A DNA stretch of 64,000 nt from Poseidonia sp. (GTDB taxonomy: Archaea > Thermoplasmatota > Poseidoniia > Poseidoniales > Poseidoniaceae), in the NCBI GenBank assembly GCA_965661285.1, contig CBFIDD010000003.1, positions 121,467 to 185,466 of the forward strand, given 5' to 3'. The notes below the pieces were generated by a model, which was given only the letters and a program-made list of their open reading frames with translations, was not told where the DNA came from and did no database searches. Positions 1 to 64,000 of the stretch are shown piece by piece; position 1 is the first letter of the stretch; each line of letters opens with the position of its first letter. Both the position numbers and the translations under genes were made by a program.

Positions 1-22
1 TCGTTAGGGCGCAGAGGAAGAA

Positions 23-640
23 TCACTTGTTCTTGAATCGCTTTAGACGGAAGGTTTCTTCACGTTCCATTTCTTCAAGTCGGAGTTGAATGAAGACCTT
101 GGCCTCCTCAAGTTCTGGAATCACCTTGAACTCGAGAGCGTTGACACGTCGCTTGGTCGCTTCAATTTCGGCCAGGAGACGCTTCAAAGTGGCTTCCATT
201 TCCGAGGCTTTGACGATCTTTTCAATGAGTTCGCTGAATGAGTCGCTCGCTTCGTCGATGTAGGGTGAAGATCCGATGAAACCGATGCCTCGCTCCGCAA
301 AGGTGGATTTCAGGTTGCTTCCGCTCACGCTTGGAACGACCACACCCATGATGTTGCGGCGCTCAACTTCGACCTCTGGGTGCGCTGAATTGGCGATGGC
401 TGCGGCACGAACGGCCAGACCACCTTCGATGGCGTTAGCCAAGTCAATTCGGGTCTTTGCCAGCCGATAGGCGGCGGTGAGGTCTCGCTTCGCTTCGATC
501 ATCTCAGAGAGCAAGGTGCGGAATTCGTGGAACAAGCCGTCCCGCTTCATCTTCAACAATTTGTACCCGTTCTTGGTCTGCTTGATGCGACCTTTCAATT
601 TGATGAGTTCGCTTCGGGTTGGTTTGATGTCCAATGCCAT
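23..640 (-). CDS. atpD: A/V-type ATP synthase subunit D
   Basis: KPTRSELIKLK...GYKLLKMKRDGL and TKRRVNALEFKVIP motifs; last gene of the atp operon; ATG at 640 preceded by GGAGGTGA. Confidence 0.96.
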   Translation of the reverse strand: MALDIKPTRSELIKLKGRIKQTKNGYKLLKMKRDGLFHEFRTLLSEMIEAKRDLTAAYRLAKTRIDLANAIEGGLAVRAAAIANSAHPEVEVERRNIMGVVVPSVSGSNLKSTFAERGIGFIGSSPYIDEASDSFSELIEKIVKASEMEATLKRLLAEIEATKRRVNALEFKVIPELEEAKVFIQLRLEEMEREETFRLKRFKNK

Positions 641-646
641 GCTCAC

Positions 647-654
647 TCACCTCC
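647..654 (-). promoter_or_regulatory. Shine-Dalgarno site (GGAGGTGA) of atpD
   Basis: + strand TCACCTCC, 6 nt upstream of the ATG at 640. Similar (G)AGGTGA sites precede several internal operon genes (e.g. those starting at 4140, 10214, 30402, 31725, 35609, 36584). Confidence 0.8.
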
Positions 655-674
655 TTGTTTCTCGGTCGCTCTGT

Positions 675-2060
675 TCAAGCTCGGTTTTCTGGGTGGTACT
701 TCTTGATGAGTTCTTCGTCAAGACGAACAAGGTACTTGGTGTCGATGCTGGCCATCAATTCCCAGCAGAGGTCAAGTGTTTCGTCAATGGTTCGGTCCTC
801 ATCGCGGGACTGGCGAAGGAACTTGTCCTCAAACACACCCGAGAAATCCAGCAGTTGCTTATCACGCTCGTTGAGGGCGTCTTCACCGACGATGGCCACC
901 AAACCACGGAGTTCACGTCCTTGGGCGTAAGCAGCGTACATTTGGTCGCTGACCTTCTTGTGGTCGTCTCGGGTCGTCTTCTCACCGATACAGGAACCCA
1001 TCAGTCGAGACAGGGATGGCAAGACGTTGATGGGCGGATAGATACCTTGCTGGTGAAGTTCACGGCTGATAACGATCTGACCTTCGGTGATGTATCCGGA
1101 AAGGTCGGGAATCGGGTGCGTGATGTCATCACCGGGCATGGTCAGAATCGGGAATTGGGTGATGGAACCTTTCTTCCCTTTCACGATACCTGCACGCTCG
1201 TAGAGCATGGCCAAGTCGGTGTACATGTATCCGGGATAACCACGTCGTCCAGGGACCTCTTCACGAGCAGCACCGATTTGGCGAAGTGCATCGCAATAGT
1301 TGGTCATGTCCGTGTAAATCACGAGAACGTGGTAGTCTTTCTCAAAGGCAAGATATTCTGCAGCGGTCAGTGCCAGACGTGGCGTAATGATACGCTCGAC
1401 GGCAGGGTCGTCAGCGAGGTTGACAAACAATACAGCGTTCTCAAGTGCACCCGTGCGCTCCAGGTCGGAACGGAAGAAGTTGTATTCTTCAGCGGTGATA
1501 CCCATGGCGCAGAACACCACGATGAACTCTTCATCCGAGTCCTTGAGTTTCGCCTGTCGGGCAATTTGCAGGGCGATGTCGTTGTGGGGCAGACCCGATG
1601 CGGAAAAGATCGGGAGTTTCTGTCCACGCACAAGCGTCGTACAGCAGTCGATGGCGGAGATACCCGTCTGGATAAAGTCGTGGGGCGACTGTCGGCTGTA
1701 CGGGTTGATGGCCGCACCGATGATGTCGGCCTTTTCCTCGGCGACGATTTCGGGACCGCCGTCTCGGGGTCGACCAGCACCGTCGAGGATGCGTCCGACG
1801 AGGTCAGTGCTCACGGGGAGTTTGAACACGTCGCCCATGAAGGTGACACCGGTTTCTCGGTTGATTTTGGCCGTGCCTTCAAACACCTGAACGATGACGA
1901 GGTCATCAGAGGTGTCAAGCACTTGTCCGTTCTTGATTTCACCGTTTGAGAGGCGAAGGGTAACAATTTCACCAAACGCAACGGGCTCGGTTTTGTTCAA
2001 AAAGACCAGCGGGCCTTTCACGTCGGTAATGGTTCGGTATTCTTTTCCAGTCATGTTCAT
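675..2060 (-). CDS. atpB: A/V-type ATP synthase subunit B
   Basis: [33 protein letters not shown] and [16 protein letters not shown] motifs. Confidence 0.98.
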
Positions 2061-2067
2061 CCTCTCC

Positions 2068-3807
2068 TCAGTTGGCCTCCACAGCGTTGGCGATTTCTTC
2101 GTTCATCTGCTTGACCAAGTCTTCAATGCGGTCAATGTAGCCTGTTTCGAACCGACCACGCATCAGGTTTGAGCGGGCAGGAACGTTGACGACATCGTTG
2201 AGCAAGGCTCCGTTAGCCATGGCAGTCTTGGCGGCGTCTTGGAAGGACAGGATGGCCTTGGCCATTTCGTACTGCAATTTGATGTCGCAGTAGGCATCAA
2301 CGGGGTCAAAGCCGTTCTGCTGAAGGAAGAATTCTCGGATCATACGTGCGACTTCCAACGTCAACTGCTGGTCGACGGGCAGGGCGTCAGAACCGACCAG
2401 CTGGACGATTTCTTGCAGTTCGGCTTCAATTTGCAACAGACCGCTGATCTGCGTTCGAATTTCAGGGAAGTCCTGGGCGATGTTGTCTCGGAACCACTGG
2501 TCGAGGCTCTGTGGGTAGAGCGAATAGGAGTTCAGCCAGTTGATGGCAGGGAAGTGGCGTTGTCGAGCCAAACCGGCATCGAGGCCCCAGAACACCTTCA
2601 CGATACGGAGGGTACCTTGGGAAACCGGTTCGGAGATGTCACCACCGGGCGGCGACACAGCACCGATAACGGTGACGGACCCGTCTTCGCCGTTGAGCGT
2701 CTCAACACGTCCGGCTCGTTCGTAGAATTCTGCGATTCTGGACGAGAGGTAGGCTGGATAACCTTCCTCACCGGGCATTTCTTCCAAACGGGACGAAATT
2801 TCACGCATGGCTTCTGCCCAGCGAGAGGTTGAGTCGGCCATGAGGGCCACGTCGTAGCCCATGTCTCGGAAATACTCGGCGATGGTGATACCGGTGTACA
2901 CCGATGCCTCACGAGCAGCCACAGGCATGTTGGAGGTGTTGGCGATCATGACCGTTCGGTTCATGAGCGGCTTTCCGGTGTTGGGGTCGATCAAGTGAGG
3001 GAACTCATCCAACACTTCGGTCATCTCGTTGCCTCGCTCCCCGCAGCCGATGTAAACGACGAGTTGAGCGTCGGAGTACTTGGCCAGAGATTGCTGCGTG
3101 ACCGTCTTTCCGGACCCGAAGGGACCGGGAATACCGGCAGCACCGCCCTTGGCGAGCGGGAACAGGAAGTCGAGGATGCGCATGCCGGTGACCAGAGGCG
3201 TGTCTGGAGCGTACTTCTGCGTGAAGGGGCGAGGGGTTCGGACCGGCCACTTCTGCATCATCTGCAACTCGCTGCCGTCCTCAAGGACACAGACGGTTTG
3301 GGTCACGTTGAAGTCACCGGATTCGATGGACTTCACCTTGCCGCCTTTACCGGGCGGGACCATGATCTTGTGAACAATGGTCTCGGTTTCTTGGACGTGG
3401 CCGATGACTTGGCCGCTGACCACGTCATCGCCCTTGGCGACTTGTGGCTCAAACGTCCAGGTCTTCTCCATGTCAAAGGCATCAGCGTCGACACCACGGG
3501 TGATGAAGACACCCATGACTTCCTCAAGGGTGGCAAGAGGACGCTGGATACCGTCGTAAATTTGTGTCAGGAGACCGGGTCCGAGAGAAACCGAGAGGGT
3601 CTCTTCGGTGTTCAACACGGGCTCACCGGGGCGAATACCCGAGGTGTCTTCGTACACCTGAATGACGGCTTTTTCACCGTGCAGCTCAATCACTTCGCCC
3701 ATCAAACCTTCATGTCCGACACGCACAACGTCATACATTGCGGCGTTCATGCCTGTAGCGGTTACGACAGGTCCCGAAATTCGGTAAATCACTCCTTCAT
3801 TGCTCAT
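2068..3807 (-). CDS. atpA: A/V-type ATP synthase catalytic subunit A
   Basis: Walker [41 protein letters not shown]; no intein. Confidence 0.98.
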
Positions 3808-3837
3808 TTTTTCTTCCTCCTGTTTTTGGTTGGAACA

Positions 3838-4140
3838 TCATTTCCAAAGATCGACTCCTATGGCCTTGCGAATGGTATCCCGCAAGGTGGTGTCTTCCTC
3901 CGTACCGATACCGAGAACGGTTGGGGAGACGGATGCCGACAACTGGTCTTTCAACCGGTCGGGCAACGTGGCCATCACAGCGGAGTCGACCACCATGATA
4001 CCAACGGATTTGTTGTTGAGTAGGGAGCGAAGCGTGGAATGCAATTCCTCGTCGCCATCTGGATTGTAGAGACTTGACAGCCCAGCGAGCTGGAAGCCAA
4101 GGGTGAACGCAGGAGAGCCGACAATTGCAATCTCCATCAT
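3838..4140 (-). CDS. atpF: A/V-type ATP synthase subunit F
   Basis: IAIVG...LGFQLAG N-terminus and IRKAIGVDL C-terminus; about 100 aa; operon position. Confidence 0.93.
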   Translation of the reverse strand: MMEIAIVGSPAFTLGFQLAGLSSLYNPDGDEELHSTLRSLLNNKSVGIMVVDSAVMATLPDRLKDQLSASVSPTVLGIGTEEDTTLRDTIRKAIGVDLWK

Positions 4141-4148
4141 AAATCACC

Positions 4149-5189
4149 TCAGAGTAAGTGCGCCTCAAGCACGGCAGCGGACAAGCCTGCGAGGCGTCCG
4201 CGAACGATCAAACGAAGGTCAGAGACCTCCTGCACCTTCATCGCGATGTAGTAGATGATGGGAAGTGCAGATACGGGATGGAGGTAGCTCATCCGTTGCA
4301 TCATGCTGTGCTCACGTGCATTCATCCAGGTGACAACCGAGTCAAGACTGCGAGAAGTTTCGGCTTCTTCCAAGACCGTTTCAAAGGATGCAAAATCGAA
4401 CTTGTTGGCGCTGCGCAGCAAATCCAACATGGCGTTTCGCCCTCCGGTCGCAATCGCTGAAAAGGCACGCTTGGGAACGAGTCGCCCTCCTGGAATGAGG
4501 AGCGACACGAGCCGTTCGTTATCGATGCCCACCGCACTCGCCTCTAGGATGTTGACGATGTTTTTGTGGTCGACTTCCGCAGCAAAGAGTTGGCGAAGGA
4601 AACGAGCAGGAGCTCCTTTGGCTTGGCCAAGTGCCTTGAGTGAGGCGGCGTAGTAGTGCCGGTCAAGGGAATCCTCATAGTCGGCAAGAGAACCGTCTTC
4701 CGGGACCTTTGCGAGGGACGAACCGAACGCCTTCCGGCGCATGAGGTTCGCTGCAGTCTTCATGTCATCACTCGTCTCGACAACCTTTAGCCACGGCGTG
4801 TTCACATCGTTAATCTCTGGAAGAATGCTGTTTCCAACCTCTTCCACCGAGACCTCGTTGTGAATCGCCCGAAACACCGCTTTGGCGTTTTGATACTCAA
4901 ATCGAGACGTGTAAATTTCAATCAGCGGTCGAATGGACTTGTTGGTCATGTTGACCAGTTTCGTCAATTCGGACTCCAAGTTGTGGGTAAGGGCTGCTTC
5001 AACGAGGTCTCCACCCGTCAGTTTTCCTGCGTAGAGGTCAATCTCTGTGCGGTAGCCAAGGTCAGCGACAGCGACCGTGAGTTGGTCCACGGATTGATTG
5101 ATCAGTTGACGTAGTCGCGCTCGGTCTGCCAACTTCTGTCGTCGTGCCTTGGCACGTGAGACGACATAAGGGGTGTTTCCGAGCATCAT
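4149..5189 (-). CDS. atpC: A/V-type ATP synthase subunit C
   Basis: YVVSRAKARR, VEAALTHNL, DRHYY, EVDHKNI and EVSDLRLIVRG features; lies between E and F. Start placed at the ATGATG at 5189. Confidence 0.88.
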   Translation of the reverse strand: MMLGNTPYVVSRAKARRQKLADRARLRQLINQSVDQLTVAVADLGYRTEIDLYAGKLTGGDLVEAALTHNLESELTKLVNMTNKSIRPLIEIYTSRFEYQNAKAVFRAIHNEVSVEEVGNSILPEINDVNTPWLKVVETSDDMKTAANLMRRKAFGSSLAKVPEDGSLADYEDSLDRHYYAASLKALGQAKGAPARFLRQLFAAEVDHKNIVNILEASAVGIDNERLVSLLIPGGRLVPKRAFSAIATGGRNAMLDLLRSANKFDFASFETVLEEAETSRSLDSVVTWMNAREHSMMQRMSYLHPVSALPIIYYIAMKVQEVSDLRLIVRGRLAGLSAAVLEAHLL

Positions 5190-5202
5190 TCTATCGCCTT
5201 CC

Positions 5203-5766
5203 TCATCCAAACAGGGTTTCGTTCACGGCAGCGAGTTGGTCAGACCAAGCACGCTCAAGCATGTTGTCAAATCGCATGTCAAAGGAAACAGAGCCGTCGG
5301 CGGCTTCCAAAACAAAGCCACCAAGACCTTCCACACTCTCGCCGACTTTACGCTCACCGGCCTCTTTCGAGATGGCGGCGCGGTCAACTTCGACGGGCAG
5401 AATCACAAATTTGCCTTTGCCCAGTTTCTTTGACGCTGCAAGCATGGTCTTCAGAAGGGCGGCTCGTCCTTTCATGCCGGGGTCGGCGATGTGGTTTCGG
5501 GCCGTTTCGTAGGTCGCATCGAGCACCTTGCGGCGAGCGATCAACACGTCTTTTTGATTGGACTGTCGGGCGCTGGCCACGGTTTCTCGTGCGATTTGTG
5601 CTGCTTCTTTTTCAGCACGCTGCTGGGCCTCGTCGCGCATGGCGTTCACCTTTGCTTCGGCTTCAGCAATCAGTTGCTTGGCTTCTGCCTTGGCCTCGGC
5701 AATCAGCGCCTTGGCGTCGCTTTCAGCAGCAGCGGCAATGTCGTTGGCAAGTGTTTCTAGGGTCAT
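5203..5766 (-). CDS. atpE: A/V-type ATP synthase subunit E
   Basis: Ala/Glu-rich N-terminal helix (MTLETLANDI...), GGFVLE...DMRFD..L...LFG C-terminus. Start trimmed to 5766 to avoid overlap with atpK. Confidence 0.9.
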   Translation of the reverse strand: MTLETLANDIAAAAESDAKALIAEAKAEAKQLIAEAEAKVNAMRDEAQQRAEKEAAQIARETVASARQSNQKDVLIARRKVLDATYETARNHIADPGMKGRAALLKTMLAASKKLGKGKFVILPVEVDRAAISKEAGERKVGESVEGLGGFVLEAADGSVSFDMRFDNMLERAWSDQLAAVNETLFG

Positions 5767-5827
5767 GGTATCGTCTCCTTGGTTCAAATCGATGTGGGCG
5801 GGGCCCACACGGGTCAACCGTTCTTCC

Positions 5828-6142
5828 TCACTGGAGGAAAAGCGGAAGCGCACCGAGAATCACAATGGATTCTGGGAGAGCGGTAAAGATGAGACCGTAT
5901 CCGAATTTGCTACCGTCTTCAGCGATCATGCCGATGGCAGCGCTGCCGATGGCGGCTTGGGAGAAACCTGCACCGATGGCGGCAAGGCCAAGGGCAAGTC
6001 CGACACCAACGTCGCCGGTCATTCCGTCAGTGGCACCGGAGTCCGTCGTGTCTTCTGCCGCAGCGACACCTTGGGCGACCAAGGCGACGGTGAGCAGAAC
6101 GATCAGGGTGCGCAGGCTTGTTTTCAGGGTATTCTTGTTCAT
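5828..6142 (-). CDS. atpK: A-type ATP synthase proteolipid subunit c/K with N-terminal leader
   Basis: GLAAIGAGFSQAAIGSAAIG...ALPESIVILG single hairpin with the ion-binding Glu; preceded by a signal-peptide-like segment. Confidence 0.95.
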   Translation of the reverse strand: MNKNTLKTSLRTLIVLLTVALVAQGVAAAEDTTDSGATDGMTGDVGVGLALGLAAIGAGFSQAAIGSAAIGMIAEDGSKFGYGLIFTALPESIVILGALPLFLQ

Positions 6143-6172
6143 TTTTCTACCTCCAGTTTGTTGTCCGTGGGA

Positions 6173-8215
6173 CTATGCTTGCCCCTCCGTATGGAGGGTG
6201 CGACCGCCAATCGGTGTAAAAACCCGACCGGAGCCGTCGTAGAACTTGCCCATCCATTCCACGAAGTGGAGACGGGCAGCGTGGATGCTCGGCGAGAGCA
6301 ATCCAAGAGCGAGAGCAAAGGCTTGAATGAAGACGAAGAGAACCAGACCGAGGACGATGGAGACGACGCCGCCACCGGACCACATCAGGTCCCATCCCAT
6401 TGAAATTGAAACTTCTGCGATTTTCACGCCGGCCACACCGACGCCCATCACACGGAGGTAGGAGAGCGTGTTGGCGAGGAGGCCGAAGGTCTCGATGGGA
6501 CCCATGATGATGCCGCCCGCCCAGCCGAACTTCTCGTAAATGGCCAGACCGATGATGAGGCAGCCAACGCCAAGGAGCATGGCTGCAGCGTACGGCGTTA
6601 ATTCAAGCACACTCTGGTCGGAGGTGAGGAAGCCATAGATGTGGAGGGTGCCAGCCACGAGGATGATCATCCAGCTGCCTTTTTCGAAGAAAGCGGCCAA
6701 GAAACCGTGGGCACGAGCCACGTTGATGAAGCCGAGAATGAAGCCGAACATCAGGTGAGCGATGCCCAAGTACACCGAGAGCAAAACGTACTCCGTAATG
6801 GAGCTCGTTGCTCGGTGGAACGGAATGTGCGTGTAGTCCATTCGCAGCGTATCGGTGATGAACGCAGGGAAGTGGATGTTGTTGTATGTCCAGTCATAAA
6901 ATGCTGCGAGAGGCGATGCGTCTCCCATCTGTCCGGTGTTGTCCCATACGAAACCAAAGCCTTCTGCAAACAAAAAGCCCCAAATCATGCACCAAATGCC
7001 CATCCACTTGAGGATGGTGACGCCGTTTTTGGCCACGGGGTCGGCTGCGAACGGAAGCGTGCCCATCCACGTACCCAAGAGGAAGATAAGGAAACCATAG
7101 CCGAAGTCACCCAGTATGAGTCCGTAGATCATGGGGAAGGTCATCATCAAGAAGAAGGTCGGGTCGAACGTCCCGTAGGCAGGGCGGCCGACCAAGCCGA
7201 CAAGGAGCTCGAACGGCCGGGAGACGGTTCCGTTTTCCAAGGCGACGGGAGGCGTTGGCTCATCGTGGTGGTCATCGTGGTCGTCGTGATGGTGATGGTC
7301 GTCCACAAAGGTTTCAATTTCGATGTGCGAAGCCTTAGACTTCAGCGCTGATCGGACGCTCTCAGCCTTGCTGGACGGCACCCAAGCATCAAGCGCAAAG
7401 GCTTGGCCAGAGACCGCAAGTTGGGTCGGTGCCGTGTGAATCTCGTCTTCTTTTGTGAGGTATTCGTGGATGGCCAGGATGTTTCGCCCGTTGTTGCGAG
7501 CCCATCGTTGAGCGTCCTCGGACGCCGAGAACATGGTGCCTTCGACCTTGCTTCGCTTCGCCAGGAGGGATTTGAGTGCTTCATCGGGCGTTCCCCCCAT
7601 GTTCGGGATTTGAACGGGCTTTCCACCGAGTTCGCCCAGAGCCATCTGAACTTCAGCGCCGTCCGATGGCAGGCAGGCAACAGCAACAATACCTGGCGCT
7701 GCAGCGAGTTCGACATTCTGTGCGAGCGACCCGAACACCGTGCGGGCCTTGCTGGACTTCTTGGTCTCGGCCACGTAGACTTCAACACGGCTCGAGCCTG
7801 CGAGGAGGTCGAGGTCCATGTTGAGAGGAGCAAGGCGGCGCAGCAAGTGAATTTGCTCGTCAAGAACGGCCAATTCAGCTTCGGAATCTCGGTGCGTGTC
7901 GAGGAGGTCGAGCCCCTTTTGGAGTTCATCGGCGAAGGAGCCCTCGAGCAGTTCCTTGACACGGCGAAGAGGAACGGGGCCATCGGTGTTCACGGGATTG
8001 AAGGCCGAAATGGCTGCTCGAACCTTGGCCAGCAAGGAACTGATGCGGTTGGCCTCCTCGGAGGTGCTCGCATGGCCGACATTGACGCCGTCTTCGAAGT
8101 TGGTGTAGGACTCGATGTGGACGCATCCCAACTCGGTGCAGGTCCGAAGCACGTCCGCCATACGGTCAACAGGTGCTGCGACCGTAAGACGAGACATGGC
8201 GACCGTGTCAAACAT
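6173..8215 (-). CDS. atpI: A/V-type ATP synthase subunit I (a)
   Basis: PAYGTFDPT, GDFGYG, NTLSYLRV and IHAARLHFVEWMGKFYDG motifs; soluble N-terminal half and hydrophobic C-terminal half. Confidence 0.96.
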   Translation of the reverse strand: MFDTVAMSRLTVAAPVDRMADVLRTCTELGCVHIESYTNFEDGVNVGHASTSEEANRISSLLAKVRAAISAFNPVNTDGPVPLRRVKELLEGSFADELQKGLDLLDTHRDSEAELAVLDEQIHLLRRLAPLNMDLDLLAGSSRVEVYVAETKKSSKARTVFGSLAQNVELAAAPGIVAVACLPSDGAEVQMALGELGGKPVQIPNMGGTPDEALKSLLAKRSKVEGTMFSASEDAQRWARNNGRNILAIHEYLTKEDEIHTAPTQLAVSGQAFALDAWVPSSKAESVRSALKSKASHIEIETFVDDHHHHDDHDDHHDEPTPPVALENGTVSRPFELLVGLVGRPAYGTFDPTFFLMMTFPMIYGLILGDFGYGFLIFLLGTWMGTLPFAADPVAKNGVTILKWMGIWCMIWGFLFAEGFGFVWDNTGQMGDASPLAAFYDWTYNNIHFPAFITDTLRMDYTHIPFHRATSSITEYVLLSVYLGIAHLMFGFILGFINVARAHGFLAAFFEKGSWMIILVAGTLHIYGFLTSDQSVLELTPYAAAMLLGVGCLIIGLAIYEKFGWAGGIIMGPIETFGLLANTLSYLRVMGVGVAGVKIAEVSISMGWDLMWSGGGVVSIVLGLVLFVFIQAFALALGLLSPSIHAARLHFVEWMGKFYDGSGRVFTPIGGRTLHTEGQA

Positions 8216-8224
8216 GGTATCGCC

Positions 8225-8542
8225 TCATTGGGATGAAAGTGCGTCGATGACGAGTTGGACAGCGGCGTCCTGGTTGCTGGCGGAGTTGGATTCAATGCTG
8301 CTCACATCTCCAGCCCCTTTGGCTTTGACTTGGTCGGCTTCCCCTTGGGCATTGGCCCGGGCATCATCAAGGATTTTCTGCGTCATGGCGACGGTTTCAT
8401 CAGCTGCGTCTTGAACCATTTCAGAGGCCTTTCGACGGGCGTCTGCCAAGATTTTCGAGGCTTCTTCTTGGGCTTCGGAAAGACGCTTTTCTGCGTCTCG
8501 TTCCGCTGTTTTGATGCTTCGAAGGACCTCAGACATACCCAT
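8225..8542 (-). CDS. atpH: A-type ATP synthase subunit H (peripheral stalk)
   Basis: EVLRSIKTAERDAE...ARRKA helical pattern, about 105 aa, first gene before atpI. Start could be 8542 or 8536. Confidence 0.88.
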   Translation of the reverse strand: MGMSEVLRSIKTAERDAEKRLSEAQEEASKILADARRKASEMVQDAADETVAMTQKILDDARANAQGEADQVKAKGAGDVSSIESNSASNQDAAVQLVIDALSSQ

Positions 8543-8578
8543 GAAGAACACCTAGTGATTTTCGCACTGGAAGGGGGT

Positions 8579-9388
8579 TTAAGAGTCTAACGGGATGCTT
8601 GCTTGGGCTTCCTTTTCGGGCTTGGTGCCACGGAAGCGACTGGCCATGCCAAAAGGATACAGAAGACGCCCTTGCACGTTTTGAAATCCAACGTTTTTCA
8701 TCATGGCACGGTAGTATCCGTTGGTCCCGTAATGTGTGTAACTGCGGGCGAGTCCTTTCCAGGGGTGATCTTTCTCGCCGGTGATGATACGGGCCAAGAC
8801 TTGAACCACGCTGTTCATCCAGAGGTAGCCGAAGAAACCGTGCAATTTGTTGGCCTTTCCAGCGTCGCAAATGACCAAGCGCCCGCCAGGTTTCAACACC
8901 CGATAAATCTCACGAAGACCTTGTTCTTTGTCTTTGAAGTCGCGGAACGAGAACAGACAAAACACCATGTCGAAGGCATCATCTGGCAGAGGAATATCTT
9001 CAGCGATGGCTTCGACATAGGTCGCAGGACCCTCACCCCGCTTGGCGCGGGCACCGTCAACCCGAGGCTGAGCCGTTGCCAGCATCTCTGGCGATGGGTC
9101 GAGACATGTCAACTCCATACCGACCAAATCCTCTGCGAAGGAACCTGGACCGCAGCCGACCTCGAGGACCTTCATTCCGGGTTTGGCGTGGTTTCTGATG
9201 TTCCTTCTCCAGCGCTTATCCTGTCCGAACGTCATCCATTTGTTGACGCGGTCGTAGTTGGGGATGGTCGCCTCAAGTTGTCCCTCGAGTTCCTCCCATG
9301 CATCAGCGTCAATGCCGGACGGGTCGTATCCTCCGGTGGCAGCGCGCTTCCCCATGGAGGGTTGCGCACGCCCGACCGTTTTGGACAT
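8579..9388 (-). CDS. UbiE/MenG-like class I SAM-dependent methyltransferase
   Basis: YDRVNKWMTFGQDKRWRR, VLEVGCGPG, EDIPLPDDAFD and REIYRVLKPGG motifs. Start codon uncertain. Confidence 0.85.
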   Translation of the reverse strand: MSKTVGRAQPSMGKRAATGGYDPSGIDADAWEELEGQLEATIPNYDRVNKWMTFGQDKRWRRNIRNHAKPGMKVLEVGCGPGSFAEDLVGMELTCLDPSPEMLATAQPRVDGARAKRGEGPATYVEAIAEDIPLPDDAFDMVFCLFSFRDFKDKEQGLREIYRVLKPGGRLVICDAGKANKLHGFFGYLWMNSVVQVLARIITGEKDHPWKGLARSYTHYGTNGYYRAMMKNVGFQNVQGRLLYPFGMASRFRGTKPEKEAQASIPLDS

Positions 9389-9410
9389 GTCGTTTGCGCC
9401 ACAGCGCACA

Positions 9411-10214
9411 TCAAGCGATACGTTCCACGGTTTCTGGCGTAATGCCTTCTTCGGGTGTAACACGGAAGACGAGGATCTTCAGATTCTCCGGAGCGTTGCG
9501 GAATTTTGAGACGATCATTGAGTTCTCAAAGTCCGTACCGATGGTTCGAACCTTGAACGAGAGCACCATGTCGGCGATGGAGGACAATTCTTGTTTCACG
9601 ACCGGGTCAAGACCGTCGGTCGAAACCGAGATCATCAACAGACCTCGCACCATTTGGGCGTGTGCTTGAAGCATACGGACCATGGAGATGACCCGAGCAG
9701 GGTCCTCACGCTGGAGAAAGAAATCGAGGTTGTCAACGACAGCCCGGAAGTATGGGCCAAGGCCCATGATTTCGTTGGTGACTTCGGTCAGGTAATCCTG
9801 GCTGCTGTCATCCACAAATCGGGTCTGCGCCAATCGTTGAATGTCGGCAAGTTGGAATCCCTCAAGGCGATACCTGCTTGCAAGAAGATCACGCTCCAAA
9901 ACGTTCGCATTGTATTCCTCGCCGATGGTTCGGACATTGATATCAAGCGGCCAGCCGTATTTCTTGAAGATTCGAATAATCTCCTGCTGCCCTTCGTCGG
10001 TCGCGATGTAGAGCGTGTTTTCGGGCTCCTCGGCCGGCGAGGTGAATTGTTTGGCGAACAGCTCGCTGCCCGAACCTGTTTCGGTGAAGGCGATCATCGT
10101 GAAACCACGAGGGACACCGCCGCGCATTTCGTTGTCGAACTTCGGAACACCAAACGAGCCAACGCTGCCAAAAAACTCCTCGTCCTCTGGGTCAAATGTC
10201 ATCTTTCTTGCCAT
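9411..10214 (-). CDS. KaiC/RAD55-like RecA-fold protein with degenerate Walker A
   Basis: FGVPKFDNEMRGGVPRG N-terminus; Walker A reads ETGSGSE (no Lys); RAVVDNL Walker B; IADMVL...VSKFRNAP C-terminal KaiC-like motif. Confidence 0.8.
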   Translation of the reverse strand: MARKMTFDPEDEEFFGSVGSFGVPKFDNEMRGGVPRGFTMIAFTETGSGSELFAKQFTSPAEEPENTLYIATDEGQQEIIRIFKKYGWPLDINVRTIGEEYNANVLERDLLASRYRLEGFQLADIQRLAQTRFVDDSSQDYLTEVTNEIMGLGPYFRAVVDNLDFFLQREDPARVISMVRMLQAHAQMVRGLLMISVSTDGLDPVVKQELSSIADMVLSFKVRTIGTDFENSMIVSKFRNAPENLKILVFRVTPEEGITPETVERIA

Positions 10215-10225
10215 GCATCATCACC

Positions 10226-10810
10226 TCAGAGCAGGACCACCTGGCCACGATCGATCAAATCGGTGCAATATGTGTCGAGATTCGCAAGGACCAGCGGAGG
10301 CGTTTGGTCGGGGACATTGAGCATCACCGAAAGCACCTCGCGTTGACGGAACGTGTTGATGAAGGTGTGAAGATACTCTGCGAGCATCCGGTCGTCGTTG
10401 TAAATAGCGAGCGCATTGACGCTGTCGAGGAAGACGAAGTTGCGTGCGTTGCTGACCGTTCGCAGCGTGTAGAGGCTGCGCAACAAAATACTCTCGAGCA
10501 TGATGGGGCTGTCGATGAAGGTGATGTTCGAATAGGGCACATCGGTTCCACCAAGCACACCTGATGACACCAAATCGAGGAAATGAATGCCCGAGACATC
10601 CACACCGATGGACTCGAAGGCCTGAATGATTTCCACTGCGCCCCGGCTCGCCGAAATGTACACGCCGCCCATCTCAAACATCTGCATAAGAGGAATCATG
10701 GTGCTTGCGGTAACAGCAAAGGAATTACTCGCACTCATTCGGACCTGAACAGAACTCCCCAAGGAGACCTGCGTCAGTTGCTCTGCGATTTGCTGGTCAA
10801 GTTCGAACAT
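10226..10810 (-). CDS. Inactive KaiC/RecA-fold-like protein (DUF7504/DUF835-like)
   Basis: GVYISASR, IHFLDLVS and FVFLDSVNALAIYN match archaeal ATPase-fold proteins without a P-loop; ATG 2 nt after the upstream KaiC stop. Family name is from memory. Confidence 0.6.
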   Translation of the reverse strand: MFELDQQIAEQLTQVSLGSSVQVRMSASNSFAVTASTMIPLMQMFEMGGVYISASRGAVEIIQAFESIGVDVSGIHFLDLVSSGVLGGTDVPYSNITFIDSPIMLESILLRSLYTLRTVSNARNFVFLDSVNALAIYNDDRMLAEYLHTFINTFRQREVLSVMLNVPDQTPPLVLANLDTYCTDLIDRGQVVLL

Positions 10811-10812
10811 GT

Positions 10813-11604
10813 TCACTGCCCCCATCTGGATGTCGTATCGGCTGATGCGCCCCATTTGAGCATCGGAATGAGCATGACGCCCAATGGCGTCAGTTCAATG
10901 GCGTGTTTTGCCCGACTGTGAGACGTCCCTCGCATCTTGACCACCTGCAAAAATCGGAGAAGGTGACCCATCCGTTCGGAGTCACCCATGACGATGATGC
11001 CGTCAGCGATGGCTTCTTCAACACCAAACGAGGACCAGTGGGCGTTTTCGGTCGCCGAGGTGATCTCCGAGATGAGGATGGTCGTGCAACCAAGCGTAGC
11101 CAATTTTTTACCCAGCGTGAACAAGAAATCACGAATCAGTTGCTCAGACTTAATTTTGTAACACAGGGTGGTCACCGAATCGATCACCAGGCGCGTTACA
11201 CCGATGGTGTTGACAATGTCGACAATTGATTTGATGAGGGCGTGAACGTCGTCAAGGTCAAACGATGCTTTCTCAAGACCCAACCAAGAATAAAGAACGT
11301 CCATGTCAAAGACGTTGATGAGGCCAGAATCCACCATGTTCATGTCAAAAAAGGCATACTGGCGGATGTTTTCAAGCAATTTCACAGAGGGTTCGGTCGC
11401 CGTAAAATGGGCGCAAGCCTCGCCTGCAAGGGCGCCACGAACCAAGAATTCCATTGCGAGCGTGGTTTTCCCAGAACCGCACGTTCCAGCAGCCAGCACG
11501 GTCGAGCCGTACGGAATGCCGCCGCGCAAAATCTCATCCAGTCCATGGATGCCCGTCACGCATCGGTCTCGGGTGTAAACGCTCGTCGGTTGCATGGGGA
11601 ACAT
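10813..11604 (-). CDS. Single-domain KaiC-like (RAD55/GvpD family) ATPase
   Basis: TGIHGLDEILRGGIP, Walker A GTCGSGKT, RLVIDS, GVEEAIADGIIVM and RFLQVVKMRGTSH. Start at 11604 or 11595. Confidence 0.92.
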   Translation of the reverse strand: MFPMQPTSVYTRDRCVTGIHGLDEILRGGIPYGSTVLAAGTCGSGKTTLAMEFLVRGALAGEACAHFTATEPSVKLLENIRQYAFFDMNMVDSGLINVFDMDVLYSWLGLEKASFDLDDVHALIKSIVDIVNTIGVTRLVIDSVTTLCYKIKSEQLIRDFLFTLGKKLATLGCTTILISEITSATENAHWSSFGVEEAIADGIIVMGDSERMGHLLRFLQVVKMRGTSHSRAKHAIELTPLGVMLIPMLKWGASADTTSRWGQ

Positions 11605-11666
11605 ACCGAAGGAACAGGCTTGGGTTGATGAAGTGTGCGGAAAGCACGAGACAGTCCCTTCCCGAT

Positions 11667-12746
11667 TCAAGCGGTGTGTTCCCCTGGACTCGGTTCGTCC
11701 TCCAAGGACCACGAGGTGGCGGCGAAACGGTCCTCTCCGTCCCAAATGAGCGTCTGCCCCGTGACCATGAACAGCTGGGTGTCGCCTCCCCACTCAACAC
11801 GCACCACATCGGAGGGTGTAATTTCATCCAGTTGCGTGTAGCGTAGGCTCAGCATCCCTCGCCCGTTGGCCAAACCGTCGAGTTGACCCACACCGAGAAA
11901 GCCCAGAGAGCCCAGGTCGATGACGTGCGTGGCGTTTCCAACATCCTGTGAAGAAGCGTCGCCGGTGAACAGGGAGAGCGATTGGCCGGAAAGGACGCCG
12001 GACTGCAGCAACACATTGCTGGATGAGGAACCGGAGGTGTGGTTGAACGACCACCCCTTCAAGGCGACAGCAAAGTCGTTTGGGTTTTCCACTTCAATCC
12101 ACTCCGGTCCGCTTGACGAAGGACGAGCCATCACTTCGGTGATATGGAGCACGTTGCTTTTCCGACCGCCGTCGTGCACTTCCAAAATTACTCGAATCAA
12201 TTCTCCGTCTTGTTGGAAGGAGCGGTACGCCGTGGACGAGGAAGGCGCCGTGCCGCGTTGTGTTCCACCTTCAAATAAGGCGAGGGAGGTGCGGTTTTCT
12301 TGCGTGCTCTGAGCGACCACGATGGTCAAGTGAAGACTCATGTCGGCATCAAGGCCAAGCCCAGCAGCCATGCCGTCCTCCGTCACGTTGTGAAGGGCAT
12401 TCACTCGGTCCATATCCAATCGTTGGTCAACAACCAACCCCGGTTGGACCCTGCCCTCATGAAGGGCTTCAGCGGACACCGTGTGCCAATTCGCTGAGGC
12501 ATTGCTGTAATCCAATCCGTCCGAATAGGGTACGAACCAACCCTCTCCCGACGTCAGCCGATCAAGCCCCAAGGAGGCCGCACGGTCGAGCCGGTCGACG
12601 GCGGGATCGTTGGAACCCATTTGGAGTTGGGCGAGGGAGAGGAACGCCGTGAGAATCATGAGGAAGAGCGTGAAGGCGGAGAGGAACTCGATCACGGCCG
12701 TGAGGGCGCCTTCTTCCCGTTCACGATGAAGGGAACTTCGGCGCAT
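11667..12746 (-). CDS. Class III signal peptide (pilin-like) protein with C-terminal lamin-tail domain
   Basis: N-terminus REREEG-ALTAVIEFLSAFTLFLMIL (charged leader, GA, Glu, hydrophobic stretch); LHITEVMARP...EWIEVENPN...LKGWSF is the LTD signature. Confidence 0.72.
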   Translation of the reverse strand: MRRSSLHREREEGALTAVIEFLSAFTLFLMILTAFLSLAQLQMGSNDPAVDRLDRAASLGLDRLTSGEGWFVPYSDGLDYSNASANWHTVSAEALHEGRVQPGLVVDQRLDMDRVNALHNVTEDGMAAGLGLDADMSLHLTIVVAQSTQENRTSLALFEGGTQRGTAPSSSTAYRSFQQDGELIRVILEVHDGGRKSNVLHITEVMARPSSSGPEWIEVENPNDFAVALKGWSFNHTSGSSSSNVLLQSGVLSGQSLSLFTGDASSQDVGNATHVIDLGSLGFLGVGQLDGLANGRGMLSLRYTQLDEITPSDVVRVEWGGDTQLFMVTGQTLIWDGEDRFAATSWSLEDEPSPGEHTA

Positions 12747-12902
12747 GCACTGACCACGCCTGCACAATTCATGAGGTTGCCGCATGAAACAGCGGCCCGC
12801 TCCCCAACTGCTCTTCCCCTGCCAACTCCCAAACCCGGGAGAAACACTCGGAGAAGGGCCATGGGAAGCGATGAGTCTTTGAATCACGGATGGAAGGACA
12901 TT

Positions 12903-15857
12903 ATGATGACCGAGCGAAAGCAACGCGAGATTTCCCACCGCAGAACCAGCCTTGGTTTCGTGTTCATGCTGTTGTTATCCACGCTTGGCGTTCTCTCGAC
13001 CGTACCCACCTCAAGCGCCAACTTGACCGGCTCACTAAGCGTTTCGAGCAGCTCATCCCCTCTACCAGATGCGTGGTATTCATCCTTTGAGAGCATCGGT
13101 TTTGAAGCCCAGGTCACCAACAATTACGCAAGTCCTTCGGGAGCCTCCCGCACCCTGATGTGGTACGCCTGCGAGGGGAACATTTCGGTTGCATCGTGCA
13201 AATCCGTGTATGAGGCAACGGGTCAGTTCAATTTAGGTGATATCCAAGGTCAATCCACAACGTCGGTAACCTCACCGGCATTGTGGATTCCTGGCCAAGG
13301 CGCTGAAGGCATTTTCACCATCGTTTTCAGCTTCAATCAAAACGACCAATCTCCAGCCGATGACCAGTACCGATTTAACATAAACATCACCAATGACTTT
13401 GTTGACATCATCGCCGACACTGGCCACAACCCACTGGAACACCTGCAGAACCTTGCCGTCTACGATGGTGAAAGCGTCTTGAACACCGGAACGGAATATG
13501 TCTTCAAAGCCAAAGGCCAGTCCACGCTGTGCGGGCTGTGCGCATTCTCAGGCGAGTTTGGTTGGCAGTTGTGGGACGCAAACGAAGCCATGATGCTCAA
13601 GGAAGCCTACACCACGGTCTCCAACCTACCCGCCTGGGGCGGTTATGACCCATACAACATCAACCTCCCTGCGTTCAGCCACGCACAAGAGGGTCGTTAT
13701 GTCCTAAGGTTTGGGCTGTTCAGCAGCACCGGGAACCCGTACGGTGATCTTAACCCGGGCAACAACTTGGCCACGTTCGACATCGTGCTCAACGATAACA
13801 TTGATCTCAAAATAGTGGATGTGTTCCCGAGCCACAACCCTGAATCGACGCAATTCTACTACGGCTCTGAAAGGGTTGTCGCCTCCTTTGCCAACCTCGG
13901 AAACATGTCTGTGGAAAACATCACGGTTTCTTACGATGTTTACGACGGGCAATTCACGCTTGAAGTCGAGGACAGTTGTGACATCAACGTTCTGCATCCA
14001 GGAGAAACCGTGGACTGTAAATTCAACATGACGACGACCGGAAGTGATCGATTGATTCGCATTCAAATGCCCACCATCTACCAAAACGGAGAGGACGTAC
14101 GAATGGGCGACAACCTCTACACGCTTGATGTTGATGTGCAAGTGGGTGCCATCAATCCAACGATCCAGACGAACGCAGTTGACAACCTGTACCTCACCAG
14201 CGATGATGTTGAACTGGTGGGCCGTTTCAGCACGATTGCTTCCCAACCGCTCAACTACACCTGGCGAGAAGGTTTCTACATTTGGGGCTACGGCCAGGTA
14301 TTGAACCGAACTGGAGAGGCGTTCGGACTTGGACACCACAATCTGACTTTGATAGTCTCCGACCCGTGGGGCGAAACCGAAGTCGCCTACGTAGAATTTG
14401 ATGTTTTGAATTCGATCAATCTCACATTGGATCCGTTCTTCACGGGCGTCGCCATTACCGAGGAAGAGGCAGGTTTCACGCATGACATCTTTCTCCCCCA
14501 ACTTGGCAAAAATTACGGCATCGGGGGAGGTGATTCCCCTCTCATGCTGATCTCTGTCGATGTGCAGGCACTCACAGCAGAGGACCCGGGGCTACGTATG
14601 CTGGACTTGAATCTGAATTTGTCAGCCATTCTTCCAGATAACATTGACCTGACCACCGTCGACCTCCGCTACCTCCCCACAACCGAGAGCGTGACGTGGG
14701 AATTCCTCGATGGCGTGGACAGCTACACCTTTGGACCGGACTCAGAGCGTGTCGAGATTTCAATGACCAAAGACGGTGTTATCATGCTCATCGGCGTGCT
14801 TCCGACCACCAACGTCACGGCCGAGGATGTTGCGTGGACACAACTTAGGGACGGCCAGATTCAACTGGATTGGACGCCTGCTGGCGACATCAACAACCCC
14901 TACGTGGGCGGATGGAACATCTACAAGATAGCAGGCATTACTGGCACGACGGTCTTCCCCGAAACGGCTGGCGGCGTGAACGAGAACATCTGGGAGGAAT
15001 TGACCCTTGACAGTCTTGTCACCACGTTGCCCCTCACCGACCAGACATGGCTTGACCCCGACCGCTTGGAAACTGGCATTTGTGCCTCCTATGCCATCAT
15101 TCCCATCGATCGCGAGGGCAACGCGAACCTCCAAATGGCCAACATCACCCGTGTGGACGGAGTAGCAGGCCAGCTGTGCGGCGACGCCATTCCGCCCTCG
15201 ACGTCCTTGGTTGACCTCACCCACACCTGGACGTTTACCAACAGCACCGACTGCTATGAACAAGAGCAGGATTGGTCCGTCTGCTACGCGGTCGACCTTT
15301 CGTGGACGTGGCCCCCCCACGAGGCACAAGGCAACGTGACATGGAACCTCTACCGTATTGAAATGCGACCCGACAATGTCGACCTGCGATTTATTGAACC
15401 GATTCTCGAAGGCATCGAAGGTGTACCTGGCGAAACGGGAAGACTCACGCAAACCGGACTTGAACGCAACGGCGTGCAACCCTACCGCACCTACTACTAC
15501 GTCTTCACACCCATCGATAGCGTCGGCAATGAATTGGTGACTGCCGATTACCCCTCCGAAAACATCGAGCGTGTCCACATCGACGACGATTGGTGGTCCT
15601 ACAACCAACACCTCATCCCACCCGAGCCCGAGCCGCCCGAGCCACCCTTGGGTATTGACTGGCTTCAGGATTTAAACGATGCCATGCAGGTCTCGGAATT
15701 CCAAACGGCTGGTTATGTCCTCTTGGCGACCATTGTCCTCAACTTCCTTCTGCTTCCGCTCCTTCTCAAACAACGCAAGCGACTCAAGCGAATCCTTGAC
15801 GCCAGAAAGCGCAACAGCGCCGCTGCAATGAACGAGTTTGACGACTTCTTCGAGTGA
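12903..15857 (+). CDS. Large secreted, membrane-anchored multi-beta-sandwich surface protein
   Basis: Signal peptide (RRTSLGFVFMLLLSTLG...SA); DLNPGNN and ANLGN...LHPGET CARDB-like motifs; IQLDW...GWNIY FN3-like motifs; Pro-rich linker; C-terminal TM plus basic tail. Confidence 0.8.
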   Translation: MMTERKQREISHRRTSLGFVFMLLLSTLGVLSTVPTSSANLTGSLSVSSSSSPLPDAWYSSFESIGFEAQVTNNYASPSGASRTLMWYACEGNISVASCKSVYEATGQFNLGDIQGQSTTSVTSPALWIPGQGAEGIFTIVFSFNQNDQSPADDQYRFNINITNDFVDIIADTGHNPLEHLQNLAVYDGESVLNTGTEYVFKAKGQSTLCGLCAFSGEFGWQLWDANEAMMLKEAYTTVSNLPAWGGYDPYNINLPAFSHAQEGRYVLRFGLFSSTGNPYGDLNPGNNLATFDIVLNDNIDLKIVDVFPSHNPESTQFYYGSERVVASFANLGNMSVENITVSYDVYDGQFTLEVEDSCDINVLHPGETVDCKFNMTTTGSDRLIRIQMPTIYQNGEDVRMGDNLYTLDVDVQVGAINPTIQTNAVDNLYLTSDDVELVGRFSTIASQPLNYTWREGFYIWGYGQVLNRTGEAFGLGHHNLTLIVSDPWGETEVAYVEFDVLNSINLTLDPFFTGVAITEEEAGFTHDIFLPQLGKNYGIGGGDSPLMLISVDVQALTAEDPGLRMLDLNLNLSAILPDNIDLTTVDLRYLPTTESVTWEFLDGVDSYTFGPDSERVEISMTKDGVIMLIGVLPTTNVTAEDVAWTQLRDGQIQLDWTPAGDINNPYVGGWNIYKIAGITGTTVFPETAGGVNENIWEELTLDSLVTTLPLTDQTWLDPDRLETGICASYAIIPIDREGNANLQMANITRVDGVAGQLCGDAIPPSTSLVDLTHTWTFTNSTDCYEQEQDWSVCYAVDLSWTWPPHEAQGNVTWNLYRIEMRPDNVDLRFIEPILEGIEGVPGETGRLTQTGLERNGVQPYRTYYYVFTPIDSVGNELVTADYPSENIERVHIDDDWWSYNQHLIPPEPEPPEPPLGIDWLQDLNDAMQVSEFQTAGYVLLATIVLNFLLLPLLLKQRKRLKRILDARKRNSAAAMNEFDDFFE

Positions 15858-15858
15858 T

Positions 15859-15945
15859 TGGCGCGGCAGGGGAGATTCGAACTCCCGAGGTGAGACACCA
15901 CTGGATTAGCAATCCAGCGCAATGGCCAGGCTATGCGACTGCCGC
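15859..15945 (-). tRNA. tRNA-Ser(GCT)
   Basis: Reverse complement folds as acceptor stem GCGGCAG/CTGCCGC, anticodon arm CTGGA-TTGCTAA-TCCAG, long variable arm GGTG-TCT-CACC, T arm GGGAG-TTCGAAT-CTCCC, discriminator G and encoded CCA; no intron. Confidence 0.97.
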
Positions 15946-16021
15946 TCGCATCTCGCCCACCTGCGGTCTTCTCATGAAGATGACGGTGCTCGATGGCGGG
16001 CTGTTCACCAGCACAATCGTA

Positions 16022-17035
16022 TCACAGCGGGCCCATGAAGCCGAGCCATGAAGGCGGGATGAATGAGATGATGACCAGCGAGAGGAACATCCACCCGAGG
16101 TAGAACAGACTCCTGAAGAAGGATTTGGCTGCCTTCGGCATACGGCCGTTTTCATCAAACGGTTCGTTCGGGTCAATCGCCCACACGGAAGCAGCGTACC
16201 ACAGCGTGAAGCCGCCCGAGACAAAGGCCCACAGCAACGGGAGACCGGATTCCGGCCAAAAGCAAGGCACAGAACCCAACATCAACAGCAACACGCAGTA
16301 GACTTTGGATTGGAGTACGGTGTGTTCAGCACCCTTGACTTCGTTGAGCATCGGGATGTTCACCTTGCCGTATTCTCCAGACCTGTACAAGGCCAAGGCC
16401 CAGAAATGAGGCGGGGTCCAAAGGAAGATGAGGAAAAACAGCATCCACGGCACAGGGGAGCCAAGGTCAAGCATGTTGGCGTTGGCGATGGAATCACCGG
16501 CGGCCGCCGCCCAGCCGATGAGCGGGGGTGTGGAACCAGCAATGCCCCCGATCACGATGTTTTGGGGCGTACGGCGCTTGAGCCACATGGAGTAGACGAG
16601 CACGTAAAACAAAACGGAAAAGGCCGACCAAAAAGCAGCTTTTACGCTGACCAGGAGGAACAACGCAGAGCCCAACACTGCGATGGTCGAGCCGAACAAC
16701 AGCGCAAAGCGTGGTGTAGCGTGCCCCAGCGGGATGGGGCGGTTCATGGTCCGTCGCATGTGGGGGTCAATATCCGCATCGTACCACATGTTGATGGCGT
16801 TCGAACCGCCGGCGGAGAGGGTTCCACCCACGACGGTAATGAGCATGGCACGAACGGTATCGCCCCATGTGCGCTCAATGTCCATGACATCGTATCGGGC
16901 AAAGGTGTCGTGGACGAGAATGGCGCAGATGGCGGTAATTTGCAACAACACGATAACGCGTAATTTCATCAGTTGGGTCATCACCTTCAGCAGGCCCGGA
17001 TACCCCGAAGAAGAAGCATCGGCCAGCGCACTCAT
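16022..17035 (-). CDS. ctaB: Heme O synthase (protoheme IX farnesyltransferase)
   Basis: NMWYDADID..MRRT.NRPIP, LKRRTPQNIVIGG and FLWTPPHFWALAL motifs. Confidence 0.96.
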   Translation of the reverse strand: MSALADASSSGYPGLLKVMTQLMKLRVIVLLQITAICAILVHDTFARYDVMDIERTWGDTVRAMLITVVGGTLSAGGSNAINMWYDADIDPHMRRTMNRPIPLGHATPRFALLFGSTIAVLGSALFLLVSVKAAFWSAFSVLFYVLVYSMWLKRRTPQNIVIGGIAGSTPPLIGWAAAAGDSIANANMLDLGSPVPWMLFFLIFLWTPPHFWALALYRSGEYGKVNIPMLNEVKGAEHTVLQSKVYCVLLLMLGSVPCFWPESGLPLLWAFVSGGFTLWYAASVWAIDPNEPFDENGRMPKAAKSFFRSLFYLGWMFLSLVIISFIPPSWLGFMGPL

Positions 17036-18108
17036 TCAGCCTCACCCGAACCGATGATATCGCTGGGGTGATGGCGACTAAACCGCATCGCAAACATGAG
17101 GAAAACAGCTGAGAGGAAAGCGCCGACACCCACCACCAAATGCAGGAGAGAAAGCCACTCCGGGAAATCACCAACCTTGGCAAACACGATGTATGAACCG
17201 CCGACCATCACATTGAGCAGCCAAACACCGGTCGTCATTTCTGCAAATCGAACGAGTTCGGCACTTCCGGGTGCTTGTTGTGAGGACATGCGGAGGTTGC
17301 TGACGCCCAACACCAGCACCAAACCGACCAGCAATGCGCCGAATCGATGAATCATCTGGATGAACACACCCGGGCCGTCCAGTGAAGGCAAGATGGAACC
17401 CTGACATTTTGGCCACCCATCGGGAAATCCAACCGAGCAACTCTGGTTGTATTGACCACCTGCCGAGGATGAAACCCACGCCCCCAAGACAAGGAGTAAA
17501 CCCACAGCAGCCGTCATGGAATGGATACGTCTTGAGTGGGCATCAACGAATGATCTTGGTGCGTCGAGAAAGGACCAGTCGGCTCCTTCCGTGATTCTCA
17601 TGGACATGTACTGCCACAGCAAGCCGGCCGTGAAGATACAAGCCAACGAGAGGTGAAGGGCAACGGTCCAATCGGCGTTATCGTAGCGTACGGTGATGTA
17701 GCCTGCTGTGGCCTGAACGAGCAGCAGAACTGCAGAGAATTGGGACGCCCGTTCAACCGGTACGCCGTACCGGTCGCGCCGGCGACGAGTGAAGAACACG
17801 TTGAGTACGATGGGGACGGCGATAACCCCCACGAGCATGCGATGGAACCATTCAACGAAGATCTGGAATACGGTGTACCGATGGTCTTCTCCTCTGGAAT
17901 CGATTTGGTCGGGATTGGCTTCCCAGTAGGCTGCCTGCTCGGCTTCAGAGACGGCAAAATGCCAGGTGCCGAAGCAGGTTGGCCATTCGGGGCACGATTC
18001 CCCGGCATCGTTGATGCGGATGGAGCCACCCACGATGACGATAAGCAAAGCCATCACGGCCAGAATCATCGGAAGAGTGGATGGACGGCGCCACCACGAT
18101 TGTTCCAT
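17032..18108 (-). CDS. ctaA: Heme A synthase (COX15/CtaA)
   Basis: CPEWPTC, EWFHR, VALHL, C...WPKC, QMIHR and LLHL motifs; 4-nt overlap with ctaB. Start trimmed to 18108. Confidence 0.93.
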   Translation of the reverse strand: MEQSWWRRPSTLPMILAVMALLIVIVGGSIRINDAGESCPEWPTCFGTWHFAVSEAEQAAYWEANPDQIDSRGEDHRYTVFQIFVEWFHRMLVGVIAVPIVLNVFFTRRRRDRYGVPVERASQFSAVLLLVQATAGYITVRYDNADWTVALHLSLACIFTAGLLWQYMSMRITEGADWSFLDAPRSFVDAHSRRIHSMTAAVGLLLVLGAWVSSSAGGQYNQSCSVGFPDGWPKCQGSILPSLDGPGVFIQMIHRFGALLVGLVLVLGVSNLRMSSQQAPGSAELVRFAEMTTGVWLLNVMVGGSYIVFAKVGDFPEWLSLLHLVVGVGAFLSAVFLMFAMRFSRHHPSDIIGSGEAE

Positions 18109-18159
18109 GAACAACGGTGAGAGCAGACCCCTTTTGAACAAATGCCTCCACCCCCATGC

Positions 18160-19062
18160 ATGGCATCCACACCTTGGCCGGCCGTCGTGCTGTTGCTCTT
18201 GGTGATCAATACGGGCGTTGTATCGGCCAACCAAAACGAAACAACCGAGGAAGAAGGGCGTTTGTTGGATGTCCGAACGTTCACACATGCGTGCTTTGAA
18301 AACGCCTCGTGCGAGCCATCACAACCAACTCACCTCGTTGAATATTTCAGTGCTGATTGGTGCGAACCCTGCGTCCAGGTTGGCGAGCAGTTGGACAACC
18401 TCAGCGACGAGAAGGTCGTCGTGTTACAGCACCATGCCTCGCCACAAGACGCCACGTTTCTTTCAGCTTCCAAACTGAAATACGACCAAGAGTTCAGGCT
18501 CCTGTTTTATCCCTCCGTGGTGGTAAATGGAAAGCACTTGCTGACCGGAAGCCGCCAAGCCTTGGACCTTGAGAGCGTGATGGAGAACAACACACCCAGG
18601 TGGGACGGACTTGAGTCCTTGATGGTCGAGAATCAAACCATGACGTGGAATGCATCACATGAAGGGACGGTTTCTGTTTGGCTCCTCGCCCCGACGCCCC
18701 ATCAGACATCAGGAAAAATCCACCATGCCGTAGCTTACGAACGCCTCGAGGTGGACGCCGGGGCGGGTACGTTGACCATCGATTCGGACCAACTTCGAGC
18801 GAACACCTCGTTCGTTGTGTTGCTTGAGGAGCCCGGTCGACGAACATTGAGCGTAGCCTCCCTCGCTCCTACAGGCCCGGTGGACATCAGCGAGGGAGGA
18901 GAGGTTTCGACCTCCCCCGGCACGGGTTGGTTCGACCGAGAGATGGCCATGATGGTCGGCTTGGTGCTGGTTCTTGCCTTGGCCCCTGCTTTTATCATTC
19001 ATCGCGAACTCATGACCGGCGCCCAACCGCAAAAGCATCCTATTGAAGACGGCAATGAGTGA
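18160..19062 (+). CDS. Exported thioredoxin-fold (CxxC) protein with C-terminal TM
   Basis: Signal peptide; VEYFSADWCEPC; YPSVVVNG cis-Pro motif; C-terminal hydrophobic helix. Start at 18160 or 18142. Confidence 0.75.
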   Translation: MASTPWPAVVLLLLVINTGVVSANQNETTEEEGRLLDVRTFTHACFENASCEPSQPTHLVEYFSADWCEPCVQVGEQLDNLSDEKVVVLQHHASPQDATFLSASKLKYDQEFRLLFYPSVVVNGKHLLTGSRQALDLESVMENNTPRWDGLESLMVENQTMTWNASHEGTVSVWLLAPTPHQTSGKIHHAVAYERLEVDAGAGTLTIDSDQLRANTSFVVLLEEPGRRTLSVASLAPTGPVDISEGGEVSTSPGTGWFDREMAMMVGLVLVLALAPAFIIHRELMTGAQPQKHPIEDGNE

Positions 19063-19122
19063 GTTAGGTTCAAAAAGAGTTGCCATGTGGCTCGCATGCG
19101 AATCTCTCGCAGTTGATGACTT

Positions 19123-19374
19123 ATGGTGAAGCCAGCACGCCAACACACCCGCTTTGAACGCGCTCGAATCATTGGTGCCCGTGCACTCCAAATCGGGATG
19201 GGCGCACCGCTCTACGCCACCGAAGAAGTCCTCCGTGACCAATTCAAGGACGAACTCGTCTCCCTCTACGGTCTTGAAGAAGCAAGCATCCGCTTCGTCC
19301 TCGACCCGTTGAAAATCGCGCTTTACGAGTACGAGAACCACCTGATTCCCATTGACGTTGACCCTCACGAGTGA
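19123..19374 (+). CDS. rpoK: DNA-directed RNA polymerase subunit Rpo6/K
   Basis: [21 protein letters not shown] and DPLKIALYE...IPI signature. Confidence 0.93.
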
Positions 19375-20468
19375 GTCAAGTCGCTGGTAAACCCGTAGAA
19401 TTCAGCGTTGGCCAAACCAGGCAGCGCCTCGCGCTTGACCAGAAGCGTGCGAACCGCCCACAAATCAACAAACACTCGGTATTTCGTCGTGGCGTCCAAA
19501 TAATCCACGCCGCTTGAGCCACCGGTGCCCATTCGCCGACCGATCATCCGCTCAACCATCCGGGCGTGATGCGTTCTGAAAAGCAGCATTGACTGCTCCA
19601 GTTCAACAAAACTGTCCACCAGACGGCGGGGCCAGGAAAGCAAAGGCAACTCCCGGTACGATTCGATGAACAAAAGACCCGCACGACTTCGTATGGGTTC
19701 CCCGTCATCGAGGAGGAAACGCTCGGCACCGGCGATACCCGCCTCAATGCGTGGGCGGATGGTCGCTTCATCGCCATGACCGATGGCGACCATGTGAGCG
19801 ATGACCTCCTCGCCATGGGCCCGCATGGCATCGAGGTGATGGTCAACATACGCTCGTACCGTCGATGCATCGTCTTCTGACCCGGGTGATGAGCCGTGAA
19901 TGGGCGTTCTTGCCAACCAAGCGTTGAGCACGTCGTTGAGGGAGGGCTCCGATGCCGTAGCCTCAACGTCGGCAAGGGCTTGTGTTGGAACCTTACCCTG
20001 TTGAGCGAGTTGTTTCATGTGGTTGAGCGGGTCCATGCCGCCGACCCGCTGATCGTTCTCCAAGCCCAGCAACACCTCGAGTTCACGCATTTGCCACGAT
20101 TCAAACCCTGAAGAGGTCCCCAGCCTGTCCCGAAACGCCAGAAAATCCTGTGGAGAGAGGGTTTCCATGACCTTCCACTGGTCGGCAAGGAGGCGGAAAA
20201 TCTCACTCACGCGCTCAAGATGGTGAACCACTTTCGGAATGGTCGCTTCTTCAATGCGCACTTGATTCATCAATTGGCGGGCCTCTTTGAGTTCACGAAG
20301 AATCAGTTTGAACCACAGTTCAAACGTTTGATGGACGATAATAAAATGAAGCTCATCGTTGGACGGGGGCGGCGTGTAGCCCTCCGGGCCGTCCTGTAAA
20401 GCCAGCAATTCTTCGAGGCGAAGGTATCCCCCGTAGGTGATACGAGCGGCTGGAGCGTCGGTTGCCAT
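19365..20468 (-). CDS. kynA: Tryptophan 2,3-dioxygenase
   Basis: [34 protein letters not shown] and [19 protein letters not shown] motifs. Confidence 0.95.
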
Positions 20469-20629
20469 ACCGTTTCCATGTCGAACAACCCCATGAATCC
20501 TTCACCCGCAAGGCGGTCCAACGCCTCGTTTCTCGGCAGCGATTCGGGTGTGGAAGAAACCGAGCCAGAGGGCGCATCTACATTCTTCACTGACATAATA
20601 CTCATAGAGCGATTACGAAACCCCTCCAT

Positions 20630-21742
20630 ATGGGCGTACCACTCTCTACGGTGCAGGAATGGCTTCAGGGCTATGACAAAGAAGCCATCACCGTCGGCGT
20701 TGTGGCCTCTCACTCCTCGCTTCAAATCCTCCACGGTGCACGACAAGAAGGCTTTCGCACCCTCGGGATTGCTGTGGGAGAGAACCGGCGTCGCTTCTAC
20801 AAGGCCTTCCCGGGAGCCGAGCCCGATGAATGGTTGATGCTGGACGATTACCGTGAAATGCTCGACCACGCCGAGTGGTTCCGCGAAAAGAACGTCATCA
20901 TCGTCCCTCACGGCTCGCTGGTGGAGTATCTTGGAGCCAACAATTTCAGAAATCTCGAAGTTCCAACCTTCGGCAACAGAAACATCCTGCACTGGGAGAG
21001 CAGCCGTGCGCTTCAACGCCAGTGGCTTGAGGACGGTGGCTGCACGATGCCAAAGGTGGTGGAAGACCCGCACAACATCGACGGCCCCGTCATTGTCAAA
21101 TATGCTGGAGCAAAAGGCGGACGAGGGTACTTTATCGCTCGAGACTACCGTGATTTCCGACGCAACGTGGACATTGAGGAGGAATTTACCATCCAAGAAT
21201 ACGTGCTCGGGTGCCGATATTACCTGCATTTCTTCTTCGACCCCACGGCGGAGGATGGATTCCAAGTCCAGGGCCGCGGCGCCCACGCCGGCAAAAACCT
21301 TGGTCGACTGGAACTCCTCTCCATGGACCGGCGCGATGAGAGCAACGTTGACGAATTCTACAAACTGGGTTCGCTGCGCGACCTTCGTGAAATGTCCCTT
21401 GAACCGTCCTTCGTGGTGACCGGCAACCAACCCGTTGTCATCAGGGAATCCCTTCTCCCGCGTGCCTTCGAAATGGCCGAAGGCACCGTGGCCGCCTCCT
21501 ACGAGCTTGAAGAGGGCTCTCGGGGCATGCTCGGTCCGTTTTGCTTAGAGACCATCGTCACGGACAAATTGGAATTCAAGGTGTTTGAGATCAGCGCTCG
21601 AATCGTCGCAGGATCAAACCCCTTCGTCGGCGGTTCACCTTACTCTGACATCAACGAGCCGTTCATGTCGACCGGGCGTCGAATTGCACGTTCCATTCGC
21701 AAAGCGCTGGACGCTGATCGCCTCGACGACATCATTTCGTGA
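20630..21742 (+). CDS. purP: FAICAR synthetase (ATP-grasp PurP family)
   Basis: SHSSLQILHGARQEGF, VPHGS, AKGGRGYF, VVTGN.P...RESLL and FEISARIVAG motifs. Confidence 0.9.
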   Translation: MGVPLSTVQEWLQGYDKEAITVGVVASHSSLQILHGARQEGFRTLGIAVGENRRRFYKAFPGAEPDEWLMLDDYREMLDHAEWFREKNVIIVPHGSLVEYLGANNFRNLEVPTFGNRNILHWESSRALQRQWLEDGGCTMPKVVEDPHNIDGPVIVKYAGAKGGRGYFIARDYRDFRRNVDIEEEFTIQEYVLGCRYYLHFFFDPTAEDGFQVQGRGAHAGKNLGRLELLSMDRRDESNVDEFYKLGSLRDLREMSLEPSFVVTGNQPVVIRESLLPRAFEMAEGTVAASYELEEGSRGMLGPFCLETIVTDKLEFKVFEISARIVAGSNPFVGGSPYSDINEPFMSTGRRIARSIRKALDADRLDDIIS

Positions 21743-21744
21743 AC

Positions 21745-23523
21745 TCAATCTTCGCTCAATGCGTCAAGATCGGGGGCACCGGGCAGGTCTGCCATATTAT
21801 CGTGACCATCGGGTTCTTGCTCCCCATCCTCAATGGCTTCAGGAGCCTCGGATTCATCTGAGGGCGCTTCAGAGGAAGGCGATTCAATGGCTGCAGAGGT
21901 CGCTTTGATCTCAGCCTCAAGTTCGGCCCTTCGAGCCTCGCGCTCCTCGGCAGATGGCAGGTCAAATTCTGCGACCAGCATGATGGGGTCACCGCTGGAG
22001 AGTTCACCGTTGTATTCCAAGGGTTCACCGCCGGGGTTGACGATGACTTGGAACTTCGTTGGGTCCTTACTCCTGCGCTTTTGGTGCTTTTTGTAGTGGT
22101 GGACGTAGACCTGATACTTTCCTGAGGGAGCCTTGCCTTCCTCCCAGAAGACGTTCTCGACCGGTTTCCGGGTTTCGGCTCGAACGTTGGCATCAACGTC
22201 AAGTTCGCCACCACAGGCGGATTTCTTGTTGCCACCGTGAATGCGCTCGCCAGATGGACAAACAACATGCAGGTCCAAATCGTTGTAGTTGTTCCACATC
22301 AGTGAGATTTGAACGTCCGACGACTGGGCTCCCTCGCGCTCGAGGCGAGCCTTGAGTTCGGACATGGCTCGCTGAGCCGCCTCTTTGGACTCGAGGACCT
22401 CCTGTTCTCGTGCAGCCTCAATTTCGGCAAGGCGTTCGGCCTCGGCCGCTTCAAGTTCAGCTTGCCGATTCTCCTCGGCCTCTGAAATTGCAGCCTCGGC
22501 CTCGGGGACATCCATTCCAGCAGCACGCAGCTCTTCTTCCAACGCCCTTCGGCGAGCGGCCCGTTCTTCGGGGGATGGCAGGTTGAATTCTGCGACGAGC
22601 ATGATGGGGTCGCCCATCGAAAGCTCGCCGTTGTATTCGCGAGGATCACCGCCCTCATTAATGATCACCTGGAATTTGGTCGGGTCTTTGCTACGGCGCT
22701 TCTTGTGCTTCTTGTAGTAGTGGACATAGACCTGATACCTGCCTGCAGGTGCTTTTCCATCTTCCCAAAACACGTTTTCCACAGGCTTTCGGGTTTCGGC
22801 CCGAACGTTGGCGTCAACATCGAGTTCACCGCCACACGCTGAAATTTTGTTACCACCGTGAATCCGTTCGCCAGAAGGACACACAACATGGAGGTCAAGG
22901 TCGTTGTAGTTGTTCCACATCAAAGAGATCTGCACGTCCGAAGATTGTGCACCTTCTCGTTCAAGGCGAGCACGAAGTTCGGACATGGCTCGCTGAGCCG
23001 CTTCTCTGGACTCCAACTTCTCCTGTTCACGCGCCGCCTCAATTTCTGCAAGGCGTTGCTCTTCCGCATCAGCGAGTTCGGCTTGTCGCGCTGCCTCTCG
23101 TTCGGCAGCGAGCCGAGCTTCTTCTGCATCGCGTTCCGCAGCTCGCTGGGCCGCCTCTTCCTCTTCGCGTCGGCGGGCTTCTTCGAGTTCAGAACGGTGT
23201 TGTTCTTCCTGAAGTTCCCGTTGGCGACGGGCTTCTTCCTCAGCGCTGGCTTGTTCCTGGCGACGACGGTTGAACCGTTCCTCTGCAAGTTGCCGGTCAC
23301 CCTGATTTTGCTGTCGCAGGAGGTCTTGAATGGTGGCGAGCTTTCGGTCAAGGTTTTTTTTGGCTTTTCCGAAGCCCATGCCCGATTGCTGTTGCAACAA
23401 TCCTTCAGCGCTCATCCCGCTCTGAAGGTTGACTTGGGCTTCCCGGCGCATGACGATGAACATCAAGCCGAGCATGAATGCGCCTCCCAGTGCAATGGTG
23501 AGGACATAATCGGCCAATTCCAT
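21745..23523 (-). CDS. Membrane-anchored coiled-coil protein with two tandem DUF2135/YfaP-like domains
   Basis: N-terminal TM; E/A/R-rich coiled coil; two copies of VQISLMWNNYNDLDLHVVCPSGERI...GGELDVDAN...PVENVFW. Confidence 0.8.
   Translation of the reverse strand: MELADYVLTIALGGAFMLGLMFIVMRREAQVNLQSGMSAEGLLQQQSGMGFGKAKKNLDRKLATIQDLLRQQNQGDRQLAEERFNRRRQEQASAEEEARRQRELQEEQHRSELEEARRREEEEAAQRAAERDAEEARLAAEREAARQAELADAEEQRLAEIEAAREQEKLESREAAQRAMSELRARLEREGAQSSDVQISLMWNNYNDLDLHVVCPSGERIHGGNKISACGGELDVDANVRAETRKPVENVFWEDGKAPAGRYQVYVHYYKKHKKRRSKDPTKFQVIINEGGDPREYNGELSMGDPIMLVAEFNLPSPEERAARRRALEEELRAAGMDVPEAEAAISEAEENRQAELEAAEAERLAEIEAAREQEVLESKEAAQRAMSELKARLEREGAQSSDVQISLMWNNYNDLDLHVVCPSGERIHGGNKKSACGGELDVDANVRAETRKPVENVFWEEGKAPSGKYQVYVHHYKKHQKRRSKDPTKFQVIVNPGGEPLEYNGELSSGDPIMLVAEFDLPSAEEREARRAELEAEIKATSAAIESPSSEAPSDESEAPEAIEDGEQEPDGHDNMADLPGAPDLDALSED
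21930..23090. repeat. Intragenic tandem duplication, period 621 nt (207 aa)
   Basis: CGTTGTAGTTGTTCCACATCA occurs at 22281 and 22902; the protein repeats are nearly identical with many synonymous differences. Boundaries approximate. Confidence 0.85.
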
Positions 23524-23624
23524 GACATCCCCATGACAAACTACCTCTTGAAACATCCGTTTGGGTATTCACACCCTGTTATCATCACCAAAGAGCATAA
23601 CAAGGTGAAAGAAGAGCGAAGACC

Positions 23625-24257
23625 ATGAGAGAGGTCTCCGCAGCGTGGGACAGGGAGGCGCTCGCCAACACCGACCTCTCACTGCTCGACGGGGTCGTTC
23701 AGCGGCTCTCATTTCTGGGGAATCTTCTCATCACCCCGGAAGGCGTTCGCCAAATCATCCTCCCGGAATACAGAGACGGGAAATCCCGAGCGGACCTCGA
23801 AGCCATCCCGTACATCACGGTGGAGCAGGTGCTCAACGAGCGAGAAGGAGGGGCGCTGGTCGTGTGGAACACGCATGCACTGGTGTGTTTGGCCTCAACC
23901 ACAGAGAACATCTACATCACACTCCCCACGGAGTATGAAAACGGCACGCTGACCCTCACTTTCCGTGGGATACCGCAAGCCATTTCCTCCTTTGTCAAAT
24001 TGAGCAAGATTGTTTTGCCTCCAGCTCAAATCCGCGTGCGGGACATCAGAGAAGACGGCCATGCCCTCATCGATGTCTTGACCCAACGGCAACATGAGTG
24101 CTACGCGCTGGCCATTGAGCACGGCTACTACAAGGAGCCCAGAGCCATCACCATCCAAGCGCTCGCCGACCTTTTGGGCATCGCGCGCTCGACCTTCCAA
24201 GAGCACTTACAAACGGCTGAAGTCGAGGTGCTCAACTGGGCTGGAACCCAGTTGTGA
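23625..24257 (+). CDS. HTH-10 (Bat-type) transcriptional regulator
   Basis: C-terminal LTQRQHE...AIEHGYYKEPR.ITIQALADLLGIARSTFQEHL..AE motif. Confidence 0.88.
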   Translation: MREVSAAWDREALANTDLSLLDGVVQRLSFLGNLLITPEGVRQIILPEYRDGKSRADLEAIPYITVEQVLNEREGGALVVWNTHALVCLASTTENIYITLPTEYENGTLTLTFRGIPQAISSFVKLSKIVLPPAQIRVRDIREDGHALIDVLTQRQHECYALAIEHGYYKEPRAITIQALADLLGIARSTFQEHLQTAEVEVLNWAGTQL

Positions 24258-24309
24258 GGAAGGTTTTCGCCATACAAACCTTTGATGAAGACGGCGCTCT
24301 CCGACACGC

Positions 24310-25107
24310 ATGGACAAGGCACAGCGCCTGGCGGCACTTCTGCCCAATGGGAGAGGGGTCTGGATCCCCATCGACCACGGTGCTTCTGATTACCCCAACC
24401 CCGGCCTTGAGAACGTTGAAGGCCTGATTCTGTCCCTCATCGACGCAGGCGTGAATGCCATCGTAGCGCAAAAAGGGTTGGTCACCAAATACGCCCACCT
24501 GTGCGAAGGCACATCAACGGCCATGGTGATTCACTACTCCGTCTCAACACGACACGCCGGACCTCAAGCGAACAACAAGGTCATCGTCGGTCATGCGGAT
24601 GAAACCCTTCCAAGAGGCGGTATTGGCGTCTCAAGCCAGGTGAACATGGGGAGCGAGCATGAGCCCCAAATGATTGAACGCATGGGAGAATTGAATCGCC
24701 AAGCCTTCCATGCAGACCTCCCTGCGTTCGGGATGGTTTACGCTCGCGGGCCGAATCTCAACCATCAGTCCAACGACGAAACACAATCCCAAGCCCACGC
24801 CGTGAGGTTGGCCTTCGAGTTGGGTTGTGACGCAGCGAAATGCGTCTGGACCGGCGATGAATCCTCTTTTTCACAGGTCGCCAAGAGTGCACCGATTCCG
24901 CTACTTATGGCCGGTGGACCCTCCACCGGTGATTCAACGGCCGTCCTCACGATGGTTGAATCCGCCCTCAAGGCCGGGGCGAGCGGCGTGTGCATGGGTC
25001 GGCAGGTGTTCGCACATCCTGACCCCGGAGCGATGGCTAAGGCGCTGGTGCTGATGGTCCACGAAGGCCATTCCGCCACAGCGGCCATGAACGCCTGTGG
25101 TTTGTGA
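24310..25107 (+). CDS. aroA': 2-amino-3,7-dideoxy-D-threo-hept-6-ulosonate synthase (DhnA-type class I aldolase)
   Basis: PIDHG, MVYARG, RLAFELGCDAAK (Schiff-base Lys), AGGP and GRQVF motifs; directly upstream of DHQ synthase II. Confidence 0.85.
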   Translation: MDKAQRLAALLPNGRGVWIPIDHGASDYPNPGLENVEGLILSLIDAGVNAIVAQKGLVTKYAHLCEGTSTAMVIHYSVSTRHAGPQANNKVIVGHADETLPRGGIGVSSQVNMGSEHEPQMIERMGELNRQAFHADLPAFGMVYARGPNLNHQSNDETQSQAHAVRLAFELGCDAAKCVWTGDESSFSQVAKSAPIPLLMAGGPSTGDSTAVLTMVESALKAGASGVCMGRQVFAHPDPGAMAKALVLMVHEGHSATAAMNACGL

Positions 25108-25116
25108 GTTGGTGGC

Positions 25117-26148
25117 ATGGAAATTTGGCTACGCACGAACGAAAGAGAAGTCACCTCCTCCGCCGAAGGTGTAGACCGAATATTTTCCAAACAAACATCA
25201 GACCAATCTCTTCGTTCAGAGAACGGCGTGCTCTACGCCGGCGAGGACATCATCGGCGCCCACGTCTTCATCAGCGACGGAACAACGCAACATGCCGGCA
25301 TCGCTCATCTTGGCACAGTTGACTGGATCATGGTTGAATGTGAAACATGGTCGATGATTCCACTGGAGAATTTAATCGCCCATCGTAGCGGAAGCCACAC
25401 CAAAATCGCTGCCGTGATTCGAACACCGCTAGAGGCACAAGGGGCCGGTTTTGCTTTGGAGCAGGGCGTTGATGCGCTCGTGGTTTCCCAGGATGCTTCC
25501 CTGCTGGATGCAGCGTTTAGCGTGAAGGCACAACGCCTTGAGCAAACAGCACCTTTGGAAGCGATTCAATCTACGAAAACCGACCAACTCAACCTTACTC
25601 CTTTCGAGATTGCATCGGTTGAGGAAGCTGGGCTTGGCGACCGTTACTGTTTGGATTTCCTTACACGTTTCCGCGAGCACGAAGGCTTGCTGGTGGGCTC
25701 AAGCGCTCAAGCGCTGTTTTTGGTCCACAGCGAAACCATCCCGTCCACCTTCGTTCCCACCCGGCCCTTTCGAGTGAACGCAGGTGCGCCACACGCGTAT
25801 GTGATGATGGCCGACGGCACGACAAAATACATGACCGAGCTTGAGGCAGGAAACGAGCTTCTTGCGGTTGATGTCACCGGAGCAACCCGACCTGTTGTCC
25901 TCGGCCGCATCAAGATTGAACAGCGCCCAATGTTGAAAATTGTCGGAAAAGCGAAGAAAAAAGGCGAACAAAACGATAATACATCACATGTTTTCATGCA
26001 GCAAGCAGAAACCGTTCGCCTTCTATCCGATGAGCCAAACGCCGTGTCAGTCACCGACCTTTCCTCGACCAAGATCGTGCTCGGATGGGTCGGTCATGCT
26101 GCCCGGCACGTTGGCTTGCCGGTCCAAGGGGGCATTGAAGAAAGGTGA
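25117..26148 (+). CDS. aroB': 3-dehydroquinate synthase II (oxidative deaminating)
   Basis: W.MIPLENLIA, LEQGVD, GDRYCLD, LVHSET..S.FVPTRPFRVNAG, GRIKIEQRPM and QAETVRL motifs. Confidence 0.94.
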   Translation: MEIWLRTNEREVTSSAEGVDRIFSKQTSDQSLRSENGVLYAGEDIIGAHVFISDGTTQHAGIAHLGTVDWIMVECETWSMIPLENLIAHRSGSHTKIAAVIRTPLEAQGAGFALEQGVDALVVSQDASLLDAAFSVKAQRLEQTAPLEAIQSTKTDQLNLTPFEIASVEEAGLGDRYCLDFLTRFREHEGLLVGSSAQALFLVHSETIPSTFVPTRPFRVNAGAPHAYVMMADGTTKYMTELEAGNELLAVDVTGATRPVVLGRIKIEQRPMLKIVGKAKKKGEQNDNTSHVFMQQAETVRLLSDEPNAVSVTDLSSTKIVLGWVGHAARHVGLPVQGGIEER

Positions 26149-26152
26149 TGAC

Positions 26153-27046
26153 ATGGCCGTCCTAGGTAAAGGAAATGCACATGGCGCATGCAGTTTGCTT
26201 CATGCCGCTGCGCTCGGCTACGGTGCCGGCATTGCATTGGACCTTCCGGTGACGGTTCGCCTTCTCGACCGGCCAAGCAAGCGAGAAGTCAGAGACGATG
26301 ACGGCGTTTTGGAAGCCCTTCTTACGGCTTGGATGGACGCGGGCCATCCGCTTCCAGAAGGTTTTGAGCGCGAGGACCTTCATTGGGGTGTCAATTCAAA
26401 AATTCCAAAAAAGCAAGGGCTGAAATCTTCGGCTGCGACCTGCATCGCTGCACTCCGAGCGCTTTGTTCCGCCACCGACACGACACTTCAGCCCCTCGAG
26501 ATGGTTAGCCTCGCCGCAGAGGCCCAAACCTCAGCAGGCGTCTCGCTCACCGGCTCAATCGACGATGCGTGGGCCTGCATGACGCCCGGGTGGAAACTTG
26601 TGGATGTTCAGGCCCCCATCGCTGAGGGTGTGCTCATGGACCAACCGGGACTGTCTGAAGAAGACTGGACGGTGTTGCTGGTGCTTCGAGGCCCTCGGTC
26701 CCAGCAACCGACACTGGAGGATTTTGCGTCCCAGGTGACGGCGTTCCAACAGGCTCTGGTGGCTCTTCAGGAAAACAACCCATTGGTGGCCATGACGTGG
26801 AACGGACGCGGGACGGTCGCAGCACTTCGGGACGCCGAAGGAAGAAAAATGGCAAATGATTCCTTCATGAACAGCGCTCGAGCCGCCGGAGTCTCCGGTT
26901 CCGGACCGGCCCTCGTGATCGTCGTTCCAGCCCAACAAACACCAACAATTGAGCGGATAAAATCGTGGTACAGCACACGGTTTCCCGACGCAAAGATTGT
27001 CGAAACAACCTTCTTATCAACCGAAATTGAAGACGAACTTGAGTGA
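26153..27046 (+). CDS. aroK: Archaeal (GHMP-type) shikimate kinase
   Basis: IPKKQGLKSSAA GHMP motif, VSLTGSIDDA and AGVSGSGPA; ATG at 26153 after AGGTGA. Confidence 0.88.
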   Translation: MAVLGKGNAHGACSLLHAAALGYGAGIALDLPVTVRLLDRPSKREVRDDDGVLEALLTAWMDAGHPLPEGFEREDLHWGVNSKIPKKQGLKSSAATCIAALRALCSATDTTLQPLEMVSLAAEAQTSAGVSLTGSIDDAWACMTPGWKLVDVQAPIAEGVLMDQPGLSEEDWTVLLVLRGPRSQQPTLEDFASQVTAFQQALVALQENNPLVAMTWNGRGTVAALRDAEGRKMANDSFMNSARAAGVSGSGPALVIVVPAQQTPTIERIKSWYSTRFPDAKIVETTFLSTEIEDELE

Positions 27047-27088
27047 ACACCTTCTAAAAGGGCCGCTTGGTGGTCATCTTGTTGAATC

Positions 27089-28171
27089 ATGCAGATGCGT
27101 CTCGGTGAGGCTTTGCGTATAACCCTGCGAGGTTCAAGCCACGGCCCCTTTGTCGGTGCACTTGTGGAGGGCATGCCAAGTGGCATCGCGGTGGATGAGA
27201 ACCAAGTCCAAGAGGCCATGGCGTTACGAAAAACCGGAGGAACCTACAGCAGCAAACGGAAGGAAACCGACCGTGTTGAGTGGAGAACAGGTGTGGCAGA
27301 CGGCATCACCACCGGTGAAACCATTGAGGTTCACATCGCCAATAACGATGTCCGCTCATCAGACTACAGTTTTCTTCCCGACCACCCCCGGCCGGGGCAC
27401 CAAGACATGGTGATGATGAAGCGAACAAAAGGAGAAGCCGATCTTCGGGGAGGGGGCACGTCAAGCGCTCGAATGACGGCCCCCTTGGTGGCCGTCGCCG
27501 CCGTTCTTCGCCCGTGGCTCTCCGCTCGAGGCGTGACCGTTGAAGCCCATCTCGGTGCGATTGGAGGTGTTGAAGCCGCCCCCATGGACACCTGCCCTGA
27601 GCGATGGGCTGACGAAACGTGCAGGGCCCTCCGTTGCAGAGACCCCGCCGCTGCTGGCTTGATGGCGGCGTTGGTGGAACGCACCCGCAAGGAACGAGAT
27701 TCCATCGGGTCAAGGGTTGACCTGCAAGTTCATGGCTTGCCACTCGGCCTTGGCGAGCCGTGGTTTGACGGTCTTGAACCCGCCTTGGCACGGGCGATGA
27801 TGGCGATTCCCGCTGCGCGCGGTGTGGAGATCGGCCACGGTTTTAGCGTACAGACCATGCGAGGAAGCGAACACAACAGCCCGTGGGGTGGTACCTCGGA
27901 GAACCCGATGCTCCAGGGCGAACGTCCTGATGGTGCTCTGGCAGGGTTGTCAACCGGTGCTCCCGTCCATCTGAGGGTGGCCTTCAAACCTCCATCGAGC
28001 ATTCCACAAGTCCAGCACACCCTCAATCTCAAGACCAACCAGCAGGAACCGCTGGTTGTGAAGGGCCGACACGACCCTGTGCTCGGACCGAGAGCCGTTG
28101 CCGTGGTGGAAGCGATGGCCATCCTGGTCATCGGGGACCTGGTAATTCGAGGGGGTTTTGATGATGAATGA
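27089..28171 (+). CDS. aroC: Chorismate synthase
   Basis: GSSHG, PRPGHQD, RGGGTSSARMTA, LGEPWFD, FKPPSSI and GRHDP motifs. Confidence 0.95.
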   Translation: MQMRLGEALRITLRGSSHGPFVGALVEGMPSGIAVDENQVQEAMALRKTGGTYSSKRKETDRVEWRTGVADGITTGETIEVHIANNDVRSSDYSFLPDHPRPGHQDMVMMKRTKGEADLRGGGTSSARMTAPLVAVAAVLRPWLSARGVTVEAHLGAIGGVEAAPMDTCPERWADETCRALRCRDPAAAGLMAALVERTRKERDSIGSRVDLQVHGLPLGLGEPWFDGLEPALARAMMAIPAARGVEIGHGFSVQTMRGSEHNSPWGGTSENPMLQGERPDGALAGLSTGAPVHLRVAFKPPSSIPQVQHTLNLKTNQQEPLVVKGRHDPVLGPRAVAVVEAMAILVIGDLVIRGGFDDE

Positions 28172-29477
28172 ACTCCCTGTGATTCACAAGTTTGGAGGTT
28201 CCTGTCTGCGCGACAGTTCTGACTTGGAACACATTGCCGACATCATTGCAAAAGCCAACCAACCGGTCGTTTTGGTCGTTTCAGCGCTCTGGGGAACCAC
28301 CGACCGCTTGATGCGAGCGGCTCAAGAGCCTCGCTACGCAGGTCGTTTGGTCAATGACCTGGCCAGCCATCACCTACGATTTTCACCTACACTCATCGAA
28401 TCCCCGCTTTACGAGGTCTTCCAGCGCGTCCTCGACGGTATTGAGGAGGCCTTGACGGCGTTGGCAACGGACCGTGAAGATCGTCGGGCCTACAACCAAT
28501 TGCTCGCCTCAGGCGAACGCCTCTCCGCTCTGGTCATCGCCCATGCCTTGTCCATTCGGGGCTTTGATGCTCACCCACTCGGTTCAGAAGACATCGGGCT
28601 CCAACTCGATGGCGAAGGAACAGCGACGCAGGTCGACCTCCTCGCGTCACAAAAAAACCTCGACCGCGACGCCTTTCACGGCGTTCCTGTGGTCACCGGA
28701 TGGTTTGGTGAGGGGACCGATGGCAACATCGCTTTGCTCGGTCGAGGTGGAAGCGACCACTCCGCGACCGCCCTTGCAGCGCTTCTTCACGCCCAACGGG
28801 TCGTTTTGTGGAAGGACGTCCTGGGCATCTATCCCGTCAACCCTCGTTGGGGTGTGCAATCCGCACCCATCCCCTACCTCGGCTACGCAGAGGCGATTGA
28901 ATTTTCGAATGCCGACGCCACGATTCTCCACCCCGCAACGGTTGAGCCCGTGTATGAGATGGGGATACCTATCGAAATTCGCCACTTGGCACGATACAAA
29001 GAGAACGGCCTGAAAACCGTCATCGGACCCGACATTGAAGCCGATCCCAACATCAAGGGCATCGCCTGTATCCCCAGAGTGGCCTGCGTCAATGTGGAGG
29101 TGCGCTACGCCCAAGATGCTGCCCTTGAGCTCAGCGACCTGCTTCAAGAGTTGAACGAAGCGAACATCCGAATTTGCTCATTTGAGACCACGAATGCACA
29201 GTGGCGGTTTGTGTTTCCACAACATGAGGTCTCTCGTGGGGTTCAGATCATCAAAAAACGTTGCAAGGCAGTGAATTACGAATATTTTGCTGCCATGCTT
29301 TCCTTTATTGGTTGCAGGGACATGGGGTACTTCAAAGAAAAACTCGCTGACCACGACGGCATCAGTGAGAGCCACCTCTACCAGTCAGCCACCTCAATCC
29401 ACATGCTTTCAAACAGGACGGACATCTCAAGGATGCTCGATGAAATGATGGCCATCGTTTCACAAAACGACGATTGA
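28161..29477 (+). CDS. lysC: Aspartate kinase
   Basis: HKFGGS, VVSA..GTTDRL, SGERLSA, LGRGGSDHSA, WKDV.G and ILHP motifs; degenerate ACT-like C-terminus; overlaps the aroC end. Confidence 0.88.
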   Translation: MMNELPVIHKFGGSCLRDSSDLEHIADIIAKANQPVVLVVSALWGTTDRLMRAAQEPRYAGRLVNDLASHHLRFSPTLIESPLYEVFQRVLDGIEEALTALATDREDRRAYNQLLASGERLSALVIAHALSIRGFDAHPLGSEDIGLQLDGEGTATQVDLLASQKNLDRDAFHGVPVVTGWFGEGTDGNIALLGRGGSDHSATALAALLHAQRVVLWKDVLGIYPVNPRWGVQSAPIPYLGYAEAIEFSNADATILHPATVEPVYEMGIPIEIRHLARYKENGLKTVIGPDIEADPNIKGIACIPRVACVNVEVRYAQDAALELSDLLQELNEANIRICSFETTNAQWRFVFPQHEVSRGVQIIKKRCKAVNYEYFAAMLSFIGCRDMGYFKEKLADHDGISESHLYQSATSIHMLSNRTDISRMLDEMMAIVSQNDD

Positions 29478-29478
29478 A

Positions 29479-30402
29479 TCAGTCGGCTTGTCGCTCTCGG
29501 AAGCGCTGAAGGTGGGTTGGAAGGTTAAGTCCGAACAAGATGCCGACGGTGATGAACACAAACATCGTACCCAGGGCCACACCGTAGACCGATGTCAACT
29601 CAACGGATTCTCGCATCCGGTTGGCGGTATCGCCCGAAAAGATGCCAACAATCCACGGAAGGATGGTGTTGGCCGACAGCACGAACCACGCCAAGAGCGT
29701 GGCGAGAACGGGGTTGATGATCAGTGAGCGATGGTATTTGGAAACGATCTTCTTTGGATTCATGACGTAGACTTCGTTGGTGCGAATGCTTGTGTCAAGC
29801 ATGGAATAGCGAATAACACCGTTGCTCAACTCGAAATACATGATGAGCAGTACGGCGTAAACCACGACGAGGACAGAGAGCATGGTCGGATTGTCCTGAA
29901 GGTTGAACAGGTTGTTGGACAGCGAAGTGGTCGATGAGGCGAATCGCAGGATAGCCAAGATGAACAAGAGATTGCTGCCCAAAGACAAGCGAGCATCACG
30001 CTTGAACGTGCCCATGAAACCGAGGACTGTAGCCGCTGCGATGATGGTTAACTGCATGATGTTCGCCAAACCGAGACTACCGGTGAGGATGTACCAAACA
30101 GTTCCCTGCGGGGGCGAGATGATGTAGGTAAGGAAGGCCAGGGCCACCAAAATTCCATACACGGCATTCTGCAAGTTTTGCACCATCTTGTCAGGTGGCA
30201 AGAACTTCATTTTCGGGACGAGCGGTCCACCCAGCAGGCTTTCGATGAACGTCGGAATCTCCACTGTTGGAATCGCATCCTTGGGGATATCGCTACCCGC
30301 ACCGACTTGACCTGCAGCCTTCTTTCGTGAAGGGGCGGACGAGCGAACGGTCTTCCCGTCGTAGAGGTGGGAGGTATCGGCTGATGGTCGATTGATGGCC
30401 AT
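29479..30402 (-). CDS. Multi-pass membrane protein, last gene of the MoxR operon
   Basis: About 6 hydrophobic segments; SD GAGGTGA; 9 nt from the DUF58 stop. Confidence 0.75.
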   Translation of the reverse strand: MAINRPSADTSHLYDGKTVRSSAPSRKKAAGQVGAGSDIPKDAIPTVEIPTFIESLLGGPLVPKMKFLPPDKMVQNLQNAVYGILVALAFLTYIISPPQGTVWYILTGSLGLANIMQLTIIAAATVLGFMGTFKRDARLSLGSNLLFILAILRFASSTTSLSNNLFNLQDNPTMLSVLVVVYAVLLIMYFELSNGVIRYSMLDTSIRTNEVYVMNPKKIVSKYHRSLIINPVLATLLAWFVLSANTILPWIVGIFSGDTANRMRESVELTSVYGVALGTMFVFITVGILFGLNLPTHLQRFRERQAD

Positions 30403-30411
30403 GACTTCACC

Positions 30412-31725
30412 TCAGAATCCTCGTGCTCCTGCCAGAGCGGTGGAGAGCAGCATATCGGGCTCCCAATCCATGATGTTCACACCGAGTCCACGAAGTTCGC
30501 CGATGAGGACGTCCCGTTCGGTCTTCATCACTTCGTATCCGGTTCGGTCGATGCGCTTGGCATCAAACTCGAATTCGAGCGATGAGGGTGAAAGCACGGT
30601 AACATCGAAATCACGCGCTCGGAAATCCCGAAGCGCATTGACGATGGTTGGGTCGTCTTCCAAGTTCGAGAGGAAGATGATTGGGCTTCCCTTGTTGATG
30701 TGAGGCAGAATGCGATTCACGACCACCTGAAGCGGGATGTTGCCGCGGGCAACTGCCCCGGCCAACTTGGTCAAGATGACGTAGAGTTGCTTCTTTCCTG
30801 TGTCTCGGTCAACGCTGACGACCTCATCACCATAGACGATGACACCCACCGAGTCCCGACGGCCAAGGAAATACTTGGCAAGCGATGCGGCAGCCCGGGT
30901 GGAATACACCAACGCGTTTCGAGAGACGGGGCCGGTTTCAGCGACAGCACGTGAATCAACAATGATGATCACGTCCGACACGGCATCTCGCTCACGCTCG
31001 TTCACCATCAACTTGCCAGAGCGAGCGTACGCCGACCAGTTGATGGCACGGAACGAATCGCCTTCGAAGTACTCACGAAGCGAGTAGAACTCCGAACCAG
31101 GACCTGGCTGGCGAATGTTGACGGCACCTGTGAAGATCTTCGGAACGCGAGATTTCACGAAGGTTTCCTTGAGGTCCTCCATCTTGGGGAACACAAGGAA
31201 GTCGTTGTAAACGTGCAGTTCCTTTTCCTTGTGGAACAAGCCGAACGCGTCTTGAATACGGACGGTGACAGGTCCAAGGCTGTAAAATCCACGCAGCGGA
31301 CACTCAACGGTGTATTCGATGAACGTCTCACGACGTGGACCCAATTCCATGAGGATGTAATTGGCACCTTCTTTGATTCGCATCACTTCCGGAACACGAT
31401 CTCGCACTTCCAGGATCTTGGGAAGTGACGAGGTGTTTTGCATTCGCAATGTCACGTTTAATTCTCCGTCCTCAAACATGCGAGCACTGGACAGCTTTCG
31501 CATAGCGACGACATTGCCCAAGGCAACGCCTTCCTCACCACTCCATTCTTCTGCACGACGACCGCTCGATGCAACATCCGCATGGTTCCCAATGAGTGCA
31601 GCCCATGTTAGGAACACGAAGATAACCACGGCAATCGTGACGAGTTGGGTGTTTCGGAGCGTCAAGCCAAGCAAGTACATGGCAACAGCTAGGCTGCCAA
31701 GCATGGCTGACTTGCGACTCCACAT
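30412..31725 (-). CDS. DUF58 domain protein
   Basis: RGFYSLGP...DAFGL, GSEFYSLREY..GD..RAINWSAYAR and RDSVG motifs; N-terminal TMs. Confidence 0.92.
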   Translation of the reverse strand: MWSRKSAMLGSLAVAMYLLGLTLRNTQLVTIAVVIFVFLTWAALIGNHADVASSGRRAEEWSGEEGVALGNVVAMRKLSSARMFEDGELNVTLRMQNTSSLPKILEVRDRVPEVMRIKEGANYILMELGPRRETFIEYTVECPLRGFYSLGPVTVRIQDAFGLFHKEKELHVYNDFLVFPKMEDLKETFVKSRVPKIFTGAVNIRQPGPGSEFYSLREYFEGDSFRAINWSAYARSGKLMVNERERDAVSDVIIIVDSRAVAETGPVSRNALVYSTRAAASLAKYFLGRRDSVGVIVYGDEVVSVDRDTGKKQLYVILTKLAGAVARGNIPLQVVVNRILPHINKGSPIIFLSNLEDDPTIVNALRDFRARDFDVTVLSPSSLEFEFDAKRIDRTGYEVMKTERDVLIGELRGLGVNIMDWEPDMLLSTALAGARGF

Positions 31726-31759
31726 GTTTGATTCACCTCAGAGTGTTTCGCTACCGGTT

Positions 31760-32887
31760 TCAAACCGTTGGCACAGGGACTTCGCGGAGAATGGACTGAA
31801 TGACCTCTCCGGCTTCGAGACCCTTGATTTGGTGCTCTGGTTTCAAAATGATACGGTGGGCGATGGCGAGTTCTGCGATGGCCTTGACGTCGTCTGGAGT
31901 GACGAAGTCGCGACCTCGCAAAGCAGCGGCGGCTCGGGAGGTCTTCAACAAAGCCTGGGAACCACGAGGCGAAGCGCCGACGAGAACACGTGGGTCCTCA
32001 CGGGTGCGGGAAACGACTTCGACCATGTACATGCGCAGGGCTGGGTCGACGTAGACGTCTTCACAGGCTTGTTGCATGGCGATCACACGAGCGGGGTCGG
32101 TGATGACATCGACATCGACGGCGTCCTTTCCGCGGCTGATACGGCGGGCGAGGATTTCGTCTTCGTCTGCACGGTCGGGGTAGCCGACGGACATCTTGAA
32201 CATGAAACGGTCAAGTTGTGCTTCGGGCAGTGGGTAGGTGCCTTCCTGCTCGACCGGGTTTTGGGTGGCCATAACAATGAACGGTGCTGGCAACTTGTGG
32301 GTCACCGTACCGATGGTCACCTGCTTCTCCTGCATAGCCTCAAGCAGTGCAGCTTGGGTCTTGGGAGGTGCACGGTTGATCTCGTCAGCGAGGAGGAGAT
32401 TGCAGAACAACGGACCGGGCTTGAACGTAAATTCGCCCTTCTTGGCGTCGTAAATGTTGGTACCGGTGATATCAGCAGGGAGCAAGTCAGGCGTGAACTG
32501 AACACGCTTGAAATCACAACCCAGGGCGTCAGCGAAGGTGTTGGTCATCAACGTCTTGGCCAGACCGGGGTAATCTTCGAAGAGAAGGTTCCCGTTGGAC
32601 AGGATGTTGATCAGCACGTTGTCGATGACGTGTGACTTACCGATAATGACCTTCTGGACTTCGGCTGAAATCGCTTGAGCGATTGCACCGACGGCCTTGA
32701 GGCGCTCTCGGACTTCTGGGGTACTCTGGTGCTTCGGCTGGGCCGGAGCGGCCGGTGCTGCAGGTGCAACAGGTGCGGCGGGTGCGGCAGGTGCCGCTGG
32801 TGCGGCAGGTGCTGCAGGGGCCACTGGTGCTGCTGGCGCTGCAGGTACAGGCGCGGGCGGGGCTGCTGGGGGGGTTGGGGGTTGCAT
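31760..32887 (-). CDS. moxR: MoxR family AAA+ ATPase
   Basis: EDYPGLAKT, RVQFTPDLLPADITG, DEINRAPPKTQAALLEAMQE, TQNPVEQEGTYPLPEAQLDRF and GASPR motifs. Confidence 0.96.
   Translation of the reverse strand: MQPPTPPAAPPAPVPAAPAAPVAPAAPAAPAAPAAPAAPVAPAAPAAPAQPKHQSTPEVRERLKAVGAIAQAISAEVQKVIIGKSHVIDNVLINILSNGNLLFEDYPGLAKTLMTNTFADALGCDFKRVQFTPDLLPADITGTNIYDAKKGEFTFKPGPLFCNLLLADEINRAPPKTQAALLEAMQEKQVTIGTVTHKLPAPFIVMATQNPVEQEGTYPLPEAQLDRFMFKMSVGYPDRADEDEILARRISRGKDAVDVDVITDPARVIAMQQACEDVYVDPALRMYMVEVVSRTREDPRVLVGASPRGSQALLKTSRAAAALRGRDFVTPDDVKAIAELAIAHRIILKPEHQIKGLEAGEVIQSILREVPVPTV
32742..32880 (-). repeat. Pro-Ala low-complexity tandem repeat (PAA)n at the MoxR N-terminus
   Basis: Encodes PPTPPAAPPAPVPAAPAAPVAPAAPAAPAAPAAPAAPVAPAAPAAPA; imperfect 9-nt period. 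Confidence 0.85.
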
Positions 32888-32904
32888 TTTTTATCCTCCT
32901 TGTT

Positions 32905-34482
32905 TCAATTTCCCCAACGACGTATCTGAGGAATCAACTCCCTCAGTTCTTCGTTGGAGTAGACACGGTTCGAACTCACCAGTTCGACCAATCGGGGTTC
33001 GCGGACCATTTGCATGACCTCGGCGGGGGACTTGCGCGCAAATTCATCACGCGTCAGGTCGTTGAAGTTGCGAACCTTGGCCAAAAAGGCCTCTCGGGTT
33101 CGCCGCTGGTATTGAGAGGGGTCCAACTTTGTGGGACGCTCTCTGAAACGAGTAAGGTCAAAGACGTGCCGCCAGTTCTCTTTCTCTGGGACCACCATGA
33201 TGGCGATGGCCAGTAGCGCAAAGAGGTTGAGGATAATGAGCCACTTGAGCACACCATCGCTGGTCAACAGAACGATGGCGCCCATGGCTTCGGTAAACGG
33301 CATGGAAAGGCTGCCCGAGACGTGTCGGCTCTCGTCAAAGACGATGTTGAACGAGCCGGTGTTTCGTGCGATGGTTGCCGAGAGTTCGGTGTTGTCAAAC
33401 TCCATCATGTCGTTGATGAGGGCGGTGAAGAATGCCTCGTTGCCCCGCCAGGTCGTGTCGCCAAGTCCTGCGTTGAGTCCCTCGGAGTCGGTGTCCCAGC
33501 ACATATGGCCAAACTGAATGTACAACTCGGATTCGCATTGCTGCTTTCCGGTTTCCTCGGCGAAGTCTTGGTCCCAAAGGTGGTTGGCCAACACCGAGTG
33601 GTCGGAAACAAACACGATGCTTCCCGTGGCGCTGATTTCACCCATGTCGCCGCCTAGATCGAGCGAACGCTGGTCGAGAACGGTTTGATCGGGGTAGTCA
33701 ATTCGAATGATCAAACCGGTTTCTCCCTCACCCAGTGTGGGGTTGGATTCGCCCTTCCCTGCATCGATTTCAGCAGAGGTTGAAGCTGCAGCGAGAACAT
33801 GGATGGCTCGGCCTTCATCGGCTTGCTCATCGAGCACCTGAATAGCCGTGGGACGGTGAAAGAGCACCGGAATTCTGCAATTCTCAACGTTTTCTTGGTT
33901 CACGTCGTCTTCGCTGCAGGGTACCGATTTCTCATCACCCATGGTGCTGATATCACGGGTGACGCTGGCCACCGACCAGAGTTTCTTGGTATCGGGGCTA
34001 ATACGCTCTCCGTTGTCGTTGGTGACCTCGTAGTAGCGGCCTGTGCTGATGTCGTCTCGGACCGGGGCGTCAAAGTACTTCACACCAAATTCTTCGGCCA
34101 CCAGTTGGGCATTGGTTGAGTTTGATGCGAGGATGACCTTGCCGGCTCGCTCGGTCACAAAGTCGTGGATGGCAGCTGCTTCTGCGGCATCAAAGGGCTT
34201 CTCAGGTGCGGCGATAACGAGCATGGTGCGGTGTGGGTTCTGCCAGTCGTTGACCAACATGGGCGTGGACATGGTGTTGGCCACAGTGAAATCTTCGAGA
34301 CTGTCTCGCATCAACGTCAACTGCTGCTCGTCGTATTCAGAGCCGTTTTCATAGGGGGAAAAGACCGTCGTTTTCCCGGCAGAGACGATGGCGATGACAG
34401 CTGTGGAAAGGACAACGGAAACCAGCAGACCAATCATGAGCCATGCTTCAAGGCTCAGATTGCTTTTTTCGGCTTCTGCCAT
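32905..34482 (-). CDS. DUF4350-like membrane-anchored extracellular protein
   Basis: N-terminal TM; FSPYE, AIHDFV..AGKVIL, GSIVFVSDHSVLAN and IVFDESRH motifs; late TM; first gene of the MoxR/DUF58 operon. Confidence 0.75.
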   Translation of the reverse strand: MAEAEKSNLSLEAWLMIGLLVSVVLSTAVIAIVSAGKTTVFSPYENGSEYDEQQLTLMRDSLEDFTVANTMSTPMLVNDWQNPHRTMLVIAAPEKPFDAAEAAAIHDFVTERAGKVILASNSTNAQLVAEEFGVKYFDAPVRDDISTGRYYEVTNDNGERISPDTKKLWSVASVTRDISTMGDEKSVPCSEDDVNQENVENCRIPVLFHRPTAIQVLDEQADEGRAIHVLAAASTSAEIDAGKGESNPTLGEGETGLIIRIDYPDQTVLDQRSLDLGGDMGEISATGSIVFVSDHSVLANHLWDQDFAEETGKQQCESELYIQFGHMCWDTDSEGLNAGLGDTTWRGNEAFFTALINDMMEFDNTELSATIARNTGSFNIVFDESRHVSGSLSMPFTEAMGAIVLLTSDGVLKWLIILNLFALLAIAIMVVPEKENWRHVFDLTRFRERPTKLDPSQYQRRTREAFLAKVRNFNDLTRDEFARKSPAEVMQMVREPRLVELVSSNRVYSNEELRELIPQIRRWGN

Positions 34483-34664
34483 ACTACTTCCCCGATTCCT
34501 GTGACAAAATGCACAGATTTACATCCTTCGGAGACACATTCCACACATAATAGTTGCTCAACGATGGGCATGACTATCGGTTGAATGTTGAGATTCAGTC
34601 AAACAAAACCAACGCTCAAAAATGCCGCCAAAAACCGAAAAATTACACTTTTCCCAACCGGGCT

Positions 34665-35609
34665 TCAAACACGTCGCCAGCGGGCGACAAGAAGAGCAAG
34701 CAGCACGACCATCACAACATCGTAGAGCGAAACCCAAGGCAGCGAGGAGGCATCTGGACGTGCGGGTTCATCCTCGTCATCCTCAACCTCGCTGGTCGTT
34801 TCTTCGACCGAAGGAGCGACGACGTTCACATCGATGGTGCTTGAGCGCTGAGATTTATCCCCTTCGGATTCGATGGCGATGGACACCTCACAGGTGCGTT
34901 CTTGATGGCTCGTACTCGCCTCCAATCGAAGCGTGAACTGCACGGCATTCTCGCCGTTGGCGTTGGTCACCTGAACCACCGTGTTCTCGAGTTGGTCAAG
35001 GCCCGCCACGGAGAGGTGGGGGCAACTGCGAATGCTTGCTTCGCCCATCGTGATGGCGTCTTGGGTGTTGCCGAGATTGCTGACCTCGAGCGTGAAATCA
35101 ACCCAAGAACCCGAGAACAAGGTATCGGAGGGCTCGATGAGGTTTGGAATCAAGCGGTACATCCGGGGCACCGTCACATCGGCCGCAACTTCCTGAGAAC
35201 GAAGCGTTGAATCGCCCACCTTTTCTTCGCCAAGAACGGTGAACTCAATGCTTGAAGATGGGGAAAACGAACGAACGGTTTGAGCGTCTTCTCCGCTGAT
35301 GCTGATGGTGAACGTGTCGTTTGTGTTTCCTGCGACCTCGATGTCTTCGGGGCCGTCAAAGGAAAACGGACTGTCCTCATCATAATCGTAAGAGAGCGCC
35401 AAATTGAGGGCAGCAGGGCCTTCGTTGGATACATAGACGACCAACTCACCCGTCAAATCCCAATCCTCTTCCAAATCGACGAGGTATTTCGGGTCAACAT
35501 CGGTCACCCAACCCATCTCCCATGACGGGCCTTGCATGTCCTGCGCATGTGTTGTGGGAAAGCCCATGAAGAACAAGAGGGCTACAAGAAGCGTGACTTT
35601 TGCCTTCAA
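34665..35609 (-). CDS. Secreted acidic Ig-like protein with C-terminal anchor
   Basis: TTG start after GAGGTGA; signal peptide; VSNLGNTQD motif; C-terminal SSLPW-hydrophobic-RWRR anchor resembling archaeal sorting signals. Confidence 0.75.
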   Translation of the reverse strand: MKAKVTLLVALLFFMGFPTTHAQDMQGPSWEMGWVTDVDPKYLVDLEEDWDLTGELVVYVSNEGPAALNLALSYDYDEDSPFSFDGPEDIEVAGNTNDTFTISISGEDAQTVRSFSPSSSIEFTVLGEEKVGDSTLRSQEVAADVTVPRMYRLIPNLIEPSDTLFSGSWVDFTLEVSNLGNTQDAITMGEASIRSCPHLSVAGLDQLENTVVQVTNANGENAVQFTLRLEASTSHQERTCEVSIAIESEGDKSQRSSTIDVNVVAPSVEETTSEVEDDEDEPARPDASSLPWVSLYDVVMVVLLALLVARWRRV

Positions 35610-35618
35610 CTCATCACC

Positions 35619-36584
35619 TCAATTAAGTATGCCGCGAAGGGCGCGCTTGGTCAGTGTCTTCACCATCGCTCGACGGTATCGAGGAGGGAGCGCAGTATTG
35701 TTGACCGGTTTGACCGATTTTTGTACGATTTTGGCCAGCGTAAGCGGTTCAAGCTCTCCCGATGCGAGGTGTTCCTCAACCTGTTCGTTGTGCAGACGAG
35801 GAATGGATTCAAGCGCCGTGCTGGCAACCAGCAATGTCGAAGCATCTCCAGGAACCCATGAGGCAGCAACACCCGCCTCCGGGAAATCCCATGAGTCGCG
35901 AACGCGGAGTTTCTGGTAGCACCCTTTGCGTTGGGCCGCTTGGTCAGGAAGCACCACCTTCAGAAGGAATTCGCCGGTTTTGAGAACGTTTTTCTTCATG
36001 CCATCCAACTCGTAAAACTCTGAGAGCGGCATCGTCCGCTCGCCTTCGGGTCCAATGAGCACAACGGAGGCCCCAAGGACCATGAAATTGGGCGCCATAT
36101 CGCCTTGGTAGGTGGCCACACAAAGCGTGTTCTGGTTGGGAATGACACGGCAATCCGCACCCGTTCCGCAGTCTGCTTTGTGACACCAATCAATGGATCT
36201 GCGCCAGTCCTCGCTCTGGTTGTACCAGAAGCATCGCGTATCAAGGCAGAGGTTGCCCCCTACGGTTGCGCTCTTACGAATCAAAGAAGAAGCCACTTTG
36301 GAGGCGGCTTGAACCAGCAACGGGTGGACATCGTTCTCCGATGTGAGGGATGAAAGGGGGACCATGCAGCCCAACTCGTGAGGCGTCAGAACATGGGCCT
36401 CCTCGATGCCCGCCAATGAGATGACGTGGGGTTTTGGATTGATGCGCCACTTGTAGTTGGGCAGCACATCCGTACCTCCAGCAACCCAGTCAAACGATTC
36501 CCCGTTGGCCATGATGGAGGCAGCGAGGTCAACGGCTTGTTCAACCGATGTTGGATGATGAAGTTCGAACGGAGGCATCAGCAT
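35619..36584 (-). CDS. Xanthine dehydrogenase family FAD subunit with [4Fe-4S] insertion (HcrB-like)
   Basis: AGGTD; ATVGGNLCLDTRCFWYNQSEDWR...C...C...CVATYQGD; KLRVRDSWDFP. Confidence 0.9.
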   Translation of the reverse strand: MLMPPFELHHPTSVEQAVDLAASIMANGESFDWVAGGTDVLPNYKWRINPKPHVISLAGIEEAHVLTPHELGCMVPLSSLTSENDVHPLLVQAASKVASSLIRKSATVGGNLCLDTRCFWYNQSEDWRRSIDWCHKADCGTGADCRVIPNQNTLCVATYQGDMAPNFMVLGASVVLIGPEGERTMPLSEFYELDGMKKNVLKTGEFLLKVVLPDQAAQRKGCYQKLRVRDSWDFPEAGVAASWVPGDASTLLVASTALESIPRLHNEQVEEHLASGELEPLTLAKIVQKSVKPVNNTALPPRYRRAMVKTLTKRALRGILN

Positions 36585-39385
36585 CAATCATCACCTCCCA
36601 TATGTCGCTGTTCTTTTTTCAGCCAGGCTCGCCCTGCAAACCCGAGTTCGGCCAACTGTTCCGGCAAGGGCTCATCGGCTTCTCGCCATCCATCCACCTG
36701 TTCGGCCAGAGGGCGGTCGGGGTCAAAACCAAACAAAACGCCGTTGACATACGCCGAGGTGTCTTCGCTTCGCTGGCGCAAGCGGTCCCGCTCCCGGTGT
36801 TCATCGCTGCGCGAGACGAGGACCTTTTGCAGTGGACCGTGCTTGAGGCGAGGAGGCGCAATCGCCTCTTCATCTTCCAAACCGTGCTGTTTGAGGTGCT
36901 TCTGAATGCCCGCATAGACCACATCGGGGGTGAGCGGCAGGTCTCGCAATCGGATACCGATAGCGTCGTAGACGGCGTTCACCACAGCAGGCAAAATGGG
37001 CAGGAGTGGACCTTCACCCGCTTCTTTCGCACCAAACGGCCCTTCTGGGTCGCTTGATTCCACGATGATGGCCTCAACATTCGGCATTTCGTGAACGCTT
37101 GGGATCTTGTATTCGAGGAGGTTGGCGTTTTGGAGATGACCGGTGCGACCGTAGACCATCTTCTCGGTCAAGACTTGACCCAGGCCCATGTGGCACGACC
37201 CGATGATTTGCCCCTTCACCGCAAGCGGATTGAGCGCCTTACCACAATCGTGGGCCGCCCAAACATTGGTGCAGGAGACCAAACCGGTTTCCACATCGAC
37301 ATCCACCTCAGCGACATAAGCCGAAAAGGAATAGGCGGGAGCAAGACCTGCGGCTGCACCTTTGTGAACGCCACCCATGGGCGGGGAGCGGTACGCCCCC
37401 CGGGCGATGAGCGCACCGGTATCGGCTTGCGCTTTGTGAAGAGCCTCAAGGTACGACACACCGATGGCAGGGTCGTGCTTGTAGTAGATACGACGGTCGT
37501 TGAGGACCAGAACGTTTGGATGGTAGCCCAGAATTTCCCATGCAGCCTTGAGCAGCTGGTCTCGAATGCCAATGGCAGCACGGATGGCAGCGTTGGCATT
37601 CATGAAGGTGACGCGACTGGAATAGGAACCGAGGTCAACGGGACTCGTGTCGCTTTCGTGGCTGCGAACATGAATCAGTTCAATGGGGAGAGCGAGTACC
37701 TCTGCGACCACCTGAGCCACGGCCGTGGTGGAGCCTTGACCAATATCGGCAGCGCCGGTGTGGACCGTCACACCGCCGTCCATGTCAACTTGAATGTGAA
37801 CCGTGGCGTGTGGGAAGTTCTTGGGGTCCCAGTGGATTGGGAGCCCGGAACCGGAGATGAAGAAACCACAGCCGATACCGATGCCCTTTCCGAGCGGGAG
37901 TTGGCGGAATTTGCTGTCCCACTGTGAACCCTCTCGAACCCGTTCAAGCGCCTCACGCATGCCGTTTGAGGTGATACGGAAGCCGCTGATGGTCCGGCTG
38001 TGAGGGGGCAGCAGATTGGCAAGGCGAAGGTCGATGGGGTCGACGTTCATGGATTCGGCCATCTCGTCAAGGCCCACTTCAACAGCGCATCGCGTGTTGA
38101 CGGCCCCGTGGCCTCGCATGGCACCGGAGGCTGGTTTGTTGGTCCAAACCCTTGCACCCGTGTAGTGGAAGGAGCCCAACTCGTACGGTGCTGTTGCGAG
38201 AACGCCGTTGTAGTACGAAGTGACGTGTCCAAAGGAGGCGAATCCGCCGCCGTCGATCAGCGCATCGATGTCAAATCCAGAGATGCGGCCCTCGTCATCG
38301 GCGGTCATCTTCACGTCGATATGACTGGGGTGGCGGCCACGGTTGATCCAATAGACTTCCTCGCGGTCAAACGTGATGCGAACTGGACGCCCTGCTTTTC
38401 GCGCCAACAGGGCAGCACACATTTCGTGTGGGAACGGGTCCGATTTACCACCAAATCCACCGCCGACAAAGGTTCGCACGACGTTGATTTGATGCATCGG
38501 GACATCCAAGACCGTTGAAAGCGCCCGGTGCGTGTAGTGGGGCACTTGTTGTGGCGTGTAGAGTTGGAGACGCCCGTTCGGGTCCCAATGGGCCACCACC
38601 GCATGGGGTTCTGTGAAACCGTGATGAACTCCCATCATGGTCCACGAGCCGTGGGACGAGGCGTGGGGCGTCTTGACCAGCGAGCGGTCGCCAAATTCCT
38701 GGAACACGCGCTTTTGCACGTTGGTGCGAGCGAGGTGGTACTTTCCGCGCCAATGAATGGGCTCGTCGTGGTCCTCAAGGCCCTTTTTCGGGTCGAAGAC
38801 CGGTTCCAACTCTTCCCATTCGATGTCGAACAACGAGAGGGCTTCGATGGCGGTGGCTTCGTCCACAGCAGCCACGCAAGCGACCAAATCTCCGACGTGG
38901 CGGACTTTCTCAACCGCCATGGCATGCTCGTCCTTGGTCACGGGAAGCACACCGAATCGGTTGGGTGCGTCCTCACCGGTCGAGACGGCAATGACGCCAG
39001 GCAGGGCTTCCACCCGGCTGGTGTCGATGGATTTGATGCGAGCATAGTGGTGCGGTGAACGGAGGATTTTACCAATCAGTTCACCGGGGAGACGAACATC
39101 ATCGCCATACCACGCCTGTCCGGTGACTTTGGCGTTGGAATCAACCAGCGGTATCGATTTCCCAACCACCGTGCCGGTTCGGTCACGGTCGTGGATGTGG
39201 TCGCCAGCAGGTTTGGCCTCTTTTCCACCCACGGTTTCGGGAATGAAGTCCAAATCCCTCGGGCGCATGACGGGTTCGCTCCCGCCGGAACCTGGAGGCG
39301 GGAAGACCTGTTTTCCTGCCACCCGCTTCCCGTCCTTGCGCACCTCTGAGGAGGAGGCCCCTGGTTGTTGACGATAGCTTCCCAT
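36584..39385 (-). CDS. Xanthine dehydrogenase family molybdopterin subunit (HcrA-like)
   Basis: KVTGQAWY, QQVPH, GGGFGGK, AMRGHG, DIGQGS, GSYSSR and GPFGAKEAGEG motifs. Confidence 0.93.
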   Translation of the reverse strand: MGSYRQQPGASSSEVRKDGKRVAGKQVFPPPGSGGSEPVMRPRDLDFIPETVGGKEAKPAGDHIHDRDRTGTVVGKSIPLVDSNAKVTGQAWYGDDVRLPGELIGKILRSPHHYARIKSIDTSRVEALPGVIAVSTGEDAPNRFGVLPVTKDEHAMAVEKVRHVGDLVACVAAVDEATAIEALSLFDIEWEELEPVFDPKKGLEDHDEPIHWRGKYHLARTNVQKRVFQEFGDRSLVKTPHASSHGSWTMMGVHHGFTEPHAVVAHWDPNGRLQLYTPQQVPHYTHRALSTVLDVPMHQINVVRTFVGGGFGGKSDPFPHEMCAALLARKAGRPVRITFDREEVYWINRGRHPSHIDVKMTADDEGRISGFDIDALIDGGGFASFGHVTSYYNGVLATAPYELGSFHYTGARVWTNKPASGAMRGHGAVNTRCAVEVGLDEMAESMNVDPIDLRLANLLPPHSRTISGFRITSNGMREALERVREGSQWDSKFRQLPLGKGIGIGCGFFISGSGLPIHWDPKNFPHATVHIQVDMDGGVTVHTGAADIGQGSTTAVAQVVAEVLALPIELIHVRSHESDTSPVDLGSYSSRVTFMNANAAIRAAIGIRDQLLKAAWEILGYHPNVLVLNDRRIYYKHDPAIGVSYLEALHKAQADTGALIARGAYRSPPMGGVHKGAAAGLAPAYSFSAYVAEVDVDVETGLVSCTNVWAAHDCGKALNPLAVKGQIIGSCHMGLGQVLTEKMVYGRTGHLQNANLLEYKIPSVHEMPNVEAIIVESSDPEGPFGAKEAGEGPLLPILPAVVNAVYDAIGIRLRDLPLTPDVVYAGIQKHLKQHGLEDEEAIAPPRLKHGPLQKVLVSRSDEHRERDRLRQRSEDTSAYVNGVLFGFDPDRPLAEQVDGWREADEPLPEQLAELGFAGRAWLKKEQRHMGGDD

Positions 39386-39390
39386 GGTGA

Positions 39391-40020
39391 TCACTTCGCA
39401 TGGCCAGGCGGCATCGTGGGCTCTCCTGGACCCGAAGGATGCGGGTCAGGATGGGGATGGCTGGCCGGTTCGCTCGGGGCGACATCGCCACGGTGGATGG
39501 CTGCGGCTGCTTCGATGGAATCGATGATTTGTTGGTAGCCCGTGCAACGACAGAGATTGCCTTCAATGGCACAGGCAATTTCTTCTCGCGTCGGGTTGTC
39601 GTTTTCGTTGAGCAGGGCCTGAGATGCCACCAAGAATCCCGGGGTGCAGAATCCGCACTGAGAACCTCCGTGCGTGGCGAAACACGTCTGTATGGGTGCA
39701 AGATGAGCGCCGTCGGAAAGGCCCTCAACCGTGATGATGTCAGCGCCCTGAACTTGACCTGCGAGGGTGAGGCACGAGAGTTTTGGCACTCCGTCGATCA
39801 TCACGGTGCAGCATCCACAGGTGCCCAAGTCACATCCACGCTTGACGCCGAGGGTGCCGACCTTATCGCGGAGCACATCGAGGAGGACGGCATTGCTCGG
39901 TGCGAGGACTTCATGAGGCCGACCGTTGACGGTTGCTGACCACCGTTTGCCCTCCGGCGCAGGAATCATCGAAACGTGCTCTTCACCCACCATGGTCGCC
40001 CCTGTTTGGCCGTAGGCCAT
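39391..40020 (-). CDS. Xanthine dehydrogenase family [2Fe-2S] subunit (HcrC-like)
   Basis: GCDLGTCGCCTV...SC, QCGFCTPG and GNLCRCTGY motifs. Confidence 0.95.
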   Translation of the reverse strand: MAYGQTGATMVGEEHVSMIPAPEGKRWSATVNGRPHEVLAPSNAVLLDVLRDKVGTLGVKRGCDLGTCGCCTVMIDGVPKLSCLTLAGQVQGADIITVEGLSDGAHLAPIQTCFATHGGSQCGFCTPGFLVASQALLNENDNPTREEIACAIEGNLCRCTGYQQIIDSIEAAAAIHRGDVAPSEPASHPHPDPHPSGPGEPTMPPGHAK

Positions 40021-40052
40021 TGACTCTTTGATGATTGGGGGGCTGTGGCCTC

Positions 40053-41114
40053 TTATTCTTCCTCAGACGATGTACCGATGAGGTCGTTTTCTGCATATTC
40101 GATGGCGTTGCGAAGAACCAGCCCGTGATAGACGCGAATGTTGCGCTGTTTGACTGCATCATTGACCTCCGTCTCGATTTTTCTCAACACATCGGAGTCC
40201 TCCGCCTCCTCAATTTCTTGAAGCAGACGGTTGAACTCACGTCGCCGAGCAAAGAAAACGGCGAAGTAAACGGGCACCAAAAGCAACGGAATAACCAATT
40301 CTTCAAACACGATTTCGCTGACAAAGGAAAGCGAAAATTCTGAATAATCGGAATCGTACTCAAAACTGAACGAACCGGGTCCAAGGCCACCGGTGTAGAA
40401 GATGCCGGTATTGGCACCAAAATACATGGTAAACGGCGTTTCGTCCTCGTCAAAGATATCCGAACCCCGGTCGATTTCGATGTAGTCGGGCCAGCCGTCG
40501 TTGTCGTTGTCCGGGTCGAGGACATCCGGGATGGTGTCCTGGTCGGCGTCGGGTGGGGTGGAGTCCGGATTGTACGGGTCATAGAGAACGGTACCCGAGG
40601 AGGCCGAACGCTCCATTTCGTTGCGAATGCCATCACCGTCGGCATCGTCGTCGTATTCGTCGGGCAGGAAATCCCCGTCAATGTCGGAACATCCTATCAG
40701 CCGAATCTTGCTCTTTCCGTAGATGTTCGGGCAGTTATCACTGAGCGAATGAAGGCCTTGGTCAGCATAGCCATCGCCATCGGTATCGGACCAAATCATC
40801 CCGTCCTCGGGCCAAACATCAACCTCGTCCAGCGAACCGTCGCCGTCCATGTCCGGGTCGGCAACATCGCCAAGACCGTCACCGTCGAGATCGCGATGCT
40901 CAGAAGCGTTGTCGGGAAAAGCATCGGCCCCCATGCTTTCGTTCCATCCCTCATCAGGGTCCGACCATCCGTCGCCGTCCGAGTCGAGGCACCCCTGCCG
41001 ATCCTCGGTCGATGAGCCGGCAACGCACGGTGCACCTTGATCCTCCTGTGCTGAAACAGGCATCAGAAGGCAGATGGCGAGCAGCATGGTGAAGGCGAGG
41101 CATCGTTCACCCAT
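40053..41114 (-). CDS. Secreted thrombospondin type 3 (DxDxDG) repeat protein with TM
   Basis: Signal peptide; repeated DSDGDG/DLDGDG/DMDGDG/DTDGDG/DIDGD/DADGDG/DNDNDG; one TM near the C-terminus. Confidence 0.85.
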   Translation of the reverse strand: MGERCLAFTMLLAICLLMPVSAQEDQGAPCVAGSSTEDRQGCLDSDGDGWSDPDEGWNESMGADAFPDNASEHRDLDGDGLGDVADPDMDGDGSLDEVDVWPEDGMIWSDTDGDGYADQGLHSLSDNCPNIYGKSKIRLIGCSDIDGDFLPDEYDDDADGDGIRNEMERSASSGTVLYDPYNPDSTPPDADQDTIPDVLDPDNDNDGWPDYIEIDRGSDIFDEDETPFTMYFGANTGIFYTGGLGPGSFSFEYDSDYSEFSLSFVSEIVFEELVIPLLLVPVYFAVFFARRREFNRLLQEIEEAEDSDVLRKIETEVNDAVKQRNIRVYHGLVLRNAIEYAENDLIGTSSEEE

Positions 41115-41233
41115 GCCTACTCCACCCAGCGTGCACTAATGGCTTTTTTTCAACAAAAGGTCGGCGGGCAACCATGCTGTTGAGGTGACATTCCATCCAA
41201 GGTTTGAAAAAGAAACCCGCCGTATTTTACCAT

Positions 41234-41767
41234 ATGCAAAAGTTCACCGTGATGTTGACGCTCATGCTTCTTCTTTTCCCGCTTACGGGTTGCACGGCTG
41301 ACGAGGAGACCGAACGCCAAGCCTTCCCTTCCTTTTCTGCCGTAGCCGACGACAACCAAACCTACGACAATGCGCGAATGGCCGGAAGTGCCTTCATCGT
41401 TGTGTTTTCTGCGGAATGGTGCAACAGCCCCTGTCACACCACGATGCACGCAATTTGGGATGCAAAAGCCGGACTCCCCGTTCTGGTCATGTCCACCGAC
41501 CCCGCAGAAAACGCAGGGAGCATGACACTGAGCGATTGGCATGCTTCGGCCAACGCACACGACGACGAGGAGGGCGATACAGGCGTCGACCTCACAACGT
41601 ATGCGTTCATGAAGGGCAGTGAGGTGGCGGCCGAACTCGATATCACACGGCCCGGTTCGCTGGCGTTCGTTAACGGAGAGGGTGAAATCACCTATCTTCA
41701 CGAAGGTCGTTTGGACGACATTGCAGAGATCCTCGCAAAGTGGAACGAAGCCAATGGAACGGCTTGA
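41234..41767 (+). CDS. Thioredoxin-fold lipoprotein (TlpA/Sco-like, CxxxC)
   Basis: Lipobox LTGC after a hydrophobic stretch; VFSAEWCNSPC; RPGSLAFVNGEGEI. Confidence 0.72.
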   Translation: MQKFTVMLTLMLLLFPLTGCTADEETERQAFPSFSAVADDNQTYDNARMAGSAFIVVFSAEWCNSPCHTTMHAIWDAKAGLPVLVMSTDPAENAGSMTLSDWHASANAHDDEEGDTGVDLTTYAFMKGSEVAAELDITRPGSLAFVNGEGEITYLHEGRLDDIAEILAKWNEANGTA

Positions 41768-41772
41768 ACGAA

Positions 41773-43752
41773 TCACTCCACCAGTTTGGCGTCGTCAACG
41801 ACGGCTGCAATATCAGCGTCGTTCTTCGTCCAGTCGATGACTTCAACGTGAGCTGAACCCTCAGCCTTGTTGAGAACGATCATCGCCGTAATGAGCAAGA
41901 GCACCAGGAGCAGCACGATGCTCGGTGCCACCCATCCGGGGAGGTCGCCAAACAAGCCGTCGTCATCACCGTTTGCAAAGGTCTTCGCATTGGCCGTGTC
42001 CATCAGCATCACGTTCACGGAGACGAGGGAAGTGGCAGAATGCCCGCCGCTTTCGTTGGCGGCCAAACCTCGCAGAGAAAGCGTATGGTTCCCTTCCACC
42101 TCAATCCCGGGAAGGTGTTCGAGTTGGTGAACGATGGTGGTCAAGTCAAGCGTGGCTTTCTCGTCGCCTTCGTCAAACGTGTGAAGGTTCGCCCAGTCGT
42201 CCCTCAGATGGTTGCTGCGCCACTGTACGGTGTCAAGATAGCCGTTGAGGTCAATTTCAATCTCATCGCCTGGCATGAGGTGAATGCGGTCGTCAACGCC
42301 AACTTCGGTGGTCACCGTCAACGCAACGGAGGCATCGAGTTGGTAATCGCGCTGAGCGGCCTCCATCACGGCAGCAAGGGCCTCAACATGGCCGTGGCCG
42401 TACACGTTGTTTTGACGGTTTTTCGGAATCTGATCCTCCAAACAAGGTTCGTTGGCCAGCATGTAATGACATTCTCGGTAAGTGGCTGTTTCTTGGAGAA
42501 TGTTTCGAACGTCAAACGGTGAAAGGTCCGGATTGGCCTGCAACATCAAGGCCACCGTTCCGGCCACACCGGGTGTGGCCATGCTCGTGCCGCTGAAGGC
42601 CACGTACCCGTCGCCAGAATTGTGCTGTGCGGACATGACGTCCGAGCCAACAAAGGCCACATTCGGTTTGACCCGGCCTTCTTCCGTTGGCCCCTGACTG
42701 CTGTACACGGCGATGGCTGTGTTCTTGTCCAGGGCGCCCACCGTGATGACATCCTCTGCGGAACCCGGGGTGCCAATTTGAGCGGAGGCGAAACTGTTTC
42801 CGGCAGCGATGAGCATGGTGATACCGGCGCGAACCATCTCGTTGGCGTAGCGGTTCACGCTGTCCTCCTCAGCGGATGTCCATTCAATGGGACCCGGACC
42901 GCCCAAACTCATGGAGGCTGCGCGGATGTTGAATTCATAGCGGTGGTCGACCGTCCACTGCATGCCGGCCATGACGGTAGCAAAGCTTCCTGAACCGTCG
43001 GCGTCGAGGACTTTCACGCCCACCAAAAACGCCTGAGGCGCCATACCCGGGTGTTCAAAGGTCGGAGCACCCGTCCCCGCTACGGTTCCAGCGCAATGCG
43101 TGCCGTGCCCTTGGTCGTCATACGCTTGAATTTCGGTGCCGTTGGTTTTGTCTGGATTGTTGACGGCGTCGTAGAAGGCGATGACCTTCGGGTCCATCGT
43201 GCTGTTGTCGTCGTCCAAGTCATCAAGGCCGACGTGGAGACTGTCAATGCCGGTGTCGATGACGGCGACCGTTACACCCGAGCCATCATAGCCGGTTTGC
43301 TGCTGAGCGAGATCCACTTCGTGAATGACGGCAGCATCGCCGTTCTGCACCTCAAGCATACCGTCAAGTTCCAGCATGACAACACCCGGAAGGGTGGTCG
43401 TTTCGAGGATCATGTTGTGAGGAATACGACCGGCAACAGCATCGATAAGCGGGAGGTTCCACTGGTGGACGTAGCCCACTTCACGCTCAAGCATGGCGAT
43501 GTCCGACTCGGTGGGGGTGTGGTCGAAATCAACGATGAGCGGGAGGGTGCTGGCCTCGTCAAGGAAAAGAGGGTGGTCGTGGTATTTCTCAACCATGTCC
43601 GCAATGTTGTTGCGGTTCTTGTCCATGGAGGTGGTGTGCCACCACGCCTCTTCCGAGGGCGACGGCTCCCCTGCGTGGACCGGCATGGCCAAGGCCAAGA
43701 CCGGCGTGAGCATCAGGCAAAAACACAGCACACTGAGCAGGGGACGCATCAT
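41773..43752 (-). CDS. Secreted membrane-anchored subtilisin-like S8 serine protease
   Basis: Catalytic triad motifs VIDTG, HGTHCAG and GTSMATP; AAGN oxyanion Asn; signal peptide, propeptide and C-terminal TM. Confidence 0.95.
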   Translation of the reverse strand: MMRPLLSVLCFCLMLTPVLALAMPVHAGEPSPSEEAWWHTTSMDKNRNNIADMVEKYHDHPLFLDEASTLPLIVDFDHTPTESDIAMLEREVGYVHQWNLPLIDAVAGRIPHNMILETTTLPGVVMLELDGMLEVQNGDAAVIHEVDLAQQQTGYDGSGVTVAVIDTGIDSLHVGLDDLDDDNSTMDPKVIAFYDAVNNPDKTNGTEIQAYDDQGHGTHCAGTVAGTGAPTFEHPGMAPQAFLVGVKVLDADGSGSFATVMAGMQWTVDHRYEFNIRAASMSLGGPGPIEWTSAEEDSVNRYANEMVRAGITMLIAAGNSFASAQIGTPGSAEDVITVGALDKNTAIAVYSSQGPTEEGRVKPNVAFVGSDVMSAQHNSGDGYVAFSGTSMATPGVAGTVALMLQANPDLSPFDVRNILQETATYRECHYMLANEPCLEDQIPKNRQNNVYGHGHVEALAAVMEAAQRDYQLDASVALTVTTEVGVDDRIHLMPGDEIEIDLNGYLDTVQWRSNHLRDDWANLHTFDEGDEKATLDLTTIVHQLEHLPGIEVEGNHTLSLRGLAANESGGHSATSLVSVNVMLMDTANAKTFANGDDDGLFGDLPGWVAPSIVLLLVLLLITAMIVLNKAEGSAHVEVIDWTKNDADIAAVVDDAKLVE

Positions 43753-43910
43753 GGAATTCTCCTCGTATCTCGCCACTCCTCGGCAGGTTTTCAATTCATT
43801 GGAGGCTTGTGAGGCCCCGCAGAGACACCACGCTCCACGAGAGAGTCTATTCCTCGGGTGCCGCGGGTATAATATTAAGTGGAGAAGCAGGAGATTCCAC
43901 CGCGATTCCG

Positions 43911-46900
43911 ATGGCAGCCCCAAAGAGAAGAGCCGCACCTGTACGAGCCAAAGCACAACCCGCTGGAACCCCAGCCCTCTCCGGCGGACTGGTGGCTGGC
44001 ATGGAAACTCCGCAAGAAAGCATCACCTTGGTACGCCCGAACCAAAATCTCAACCGAGACGATTTGCTGTTGATGAAGCTCTCGCAAATCGTCATGATGG
44101 GCATTGGGTTTCTTTCCATTTGGGGAGGCGTTTTCAGTGTCGCCTTTGATGAGGACGCAACGAATCAAAATTTCCTCGTTCTGTTCGTAGGCGGCCTCGC
44201 CTCGTTTTTGGTCTCAATCTTTTTGATTGAAGTTCAATCAAAGAAAAATGACTACAGGCTGAAAGACATTCAGAATTATTTCCTCGGTATCGCATTTTTC
44301 TTTTCCACCGTCGGCGTGTTGTGGGGAACCCGTTTCATGATGGGGTATGCAACAGGCACGCTCGAGCTTGATTGGTTTGGCTCGCCAGACGCCTACACCG
44401 AAGTGGACTGGTCGCCAAACGCCAACGGCATTTACGCACAGACGGTCACGTGTTTGCTGCTCACGTTCGGTCATTTCTTGCTGCTTAAGCGCTACAGTGG
44501 CGATACCAGTTTCGGCTGGGGTGTGGCAACCTATGCTCCCATGGCCGTCCTCATCGCCGGGGTTGGCCCTTGGATTCGCTGGTCGGAGAACCTGGTAAGT
44601 TGGGAACTTGGCGTCGCTATTGTGCTGATCTCCTTCGTCTCCATGGAGATGGCCCTTCGCTCAAACCGCGCCCTCAATTTTGTCGTGGTGGCGGTTGCAG
44701 CCTGTATCGTCCCCATCATCTACGAAGTCCTGAACAGCGAAGCCCCTGATGACGGCATTGGCGGGGCCCTCTCCCTGATGGTCTTCATCATCGCCATGCA
44801 GGGCTACTATGCGTCTCGTCAAGACCTGCGCAAGGAAGTCATGGAGCGAGCCTCGGCGGTGCTCATCGGCACCGTCGTTGTCGCTATCGCCCTGGCCCGA
44901 ACCGAGCCCGATTTCAACCTCATTCTCGGGCCGTTCCGAGCGGGCGATTATCCAGAACTCGCCTCCTATCTCAACATCCCCGTAGCGCTGTGGATTACGG
45001 TCCTGTTGGCCTATTTCCCCGCTGTCCTCCAGCAGCGTGTCCCATGGATGCCCGTTGGACTTGCGGTGGCCCTGGCGGTGCTGCCTCCCGAAGCCTCCAC
45101 GGTCCCTTGGGTGCTGAGCATGGTGATGATTCCCTACATGGTGTTCATCTCAAAGGTCGCACGCCCGTGGGTGGTCAACATCACCATATTGGCCTTCAGC
45201 GGTGCTTACCTGCTGACGGATTGGGCGGGCATTGCTGCCGACTTGACCGCCAAGGAAACGTACGGTGGAACCTGGCTCCACGTCTTGCTCCCCGTCTTTA
45301 TGGTGGCTGTTTCGGAAGCAGGCCGACGAACGGAGAAACTCGAAACGAGCACGAGTCTGGCCTTGCTCGGTGCGGTTGTGCTCTCCAGAGCCGTGCTTGA
45401 CCCCGAATGGTTCCTGCCCTGGCTCTTGGTGGCCTACATGGCGTTCATGAGCTACAGCATGTTGCTCCAGTACCCTTCTCCGACCGTGAAACAACGAAAG
45501 GACATCACCCTTGCACTCATTGTGACATCCCTCACCGTGCTGCTGCTCGCTGCTCTTGATAATCTCAAATTACCGCCCAGTTCAGCCTTTGACAGCATCG
45601 TGGACATGGGGATGCGACCGCAGTTCTTTGTGGTCAGCATCGTCCTGTATCTTCTCGCAGCAAAGGCGGCAGGGAAAGAGTTCGATGTTGGTTCCATCTT
45701 TTCCTGGTTCGGCCAAGGCAACCAAGACGAACTTGTTTACAACACGGCATCGAATGCGTGGGAAGTTCAGGACATCAGTAAGTTGGACCGCGACGCACTC
45801 ATCGCATCGGCCGAACTCACCCCGCTTGCGCGATTCAGTTTGCTGTCGTCCTTGGTGATGTTTACCTTCTCCATCAGCGATGTGAACGCCACCACGTGGG
45901 CCGACCAGCCCGCTCTTGTGTTGCTCATGGTGATTCCAGTTGGTATGCTGATTCGAGAAGTCCTTGCCATGGACAGCATCAGTTCAGCCACCCGGGCCAC
46001 GGCCGTGACCCTGCTGGTGCTCATCGCTGCACCGCTGTCAATCTCTCTGGGAGAGAATGTTTGGGGGACATCCGCGGACATTCAAACCTCTAACATCTTG
46101 CTTGACGGCATTCTGGTGAGCGCACCCCTCATCGTCAACGCCGTCATTGCGAGGCGAGGACTGGACAAGGGTGAATTGGACAGAAACAGCGACGGAGTGG
46201 CCTACATTATGCTGCTTCTTCTTGGGATGCTCGATACGTCCGGGGGCTTGCTCCTGCTGCCCATCCTGCTGTTGGTCACCGCCCGACTCGTTCAGTTCAG
46301 GTTCTACCTCCTGCTTTCGTTCACGCCGCTTGCCCTCGTCTTCCTGGGCTCCGGATGGTACTCACACGGCCTGTTCAACGCCTTTTTGGACACCCTGCCA
46401 GCGAGTTTCCAAGATTACCTTCTCGACCGGCATGCTGGACCCTTCCCCGCCTTTATTGGATTGCTGGTCGGCACGCAGATGCTCTTCGGGCTGTCCCGCC
46501 TCTACACCTCTGATGAAGATGAGCTGGAATCGAGCTTGACGATGTTGTTGATGGCGCTTTGGCTGATCATTTCACTGTTCAGCAGCGTTCCTGATGGCTA
46601 TTGGCTGCCCACGTTGGCGTGTGTGGTTTTGTTGCCGTATTTCTGGTACACCAACAACAGCCAAACCTTCCCCTACATGCTCGGCGCCCTGTTTGTTTCG
46701 CTTTACATTGGATTCTCCCTCAGCGAAACCTTCCAACCCATCACCGAAGCCGACGCCATCGGCTGGAGCGGGATGCTCACGGGCCTCACCGGTAGTGGAA
46801 TGGGTCTCATGCATCAACGAGGCATCCTGTTTCGGTCCCCACCCGAGACCGATGACGACATCAAACTGGCCGACTCCACCGCCTCGCTCGCCCTCCAACT

Positions 46901-48053
46901 CGGAGCGCTCGGTTATGTTGGTGGCTACTCGGTGTTCTTTGGCATCGGCCCTGTCATTGGATTGGTCCTGCTCGGGCGGTCTGCGCTCAAGGACGGACGT
47001 CCGAACAGCATCATCGCTTTGCCAATTTTGTTGACCTTCAGCATCGTGAACATGTTGGTTCAAGCGGACATCGGAACCGATGACCAACGCCAGACCATCA
47101 CCGGGTTGACGCTTGCCGTGCAGGGCATCATGCTCACGTTGCTCTCAGCTAGGGACGACATGGTCTACGATTACAAGGCGTTGAAGTGGGACTCGGATGA
47201 GTCCTTCTTTGCGTTCATGGACCGCTTGGGCGTGAGCGGTGCATTTTATTCCATCATCGGGTTCTTCATCGCCTTTGACAGTGTTAATCTCGACTCTGTT
47301 GCCTACTTGCTGACCACGGTGTATCTGGTCGTCATCGGCATCCAAGGCTTTAGCGACGAGGCCGATGCCCGTTGGCGTCGTGGGATTGGTGGCTACGGTT
47401 CGATTCTCACGGCGTTCCTGTTCGCTAACTCCTTGGACAGCGTGTTGTACAGTGCCATCGGCATCGTCATGACCGGTATGGTTGCGCTTGGATTTGGATT
47501 CCTGTTCATGCAGAGAATGAACGAAGAAGATGGCATCTATGAAATGAGCGAGGCTCTGCCTCTGCCTCCATCGGATGATGAACCAGAAGACATCCCTGCC
47601 ATGGTTGACCTTGACGATGCCGTAGAGGAATCCGATGACGACGAGACGATTGATGGGGACGGACCTGTAGACGTCCAAGACGAGGAAGAAGACGCGTTTG
47701 ATTTCGAGGATTTGGAGGACATCGAAGACGAGGAAGAAGACGACTCCGACATTGAGCTGGTCGATGAACCTGAGGAGGATGAAGCGGTTGAAGAAGTCAA
47801 GGAGGTCATCCCCGAACCTGTTGAAAAGAAGGAAACAAAACCAGCCGCTCAAGCAAAACCAAAACCTCAGAAGACCCACAGTGGACTGTTGGACACCGGC
47901 GAAGGATTTGCTCTGCGGCTGCCAAAGGACGCGGTTCAAAACATTCTGAGTTCACTCGACCAAACACCCCACGAGGGGTATGTTCCGGTCGTGGCCTTTG
48001 GACCGAACGGTCAGATCATGCTGACGTTTGAATCCGAGAACACCAATGCATGA
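43911..48053 (+). CDS. Very large polytopic membrane protein with acidic C-terminal tail
   Basis: About 1380 aa, some 30 or more hydrophobic segments by eye, D/E-rich tail; AT-rich TATAATATTAA element about 35-40 nt upstream of the ATG at 43911. Confidence 0.8.
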   Translation: MAAPKRRAAPVRAKAQPAGTPALSGGLVAGMETPQESITLVRPNQNLNRDDLLLMKLSQIVMMGIGFLSIWGGVFSVAFDEDATNQNFLVLFVGGLASFLVSIFLIEVQSKKNDYRLKDIQNYFLGIAFFFSTVGVLWGTRFMMGYATGTLELDWFGSPDAYTEVDWSPNANGIYAQTVTCLLLTFGHFLLLKRYSGDTSFGWGVATYAPMAVLIAGVGPWIRWSENLVSWELGVAIVLISFVSMEMALRSNRALNFVVVAVAACIVPIIYEVLNSEAPDDGIGGALSLMVFIIAMQGYYASRQDLRKEVMERASAVLIGTVVVAIALARTEPDFNLILGPFRAGDYPELASYLNIPVALWITVLLAYFPAVLQQRVPWMPVGLAVALAVLPPEASTVPWVLSMVMIPYMVFISKVARPWVVNITILAFSGAYLLTDWAGIAADLTAKETYGGTWLHVLLPVFMVAVSEAGRRTEKLETSTSLALLGAVVLSRAVLDPEWFLPWLLVAYMAFMSYSMLLQYPSPTVKQRKDITLALIVTSLTVLLLAALDNLKLPPSSAFDSIVDMGMRPQFFVVSIVLYLLAAKAAGKEFDVGSIFSWFGQGNQDELVYNTASNAWEVQDISKLDRDALIASAELTPLARFSLLSSLVMFTFSISDVNATTWADQPALVLLMVIPVGMLIREVLAMDSISSATRATAVTLLVLIAAPLSISLGENVWGTSADIQTSNILLDGILVSAPLIVNAVIARRGLDKGELDRNSDGVAYIMLLLLGMLDTSGGLLLLPILLLVTARLVQFRFYLLLSFTPLALVFLGSGWYSHGLFNAFLDTLPASFQDYLLDRHAGPFPAFIGLLVGTQMLFGLSRLYTSDEDELESSLTMLLMALWLIISLFSSVPDGYWLPTLACVVLLPYFWYTNNSQTFPYMLGALFVSLYIGFSLSETFQPITEADAIGWSGMLTGLTGSGMGLMHQRGILFRSPPETDDDIKLADSTASLALQLGALGYVGGYSVFFGIGPVIGLVLLGRSALKDGRPNSIIALPILLTFSIVNMLVQADIGTDDQRQTITGLTLAVQGIMLTLLSARDDMVYDYKALKWDSDESFFAFMDRLGVSGAFYSIIGFFIAFDSVNLDSVAYLLTTVYLVVIGIQGFSDEADARWRRGIGGYGSILTAFLFANSLDSVLYSAIGIVMTGMVALGFGFLFMQRMNEEDGIYEMSEALPLPPSDDEPEDIPAMVDLDDAVEESDDDETIDGDGPVDVQDEEEDAFDFEDLEDIEDEEEDDSDIELVDEPEEDEAVEEVKEVIPEPVEKKETKPAAQAKPKPQKTHSGLLDTGEGFALRLPKDAVQNILSSLDQTPHEGYVPVVAFGPNGQIMLTFESENTNA

Positions 48054-48105
48054 ACGACGTGAGCATCGGCGAAGAATCAAGACCCTTCGCCCTTAACGGT
48101 CGTGC

Positions 48106-48654
48106 ATGGACAAGCGAGAGCAACGCATGGTTTGGATTGACCTTGAAATGACCGGCCTTGACCTCAGCAAAGAGTCCATCATCGAAATCGCCACCGTCGT
48201 GACCGACAGCGAGTTGAACGTGCTCGCCACCGGCCCAAACCTCGCCATCACCGTGGATGAATCCTTGATTGAAGGGATGGACGAATGGAACACGAGGCAT
48301 CATCATCGCAGCGGACTTGTGGACCGCATTCGCAACGAAGGTGTGAGCGTGCAAGAAGCCGAACAGGCCACCCTTGCGTTCCTCAATCAGTGGGTGGATG
48401 AAAACAAAGCGCCGCTGTGTGGCAACAGCGTTTGGAACGACCGCCAATTCCTCGCCAAGGAAATGCCCGAACTGTTGGCGTTCCTTCACTATCGCATGGT
48501 CGATGTTTCAACCATCAAAGAACTGAGCAGGCGCTGGTACACGGGTCTGCCACGATTTCCCAAAAAAGGCGCCCATCTGGCCCTTGACGACATTTTGGAA
48601 TCCATTGAGGAGTTGAAGTACTTCAGGGCGCACGTTTTCGTTGCTCAAGCTTGA
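48106..48654 (+). CDS. orn: Oligoribonuclease (DEDDh 3'-5' exonuclease)
   Basis: VWIDLEMTGL, MDEWNTRHH..SGL, LCGNSV..DRQFL, HYRMVDVSTIKEL and HLALDDILESIEELKYFR. Confidence 0.96.
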   Translation: MDKREQRMVWIDLEMTGLDLSKESIIEIATVVTDSELNVLATGPNLAITVDESLIEGMDEWNTRHHHRSGLVDRIRNEGVSVQEAEQATLAFLNQWVDENKAPLCGNSVWNDRQFLAKEMPELLAFLHYRMVDVSTIKELSRRWYTGLPRFPKKGAHLALDDILESIEELKYFRAHVFVAQA

Positions 48655-49517
48655 CGCCACGTCGCCTCAAGAGGGTCAACCCCTTTGTGAAGGGCCATGA
48701 TTTGAGCCACCACGGCGACGGCGATTTCCTCGGGTGATTGCGCACCGATGTTGAGACCGATGGGGCAGATCACCTGGTCCAGCAGGGGTTGAGGTAACCC
48801 TTCATCGCGACATGCTTTCTCAAACGCTTGCCATTTGGAACGGCTGCCGATCACACCGATTCTTGGCGCCCTCGTACCGTCGAGTGAAACCTCAGGTGTG
48901 TTCAGCCGGTGAAGCAGACCAAGCAGTCGTTCCTGATCTTCGGCCCAATCGTGCCCGAGGAGAATGACGTCGGAAAACCGCTGAAGTGACGTCGTGGTTT
49001 CTTCACTGAGCCAGTCGAGAATGGCAGCCGATGAGCGCTCGACGGCGTGGGGGTATTTATCAGAAGAAACATACGCTTCGCGGGTGTCGTGGACAGAATA
49101 ACGCCAGCCAAGGCTGTGAAAGGTCGCCGCCAGCGCCTCGCCGCAATGACCGCCCCCCATGATGTGAACGTGTGGCATGGGAATCATCACCTCGATGGCG
49201 ATCGACACCCGACCGCCGCAAAGAGAATCAAGCGGCGTTACCTCATAGCCCTTCGCACCTTTGTTCAAGCCGAAGTTCAGCACCTCCGCAAAGGGTTGGT
49301 TGGCCTCACTGAGGAGACGGCGACATCGCTCGAGCACCTTGTGCTCAAGCCCGGCCCCGCCCACCGTTCCGGTCCAGGATTCTTCATTGGACGACATCGC
49401 AAGACGAGCGCCCGTTTTTCCCGGAACACTCCCCGAGGTGTTCAACACCGTGGCCATGACAACCTTGCGTTGCGAAGCGAGTTCGCTCAGGACCCAATGG
49501 AGAACGTGAGCGGTCAT
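48645..49517 (-). CDS. xdhC: XdhC/CoxI family molybdenum cofactor insertion chaperone
   Basis: GSVPGKTGA, GTVGGAGLE, CGG, GGGH, IGVIGSRSK and PIGLNIGAQSPEEIAVA. Confidence 0.92.
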   Translation of the reverse strand: MTAHVLHWVLSELASQRKVVMATVLNTSGSVPGKTGARLAMSSNEESWTGTVGGAGLEHKVLERCRRLLSEANQPFAEVLNFGLNKGAKGYEVTPLDSLCGGRVSIAIEVMIPMPHVHIMGGGHCGEALAATFHSLGWRYSVHDTREAYVSSDKYPHAVERSSAAILDWLSEETTTSLQRFSDVILLGHDWAEDQERLLGLLHRLNTPEVSLDGTRAPRIGVIGSRSKWQAFEKACRDEGLPQPLLDQVICPIGLNIGAQSPEEIAVAVVAQIMALHKGVDPLEATWRQA

Positions 49518-49540
49518 GGAGGGTCCTCAACGGGTGGCCC

Positions 49541-50152
49541 TCATATCCCTTCGCTTTGAGAAAAACAAGCGGAAAGATGTGGACCGGTGGACCTCAATTG
49601 GTCGACGTCGTCCTGCGCATCAATGTTCATGTGCAACCACGGGGCATCGAAAGCGACACCGGTAAACGATACGATGTCGCGAAGCCGCCGGTCTTGGCCT
49701 GCATGACGCACGGCATCCACGGCCTCAGCATCCAACACAACCGGATGCCCTTTTCGCTCCAAGGCCATAGGCGCCGTATTCCCATGATGACGAAGCAAGG
49801 TTTGGAGGAGGTCCACATCCCAACACGGACGGTCGACCGGCACCATCACCACGCGCGACAGCGAACTCCCAAAAACCTCCAAGAGGTGATGAAGGCCGAG
49901 TTGCAGCGACCCGGTCCGTCCCGCATCCGGATGGGGATTCACCACGATGGAGGCTTCGGGGAGCCGTTGGCGAACATCGGTTTCAATCGCAGCGTTCACC
50001 ACCACCACCGGCCTGCATCCTGCGCTTCGTAGTCGATGATACGCCCACTCGACCAACGTTTTCCCGTTGACCGATACCAGTGCCTTCGGCCTGCCGAGAC
50101 GGCGGCTGTGGCCGGCTGCAAGGACCACCGCCGGCACGAGCGTCGTATCCAT
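49541..50152 (-). CDS. MocA/MobA-like molybdenum cofactor nucleotidyltransferase
   Basis: VVLAAGHSRRLGRPKAL, GRTGSLQ.G, PVDRP, GHPV and NID motifs; adjacent to xdhC. Confidence 0.85.
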   Translation of the reverse strand: MDTTLVPAVVLAAGHSRRLGRPKALVSVNGKTLVEWAYHRLRSAGCRPVVVVNAAIETDVRQRLPEASIVVNPHPDAGRTGSLQLGLHHLLEVFGSSLSRVVMVPVDRPCWDVDLLQTLLRHHGNTAPMALERKGHPVVLDAEAVDAVRHAGQDRRLRDIVSFTGVAFDAPWLHMNIDAQDDVDQLRSTGPHLSACFSQSEGI

Positions 50153-50228
50153 GAAGCGAAGAATGGACCTCCGTCCTTTGGGTTTACGCCCCTTTGAACT
50201 TGATATATACTTGAGCAATCAACACCGC

Positions 50229-50999
50229 ATGGTCGCATGGACACCGCCCGGACACTGGTTAAGCGCCAGCCGTGACGCCTACAAACGTTCCATGGAATTT
50301 CTACAGGGCATCGTAACGGGTTCACCGCATATGGAACTCAAAGAGAACGTGCAATCACTCCCAAAAATCACCGTCCAAGGCACATCAAGACGTTGGTACA
50401 GCATCAACACGCGAGCGCACTACATTGAGGACTACATCGAAGTTGAAGGCGACTACCGTGAAGTCAAGGAAGTGCATTGGAACATCAGTATCCTCGGCGC
50501 CGCATGGAAAACAGACCTCGACCACGAAACGCCGTTTGCGGTTTCACTGTGCATCAATCCCCGGTCCGAATCAAGAGGCTTGCCCGTGGGCGACCAAGTG
50601 GCTGCGCTTGCGCTTGCCCTGCGCAACGACAAGACCACGGCAATGCGGATACCGCTGCTCGCTCAGTTCATTGTTTCACCACGGAATGCGCTGCGTGGCG
50701 TCTATCAGTTCAGCGAGGAAGGCGTGGTCATGGAAGACGATGTATTCATGGAACCCCCCGATGAATTTGAGATTGAGGACCTCGACGAATACGCTGACAT
50801 CCCACAGGATTGGCCAGGCGTCGGCGTGTTCGAGCCTTTTGAATTCGAACATTTTGCATCCGAAATTGAAGACCGCCAACTCGACTCCTGGATGGAAAAG
50901 CAGGAAGAGCGCGCCTCGCGAAGCAGCAGGTCACCTTGGCATCATGACGAGGATCGAATCTGGGAGATGGAGGACAATCTCCGAAAAGGCCGCCGCTAA
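50229..50999 (+). CDS. Hypothetical protein with acidic C-terminus
   Basis: Open frame divergent from the mocA-like gene; TATA-like TGATATATA about 20-28 nt upstream of the ATG at 50229. Confidence 0.65.
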   Translation: MVAWTPPGHWLSASRDAYKRSMEFLQGIVTGSPHMELKENVQSLPKITVQGTSRRWYSINTRAHYIEDYIEVEGDYREVKEVHWNISILGAAWKTDLDHETPFAVSLCINPRSESRGLPVGDQVAALALALRNDKTTAMRIPLLAQFIVSPRNALRGVYQFSEEGVVMEDDVFMEPPDEFEIEDLDEYADIPQDWPGVGVFEPFEFEHFASEIEDRQLDSWMEKQEERASRSSRSPWHHDEDRIWEMEDNLRKGRR

Positions 51000-52148
51000 T
51001 CAAAGCCCTTTGGTGATTTCTCGACCGATGATCATCCGCTGAACTTGGGAAGAGCCTTCGTAAATCTGCATGACCTTGGCCCCTCGCATCAAACGAGCAA
51101 CGGGGTATTCCTCAGAGTAGCCGTAGCCGCCGTAAATTTGCACCGCATCGGTGGCGACCTGCATGGCCATATCGGCAGAGAATCGCTTGGCGTGGGCTGC
51201 AGATTCGGTGTTGCGCACCCCTGCGTCGTATTCTGCCGCAGATTTCCAGGTCAGCATTCGTGAAGCCTCGATGTTGGTTTTCATGTCGGCGAGCATGAAT
51301 TGGATGGCTTGATGTTGATGAAGCGGCTTTCCGAACGTCTGGCGCTCATTGGCGTATTGGAGCGCATGTTCGTAGGCTGCACGAGCAAGACCCGTGGCAT
51401 GGGCTGCGATGTTGGGTCTGCTCATGTCGAAGGCCTTCATGGCGTTCATCCAACCGCCCGATTCAGAACCACCGATCAAGTGGTCCGCAGGCACCCGAAC
51501 ATCGTCGAAGGAAATTGAGCGCGTGTCCGAGCAGCGTTGCCCCATGTTGGTTTCTTTCTTACCGAGGGAGAAGCCGGGCGTGTCCTTTTCGACCACAAAG
51601 CCCGACATGCCGCGATAACCTGCATCGGGGTCGGTCTTGGCCAAGACAAAGAAGAAATCTGCGTGGCCGGCACCGGTGATCCACATCTTCGAGCCGTTGA
51701 TGACATAGTCATCGCCGTCTTTGATGGCGGTGGTTTTGCAGGCGGCAACGTCCGAGCCTGCGCCCGGTTCGGTGACGGCATAGGAAGCGAGCGCTCCCTC
51801 TTCTGCAATTTTTCCCAACCAGTGTTCTTTCTGCTCCTCCGTAGCACCGGTGATGATGGGCGCACTGGCGAGGGCCGTAGCGTAGGCGGCCGTGGCAAAT
51901 CCAGGGTCGCCCCAAGCCAGTTCTTCGTTAACGAGCACTTCCTCAAAAGAACCGAGTCCAGCGCCACCATAGGCTTCAGGAATGTGGAGGTTCAGCAACC
52001 CCATCTCATGAGCGGCTTGGATGGTTTCTTTCGGGTAGTGGGCGGATTCGTCCCAGTGTTCGGCCTTGGGTCGTATTTCGTCTTGGGCAAACTCATGAGC
52101 GAGTTCCTTCAACATGGCTTGCATCTCATCGAGTTGGAAGTCCACCAT
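51000..52148 (-). CDS. Acyl-CoA dehydrogenase
   Basis: YAVTEPGAGSD, GSKMWITGA, MGQRCSDT, R.TFGKP and QIYGGYGY...RLMRGAKVMQIYEGSSQVQR. Confidence 0.96.
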   Translation of the reverse strand: MVDFQLDEMQAMLKELAHEFAQDEIRPKAEHWDESAHYPKETIQAAHEMGLLNLHIPEAYGGAGLGSFEEVLVNEELAWGDPGFATAAYATALASAPIITGATEEQKEHWLGKIAEEGALASYAVTEPGAGSDVAACKTTAIKDGDDYVINGSKMWITGAGHADFFFVLAKTDPDAGYRGMSGFVVEKDTPGFSLGKKETNMGQRCSDTRSISFDDVRVPADHLIGGSESGGWMNAMKAFDMSRPNIAAHATGLARAAYEHALQYANERQTFGKPLHQHQAIQFMLADMKTNIEASRMLTWKSAAEYDAGVRNTESAAHAKRFSADMAMQVATDAVQIYGGYGYSEEYPVARLMRGAKVMQIYEGSSQVQRMIIGREITKGL

Positions 52149-52234
52149 GCTACGGCGAAGCATCGCTCCCTTAAGAGCGATGAGTTTGGCACCTCACCTC
52201 TTGATTCACCATCAATTGAAAAGGGCCGGGTCGA

Positions 52235-53365
52235 TTAGAGCACGAGGTAGCCTTGGTGTTCAGCAGCGAGGAACGCCAAGAAAATCAAGTAAATCAGGAT
52301 GAGCACGACGCCCTCCCATCGCTTGAATTCGTATTCTGAACGCATCATCAAAAGCGCCACGCCCGTGCCGACAAAGGTGGCCGGAATGATGAGGTAGGCC
52401 GTCAGGGCAAAGCTCGCTGAGGTGAGTGCAAGCGGGTGGACAACAGCGGCAAAGCCGATGGAGAGGAGCGGGTCGGTGATGTTTGAACCGATGAGCGTGC
52501 CGATGGCGACGCCCTGGCTACGCTTGGCTGCGAGGAAGGCGATGGTCAATTCAGGAAGCGACGTGCCAAGGCCGGAAACCGTCGTGCCGATGACAGCGTG
52601 TGGAACGTTGAACGCGTAGGCCATGTCGCTGGCGACGTTGACCAGATGGTGGGCAGCAAACAAGGCGAGCAACAAGCCGCTGGTGACCATGAACGCATAG
52701 GAAGCGGTGGTGCGTGTGACTTTTCGCTCAACGTGTTCACCTCCACTGAGTTCTTCTTCGAGAATCTCGTCCCTGTGGGATAAGAGCCAGTAGATGTAGG
52801 CGATGTACAACGACATCAAAAAGGCCCCCTCGAGACGACTGAGGCCATCGCCCGTGAACAAGAAGAGCGTCAGGAGACCGATGGATGCGAACATGATGAA
52901 ACCGTCTCGCTTGAGCCATGACGGTCGGACTTTGACGCCACGAAACGCCACCACAACCCCCAGAATTAGGGTGATTTGAACAAGAATGGAACCGAAGATA
53001 CCACCGATGGCCAAGTCACCGATTTCGGGGTTGTTGGGGATGTCCGCAGCGGCCGTGGAGGTGACCAAGATCTCGGGGAGCGACGTCCCGATGGAAACGA
53101 TGGTCAGTCCGATGACAACTTCAGGTAAGCCAGCCCGATAGGCCAATCCTTTGGCCCCTTCGATGAACACATCAGCCGATTTGATGAGCAACGCAAGCGC
53201 CATAGCGAGCAGCGCAAACGACAACCAATTATTGTTGATGCTTGAGTCCTCAACGACGGTGTGAAGGGCCAAAATACCCAAAAAAAGCGCACCGTTGAGA
53301 ACCAGCGTGTTACTAAAGACAAATTGGGGAATGCCGCTTTCGTTCGAAGCCGCTTCTTCACCCAT
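52235..53365 (-). CDS. Cation/Ca2+ exchanger (YrbG-like Na+/Ca2+ antiporter)
   Basis: Two alpha-repeats GTSLPE; IGTLIGSNI; multiple TMs. Start uncertain. Confidence 0.9.
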   Translation of the reverse strand: MGEEAASNESGIPQFVFSNTLVLNGALFLGILALHTVVEDSSINNNWLSFALLAMALALLIKSADVFIEGAKGLAYRAGLPEVVIGLTIVSIGTSLPEILVTSTAAADIPNNPEIGDLAIGGIFGSILVQITLILGVVVAFRGVKVRPSWLKRDGFIMFASIGLLTLFLFTGDGLSRLEGAFLMSLYIAYIYWLLSHRDEILEEELSGGEHVERKVTRTTASYAFMVTSGLLLALFAAHHLVNVASDMAYAFNVPHAVIGTTVSGLGTSLPELTIAFLAAKRSQGVAIGTLIGSNITDPLLSIGFAAVVHPLALTSASFALTAYLIIPATFVGTGVALLMMRSEYEFKRWEGVVLILIYLIFLAFLAAEHQGYLVL

Positions 53366-53465
53366 GTCGTGCGGTGAGGCATCCACTTCTTGACGGTTAC
53401 CTCCCAGCGAGAGTGAAGAAGGCGTCTTAGCGATACTTTTCAACTACCGATTGGTGGTTGCAGCG

Positions 53466-54074
53466 ATGCGGAAGGCGTTCGCCGGAGAGTTTCTCGGTAC
53501 CGCCTTCATGGTCGCCGTTGGATGCGGCAGTGTTGCCCTTGGCGCCAGTCATGTGATGGTCTCGCTCGCCTTCGGCGCCGCCGTGACGGTGGCCATCATC
53601 GCCTTCGGCGCCATGAGCGGCGCTCATATCAACCCGGCCGTGAGCATCGCTTTTTGGAGGGACGGACAGTTGGAGGGGAGGCTGCTTCCCACCTACATCC
53701 TGGCGCAATGCCTTGGCGGAATAACGGGAGCGCTCCTGGTCAGCGGTGCAGCCCCGACCACGGTCGCCCCTTCCTTGACGCTGGTTGAGGGATTCGGAAT
53801 TGAAATCGCCATCACGGCCGCCCTCATGGCCAGCATCCTTCTCATCGTTCAGCGCTCTTCTTCAAGGCCCGTCATCGCCGTTTGGGTCGGCGCAACGGTG
53901 GCCCTCCTGGCGTTCCTGGCCGGACCCTCCACCGGTGCAAGCATGAATCCTGCCCGCACCCTGGGGCCCAATGTACTCAACAGCATGTGGGCGTCGTTGC
54001 CCATTTACCTGGTTTCAACCACGCTCGGTGCCTGGTTTGCTTGCGACATCAAGCATCGGTTCTTTCCCGATTGA
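53466..54074 (+). CDS. MIP family channel (aquaporin)
   Basis: EFLGT, SGAHINPAVS and TGASMNPAR (two NPA motifs). Confidence 0.93.
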   Translation: MRKAFAGEFLGTAFMVAVGCGSVALGASHVMVSLAFGAAVTVAIIAFGAMSGAHINPAVSIAFWRDGQLEGRLLPTYILAQCLGGITGALLVSGAAPTTVAPSLTLVEGFGIEIAITAALMASILLIVQRSSSRPVIAVWVGATVALLAFLAGPSTGASMNPARTLGPNVLNSMWASLPIYLVSTTLGAWFACDIKHRFFPD

Positions 54075-56678
54075 TCACGCATCAACGGAAGTTCGCAGCA
54101 TCGCTGCAACGTGCTCCAACGATGGAATGGTGTGGTTTTCGAGCGGTGGAGCAAACGGGACCGGGGTGTCGAGCGCACCAATCACCGTAGGAGCAGATTC
54201 CAGTTCGTAGAAGCAATCTTCCATGATCCGTGATTGAACCGTGTGGCCCAGTCCGCCGGCCCACTGGCCCTCTTGGAGAACGACCAAGCGTCCGGTTCGC
54301 TGGACAGAAGCAATGCAGGTCTCCGCATCAAACGGAAGCAGGGTGCGCAAGTCGACCACTTCAACCTCGATGTTCTCGTGTGCGAGAAGGTCAGCTGCTT
54401 GGAGAGCGATATGAACCATGGCGCCCCACGTCACCAGTGTAATGTCCCGGCCGCCGCGAATGATCTCAGCCTTGCCGAGTTTGTATCGCTCACCCTTTTC
54501 GATATGCGTTGTGACGGTCTCGGTGTCAACGCGTTGGTTGATGTTCATGCCCCACCCCGTAAGGCCTCCACGAAGCCCGTACAAGCCGATGTGCTCGAGC
54601 ATGAGAACGGGGTCGGGCAGTTGGGCGCCCTCCATCAGCAAATCGTAGGCGTCCTGCGGTGTGCCTGGAGCCATCACCACCAGGCCCGGGTCGTTGGCAA
54701 ACCAGGATTCAATCATGTTCGCATGAAACGGTCCGGAGCGTGTGCGAGCGCCCAATGGAATGCGAACCGTCATCGGGCAGTCGGCACCCCATCGCCAACG
54801 CAACATGGCGGCATTGTTGACCAGTGCGTTGAATCCGAGGGCGGCAAAACCGCCGAATTGAATTTCAACCATGGGCTTCATTCCAGAGAGGGCTGCGCCA
54901 ACACCGGTGTGAACGATCACGGCTTCGCACAAGGGCATGTCGATGAGTTTGTCGGTATGCCCTGCATTTTTCAGCGCCATGTTCATGCCGAATGCCCCGG
55001 CGACTTCCATGTCTTCTCCGATGAACACACAGTCCTCTCCATGCATGGTCGCAATGTCGGCCATGGCTTGTTGGATGGCTCGAGCGTAGGTCCATCCGCC
55101 TTTCTCGGCATACGACCATGCATGCTCGCCCACCGCCAAAGGAGCGGAGGTGTTGCGAGGTGGTTGCTGGCCTGAAAAGCGCTGCAGATGGTCCTCGTGG
55201 GTGTCGGCATCGTGCAATGTTGTGATCCCCTTGGTCACGGTTTCGGGTTCTGGCCACGCCATGGCAAGAAGTTCGGCCCTGGCGGCCTCAACCGCTTCCA
55301 TCTCTTCTGCCTCCATCGCTTCGAGCAGGGATTCGTCAACACCCATGTCGACCAGCAGTGTCCGATGTGTTGGAATGGGGTCTTTTTGTTCCCAATATTC
55401 CAAAAGTTCCCGGTCAACATAGCCTGAGGGGGTTCCGCTTGGATTGCCAAGGTAGAGGTCGTCGTGGTGGTGCGCATGACCACACCCGCGCATGGTTTCG
55501 ACATGGATAAGGGTCGGACCGCCACCGGCCATGGCAAATTCTCGTGCCACGGCCGTTGAAGCATGCCAGGCCGCGGGGTCGGAGCCGTCGATGGTCCAGG
55601 CCGGGAAGCCCATGGCGCCGGCCTTGTCGGCCCATACCTCAACACCGGACTGTTTTGCTGGCGGCGTATCGAGAGCGATTTGGTTGTTCTGAAGGATGTA
55701 GGTGATAGGCAAGCCCCGGGCGCCGGCGAGGTTCATGGCTTCCCAAAATTCTCCAGATGAGGAAGCACCTTCTCCGATACAAGCCACGTGGAACCGGTCG
55801 AGTGATTGGCGCCAAGCTGCAAAGGCGAGACCGGTCATGGTTGCGCTGGCGATGGGCAGCGGGGCAGTGGGTGGAAGCACGCCCACGTGCCATGCACCCA
55901 CGTGAAGGTCGCGACCCCCAGCATCGTCCCAACCGCCGTTTTGGTTGGAACCGGCTTTTCCAAGATTCGCAGCCATGACGTCAAGCGGCGTATCGCCCAT
56001 CGCAAGACCAAGGCCAACATCTCGAATCATCGGAGCGACCAGGTCGCCATCATAACCCTCTCCGGGATGTGCGTCCCGAGGCGCGTCGGGTTGGCGCTTG
56101 AGTGCCGTAGCGACCGCCACCACGCCCTCCTGCCATGTGGAACGGAAGCCTTTGCCCCCAAATCGCCCACCGTCTGGCGTCTCGACACCATCGGTGAAGA
56201 TCTCTTTCAGCGCACCGTCCAAGCATCGTGTTCGGGTCATCAGGCGTTGCCATTCAAGCCGTTGTTCAACGGTGACCGCCATATAATGTGCCAAGCGACG
56301 CAGCATCAGTCGCATGTCAACAAGAAAGTGCGTTCGTCGCCGTTCAAGCATGAGCTCCATGCTACGGCGAGGGATGACCTCCCGTTCGAGGTCATCGCCG
56401 AGGGTGGATTTCATCTGTTTTTTCAAGCCGCGCTCAAGACCGTCAACGAACCGTGTTGCGAACGTGTTCCACGAAGCCCCTTCAAAGGTTTCAGGCTCGC
56501 CGTCCACCAAGTGGTCCCAAACATTAGCGACGAGGAAGAGATGGGCGTCGTGTCGCTGAGCCACAAAGGTGAGGACCTCCGTGCGAGCGGCATCTTTGGG
56601 AAGCGGTTGGACAAACATCAGGGGCTGGTCCGCTCGCCAATCTTGGCCAAAGATTTCCGGAAGGTCTCCCTGCGACAT
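54075..56678 (-). CDS. Fused E1 alpha/beta subunit of a ThDP-dependent 2-oxoacid dehydrogenase
   Basis: ThDP motif GEGASSSGEFWEAMN...QNN; beta part IGED...GAFG, DMPLCE, VEIQF, GPFH, EVVDLRTL.P and PVPFAPPLE. Confidence 0.88.
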   Translation of the reverse strand: MSQGDLPEIFGQDWRADQPLMFVQPLPKDAARTEVLTFVAQRHDAHLFLVANVWDHLVDGEPETFEGASWNTFATRFVDGLERGLKKQMKSTLGDDLEREVIPRRSMELMLERRRTHFLVDMRLMLRRLAHYMAVTVEQRLEWQRLMTRTRCLDGALKEIFTDGVETPDGGRFGGKGFRSTWQEGVVAVATALKRQPDAPRDAHPGEGYDGDLVAPMIRDVGLGLAMGDTPLDVMAANLGKAGSNQNGGWDDAGGRDLHVGAWHVGVLPPTAPLPIASATMTGLAFAAWRQSLDRFHVACIGEGASSSGEFWEAMNLAGARGLPITYILQNNQIALDTPPAKQSGVEVWADKAGAMGFPAWTIDGSDPAAWHASTAVAREFAMAGGGPTLIHVETMRGCGHAHHHDDLYLGNPSGTPSGYVDRELLEYWEQKDPIPTHRTLLVDMGVDESLLEAMEAEEMEAVEAARAELLAMAWPEPETVTKGITTLHDADTHEDHLQRFSGQQPPRNTSAPLAVGEHAWSYAEKGGWTYARAIQQAMADIATMHGEDCVFIGEDMEVAGAFGMNMALKNAGHTDKLIDMPLCEAVIVHTGVGAALSGMKPMVEIQFGGFAALGFNALVNNAAMLRWRWGADCPMTVRIPLGARTRSGPFHANMIESWFANDPGLVVMAPGTPQDAYDLLMEGAQLPDPVLMLEHIGLYGLRGGLTGWGMNINQRVDTETVTTHIEKGERYKLGKAEIIRGGRDITLVTWGAMVHIALQAADLLAHENIEVEVVDLRTLLPFDAETCIASVQRTGRLVVLQEGQWAGGLGHTVQSRIMEDCFYELESAPTVIGALDTPVPFAPPLENHTIPSLEHVAAMLRTSVDA

Positions 56679-56713
56679 GGCCTGTCCCCGACCCTCCCAA
56701 GGGATGGGTGGTT

Positions 56714-58018
56714 TCAATCCTCTTCTTGTCCGATTTGCAGGTGTGCTTCAGCAACCGAATGGATTGATTTTCGTTTCGTGATTTCTTCCTCGTAGCATTC
56801 GTGAAGCAATTCCCGGTTGGTCAAGGTCAACACCAGCGCACCAATTGCAGGAAGAGCAAGCCCCCCAAGCGCAAGTGCCCAGGACCCAAACACATCGAAC
56901 ACGGGGCCCACCAACAACGGCCCAACAATGGTGCCAGCAGCCCATGCAGCACCGAAGACGCCGAAGGCAAGCCCGGGGTTACCCTCTCCAAGGGCACGGT
57001 TTGTGGCGGTGTCGATCATCGGGAGCATCGGTATTTGTGCGGCGGCGATGAAAAATTGGAACGAGCCCAGGAGCAGAATCATGCCCAAGATGGCCATCTG
57101 ACCGGACAAGATGTAGCCGACCAAGCCGACGCCCAGAAGCGAGACGACGACGAAGGACCAACCGATGAGCATGTACCTCGTCGGGCCGTTTCGGTCAACC
57201 CATCGGCCCCAAACCACCGAGCCGAGCCCCTGCATCAAGACCATGACCAAAAGAACGCCTCCAATGGCCGCCGAAGAGAGACCGAGGGCGTCATCAAGGA
57301 AGAGAGGAACACCCGCTTCAAGCGCCCCGGTGGCCAGGGTGGTGATGGCCAACAGCACACCGACTCGAAACAAAATCCGGTCGGTGAAGAACACGCGAAT
57401 CGACACCGCAGAAGACGTGTGTTCACGCGGTCCACCCACCACTTCCCTGGACGTCCACATCAACGGGCAGACCAACCCCGTCAGCAACGCCAACACGGTG
57501 AAGGCTGAAGCCTCGCCCCAGGTGAATAAAACGCCGCCAAGCACCGGTCCGAACAGCCCACCGATGGCTGCCATGCCGAGGAGTTTGCCCGCTTGCTCAC
57601 CAAATTTCGTCGGCCACAGTTGTGAGGCTGCAGCTAAGCCTGCGGTCATGATGGTGGCGCCGGATGCACCGTGCACCATCCGAGCAAAAGCGAGCAACAG
57701 AAACGGTCGGCCCACCCATTCGTTGGTCGCCACCACGTACAGGCCGCTTGACAAGGTCAGGAGCACCAAACTGACGAACACCGTACGGCCTGCGCCAAAG
57801 CGGTCGGTGATGCGACCGGTCAGTGGGCCAAAGAGGAGCAACGGGACCGCCCAAAGCGACACTAAAAGGGTGGCCTGGGTGGCGTTGAGGTCAAACTGTG
57901 TTTGCCAGGATGGTAAAATGGGGACGATGAACGCATAACCGAGAAAGTTGACGAAAAAGGCCAGCAGAAGCGCCAGAAAGGCTCGCTGGAGTCGTCGCTC
58001 CACCTCATGGGCATTCAC
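56714..58018 (-). CDS. MFS transporter
   Basis: Motif A GRITDRFG, repeated as GRWVDRNG; about 12 TMs; GTG start overlapping the upstream stop. Confidence 0.92.
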   Translation of the reverse strand: MNAHEVERRLQRAFLALLLAFFVNFLGYAFIVPILPSWQTQFDLNATQATLLVSLWAVPLLLFGPLTGRITDRFGAGRTVFVSLVLLTLSSGLYVVATNEWVGRPFLLLAFARMVHGASGATIMTAGLAAASQLWPTKFGEQAGKLLGMAAIGGLFGPVLGGVLFTWGEASAFTVLALLTGLVCPLMWTSREVVGGPREHTSSAVSIRVFFTDRILFRVGVLLAITTLATGALEAGVPLFLDDALGLSSAAIGGVLLVMVLMQGLGSVVWGRWVDRNGPTRYMLIGWSFVVVSLLGVGLVGYILSGQMAILGMILLLGSFQFFIAAAQIPMLPMIDTATNRALGEGNPGLAFGVFGAAWAAGTIVGPLLVGPVFDVFGSWALALGGLALPAIGALVLTLTNRELLHECYEEEITKRKSIHSVAEAHLQIGQEED

Positions 58019-59109
58019 TCTTCTTCCTCCGTTGCGGGAAGGGCATCAAGCATGTCCGCCGCAAGGGTGCTTGCATCCTCAACTTGGGTGAGCAAGGTCA
58101 AATCAGAAAGCGCTCCGGGGCGCTTCAACGCCTCCATCAAGTCCAAGAGAACCTCTGCGGTCAAGCGTGTGAGCGCCAGGGCCTCGGGGTCGATGCCCAC
58201 CTGCTGGGTTTCTTCGAGCAGGGAGACGTAATCGGGTTCCTCGGAGAGAATACCCTCCATCTCCGCTTCCACTTGACGGGCAATGTCCTGTGCCTGACGT
58301 TCGAGAATGTCCTCCATCGAGGAGCGCGGGCCGGATGCAAGGGTTGGTGTTGCCCCCTCACCGAGCGTGGTACCTTTTTTGAGGTCCTTGAAGGAAGGAA
58401 CGTTGGTCGATGCCTGCTGTTGCGGGGCTTTATCGCCTTGTACGACCGGTTCAGGACCGGGGGGTGGCCCAGAGCCAACCAGCCGGTTGAGAGCCAAACG
58501 CACCATCGTCGTCATGACTTCAGCGGAGAGACCGCCCTCGTCCTCGTCGGGGTGGTCCTCGCCCATCTCTTCGCGTATGGAAGCGATGAACGTGTCATCG
58601 ATGTTTCCACCCTCAACCAAGCGCTGGAGCATCGGAAGGGCCCACTGACTGTCGTTCATCGCCATGCCGACTTCAAAACGCTGACCGCCCAATCCCCCGC
58701 CGCCCGAGCCAGCGGAAACATCGGCTGGCGGCGGCACGAATTGCTTGGCAGCGTGTCGCCCGATTTGGCCGATGAGTTGGTTCATGTCAACCGGCTTTCC
58801 AATCACCTCTGCCACGCCAGCCAAAGCAGCTGACGAAAGAAATTCCGGGGCGGTGGTGCGAGAGAGGATGACGGTTCGGGTTGCAGAACGAAAGCGCGGT
58901 TGGCCGGCCAGGGATTGGCATACGTCCATCACGCTTCCTTGCCCCCATTCGCCCTCCAACAAGAGAACATCGGGAAGGACAGCACCCGCCGTCGCTTCGG
59001 TTTGGGCAAGCGTGCTCAGCCGGGTCACTTCGTACCCCTCACGCTCGAAGGTGTTGGCCAGAAGGTTGCGTCGACCTTCGTTTTCGTCGGCGATGATGAT
59101 GCTTGGCGT
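58015..59109 (-). CDS. Atypical receiver (REC)-domain protein with low-complexity and helical C-terminus; probable ACG start
   Basis: The frame continues upstream of the GTG at 59028 as (ACG)PSIIIADENEGRRNLLANTFEREGYEV, the REC beta1-alpha1; then PDVLLLE, VILS and IGKPVD. Confidence 0.7.
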   Translation of the reverse strand, partial: TPSIIIADENEGRRNLLANTFEREGYEVTRLSTLAQTEATAGAVLPDVLLLEGEWGQGSVMDVCQSLAGQPRFRSATRTVILSRTTAPEFLSSAALAGVAEVIGKPVDMNQLIGQIGRHAAKQFVPPPADVSAGSGGGGLGGQRFEVGMAMNDSQWALPMLQRLVEGGNIDDTFIASIREEMGEDHPDEDEGGLSAEVMTTMVRLALNRLVGSGPPPGPEPVVQGDKAPQQQASTNVPSFKDLKKGTTLGEGATPTLASGPRSSMEDILERQAQDIARQVEAEMEGILSEEPDYVSLLEETQQVGIDPEALALTRLTAEVLLDLMEALKRPGALSDLTLLTQVEDASTLAADMLDALPATEEEE

Positions 59110-59223
59110 CCTCGTCCCCTCCGTGGTGAAAGGAGGGACTCAGCGCCTTTGAATCTCACCCCGAGCGGGTCCACCATTGGCGGTGTTTTGGTCGACCAAG
59201 CGAGGGTGCGCGTGCGTGGGCGT

Positions 59224-60390
59224 TCACTCTACGTCGCTCGGCACTGCGGCCGCCCAACCCATGATGCCGCCGTCAAGGTTGTACAGGTGGTCGGCCTTCC
59301 AACCCGCTTGAATCAAGGTCATGGCCGCCAGTTGAGAGCGCATGCCGCTCTTGCAATGGATGAGAATATCGGTTTTTTTGGGAAGCCGCTCAAGAACGGA
59401 CAACACGTCGGTGTGGGGCACGTGGACGTCACAGCTCTTGGCGCGTAACTCTGCATATTCTGCATCCGAACGAACATCAAGGATGAACGGCGCCCAACCG
59501 TTTTCTCGCCGGTCAAGGAAATCTGCAACGGAGACATGGTGAAACATTACTTCGGCTGAGGGGGCCTCGGATTTTTGTTCTTGCGGCGCTCTTTCGACGG
59601 CTGTAGAGACCGTGCACCATGCTTCTTCGCTCAACATGGCGGCTGCGTTGGAGAGGTCAACCACCGGCTCCCGGTCATTATCGGCGCTGAAATTGAGCGT
59701 GTCGAAGGCCATGGATTGTGCGTCATACAGCAGCAGTTTTCCGCTAAGGGAGACCGGCATATCGGTCAGGAGTTTGATGGCCTCGGTGGCCTGGAGCAGA
59801 CCGATCACACCGGGAAGCACACCGAACACACCCGCCTCGGCGCAGGTCGGGACGGCTTCGGGTGGCGGAGGGTCGGGGAACAAATCTCGATAACACGGAC
59901 CGCCGTTGTGGTTGAACAGCGAGACTTGGCCCTCGAAGCGAAACACGGAACCGTAGACCCACGGAAGACCGAGCAAAGAGCACGCATCGTCGATGAGGTA
60001 GCGGGTGGGAAGGTTATCGGTGCCGTCGATAACGAGGTCCCAACCCTCCATGATGTCCATGGCGTTGTTGGGATTGAGACGCTCGTGGAACACCTCAACG
60101 CTCACGTTCGGGTCCAGAGCGTGGAGGCGCGCCTTCGCAGAAGCCACCTTGGGTTGACCGACATCGGGCGTGGCGTGCAAGATTTGACGCTGAAGATTGC
60201 TCACATCAACGGTGTCGTTGTCCACCAACCCCAAACGACCGACCCCTGCGGCGGCCAGATACAACGCTGCGGGGGAGCCCAGTCCACCCGCCCCGATGAT
60301 CAGGACACTCGCTTGATTCAACTTCCGCTGGCCTTCAACCCCAACATTGGGCAGGCTGATATGACGAGCATGCCGTGTGACATCAACCAT
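59224..60390 (-). CDS. moeB: MoeB/UbaA E1-like adenylyltransferase fused to a rhodanese domain
   Basis: IGAGGLGSP, SNLQRQILH, DGTDN, PCYRDL...TCAEAGVFG; C-terminal LDVR...HCKSGMRS...LDGGI. Confidence 0.92.
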   Translation of the reverse strand: MVDVTRHARHISLPNVGVEGQRKLNQASVLIIGAGGLGSPAALYLAAAGVGRLGLVDNDTVDVSNLQRQILHATPDVGQPKVASAKARLHALDPNVSVEVFHERLNPNNAMDIMEGWDLVIDGTDNLPTRYLIDDACSLLGLPWVYGSVFRFEGQVSLFNHNGGPCYRDLFPDPPPPEAVPTCAEAGVFGVLPGVIGLLQATEAIKLLTDMPVSLSGKLLLYDAQSMAFDTLNFSADNDREPVVDLSNAAAMLSEEAWCTVSTAVERAPQEQKSEAPSAEVMFHHVSVADFLDRRENGWAPFILDVRSDAEYAELRAKSCDVHVPHTDVLSVLERLPKKTDILIHCKSGMRSQLAAMTLIQAGWKADHLYNLDGGIMGWAAAVPSDVE

Positions 60391-60429
60391 GCACCGGCCA
60401 AACCGCCGGTCCTCATCAAGGAAACGGCT

Positions 60430-61359
60430 TCAATGGACGTTCTCTTCAAGCCACTTTTCAACGTCCATGGCCGCAGAACACCCCATCCCAGCGGCGGTGA
60501 TGGCCTGCTTGTAGCGCGTGTCAACCACGTCGCCCGCTGCAAAGACACCGGGAACCGAGGTCATCGTGTGCTCTTTGTGAAGGATGTAGCCGTTCTCATC
60601 GGTCTCCACCTGACCCCCGAGGAAATCGGTGATGGGTGTGTGTCCGATGGCGATGAAGGCACCGGTGGCTTCGATGGTTTCGGTGCTGCCGTCTTGCGTG
60701 TTTTCGAGCACGGCGCCGGTCAGGCCTTTGTCGTCGGACAGCCATTCCTTAATTTGGCGGAAGGTGCGAATCTCAATTTTCGGGTTGTTGGCCGCTCGCT
60801 CGTACATGATGGTCGAGGCTTTGAACACATCACGGCGGTGGATGAGCGTGACCTTGCTTGCAAATCGGGTCAGGAAGGTCGCTTCCTCACAAGCGGAATC
60901 ACCGCCGCCGATGACCAGCACGTGTTCGTTGCGGAAGAACGCCCCGTCGCAGGTCGCACAGGTGGAAATGCCTCGTCCCTTTTGCTCGGCCTCACCGGGC
61001 GCATCAAGCCACAACGATTCAGCACCGGTGCAGACGATGATGGAATGCGCGCGGAAGGTCTCGCCTTCGACCGTAACCTTGTACGGTCGCTCGCTGAGGT
61101 CCACTTCGTCGACGTTTTTGTCCTCAACATCCAAACCAAAGCGCTCGGCTTGTTCGCGGAGTTGCATCATCATCTCGGGCCCGGCAATGCCTTCGGGGTA
61201 GCCGGGGAAATTTTCGATGTCGCTGGTGAGCATCAACTGGCCTCCCGACATGTAGCCGGCGAACATGAGCGGGTTGAGCATGGCTCGTCCAGCGTAGAGT
61301 CCAGCGGTGTAGCCTGCAGGTCCGGAACCGATGATGATGACGTTTCGTACTTCGGACAT
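60430..61359 (-). CDS. trxB: Thioredoxin reductase
   Basis: IIGSGPAG, GGQL, ENFPG, CATCDG, GGGDSA and AAGDV...QAITAAG. Confidence 0.96.
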   Translation of the reverse strand: MSEVRNVIIIGSGPAGYTAGLYAGRAMLNPLMFAGYMSGGQLMLTSDIENFPGYPEGIAGPEMMMQLREQAERFGLDVEDKNVDEVDLSERPYKVTVEGETFRAHSIIVCTGAESLWLDAPGEAEQKGRGISTCATCDGAFFRNEHVLVIGGGDSACEEATFLTRFASKVTLIHRRDVFKASTIMYERAANNPKIEIRTFRQIKEWLSDDKGLTGAVLENTQDGSTETIEATGAFIAIGHTPITDFLGGQVETDENGYILHKEHTMTSVPGVFAAGDVVDTRYKQAITAAGMGCSAAMDVEKWLEENVH

Positions 61360-61462
61360 GTGACTCTCCAAGCATCGGTGAAGAGCGGTGGTGTTTGAAG
61401 ATTCGCCCGAAAGCCCCTTGGAGAGCAAAAAGGTAGAGATACCCTGCGAGGATGCCCCCGTT

Positions 61463-61660
61463 ATGGTCAATCAACTCGCTGCGGCTGCCGGCATGGGCGT
61501 TTACGTGCCTCTGGTGCTCTGAGCCACCAAACTCCCGTACACGATGATGGTCAACCGCGGCATGGCGCACATTCGAGCCGTCGACGACAACCGAAAAATC
61601 GTCCACATGTTCGCCGGCGGTGTAGGCTCACTCGGCGTGCCCTTCGGTCCGCTCCTCTAG
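61463..61660 (+). pseudogene. Truncated, degenerate remnant of a dolichol/phytol kinase-like (CTP_transf) membrane protein gene
   Basis: Not in the ORF track. Reads MVNQLAAAAGMGVYVPLVL*ATKLPYTMMVNRGMAHIRAVDDNRKIVHMFAGGVGSLGVPFGPLL*, with an in-frame TGA at 61520 and the RKxxH motif of this family. Confidence 0.55.
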
Positions 61661-61676
61661 CGGGAGCCCGAAGGCG
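61638..61676. terminator. Imperfect GC-rich hairpin between convergent units
   Basis: CTTCGG..CCGCT-cctct-AGCGG..CCGAAG pairing just beyond the stop of the minus-strand gene at 61678; no poly-U tract. Confidence 0.3.
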
Positions 61677-61677
61677 T

Positions 61678-62022
61678 TCACTGGCCGATGAGCTTGTAGT
61701 CGTCGCTGAGCGGCGTTGCACCGGTCTCGACATGGACGATCTTGCCGTCTTGGTAGCGGTAGAAGGCCAGCACGGCCTCAGAGTCCGAGCCGTTGGCAAA
61801 GTGTGCGATGGAGTGGGCGACGCCAACTTCATCGTTCTCGAACAAGATGCGGTGGGCTTCGCTGCGAACCATATCGGTGCCTGCGAAGGCCATGATGTCG
61901 CTCTTGGTCATGACGGCCCCGCCGACGTGGGGGTAAAACTTGCAGTCGTCGTGAATGACAGCGTCAAGCAATTCTTTGTCTCCGGATGTAAAGGCTTCTT
62001 CGTATTTGGCTAGGATGCTCAT
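61678..62022 (-). CDS. SnoaL/NTF2-like family protein
   Basis: 114 aa; Y.EAF..GD...L..VIHDD start, R.LFEND and YQDGKIVHVETGAT end, typical of small NTF2-fold proteins. Confidence 0.8.
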   Translation of the reverse strand: MSILAKYEEAFTSGDKELLDAVIHDDCKFYPHVGGAVMTKSDIMAFAGTDMVRSEAHRILFENDEVGVAHSIAHFANGSDSEAVLAFYRYQDGKIVHVETGATPLSDDYKLIGQ

Positions 62023-62123
62023 GGTTCGTGGCTAGGCCGGAACCACATAATGACTTCCTCTGTTGTCTATGGAGAACGGAGGTGAAGGGAAACCTTTGAA
62101 TCCCGTTTCCCAAAGTTGATTTC

Positions 62124-63116
62124 ATGAGGGTGCACTGCCTTGGTGGCGGCTTGGTCGGCTCTTTTGTGACCCGAAAACTGTACGAAGCAGGGTTTGAGGT
62201 CCACCTGTTCGACATTGAACCGCGCGAAACACCCGCCACCTTCCATTTGGGTGATGCTGCATCCGCCGACCACAGCGGTGCGGACATCATCGTCAACATG
62301 GTCCCCGGCGACATTGGCCACGCCGTCTTGCAAGCCCTCCAACCTCACGGCCATCGCATCGTTGACCTTTCGTTCAGCGAAACCACCCCCGACCGCCTGC
62401 CCGAAGGGGCCAGCACCGTCCTGTGGGACGTTGGCATCGCTCCTGGGCTCTCCAACATGCTCGTCGCGTTGGCTCATCGAGAACTCGGCGCCCTCGACAG
62501 CGTGAGCATCAAGGTGGGCGGCAACCCTTCCCGTCCCGACGATGCCTGGTCGTACATGGCACCCTTTTCACCGCACGACGTCATCGCCGAGTACACGCGC
62601 CCCGTACGGGTTGTTCGAGACGGCACCGTCGTCACCCTGCCCGCCATGTCAGAACTTCACAGCATCGATGCCAACGGCAGAGCCATGGAAGCCTTCCTGA
62701 CCGACGGGTTGCGCTCGCTCATCAATGTGCCAGCCAGCACCATGGGTGAATACACCGTCCGTTGGCCCGGACACATCCAACGCTACCAATCCACCGACCT
62801 CGGACCCGAAAATCTTGTCGAAGCCTGGCGTTTTGACCCCACGCGCCCCGAGTTTACCTGGATGGAGGTGCGGGTTGAAGGCGGCGGCAAGACCCGTGTC
62901 TGGACGGTAGAGGATAACGGAAAGGACGGGGATTCGAGCATGGCAAGGACGACGGGCCTGGTGACCTATGCCTGCGTGGTCGCTTGGAGCCAGCACGAAC
63001 TGTTCACAGAGGGCATCCATCCTCCCGAGGACCTCCCCTCTGAGGTCATTCACGACGTGATTCAAACGCTTGAGGACGAAGGCGTACGTATCGAGCATCA
63101 AACGGGGCATGAGTGA
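62124..63116 (+). CDS. Saccharopine dehydrogenase / lysine 6-dehydrogenase family oxidoreductase
   Basis: LGGGLVG, VDLSF, DVGIAPGLSN, FSP.D.I.EYTRP, EAFLTDGLRSL, EYTVRWPGH and SSMARTTG. Confidence 0.88.
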   Translation: MRVHCLGGGLVGSFVTRKLYEAGFEVHLFDIEPRETPATFHLGDAASADHSGADIIVNMVPGDIGHAVLQALQPHGHRIVDLSFSETTPDRLPEGASTVLWDVGIAPGLSNMLVALAHRELGALDSVSIKVGGNPSRPDDAWSYMAPFSPHDVIAEYTRPVRVVRDGTVVTLPAMSELHSIDANGRAMEAFLTDGLRSLINVPASTMGEYTVRWPGHIQRYQSTDLGPENLVEAWRFDPTRPEFTWMEVRVEGGGKTRVWTVEDNGKDGDSSMARTTGLVTYACVVAWSQHELFTEGIHPPEDLPSEVIHDVIQTLEDEGVRIEHQTGHE

Positions 63117-63178
63117 AGGTCGGCGAGGGATGATTTAGAAGCGGGAACAAATAAGAACTAAACCATTAACCCCGGCCC

Positions 63179-63721
63179 ATGAAGGGCATTGTTTTCCGAG
63201 AGTTCATGGAGATGGTTGAGTCCACGTTTGGCGATGAAATGACGGAAAAATTGGTTCAAGACAACGACCTGGTAAGCGGCGGAGTCTACACCGCCGTTGG
63301 GACGTACGACCACCAAGAACTCGTGGCGATGGCCATCACACTCTCAAAAGAGACCGACTTACCCGTGGAGGCTCTTGTCGAGGCGTTTGGAAACTATTTG
63401 TTCGGGCGTTTCTTGGAGTTGTTCCCTGTGTTCTTTGATCACAAAACCTCATTTGAATTCCTCGACACCATCCATGATGTGGTTCACGTTGAAGTTTTGA
63501 AGCTTTACCCCGAAGCAACCCTTCCCGATTTCGTCAGTGAAATCAAAGACGACGGAAGAACCCTGCACTTTGAGTATCACAGCCCGAGGCATTTCGCCGA
63601 TTTAGCAGTTGGACTGATGAAAGGCGCGTTTGACCACTGGAACGAAACGGTGGAGATGACACGGGAAGACAAGGTCGTTGATGGAAATCAAGTCACCTTG
63701 TTCATCTGCACGTTGGTCTGA
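63179..63721 (+). CDS. Stand-alone H-NOX (HNOB) heme NO/O2-binding protein
   Basis: MKGIVF start, GVYTAVGTYDHQEL, FG..LF, proximal His in DVVHVEVLKLYP, conserved LP.F Pro and YxSxR (YHSPR); 180 aa. Confidence 0.93.
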   Translation: MKGIVFREFMEMVESTFGDEMTEKLVQDNDLVSGGVYTAVGTYDHQELVAMAITLSKETDLPVEALVEAFGNYLFGRFLELFPVFFDHKTSFEFLDTIHDVVHVEVLKLYPEATLPDFVSEIKDDGRTLHFEYHSPRHFADLAVGLMKGAFDHWNETVEMTREDKVVDGNQVTLFICTLV

Positions 63722-63736
63722 TGACGAGGACTCGCG

Positions 63737-64000
63737 ATGGATTTCAAAGAACTGGCAAAAATCGCCGCTGCAAGAAAAAAAGCATCAACCTCTACGCCCG
63801 AAGAGGAGATTCAACGCCTCAAGAAGACCGTTGAGCGGGAAAAAGCAGCACGGCGACAAGCTGAGGAAACCATTGAGGAGAGTTCGCGCCGTTTGTACCT
63901 GGCCAACCAAGAAGCCGCTGCATTGAACAAGGAACTGGAATCAACCCTTCAAGACCTCAACGAGACACTGGGGGCCCTCACCAGTGCGAAAGCAAAACGA
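63737..64000 (+). CDS. H-NOX-associated partner protein, N-terminal part (truncated by the window edge)
   Basis: Not in the ORF track. ATG at 63737 after GAGGA, open to the window end: MDFKELAK...RLKKTVEREKAARRQAEETIEESSRRLYLANQE..., followed by a coiled coil. Confidence 0.8.
   Translation, partial: MDFKELAKIAAARKKASTSTPEEEIQRLKKTVEREKAARRQAEETIEESSRRLYLANQEAAALNKELESTLQDLNETLGALTSAKAKR

Follow-up and report, generated by a model that had tools for sequence, protein, structure and literature searches.

A stand-alone H-NOX protein and a membrane-hairpin partner as a candidate nitric oxide-sensing module in Poseidoniaceae

Introduction

H-NOX proteins hold their heme through a proximal His on a signaling helix, which serves as the heme ligand. 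A Tyr-x-Ser-x-Arg motif binds the heme propionates, and a conserved Pro distorts the heme. In obligate anaerobes, O2-sensing H-NOX domains are fused to methyl-accepting chemotaxis proteins (MCPs), for example PDB 1u4h.

In the account given by section 5 of PMC8738867, characterized H-NOX signaling proceeds through histidine kinases, cyclic-di-GMP enzymes and fused chemoreceptors, and the examples in that section are all bacterial. HnoX-HnoK pairs include Shewanella oneidensis SO2144/SO2145 and Vibrio cholerae VCA0720/VCA0719, and diguanylate cyclase/phosphodiesterase partners are described for Legionella pneumophila, Shewanella woodyi, and Paracoccus denitrificans (PMC8738867 section 5). The same section states that O2-binding H-NOX proteins require a distal Tyr. 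According to passages in PMC7108781 and PMC12329717, certain bacterial H-NOX proteins can also sense redox state independently of heme, via a Cys/Zn site. In another group of systems, the cyclase SiaD is activated when SiaC binds its stalk (PMC8457831).

The locus described here places a gene of the H-NOX family next to a different kind of partner in an archaeon. We read the two genes, with a probability of about 0.65, as an NO-sensing module of Poseidoniaceae in which a cytoplasmic H-NOX of bacterial origin and of the O2-excluding, NO-binding type acts on a membrane transducer whose output is non-enzymatic. The host group is among the most abundant archaea of the surface ocean.

The locus and its host

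The window, meaning the whole stretch of 64,000 nucleotides that was analyzed, ends inside the second gene of the pair. The stand-alone H-NOX gene encodes 180 residues at positions 63179..63721 of the plus strand, as delimited by the open reading frame (ORF) call and a match to Pfam HNOB. The gene closes with its stop codon at 63721, and a spacer of 15 nt (63722..63736, plus strand), consistent with an operon arrangement, separates it from the following ATG at 63737. The ORF called next on the same strand is the partner gene, whose first 88 codons occupy 63737..64000 and which is open at the window end. Extension along the contig completes it at 208 residues, ending at the window-equivalent position 64363 (G000:C3:185203-185829, equal to L002:1204-1830). 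This ORF contains EREKAARRQAEETIEESSRRLYLAN exactly as quoted in the preliminary description, which had reported an intact stand-alone H-NOX, a partner ORF 15 nt downstream, and an archaeal host; all three observations hold.

The host assignment rests on a full-length SSU rRNA on contig C2, which reaches 1456 bits against the archaeal model, ahead of the other models of its clan, and on relatives that are named Poseidoniaceae (Marine Group II; Marine Group IIa). The H-NOX gene sits on a contig of 333,160 nt and is the single HNOB match in this genome, which is 93% complete.

The H-NOX protein

The protein matches Pfam HNOB (PF07700) with an E-value of 4.7e-38 and 131.1 bits, against a cut-off of 25.5, and the match spans profile positions 1-162 of 163, so that it belongs to the family over its full length. 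It contains the motifs IHDVVHVEV (His103), EATLPDF (Pro116), and YHSPRHFADL (Tyr133, Ser135, Arg137, and Leu142). His103, Pro116, Tyr133, Ser135, and Arg137, together with Gly71 and Gly145, are invariant in all 20 archaeal H-NOX sequences compared. The closest solved structures are bacterial H-NOX proteins (6ocv_A, E 9.5e-34; 6bde_A, E 1.1e-32), and the His, Pro, and YxSxR residues of the archaeal protein fall on their counterparts when it is aligned with H-NOX proteins of known structure. His103 aligns with the His of IHDVIHLEV in the Shewanella H-NOX (2kii/4u9b) and thus corresponds to the proximal His, and both the Tyr-x-Ser-x-Arg motif and the heme-distorting Pro have their counterparts. 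These residues suggest that the archaeal H-NOX binds heme and NO. The host encodes ALAD (E 3.3e-114) and COX1, a heme-copper oxidase (E 1.4e-146); the genome can therefore make and use heme, which should be available to the sensor.

Absence of the distal Tyr marks the NO-selective, O2-excluding subclass, and no Tyr occurs between Ser135 and Trp154 in any of the 20 archaeal sequences. Leu142, invariant in the same 20, is by residue count the putative equivalent of Tyr140 of Caldanaerobacter H-NOX, as the preliminary description had proposed. The residues aligned there in three solved proteins of the NO type are Phe, Phe, and Cys. The archaeal protein fits the O2-excluding, NO-binding class, to the extent that ligand specificity, which is not certain from sequence, can be read in this way. 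Its only Cys is Cys177, and where the Shewanella protein has the zinc ligand Cys139 it has Ala140; it therefore lacks the Cys3 zinc redox switch.

A helix shared with bacterial H-NOX neighbors

The resemblance of the partner N terminus to a helix of bacterial H-NOX-associated kinases, proposed at the outset from the quoted motif, is confirmed by a profile search of 75 bacterial H-NOX loci, taken from the 80 of 585 confirmed matches that most resemble the archaeal H-NOX. The HMM of the archaeal partner matches 70 of the 2,528 ORFs of at least 60 residues at these loci, one per locus, and each of the 70 is the neighbor of an H-NOX gene, 67 lying downstream and 3 upstream. H-NOX types with other partners are under-sampled because the set was picked by similarity to the archaeal protein. 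The matches run through positions ∼145-215 of the partner profile. Ten of the 70 were sampled, and nine have HisKA and HATPase_c, that is, they are histidine kinases, and one is GAF-like. Archaeal and bacterial helices share the consensus L.R..RE+.AR..AE..lE..S..Ly.aNq.L. Judged by this likeness, the N-terminal helix of the partner is homologous to the N terminus of bacterial H-NOX neighbors, and it would serve as the docking site at which the two proteins are predicted to bind.

Structure prediction lends weak backing to such a contact. Over three runs of the H-NOX/partner complex the median ipSAE is 0.51 (0.58, 0.35, and 0.51), and the best of three controls reaches 0.00; contacts agree between runs by at least 86%, with a partner pLDDT of at least 78. 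In calibration, 58 of 80 solved complexes and 2 of 110 mismatched pairs attained the mark, but scores of 0.60 or under account for only 7 of the 80 and for both mismatches. By this calibration a pass as weak as the present one is wrong in the majority of cases, unless there was good prior reason to expect the contact.

Architecture of the partner protein

The partner begins with a short helix (residues 3-16), followed by the H-NOX-partner helix motif (∼25-60) and a coiled coil that extends to residue 88. Beyond the window come a first transmembrane (TM) segment (∼89-111), a 3-residue turn, a second TM segment (∼120-143), and a three-helix TerB/ENT-like tail (153-207). Its AF2 model, with a pLDDT of 81.5, consists of one continuous helix from 21 to 116 and then a helix from 120 to 150, and the 19-residue hydropathy peaks are 2.09 at 89-107 and 2.06 at 122-140. 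In alignment A1, the hairpin residues E106, F107, E114, K127, and P136 are invariant.

Searches for a known output came back empty. Pfam yields no family at E ≤ 0.1 except chance coiled-coil matches and NCBIfam yields none, so that neither collection places a kinase, cyclase, MCP, GGDEF, or EAL domain in the partner. Of the two features of H-NOX-associated histidine kinases of the HnoK type, the partner has the N-terminal helix motif and lacks the HisKA and HATPase_c pair; with no match to either domain and only 208 residues, it is therefore not a kinase of this type. It is probably a small, dimeric, membrane-anchored transducer. The preliminary description had located the output domain beyond the window, and the ORF does continue to 64363, but the added part is a two-TM hairpin with a tail of ∼60 residues rather than a kinase, cyclase, or MCP domain. 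A partner that ended without a functional domain and did not interact with H-NOX was to count against the original proposal. The partner has no known family, yet its hairpin is conserved and stands in the output position in other proteins.

The tail may be related to TerB, by an indirect comparison. Pfam TerB (PF05099) does not match the partner itself, but the tail columns of A1 (positions 283-340) match repeat proteins that in turn match TerB (P0138, 3.9e-20; P0141, 3.1e-8; P0154, 2.7e-9), and the tail appears TerB-like through these relatives. Foldseek comparison of the partner model with the PDB gives 0 matches at E ≤ 0.001, and the tail has weak ENT/EMSY-like matches with E above 2. Elsewhere in this genome, TerB-like units are found in a winged-helix protein and in a membrane protein. 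Partner forms of 419-434 residues occur among the 20 related loci. None of 3,763 candidates is a longer or fused form, and this is weak evidence because the search missed the known 419-434-residue forms as well.

A profile search of the 93% complete genome returned 0 matches each for HisKA, GGDEF, and MCPsignal. Its three HATPase_c matches are the DNA enzymes GyrB, topoisomerase VI-B, and MutL. Three ORFs carry a receiver domain with no kinase, one of them at 58015-59139, 4 kb upstream of the pair.

The hairpin module in other proteins

The coiled coil and two-TM (CC-2TM) module, as defined by the A1 profile, is found at the C terminus of REC-PAS-PAS, TPR, and GAF proteins, and also in proteins of 160-210 residues. 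An hhalign comparison of A1 with A3, an alignment of Bacteroidota-like CC-2TM proteins, gives a probability of 99.4% and an E-value of 2.5e-21 over 100 columns. Residues E106, E110-P111, K127, and P136 of the partner align with E126, E130-P131, K147, and P156 of A3, and the partner has both the coiled coil plus two-TM homology and the SE..(I/L)EP..E, K, and P positions of the module. These alignments indicate that the archaeal hairpin is homologous to a module in the output position of Bacteroidota signaling proteins, where the N-terminal stalk is joined to a class III cyclase, to HisKA and HATPase_c, to GGDEF, or to the CC-2TM hairpin. In 9 of 13 loci of this kind, genes for SiaC and DUF6272 are found immediately upstream. 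By analogy, an output activity is predicted for the archaeal hairpin, which could also be a mere membrane anchor.

A broader and more tentative proposal, which we consider possible but doubtful, is that the CC-2TM hairpin is an unrecognized, widespread output domain. Sensor state would be converted directly at the membrane, for instance into a gated ion leak or a shift in potential, with no phosphorylation or second messenger. The drivers would be H-NOX in Poseidoniaceae, SiaC switches in Bacteroidota, and fused REC-PAS, TPR, or GAF sensors elsewhere. The archaeal pair would have arisen by replacement of the kinase core in an acquired hnoX-hnoK operon, in a host whose genome gives no match to the kinase, c-di-GMP, and chemotaxis-receptor models. 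If this were true, NO would gate a membrane effector in these ocean archaea, and NO derived from phytoplankton or nitrifiers might be linked to archaeal behavior in the surface ocean.

Comparison with described systems

The HnoX-HnoK systems are close to the archaeal pair in having a stand-alone H-NOX of the NO type, a partner encoded immediately downstream, and the same helix motif (70 of the 75 bacterial loci from the best 80 of 585 matches). They differ in that the archaeal partner is probably membrane-bound, has no HisKA or HATPase_c, and beyond the helix consists of a two-TM hairpin with a TerB-like tail, all in an archaeal host. With the diguanylate cyclase/phosphodiesterase systems the pair shares a trans-acting H-NOX that targets the product of an adjacent gene, a regulation that is predicted in the archaeon; however, the archaeal partner has neither GGDEF nor EAL and the genome has no GGDEF match.

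In the MCP fusions, a membrane-bound helical protein receives the H-NOX signal, as is predicted for the archaeal partner. These fusions have the distal Tyr and an MCP signaling domain, whereas the archaeal genes are separate, the Tyr is absent, and the genome has no MCPsignal match; the archaeal H-NOX matches 1u4h with an E-value of 4e-07. Against the beta-1 H-NOX of animal soluble guanylate cyclase the match reaches only E 8.3e-4. In that enzyme, as is proposed here, an H-NOX heme domain signals via a coiled-coil helix to an output, but there the sensor and the cyclase output are fused in one soluble, heterodimeric enzyme.

SiaC-SiaD of Pseudomonas aeruginosa (PMC8457831; PDB 7e6g) resembles the pair as proposed here: a small soluble protein attaches to conserved motifs of an effector, on its N-terminal helical stalk. 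In the Bacteroidota DUF6272-SiaC-effector homologues one of the interchangeable stalk ends is the CC-2TM hairpin of the archaeal partner. In contrast to the archaeal pair, the trans-acting protein is SiaC (DUF1987) and not H-NOX, the stalk motif is another one, and the characterized output is c-di-GMP synthesis.

In the archaeal pair, then, the sensor and putative docking helix of the bacterial systems are kept, an unannotated membrane hairpin stands where their enzymatic output would be, and the three known output types are unmatched in the genome. This suggests an undescribed route from a gas signal to a membrane event. If the hairpin is the true output, it would represent a new coupling of gas sensor to membrane and would provide a function for a module found repeatedly among the partner-switch, response-regulator, and TPR proteins of Bacteroidota. 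At 180 plus 208 residues, the system is small enough for direct biochemistry.

Distribution and origin

HNOB matches occur in 21 of 201 sampled genomes of the family (the present genome, G000, counted), in 5 of 12 genera, and are absent from 180 of the 200 other genomes; the pair is accessory because of this patchy occurrence. The partner lies immediately downstream of H-NOX on the same strand at all 20 related loci and in 5 of 5 named Poseidoniaceae/Poseidoniales records, of which four are not independent of the 20 because their H-NOX is identical to one of them. The flanks show no synteny by blastn or tblastx against 24 Poseidoniaceae loci.

In a tree, 25 Poseidoniaceae H-NOX proteins form one clade among bacterial sequences (SH-aLRT 96), which suggests a bacterial origin of the sensor, with probable transfer from a bacterial donor. 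The acquisition from bacteria put forward in the preliminary description is supported to this extent. The suggested novelty of H-NOX signaling in archaea likewise stands in part. Our search of the literature on archaeal H-NOX, which covered papers but not their supplementary files, found no describing paper, but other metagenome-assembled genomes (MAGs) of the same phylum carry HNOB beside kinases, and archaeal H-NOX is not exclusive to the Poseidoniaceae lineage. There is no support for regarding the hairpin protein as native to archaea and widespread there, with a bacterial helix grafted onto it: the N-domain of a paralogue is present in only 6 of 200 other family genomes, and five of these six have H-NOX.

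Proposed mechanism and alternatives

Signaling by the pair would begin with binding of NO to the H-NOX heme, after which the two H-NOX subdomains would re-orient and the contact with the docking helix of the partner would change. This change may then travel along the continuous coiled-coil helix of the partner into the hairpin, with its conserved Glu, Lys, and Pro, and into the short cytoplasmic three-helix TerB-like unit that follows. No enzyme activity would be involved in the output: ion conductance or membrane state would be altered, or else a binding partner would be recruited to the membrane or released there. Transmission from helix to hairpin and the nature of the output are the parts of the model drawn by inference from the architecture.

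An alternative is that the partner is no more than a membrane tether or scaffold to which the docking helix ties H-NOX. The real output would then be another protein, such as an orphan receiver-domain protein, a TerB-like repeat protein, or a respiratory complex. The absence of an enzymatic domain from the partner (Pfam, NCBIfam), the three kinase-less receiver-domain ORFs, one of them 4 kb upstream at 58015-59139, and the TerB-like units in the winged-helix and membrane proteins of this genome would all suit a tether. We nevertheless regard it as unlikely, given that E106, F107, E114, K127, and P136 are invariant and kept across domains of life, which exceeds the needs of an anchor, that the Bacteroidota hairpin alternates with enzymatic outputs on one stalk, and that no candidate third partner is linked to the pair in other genomes. 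Alternatively, the hairpin may be a membrane-disrupting effector, holin-like or of a defense type, that H-NOX restrains. The pair would then belong to the flexible genome as a suicide or conflict module and would not serve physiological signaling. Such a role would agree with the patchy, non-syntenic occurrence of the pair, with a second Atlas match to a Bacteroidota cluster auto-named 'Holin of 3TMs' (0.81, against a lead threshold of 0.9), and with weak PADLOC matches to candidate systems (PDC-S48, E 1.4e-4, on the tail; PbeC, 4.4e-4). The PADLOC matches, however, fall on the tail or coiled coil and not on the hairpin, PHROGs gives 0 matches for the partner and two Bacteroidota homologues, and Pfam finds no holin or SLATT family in the partner or its homologues, so that membership in either is not indicated. 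Fusion to REC-PAS-PAS, TPR, and GAF proteins and operon coupling to SiaC are typical of housekeeping signaling, and no phage or mobile genes were found among the ORFs flanking the pair (Pfam); this role seems very unlikely.

We give slightly less credence still to an H-NOX that is not an NO signaler but a sensor of O2, CO, or redox state or a buffer of heme or NO. Ligand specificity is uncertain from sequence and there is the bacterial precedent for Cys/Zn redox sensing (passages in PMC7108781 and PMC12329717), but the distal Tyr is missing from 20 of 20 sequences, Cys177 is the sole Cys with no Cys3 zinc switch, and the conserved docking helix and strict pairing favor signaling over buffering. 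That the pair is a bacterial fragment joined to an archaeal contig by misassembly or contamination can practically be dismissed. Its GC content is indeed low, 48.6% against 56.6 ± 3.0% for the genome and within the lowest 1.8% of 1,200-nt windows. However, pair GC tracks host GC from 34% to 63% and is below that of the flanks at 16 of 18 loci; relatives thus show the same dip, which is a property of the genes and does not mark a break. For the same reason the low GC is rejected as a mark of recent transfer. Moreover, contigs from four sequencing runs in two studies run from the upstream gene through H-NOX into the partner, and one contig of 11,108 nt spans L002:1-2390; one of the four runs may be that of the source sample. 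With the pair present at 20 of 20 loci and in one archaeal clade (SH-aLRT 96), the genes are resident in the archaeon as first claimed, and the composition check that had been proposed across the locus finds a real dip with no signal of a chimeric join. The NO-sensing module with a non-enzymatic membrane output therefore remains the preferred reading.

Sequence context of the pair

The ORF-poor 1.2 kb on the 3′ side of the partner has no Rfam match at E ≤ 0.1 and no tRNA, and a search of sequencing runs found no RNA run that contains the locus. On the 5′ side, the intergenic leader of the H-NOX gene (63117..63178, plus strand), as read from the sequence, includes an A/T-rich stretch, AACAAATAAGAAC, ∼30 nt 5′ of the H-NOX ATG. 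This stretch could be an archaeal TATA-like element with a role as promoter.

The H-NOX gene pair and its host

The H-NOX gene (window 63179-63721, forward strand) is a 180-codon open frame whose product covers the HNOB profile (Pfam PF07700) end to end, with E 4.7e-38 and a score of 131 bits (cut-off 25.5). It is the only HNOB match in a whole-genome profile search and lies on contig C3, 333 kb long, of which the window takes up positions 121467-185466. After a 15-nt spacer, the partner gene begins on the same strand with an ATG at 63737 and continues beyond the window end; in the locus extended past position 64000 (L002:1204-1830), its frame closes at 208 codons. The preliminary description, of a stand-alone H-NOX followed 15 nt on by a second ORF, is borne out by these frames and by the full-profile match, and both peptides that it quoted occur in the frames exactly as given. 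The partner is the next gene after H-NOX, on the same strand, in each of the 20 related loci, one copy being truncated by a contig end.

Against the archaeal model, a full-length small-subunit rRNA on another contig (C2) reaches 1456 bits, and this model wins clan competition. The closest public H-NOX genes (n = 5 records, 64-75% identity) come from Poseidoniaceae, Poseidonia or Poseidoniales. We assign the host to the Poseidoniaceae (Marine Group IIa archaea), because four of these five records share an identical H-NOX with genomes of the window's own family.

The two genes have a GC content of 48.6%, against 56.6% +/- 3.0 genome-wide, within the lowest 1.8% of 1,200-nt windows. Across 18 related loci, pair GC ranges from 34% to 63%, tracks its own flanks and lies below them in 16. 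Because relatives show the same offset, the dip is a property of the two genes and not the mark of a foreign join or recent arrival. Assembled contigs from four public sequencing runs, belonging to two studies, cover the junctions; one of the runs may be the source sample. An 11,108-nt contig spans L002:1-2390, from the upstream gene through H-NOX to past the end of the partner, and a second spans L002:1-1725. Neither composition nor coverage thus indicates the chimeric join that had been considered at the outset.

HNOB occurs in 21 of 201 sampled family genomes (this one counted) and in 5 of 12 genera, and three Poseidoniaceae genomes (G014, G038 and G039) carry two HNOB genes each. The nearest relative of the H-NOX studied here (85%) is in a genome of a different genus. 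The H-NOX gene tree within the family disagrees with the genera, and no synteny was found in the flanks of family loci; taken with the double copies, this shows the pair to behave as an accessory unit, mobile within the family.

The sensor

His103, Pro116, Gly71, Gly145 and the Tyr133-x-Ser135-x-Arg137 motif are invariant in all 20 archaeal H-NOX sequences and line up with solved bacterial H-NOX (6ocv_A, 9.5e-34; 6bde_A, 1.1e-32). Shewanella H-NOX (2kii/4u9b) matches at about 4e-18 with the key residues aligned, and the O2-binding chemoreceptor-type H-NOX 1u4h at only 4e-07. The Leu noted earlier at the putative position of the distal Tyr is confirmed: residue 142, by counting from YxSxR the putative equivalent of Tyr140 in Caldanaerobacter H-NOX, is Leu in 20/20 sequences, and in every one of them the stretch from Ser135 to Trp154 is free of Tyr. 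An excerpt of a review (PMC8738867) describes the distal Tyr as required by O2-binding H-NOX, and Tyr-less H-NOX as excluding O2 and binding NO. Zinc ligands of Shewanella H-NOX include Cys139, according to an excerpt of PMC7108781. Some bacterial H-NOX have a heme-independent Cys/Zn redox switch; it is absent here, because the protein has a single Cys and the alignment places Ala140 at the Cys139 site. Genes for ALAD and a heme-copper oxidase are present in the genome.

Origin of the sensor

A quick, unrooted maximum-likelihood tree of 113 H-NOX sequences included 75 bacterial rows from many phyla, drawn from the best 80 of 585 confirmed matches ranked by similarity to the archaeal H-NOX. The 25 Poseidoniaceae rows form a single clade (SH-aLRT 96) within a poorly resolved bacterial set, and the best identity outside Poseidoniales among those best 80 of 585 matches is 53%. 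Acquisition from bacteria, as first proposed, would be the economical reading of this unrooted tree.

HNOB exceeds the cut-off in 22 of 401 genomes sampled from the phylum. Several of these lie outside the family, so archaeal H-NOX is not unique to the Poseidoniaceae lineage, although the other-family cases rest on short MAG contigs, which makes their assignment less secure. H-NOX of these other families is distant from the Poseidoniaceae clade in the tree, and at least 6 of 13 loci have the gene beside a HisKA kinase. If the contigs are correctly binned, this suggests that other archaea acquired canonical hnoX-kinase pairs separately. Six such loci (L120, L121, L124, L125, L127 and L129) have divergent HNOB on high-GC contigs beside PAS/GAF-HisKA-HATPase_c kinases, three of which also bear the H-NOX-partner helix motif. 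Among the H-NOX loci examined, the hairpin partner was seen with the Poseidoniaceae clade only. In a search of the main text of articles, no paper came up that treats H-NOX in archaea or Marine Group II.

The partner and its putative docking helix

The preliminary description left the partner to be annotated as HisKA, GGDEF/EAL, MCP or TM-only; it has no match in Pfam or NCBIfam and has two membrane spans, marked by hydropathy peaks at residues 89-107 and 122-140. An AlphaFold2 model built with a 20-sequence alignment (pLDDT 81.5) has a short helix (residues 3-16), a long continuous helix (21-116), a three-residue turn, a further helix (120-150) and a tail of three short helices (153-207). Both ends should be cytoplasmic by the positive-inside rule, because the segments KAKR and SRLAERN stand ahead of the first span and behind the second.

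When a profile of 20 partners was compared with 2,528 ORFs (at least 60 aa) from the 75 bacterial H-NOX loci, exactly 70 matched, at most one a locus, and every match adjoins hnoX (67 downstream, 3 about 390 nt upstream). All 70 use profile positions ~145-215, at the extreme N-terminus of the bacterial protein; in two of the five remaining loci the motif can be made out by eye, under the threshold. Nine of ten bacterial partners scanned are HisKA + HATPase_c kinases, mostly hybrid, and one is GAF-like, which confirms the resemblance to H-NOX-associated histidine kinases originally remarked on. Archaeal and bacterial partners have in common the consensus L.R..RE+.AR..AE..lE..S..Ly.aNq.L. In genus g3 (L006, L007 and L011), the partners are 419-434 aa, with a long Pro/Ala/Ser-rich extension before the putative docking helix that repeats (V/T/A)P(S/T/H)(L/I/M)xDL(F/L) motifs.

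Complex prediction for H-NOX with partner residues 1-92 gave a median score of 0.51 (best control 0.00), at least 86% agreement of contacts among runs and a partner pLDDT of at least 78. In calibration, 58 of 80 solved complexes attained this mark, as did 2 of 110 mismatches, and scores at 0.60 or under include only 7 of the 80 solved complexes and both mismatches; the prediction thus weakly suggests a complex. As of 2022, an excerpt of PMC8738867 states, there was no high-resolution H-NOX-partner structure.

The hairpin in other systems

Among 1.84 billion representatives, the partner profile has only 14 matches under 1e-30. Many others cover it only in part, which shows that the partner is a modular protein. 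Profile positions ~175-280, within the coiled coil and hairpin, recur C-terminally in TPR proteins, one REC-PAS-PAS and one GAF protein, and in small proteins of 160-210 aa. An alignment of 23 of the latter matches the archaeal partner over residues 49-148 (hhalign probability 99.4%, E 2.5e-21), with conserved Glu, Glu-Pro, Lys and Pro positions coinciding.

Matches occur in 10 of 301 sampled Bacteroidota genomes, where the stalk that begins the small proteins leads, as alternatives, into a class III cyclase, HisKA + HATPase_c, GGDEF or the hairpin. SiaC-family and DUF6272 genes lie directly upstream in 9 of 13 such loci. These operons end in the hairpin at L134:502-2016 (G745) and L135:331-1992 (G761), in a histidine kinase at L138 and L140, and in GGDEF at L145; L139, L142, L143 and L146 are further examples. 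L137 has the stalk fused with a class III cyclase, and a SiaC gene was not found nearby. Both the SiaC-like and the GGDEF proteins have matches to 7e6g, the solved SiaC-SiaD complex, and an excerpt of PMC8457831 describes conserved motifs on the SiaD stalk bound by SiaC. The hairpin therefore stands at the output position of another, independent system, in which, as in SiaC-SiaD, a soluble protein acts on an N-terminal stalk. The DUF6272-SiaC-effector set is a partner-switch family with swappable outputs, a membrane hairpin among them.

Proposed signalling and alternatives

Profile models of the three output classes known for H-NOX find no counterpart in this genome, which is 93% complete: HisKA, GGDEF and MCPsignal are without a hit, and HATPase_c has three, namely GyrB, topoisomerase VI-B and MutL. 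We favor, at a probability of roughly two in three, an NO sensor that signals through docking helix and coiled coil to a membrane hairpin. The NO signal would pass from the sensor into the conserved docking helix and run along the continuous coiled-coil helix into the hairpin, which would act as a non-enzymatic output.

The hairpin might instead serve only as a tether for the pair, which is the likeliest of the alternatives and still improbable; the Bacteroidota stalk proteins place the same element where an enzyme can stand. A membrane-disrupting conflict module is a good deal less probable, and a ligand or role for H-NOX other than NO signalling, set beside the invariant Leu142, is slightly less probable again. 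That the pair is an artefact is scarcely credible, given contigs that bridge its junctions.

Paralogue, tail and neighborhood

The genome also encodes a 339-aa paralogue of the partner outside the window (C3:98073-99089, forward strand; L108:1483-2499; E 6.2e-64 to the partner profile), with an extra unannotated N-domain of ~150 aa followed by coiled coil, two-TM hairpin and tail. In P0134, which is less closely related, a GAF domain takes the place of the N-domain. The N-domain occurs in only 6 of 200 other family genomes, five of which also have H-NOX, so the hairpin family is not a widespread native module in these archaea and travels with the sensor. At L017, the N-domain gene divergently adjoins the H-NOX gene.

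The partner tail may be TerB-like, on the indirect grounds that profile positions 283-340 match repeat proteins that themselves match Pfam TerB; Foldseek with the partner model gave only weak ENT/EMSY-like matches. Two other proteins of the genome, encoded outside the window, with TerB-like repeats resembling the tail (C2:65669-66862, reverse; C3:66969-67844, forward) are possible interaction partners for it. One has a PadR/Crp-like winged helix and three units, and the other looks membrane-bound, with two.

Three receiver-domain ORFs are present in the genome, at window 58015-59139 (reverse strand, 4 kb upstream of H-NOX; Response_reg, E 8e-8; long acidic low-complexity C-terminus), C4:185912-186601 and C3:256542-256931, and no histidine kinase was found in the 93%-complete assembly. 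About 0.5 kb beyond the partner, L002:2368-2999 (C3:186367-186998) is ORF-poor and low in GC, with no Rfam family or tRNA matched. Public contigs break within it and its depth is 3-4x that of the flanks (83.7 versus 21.5 in run X2). The stretch is probably repetitive or shared with other strains. Part of it, 67 nt long, matches at 92.5% the 3' end of an ORF (C3:304113-304179) that seems, by eye, to encode a GST-like protein.
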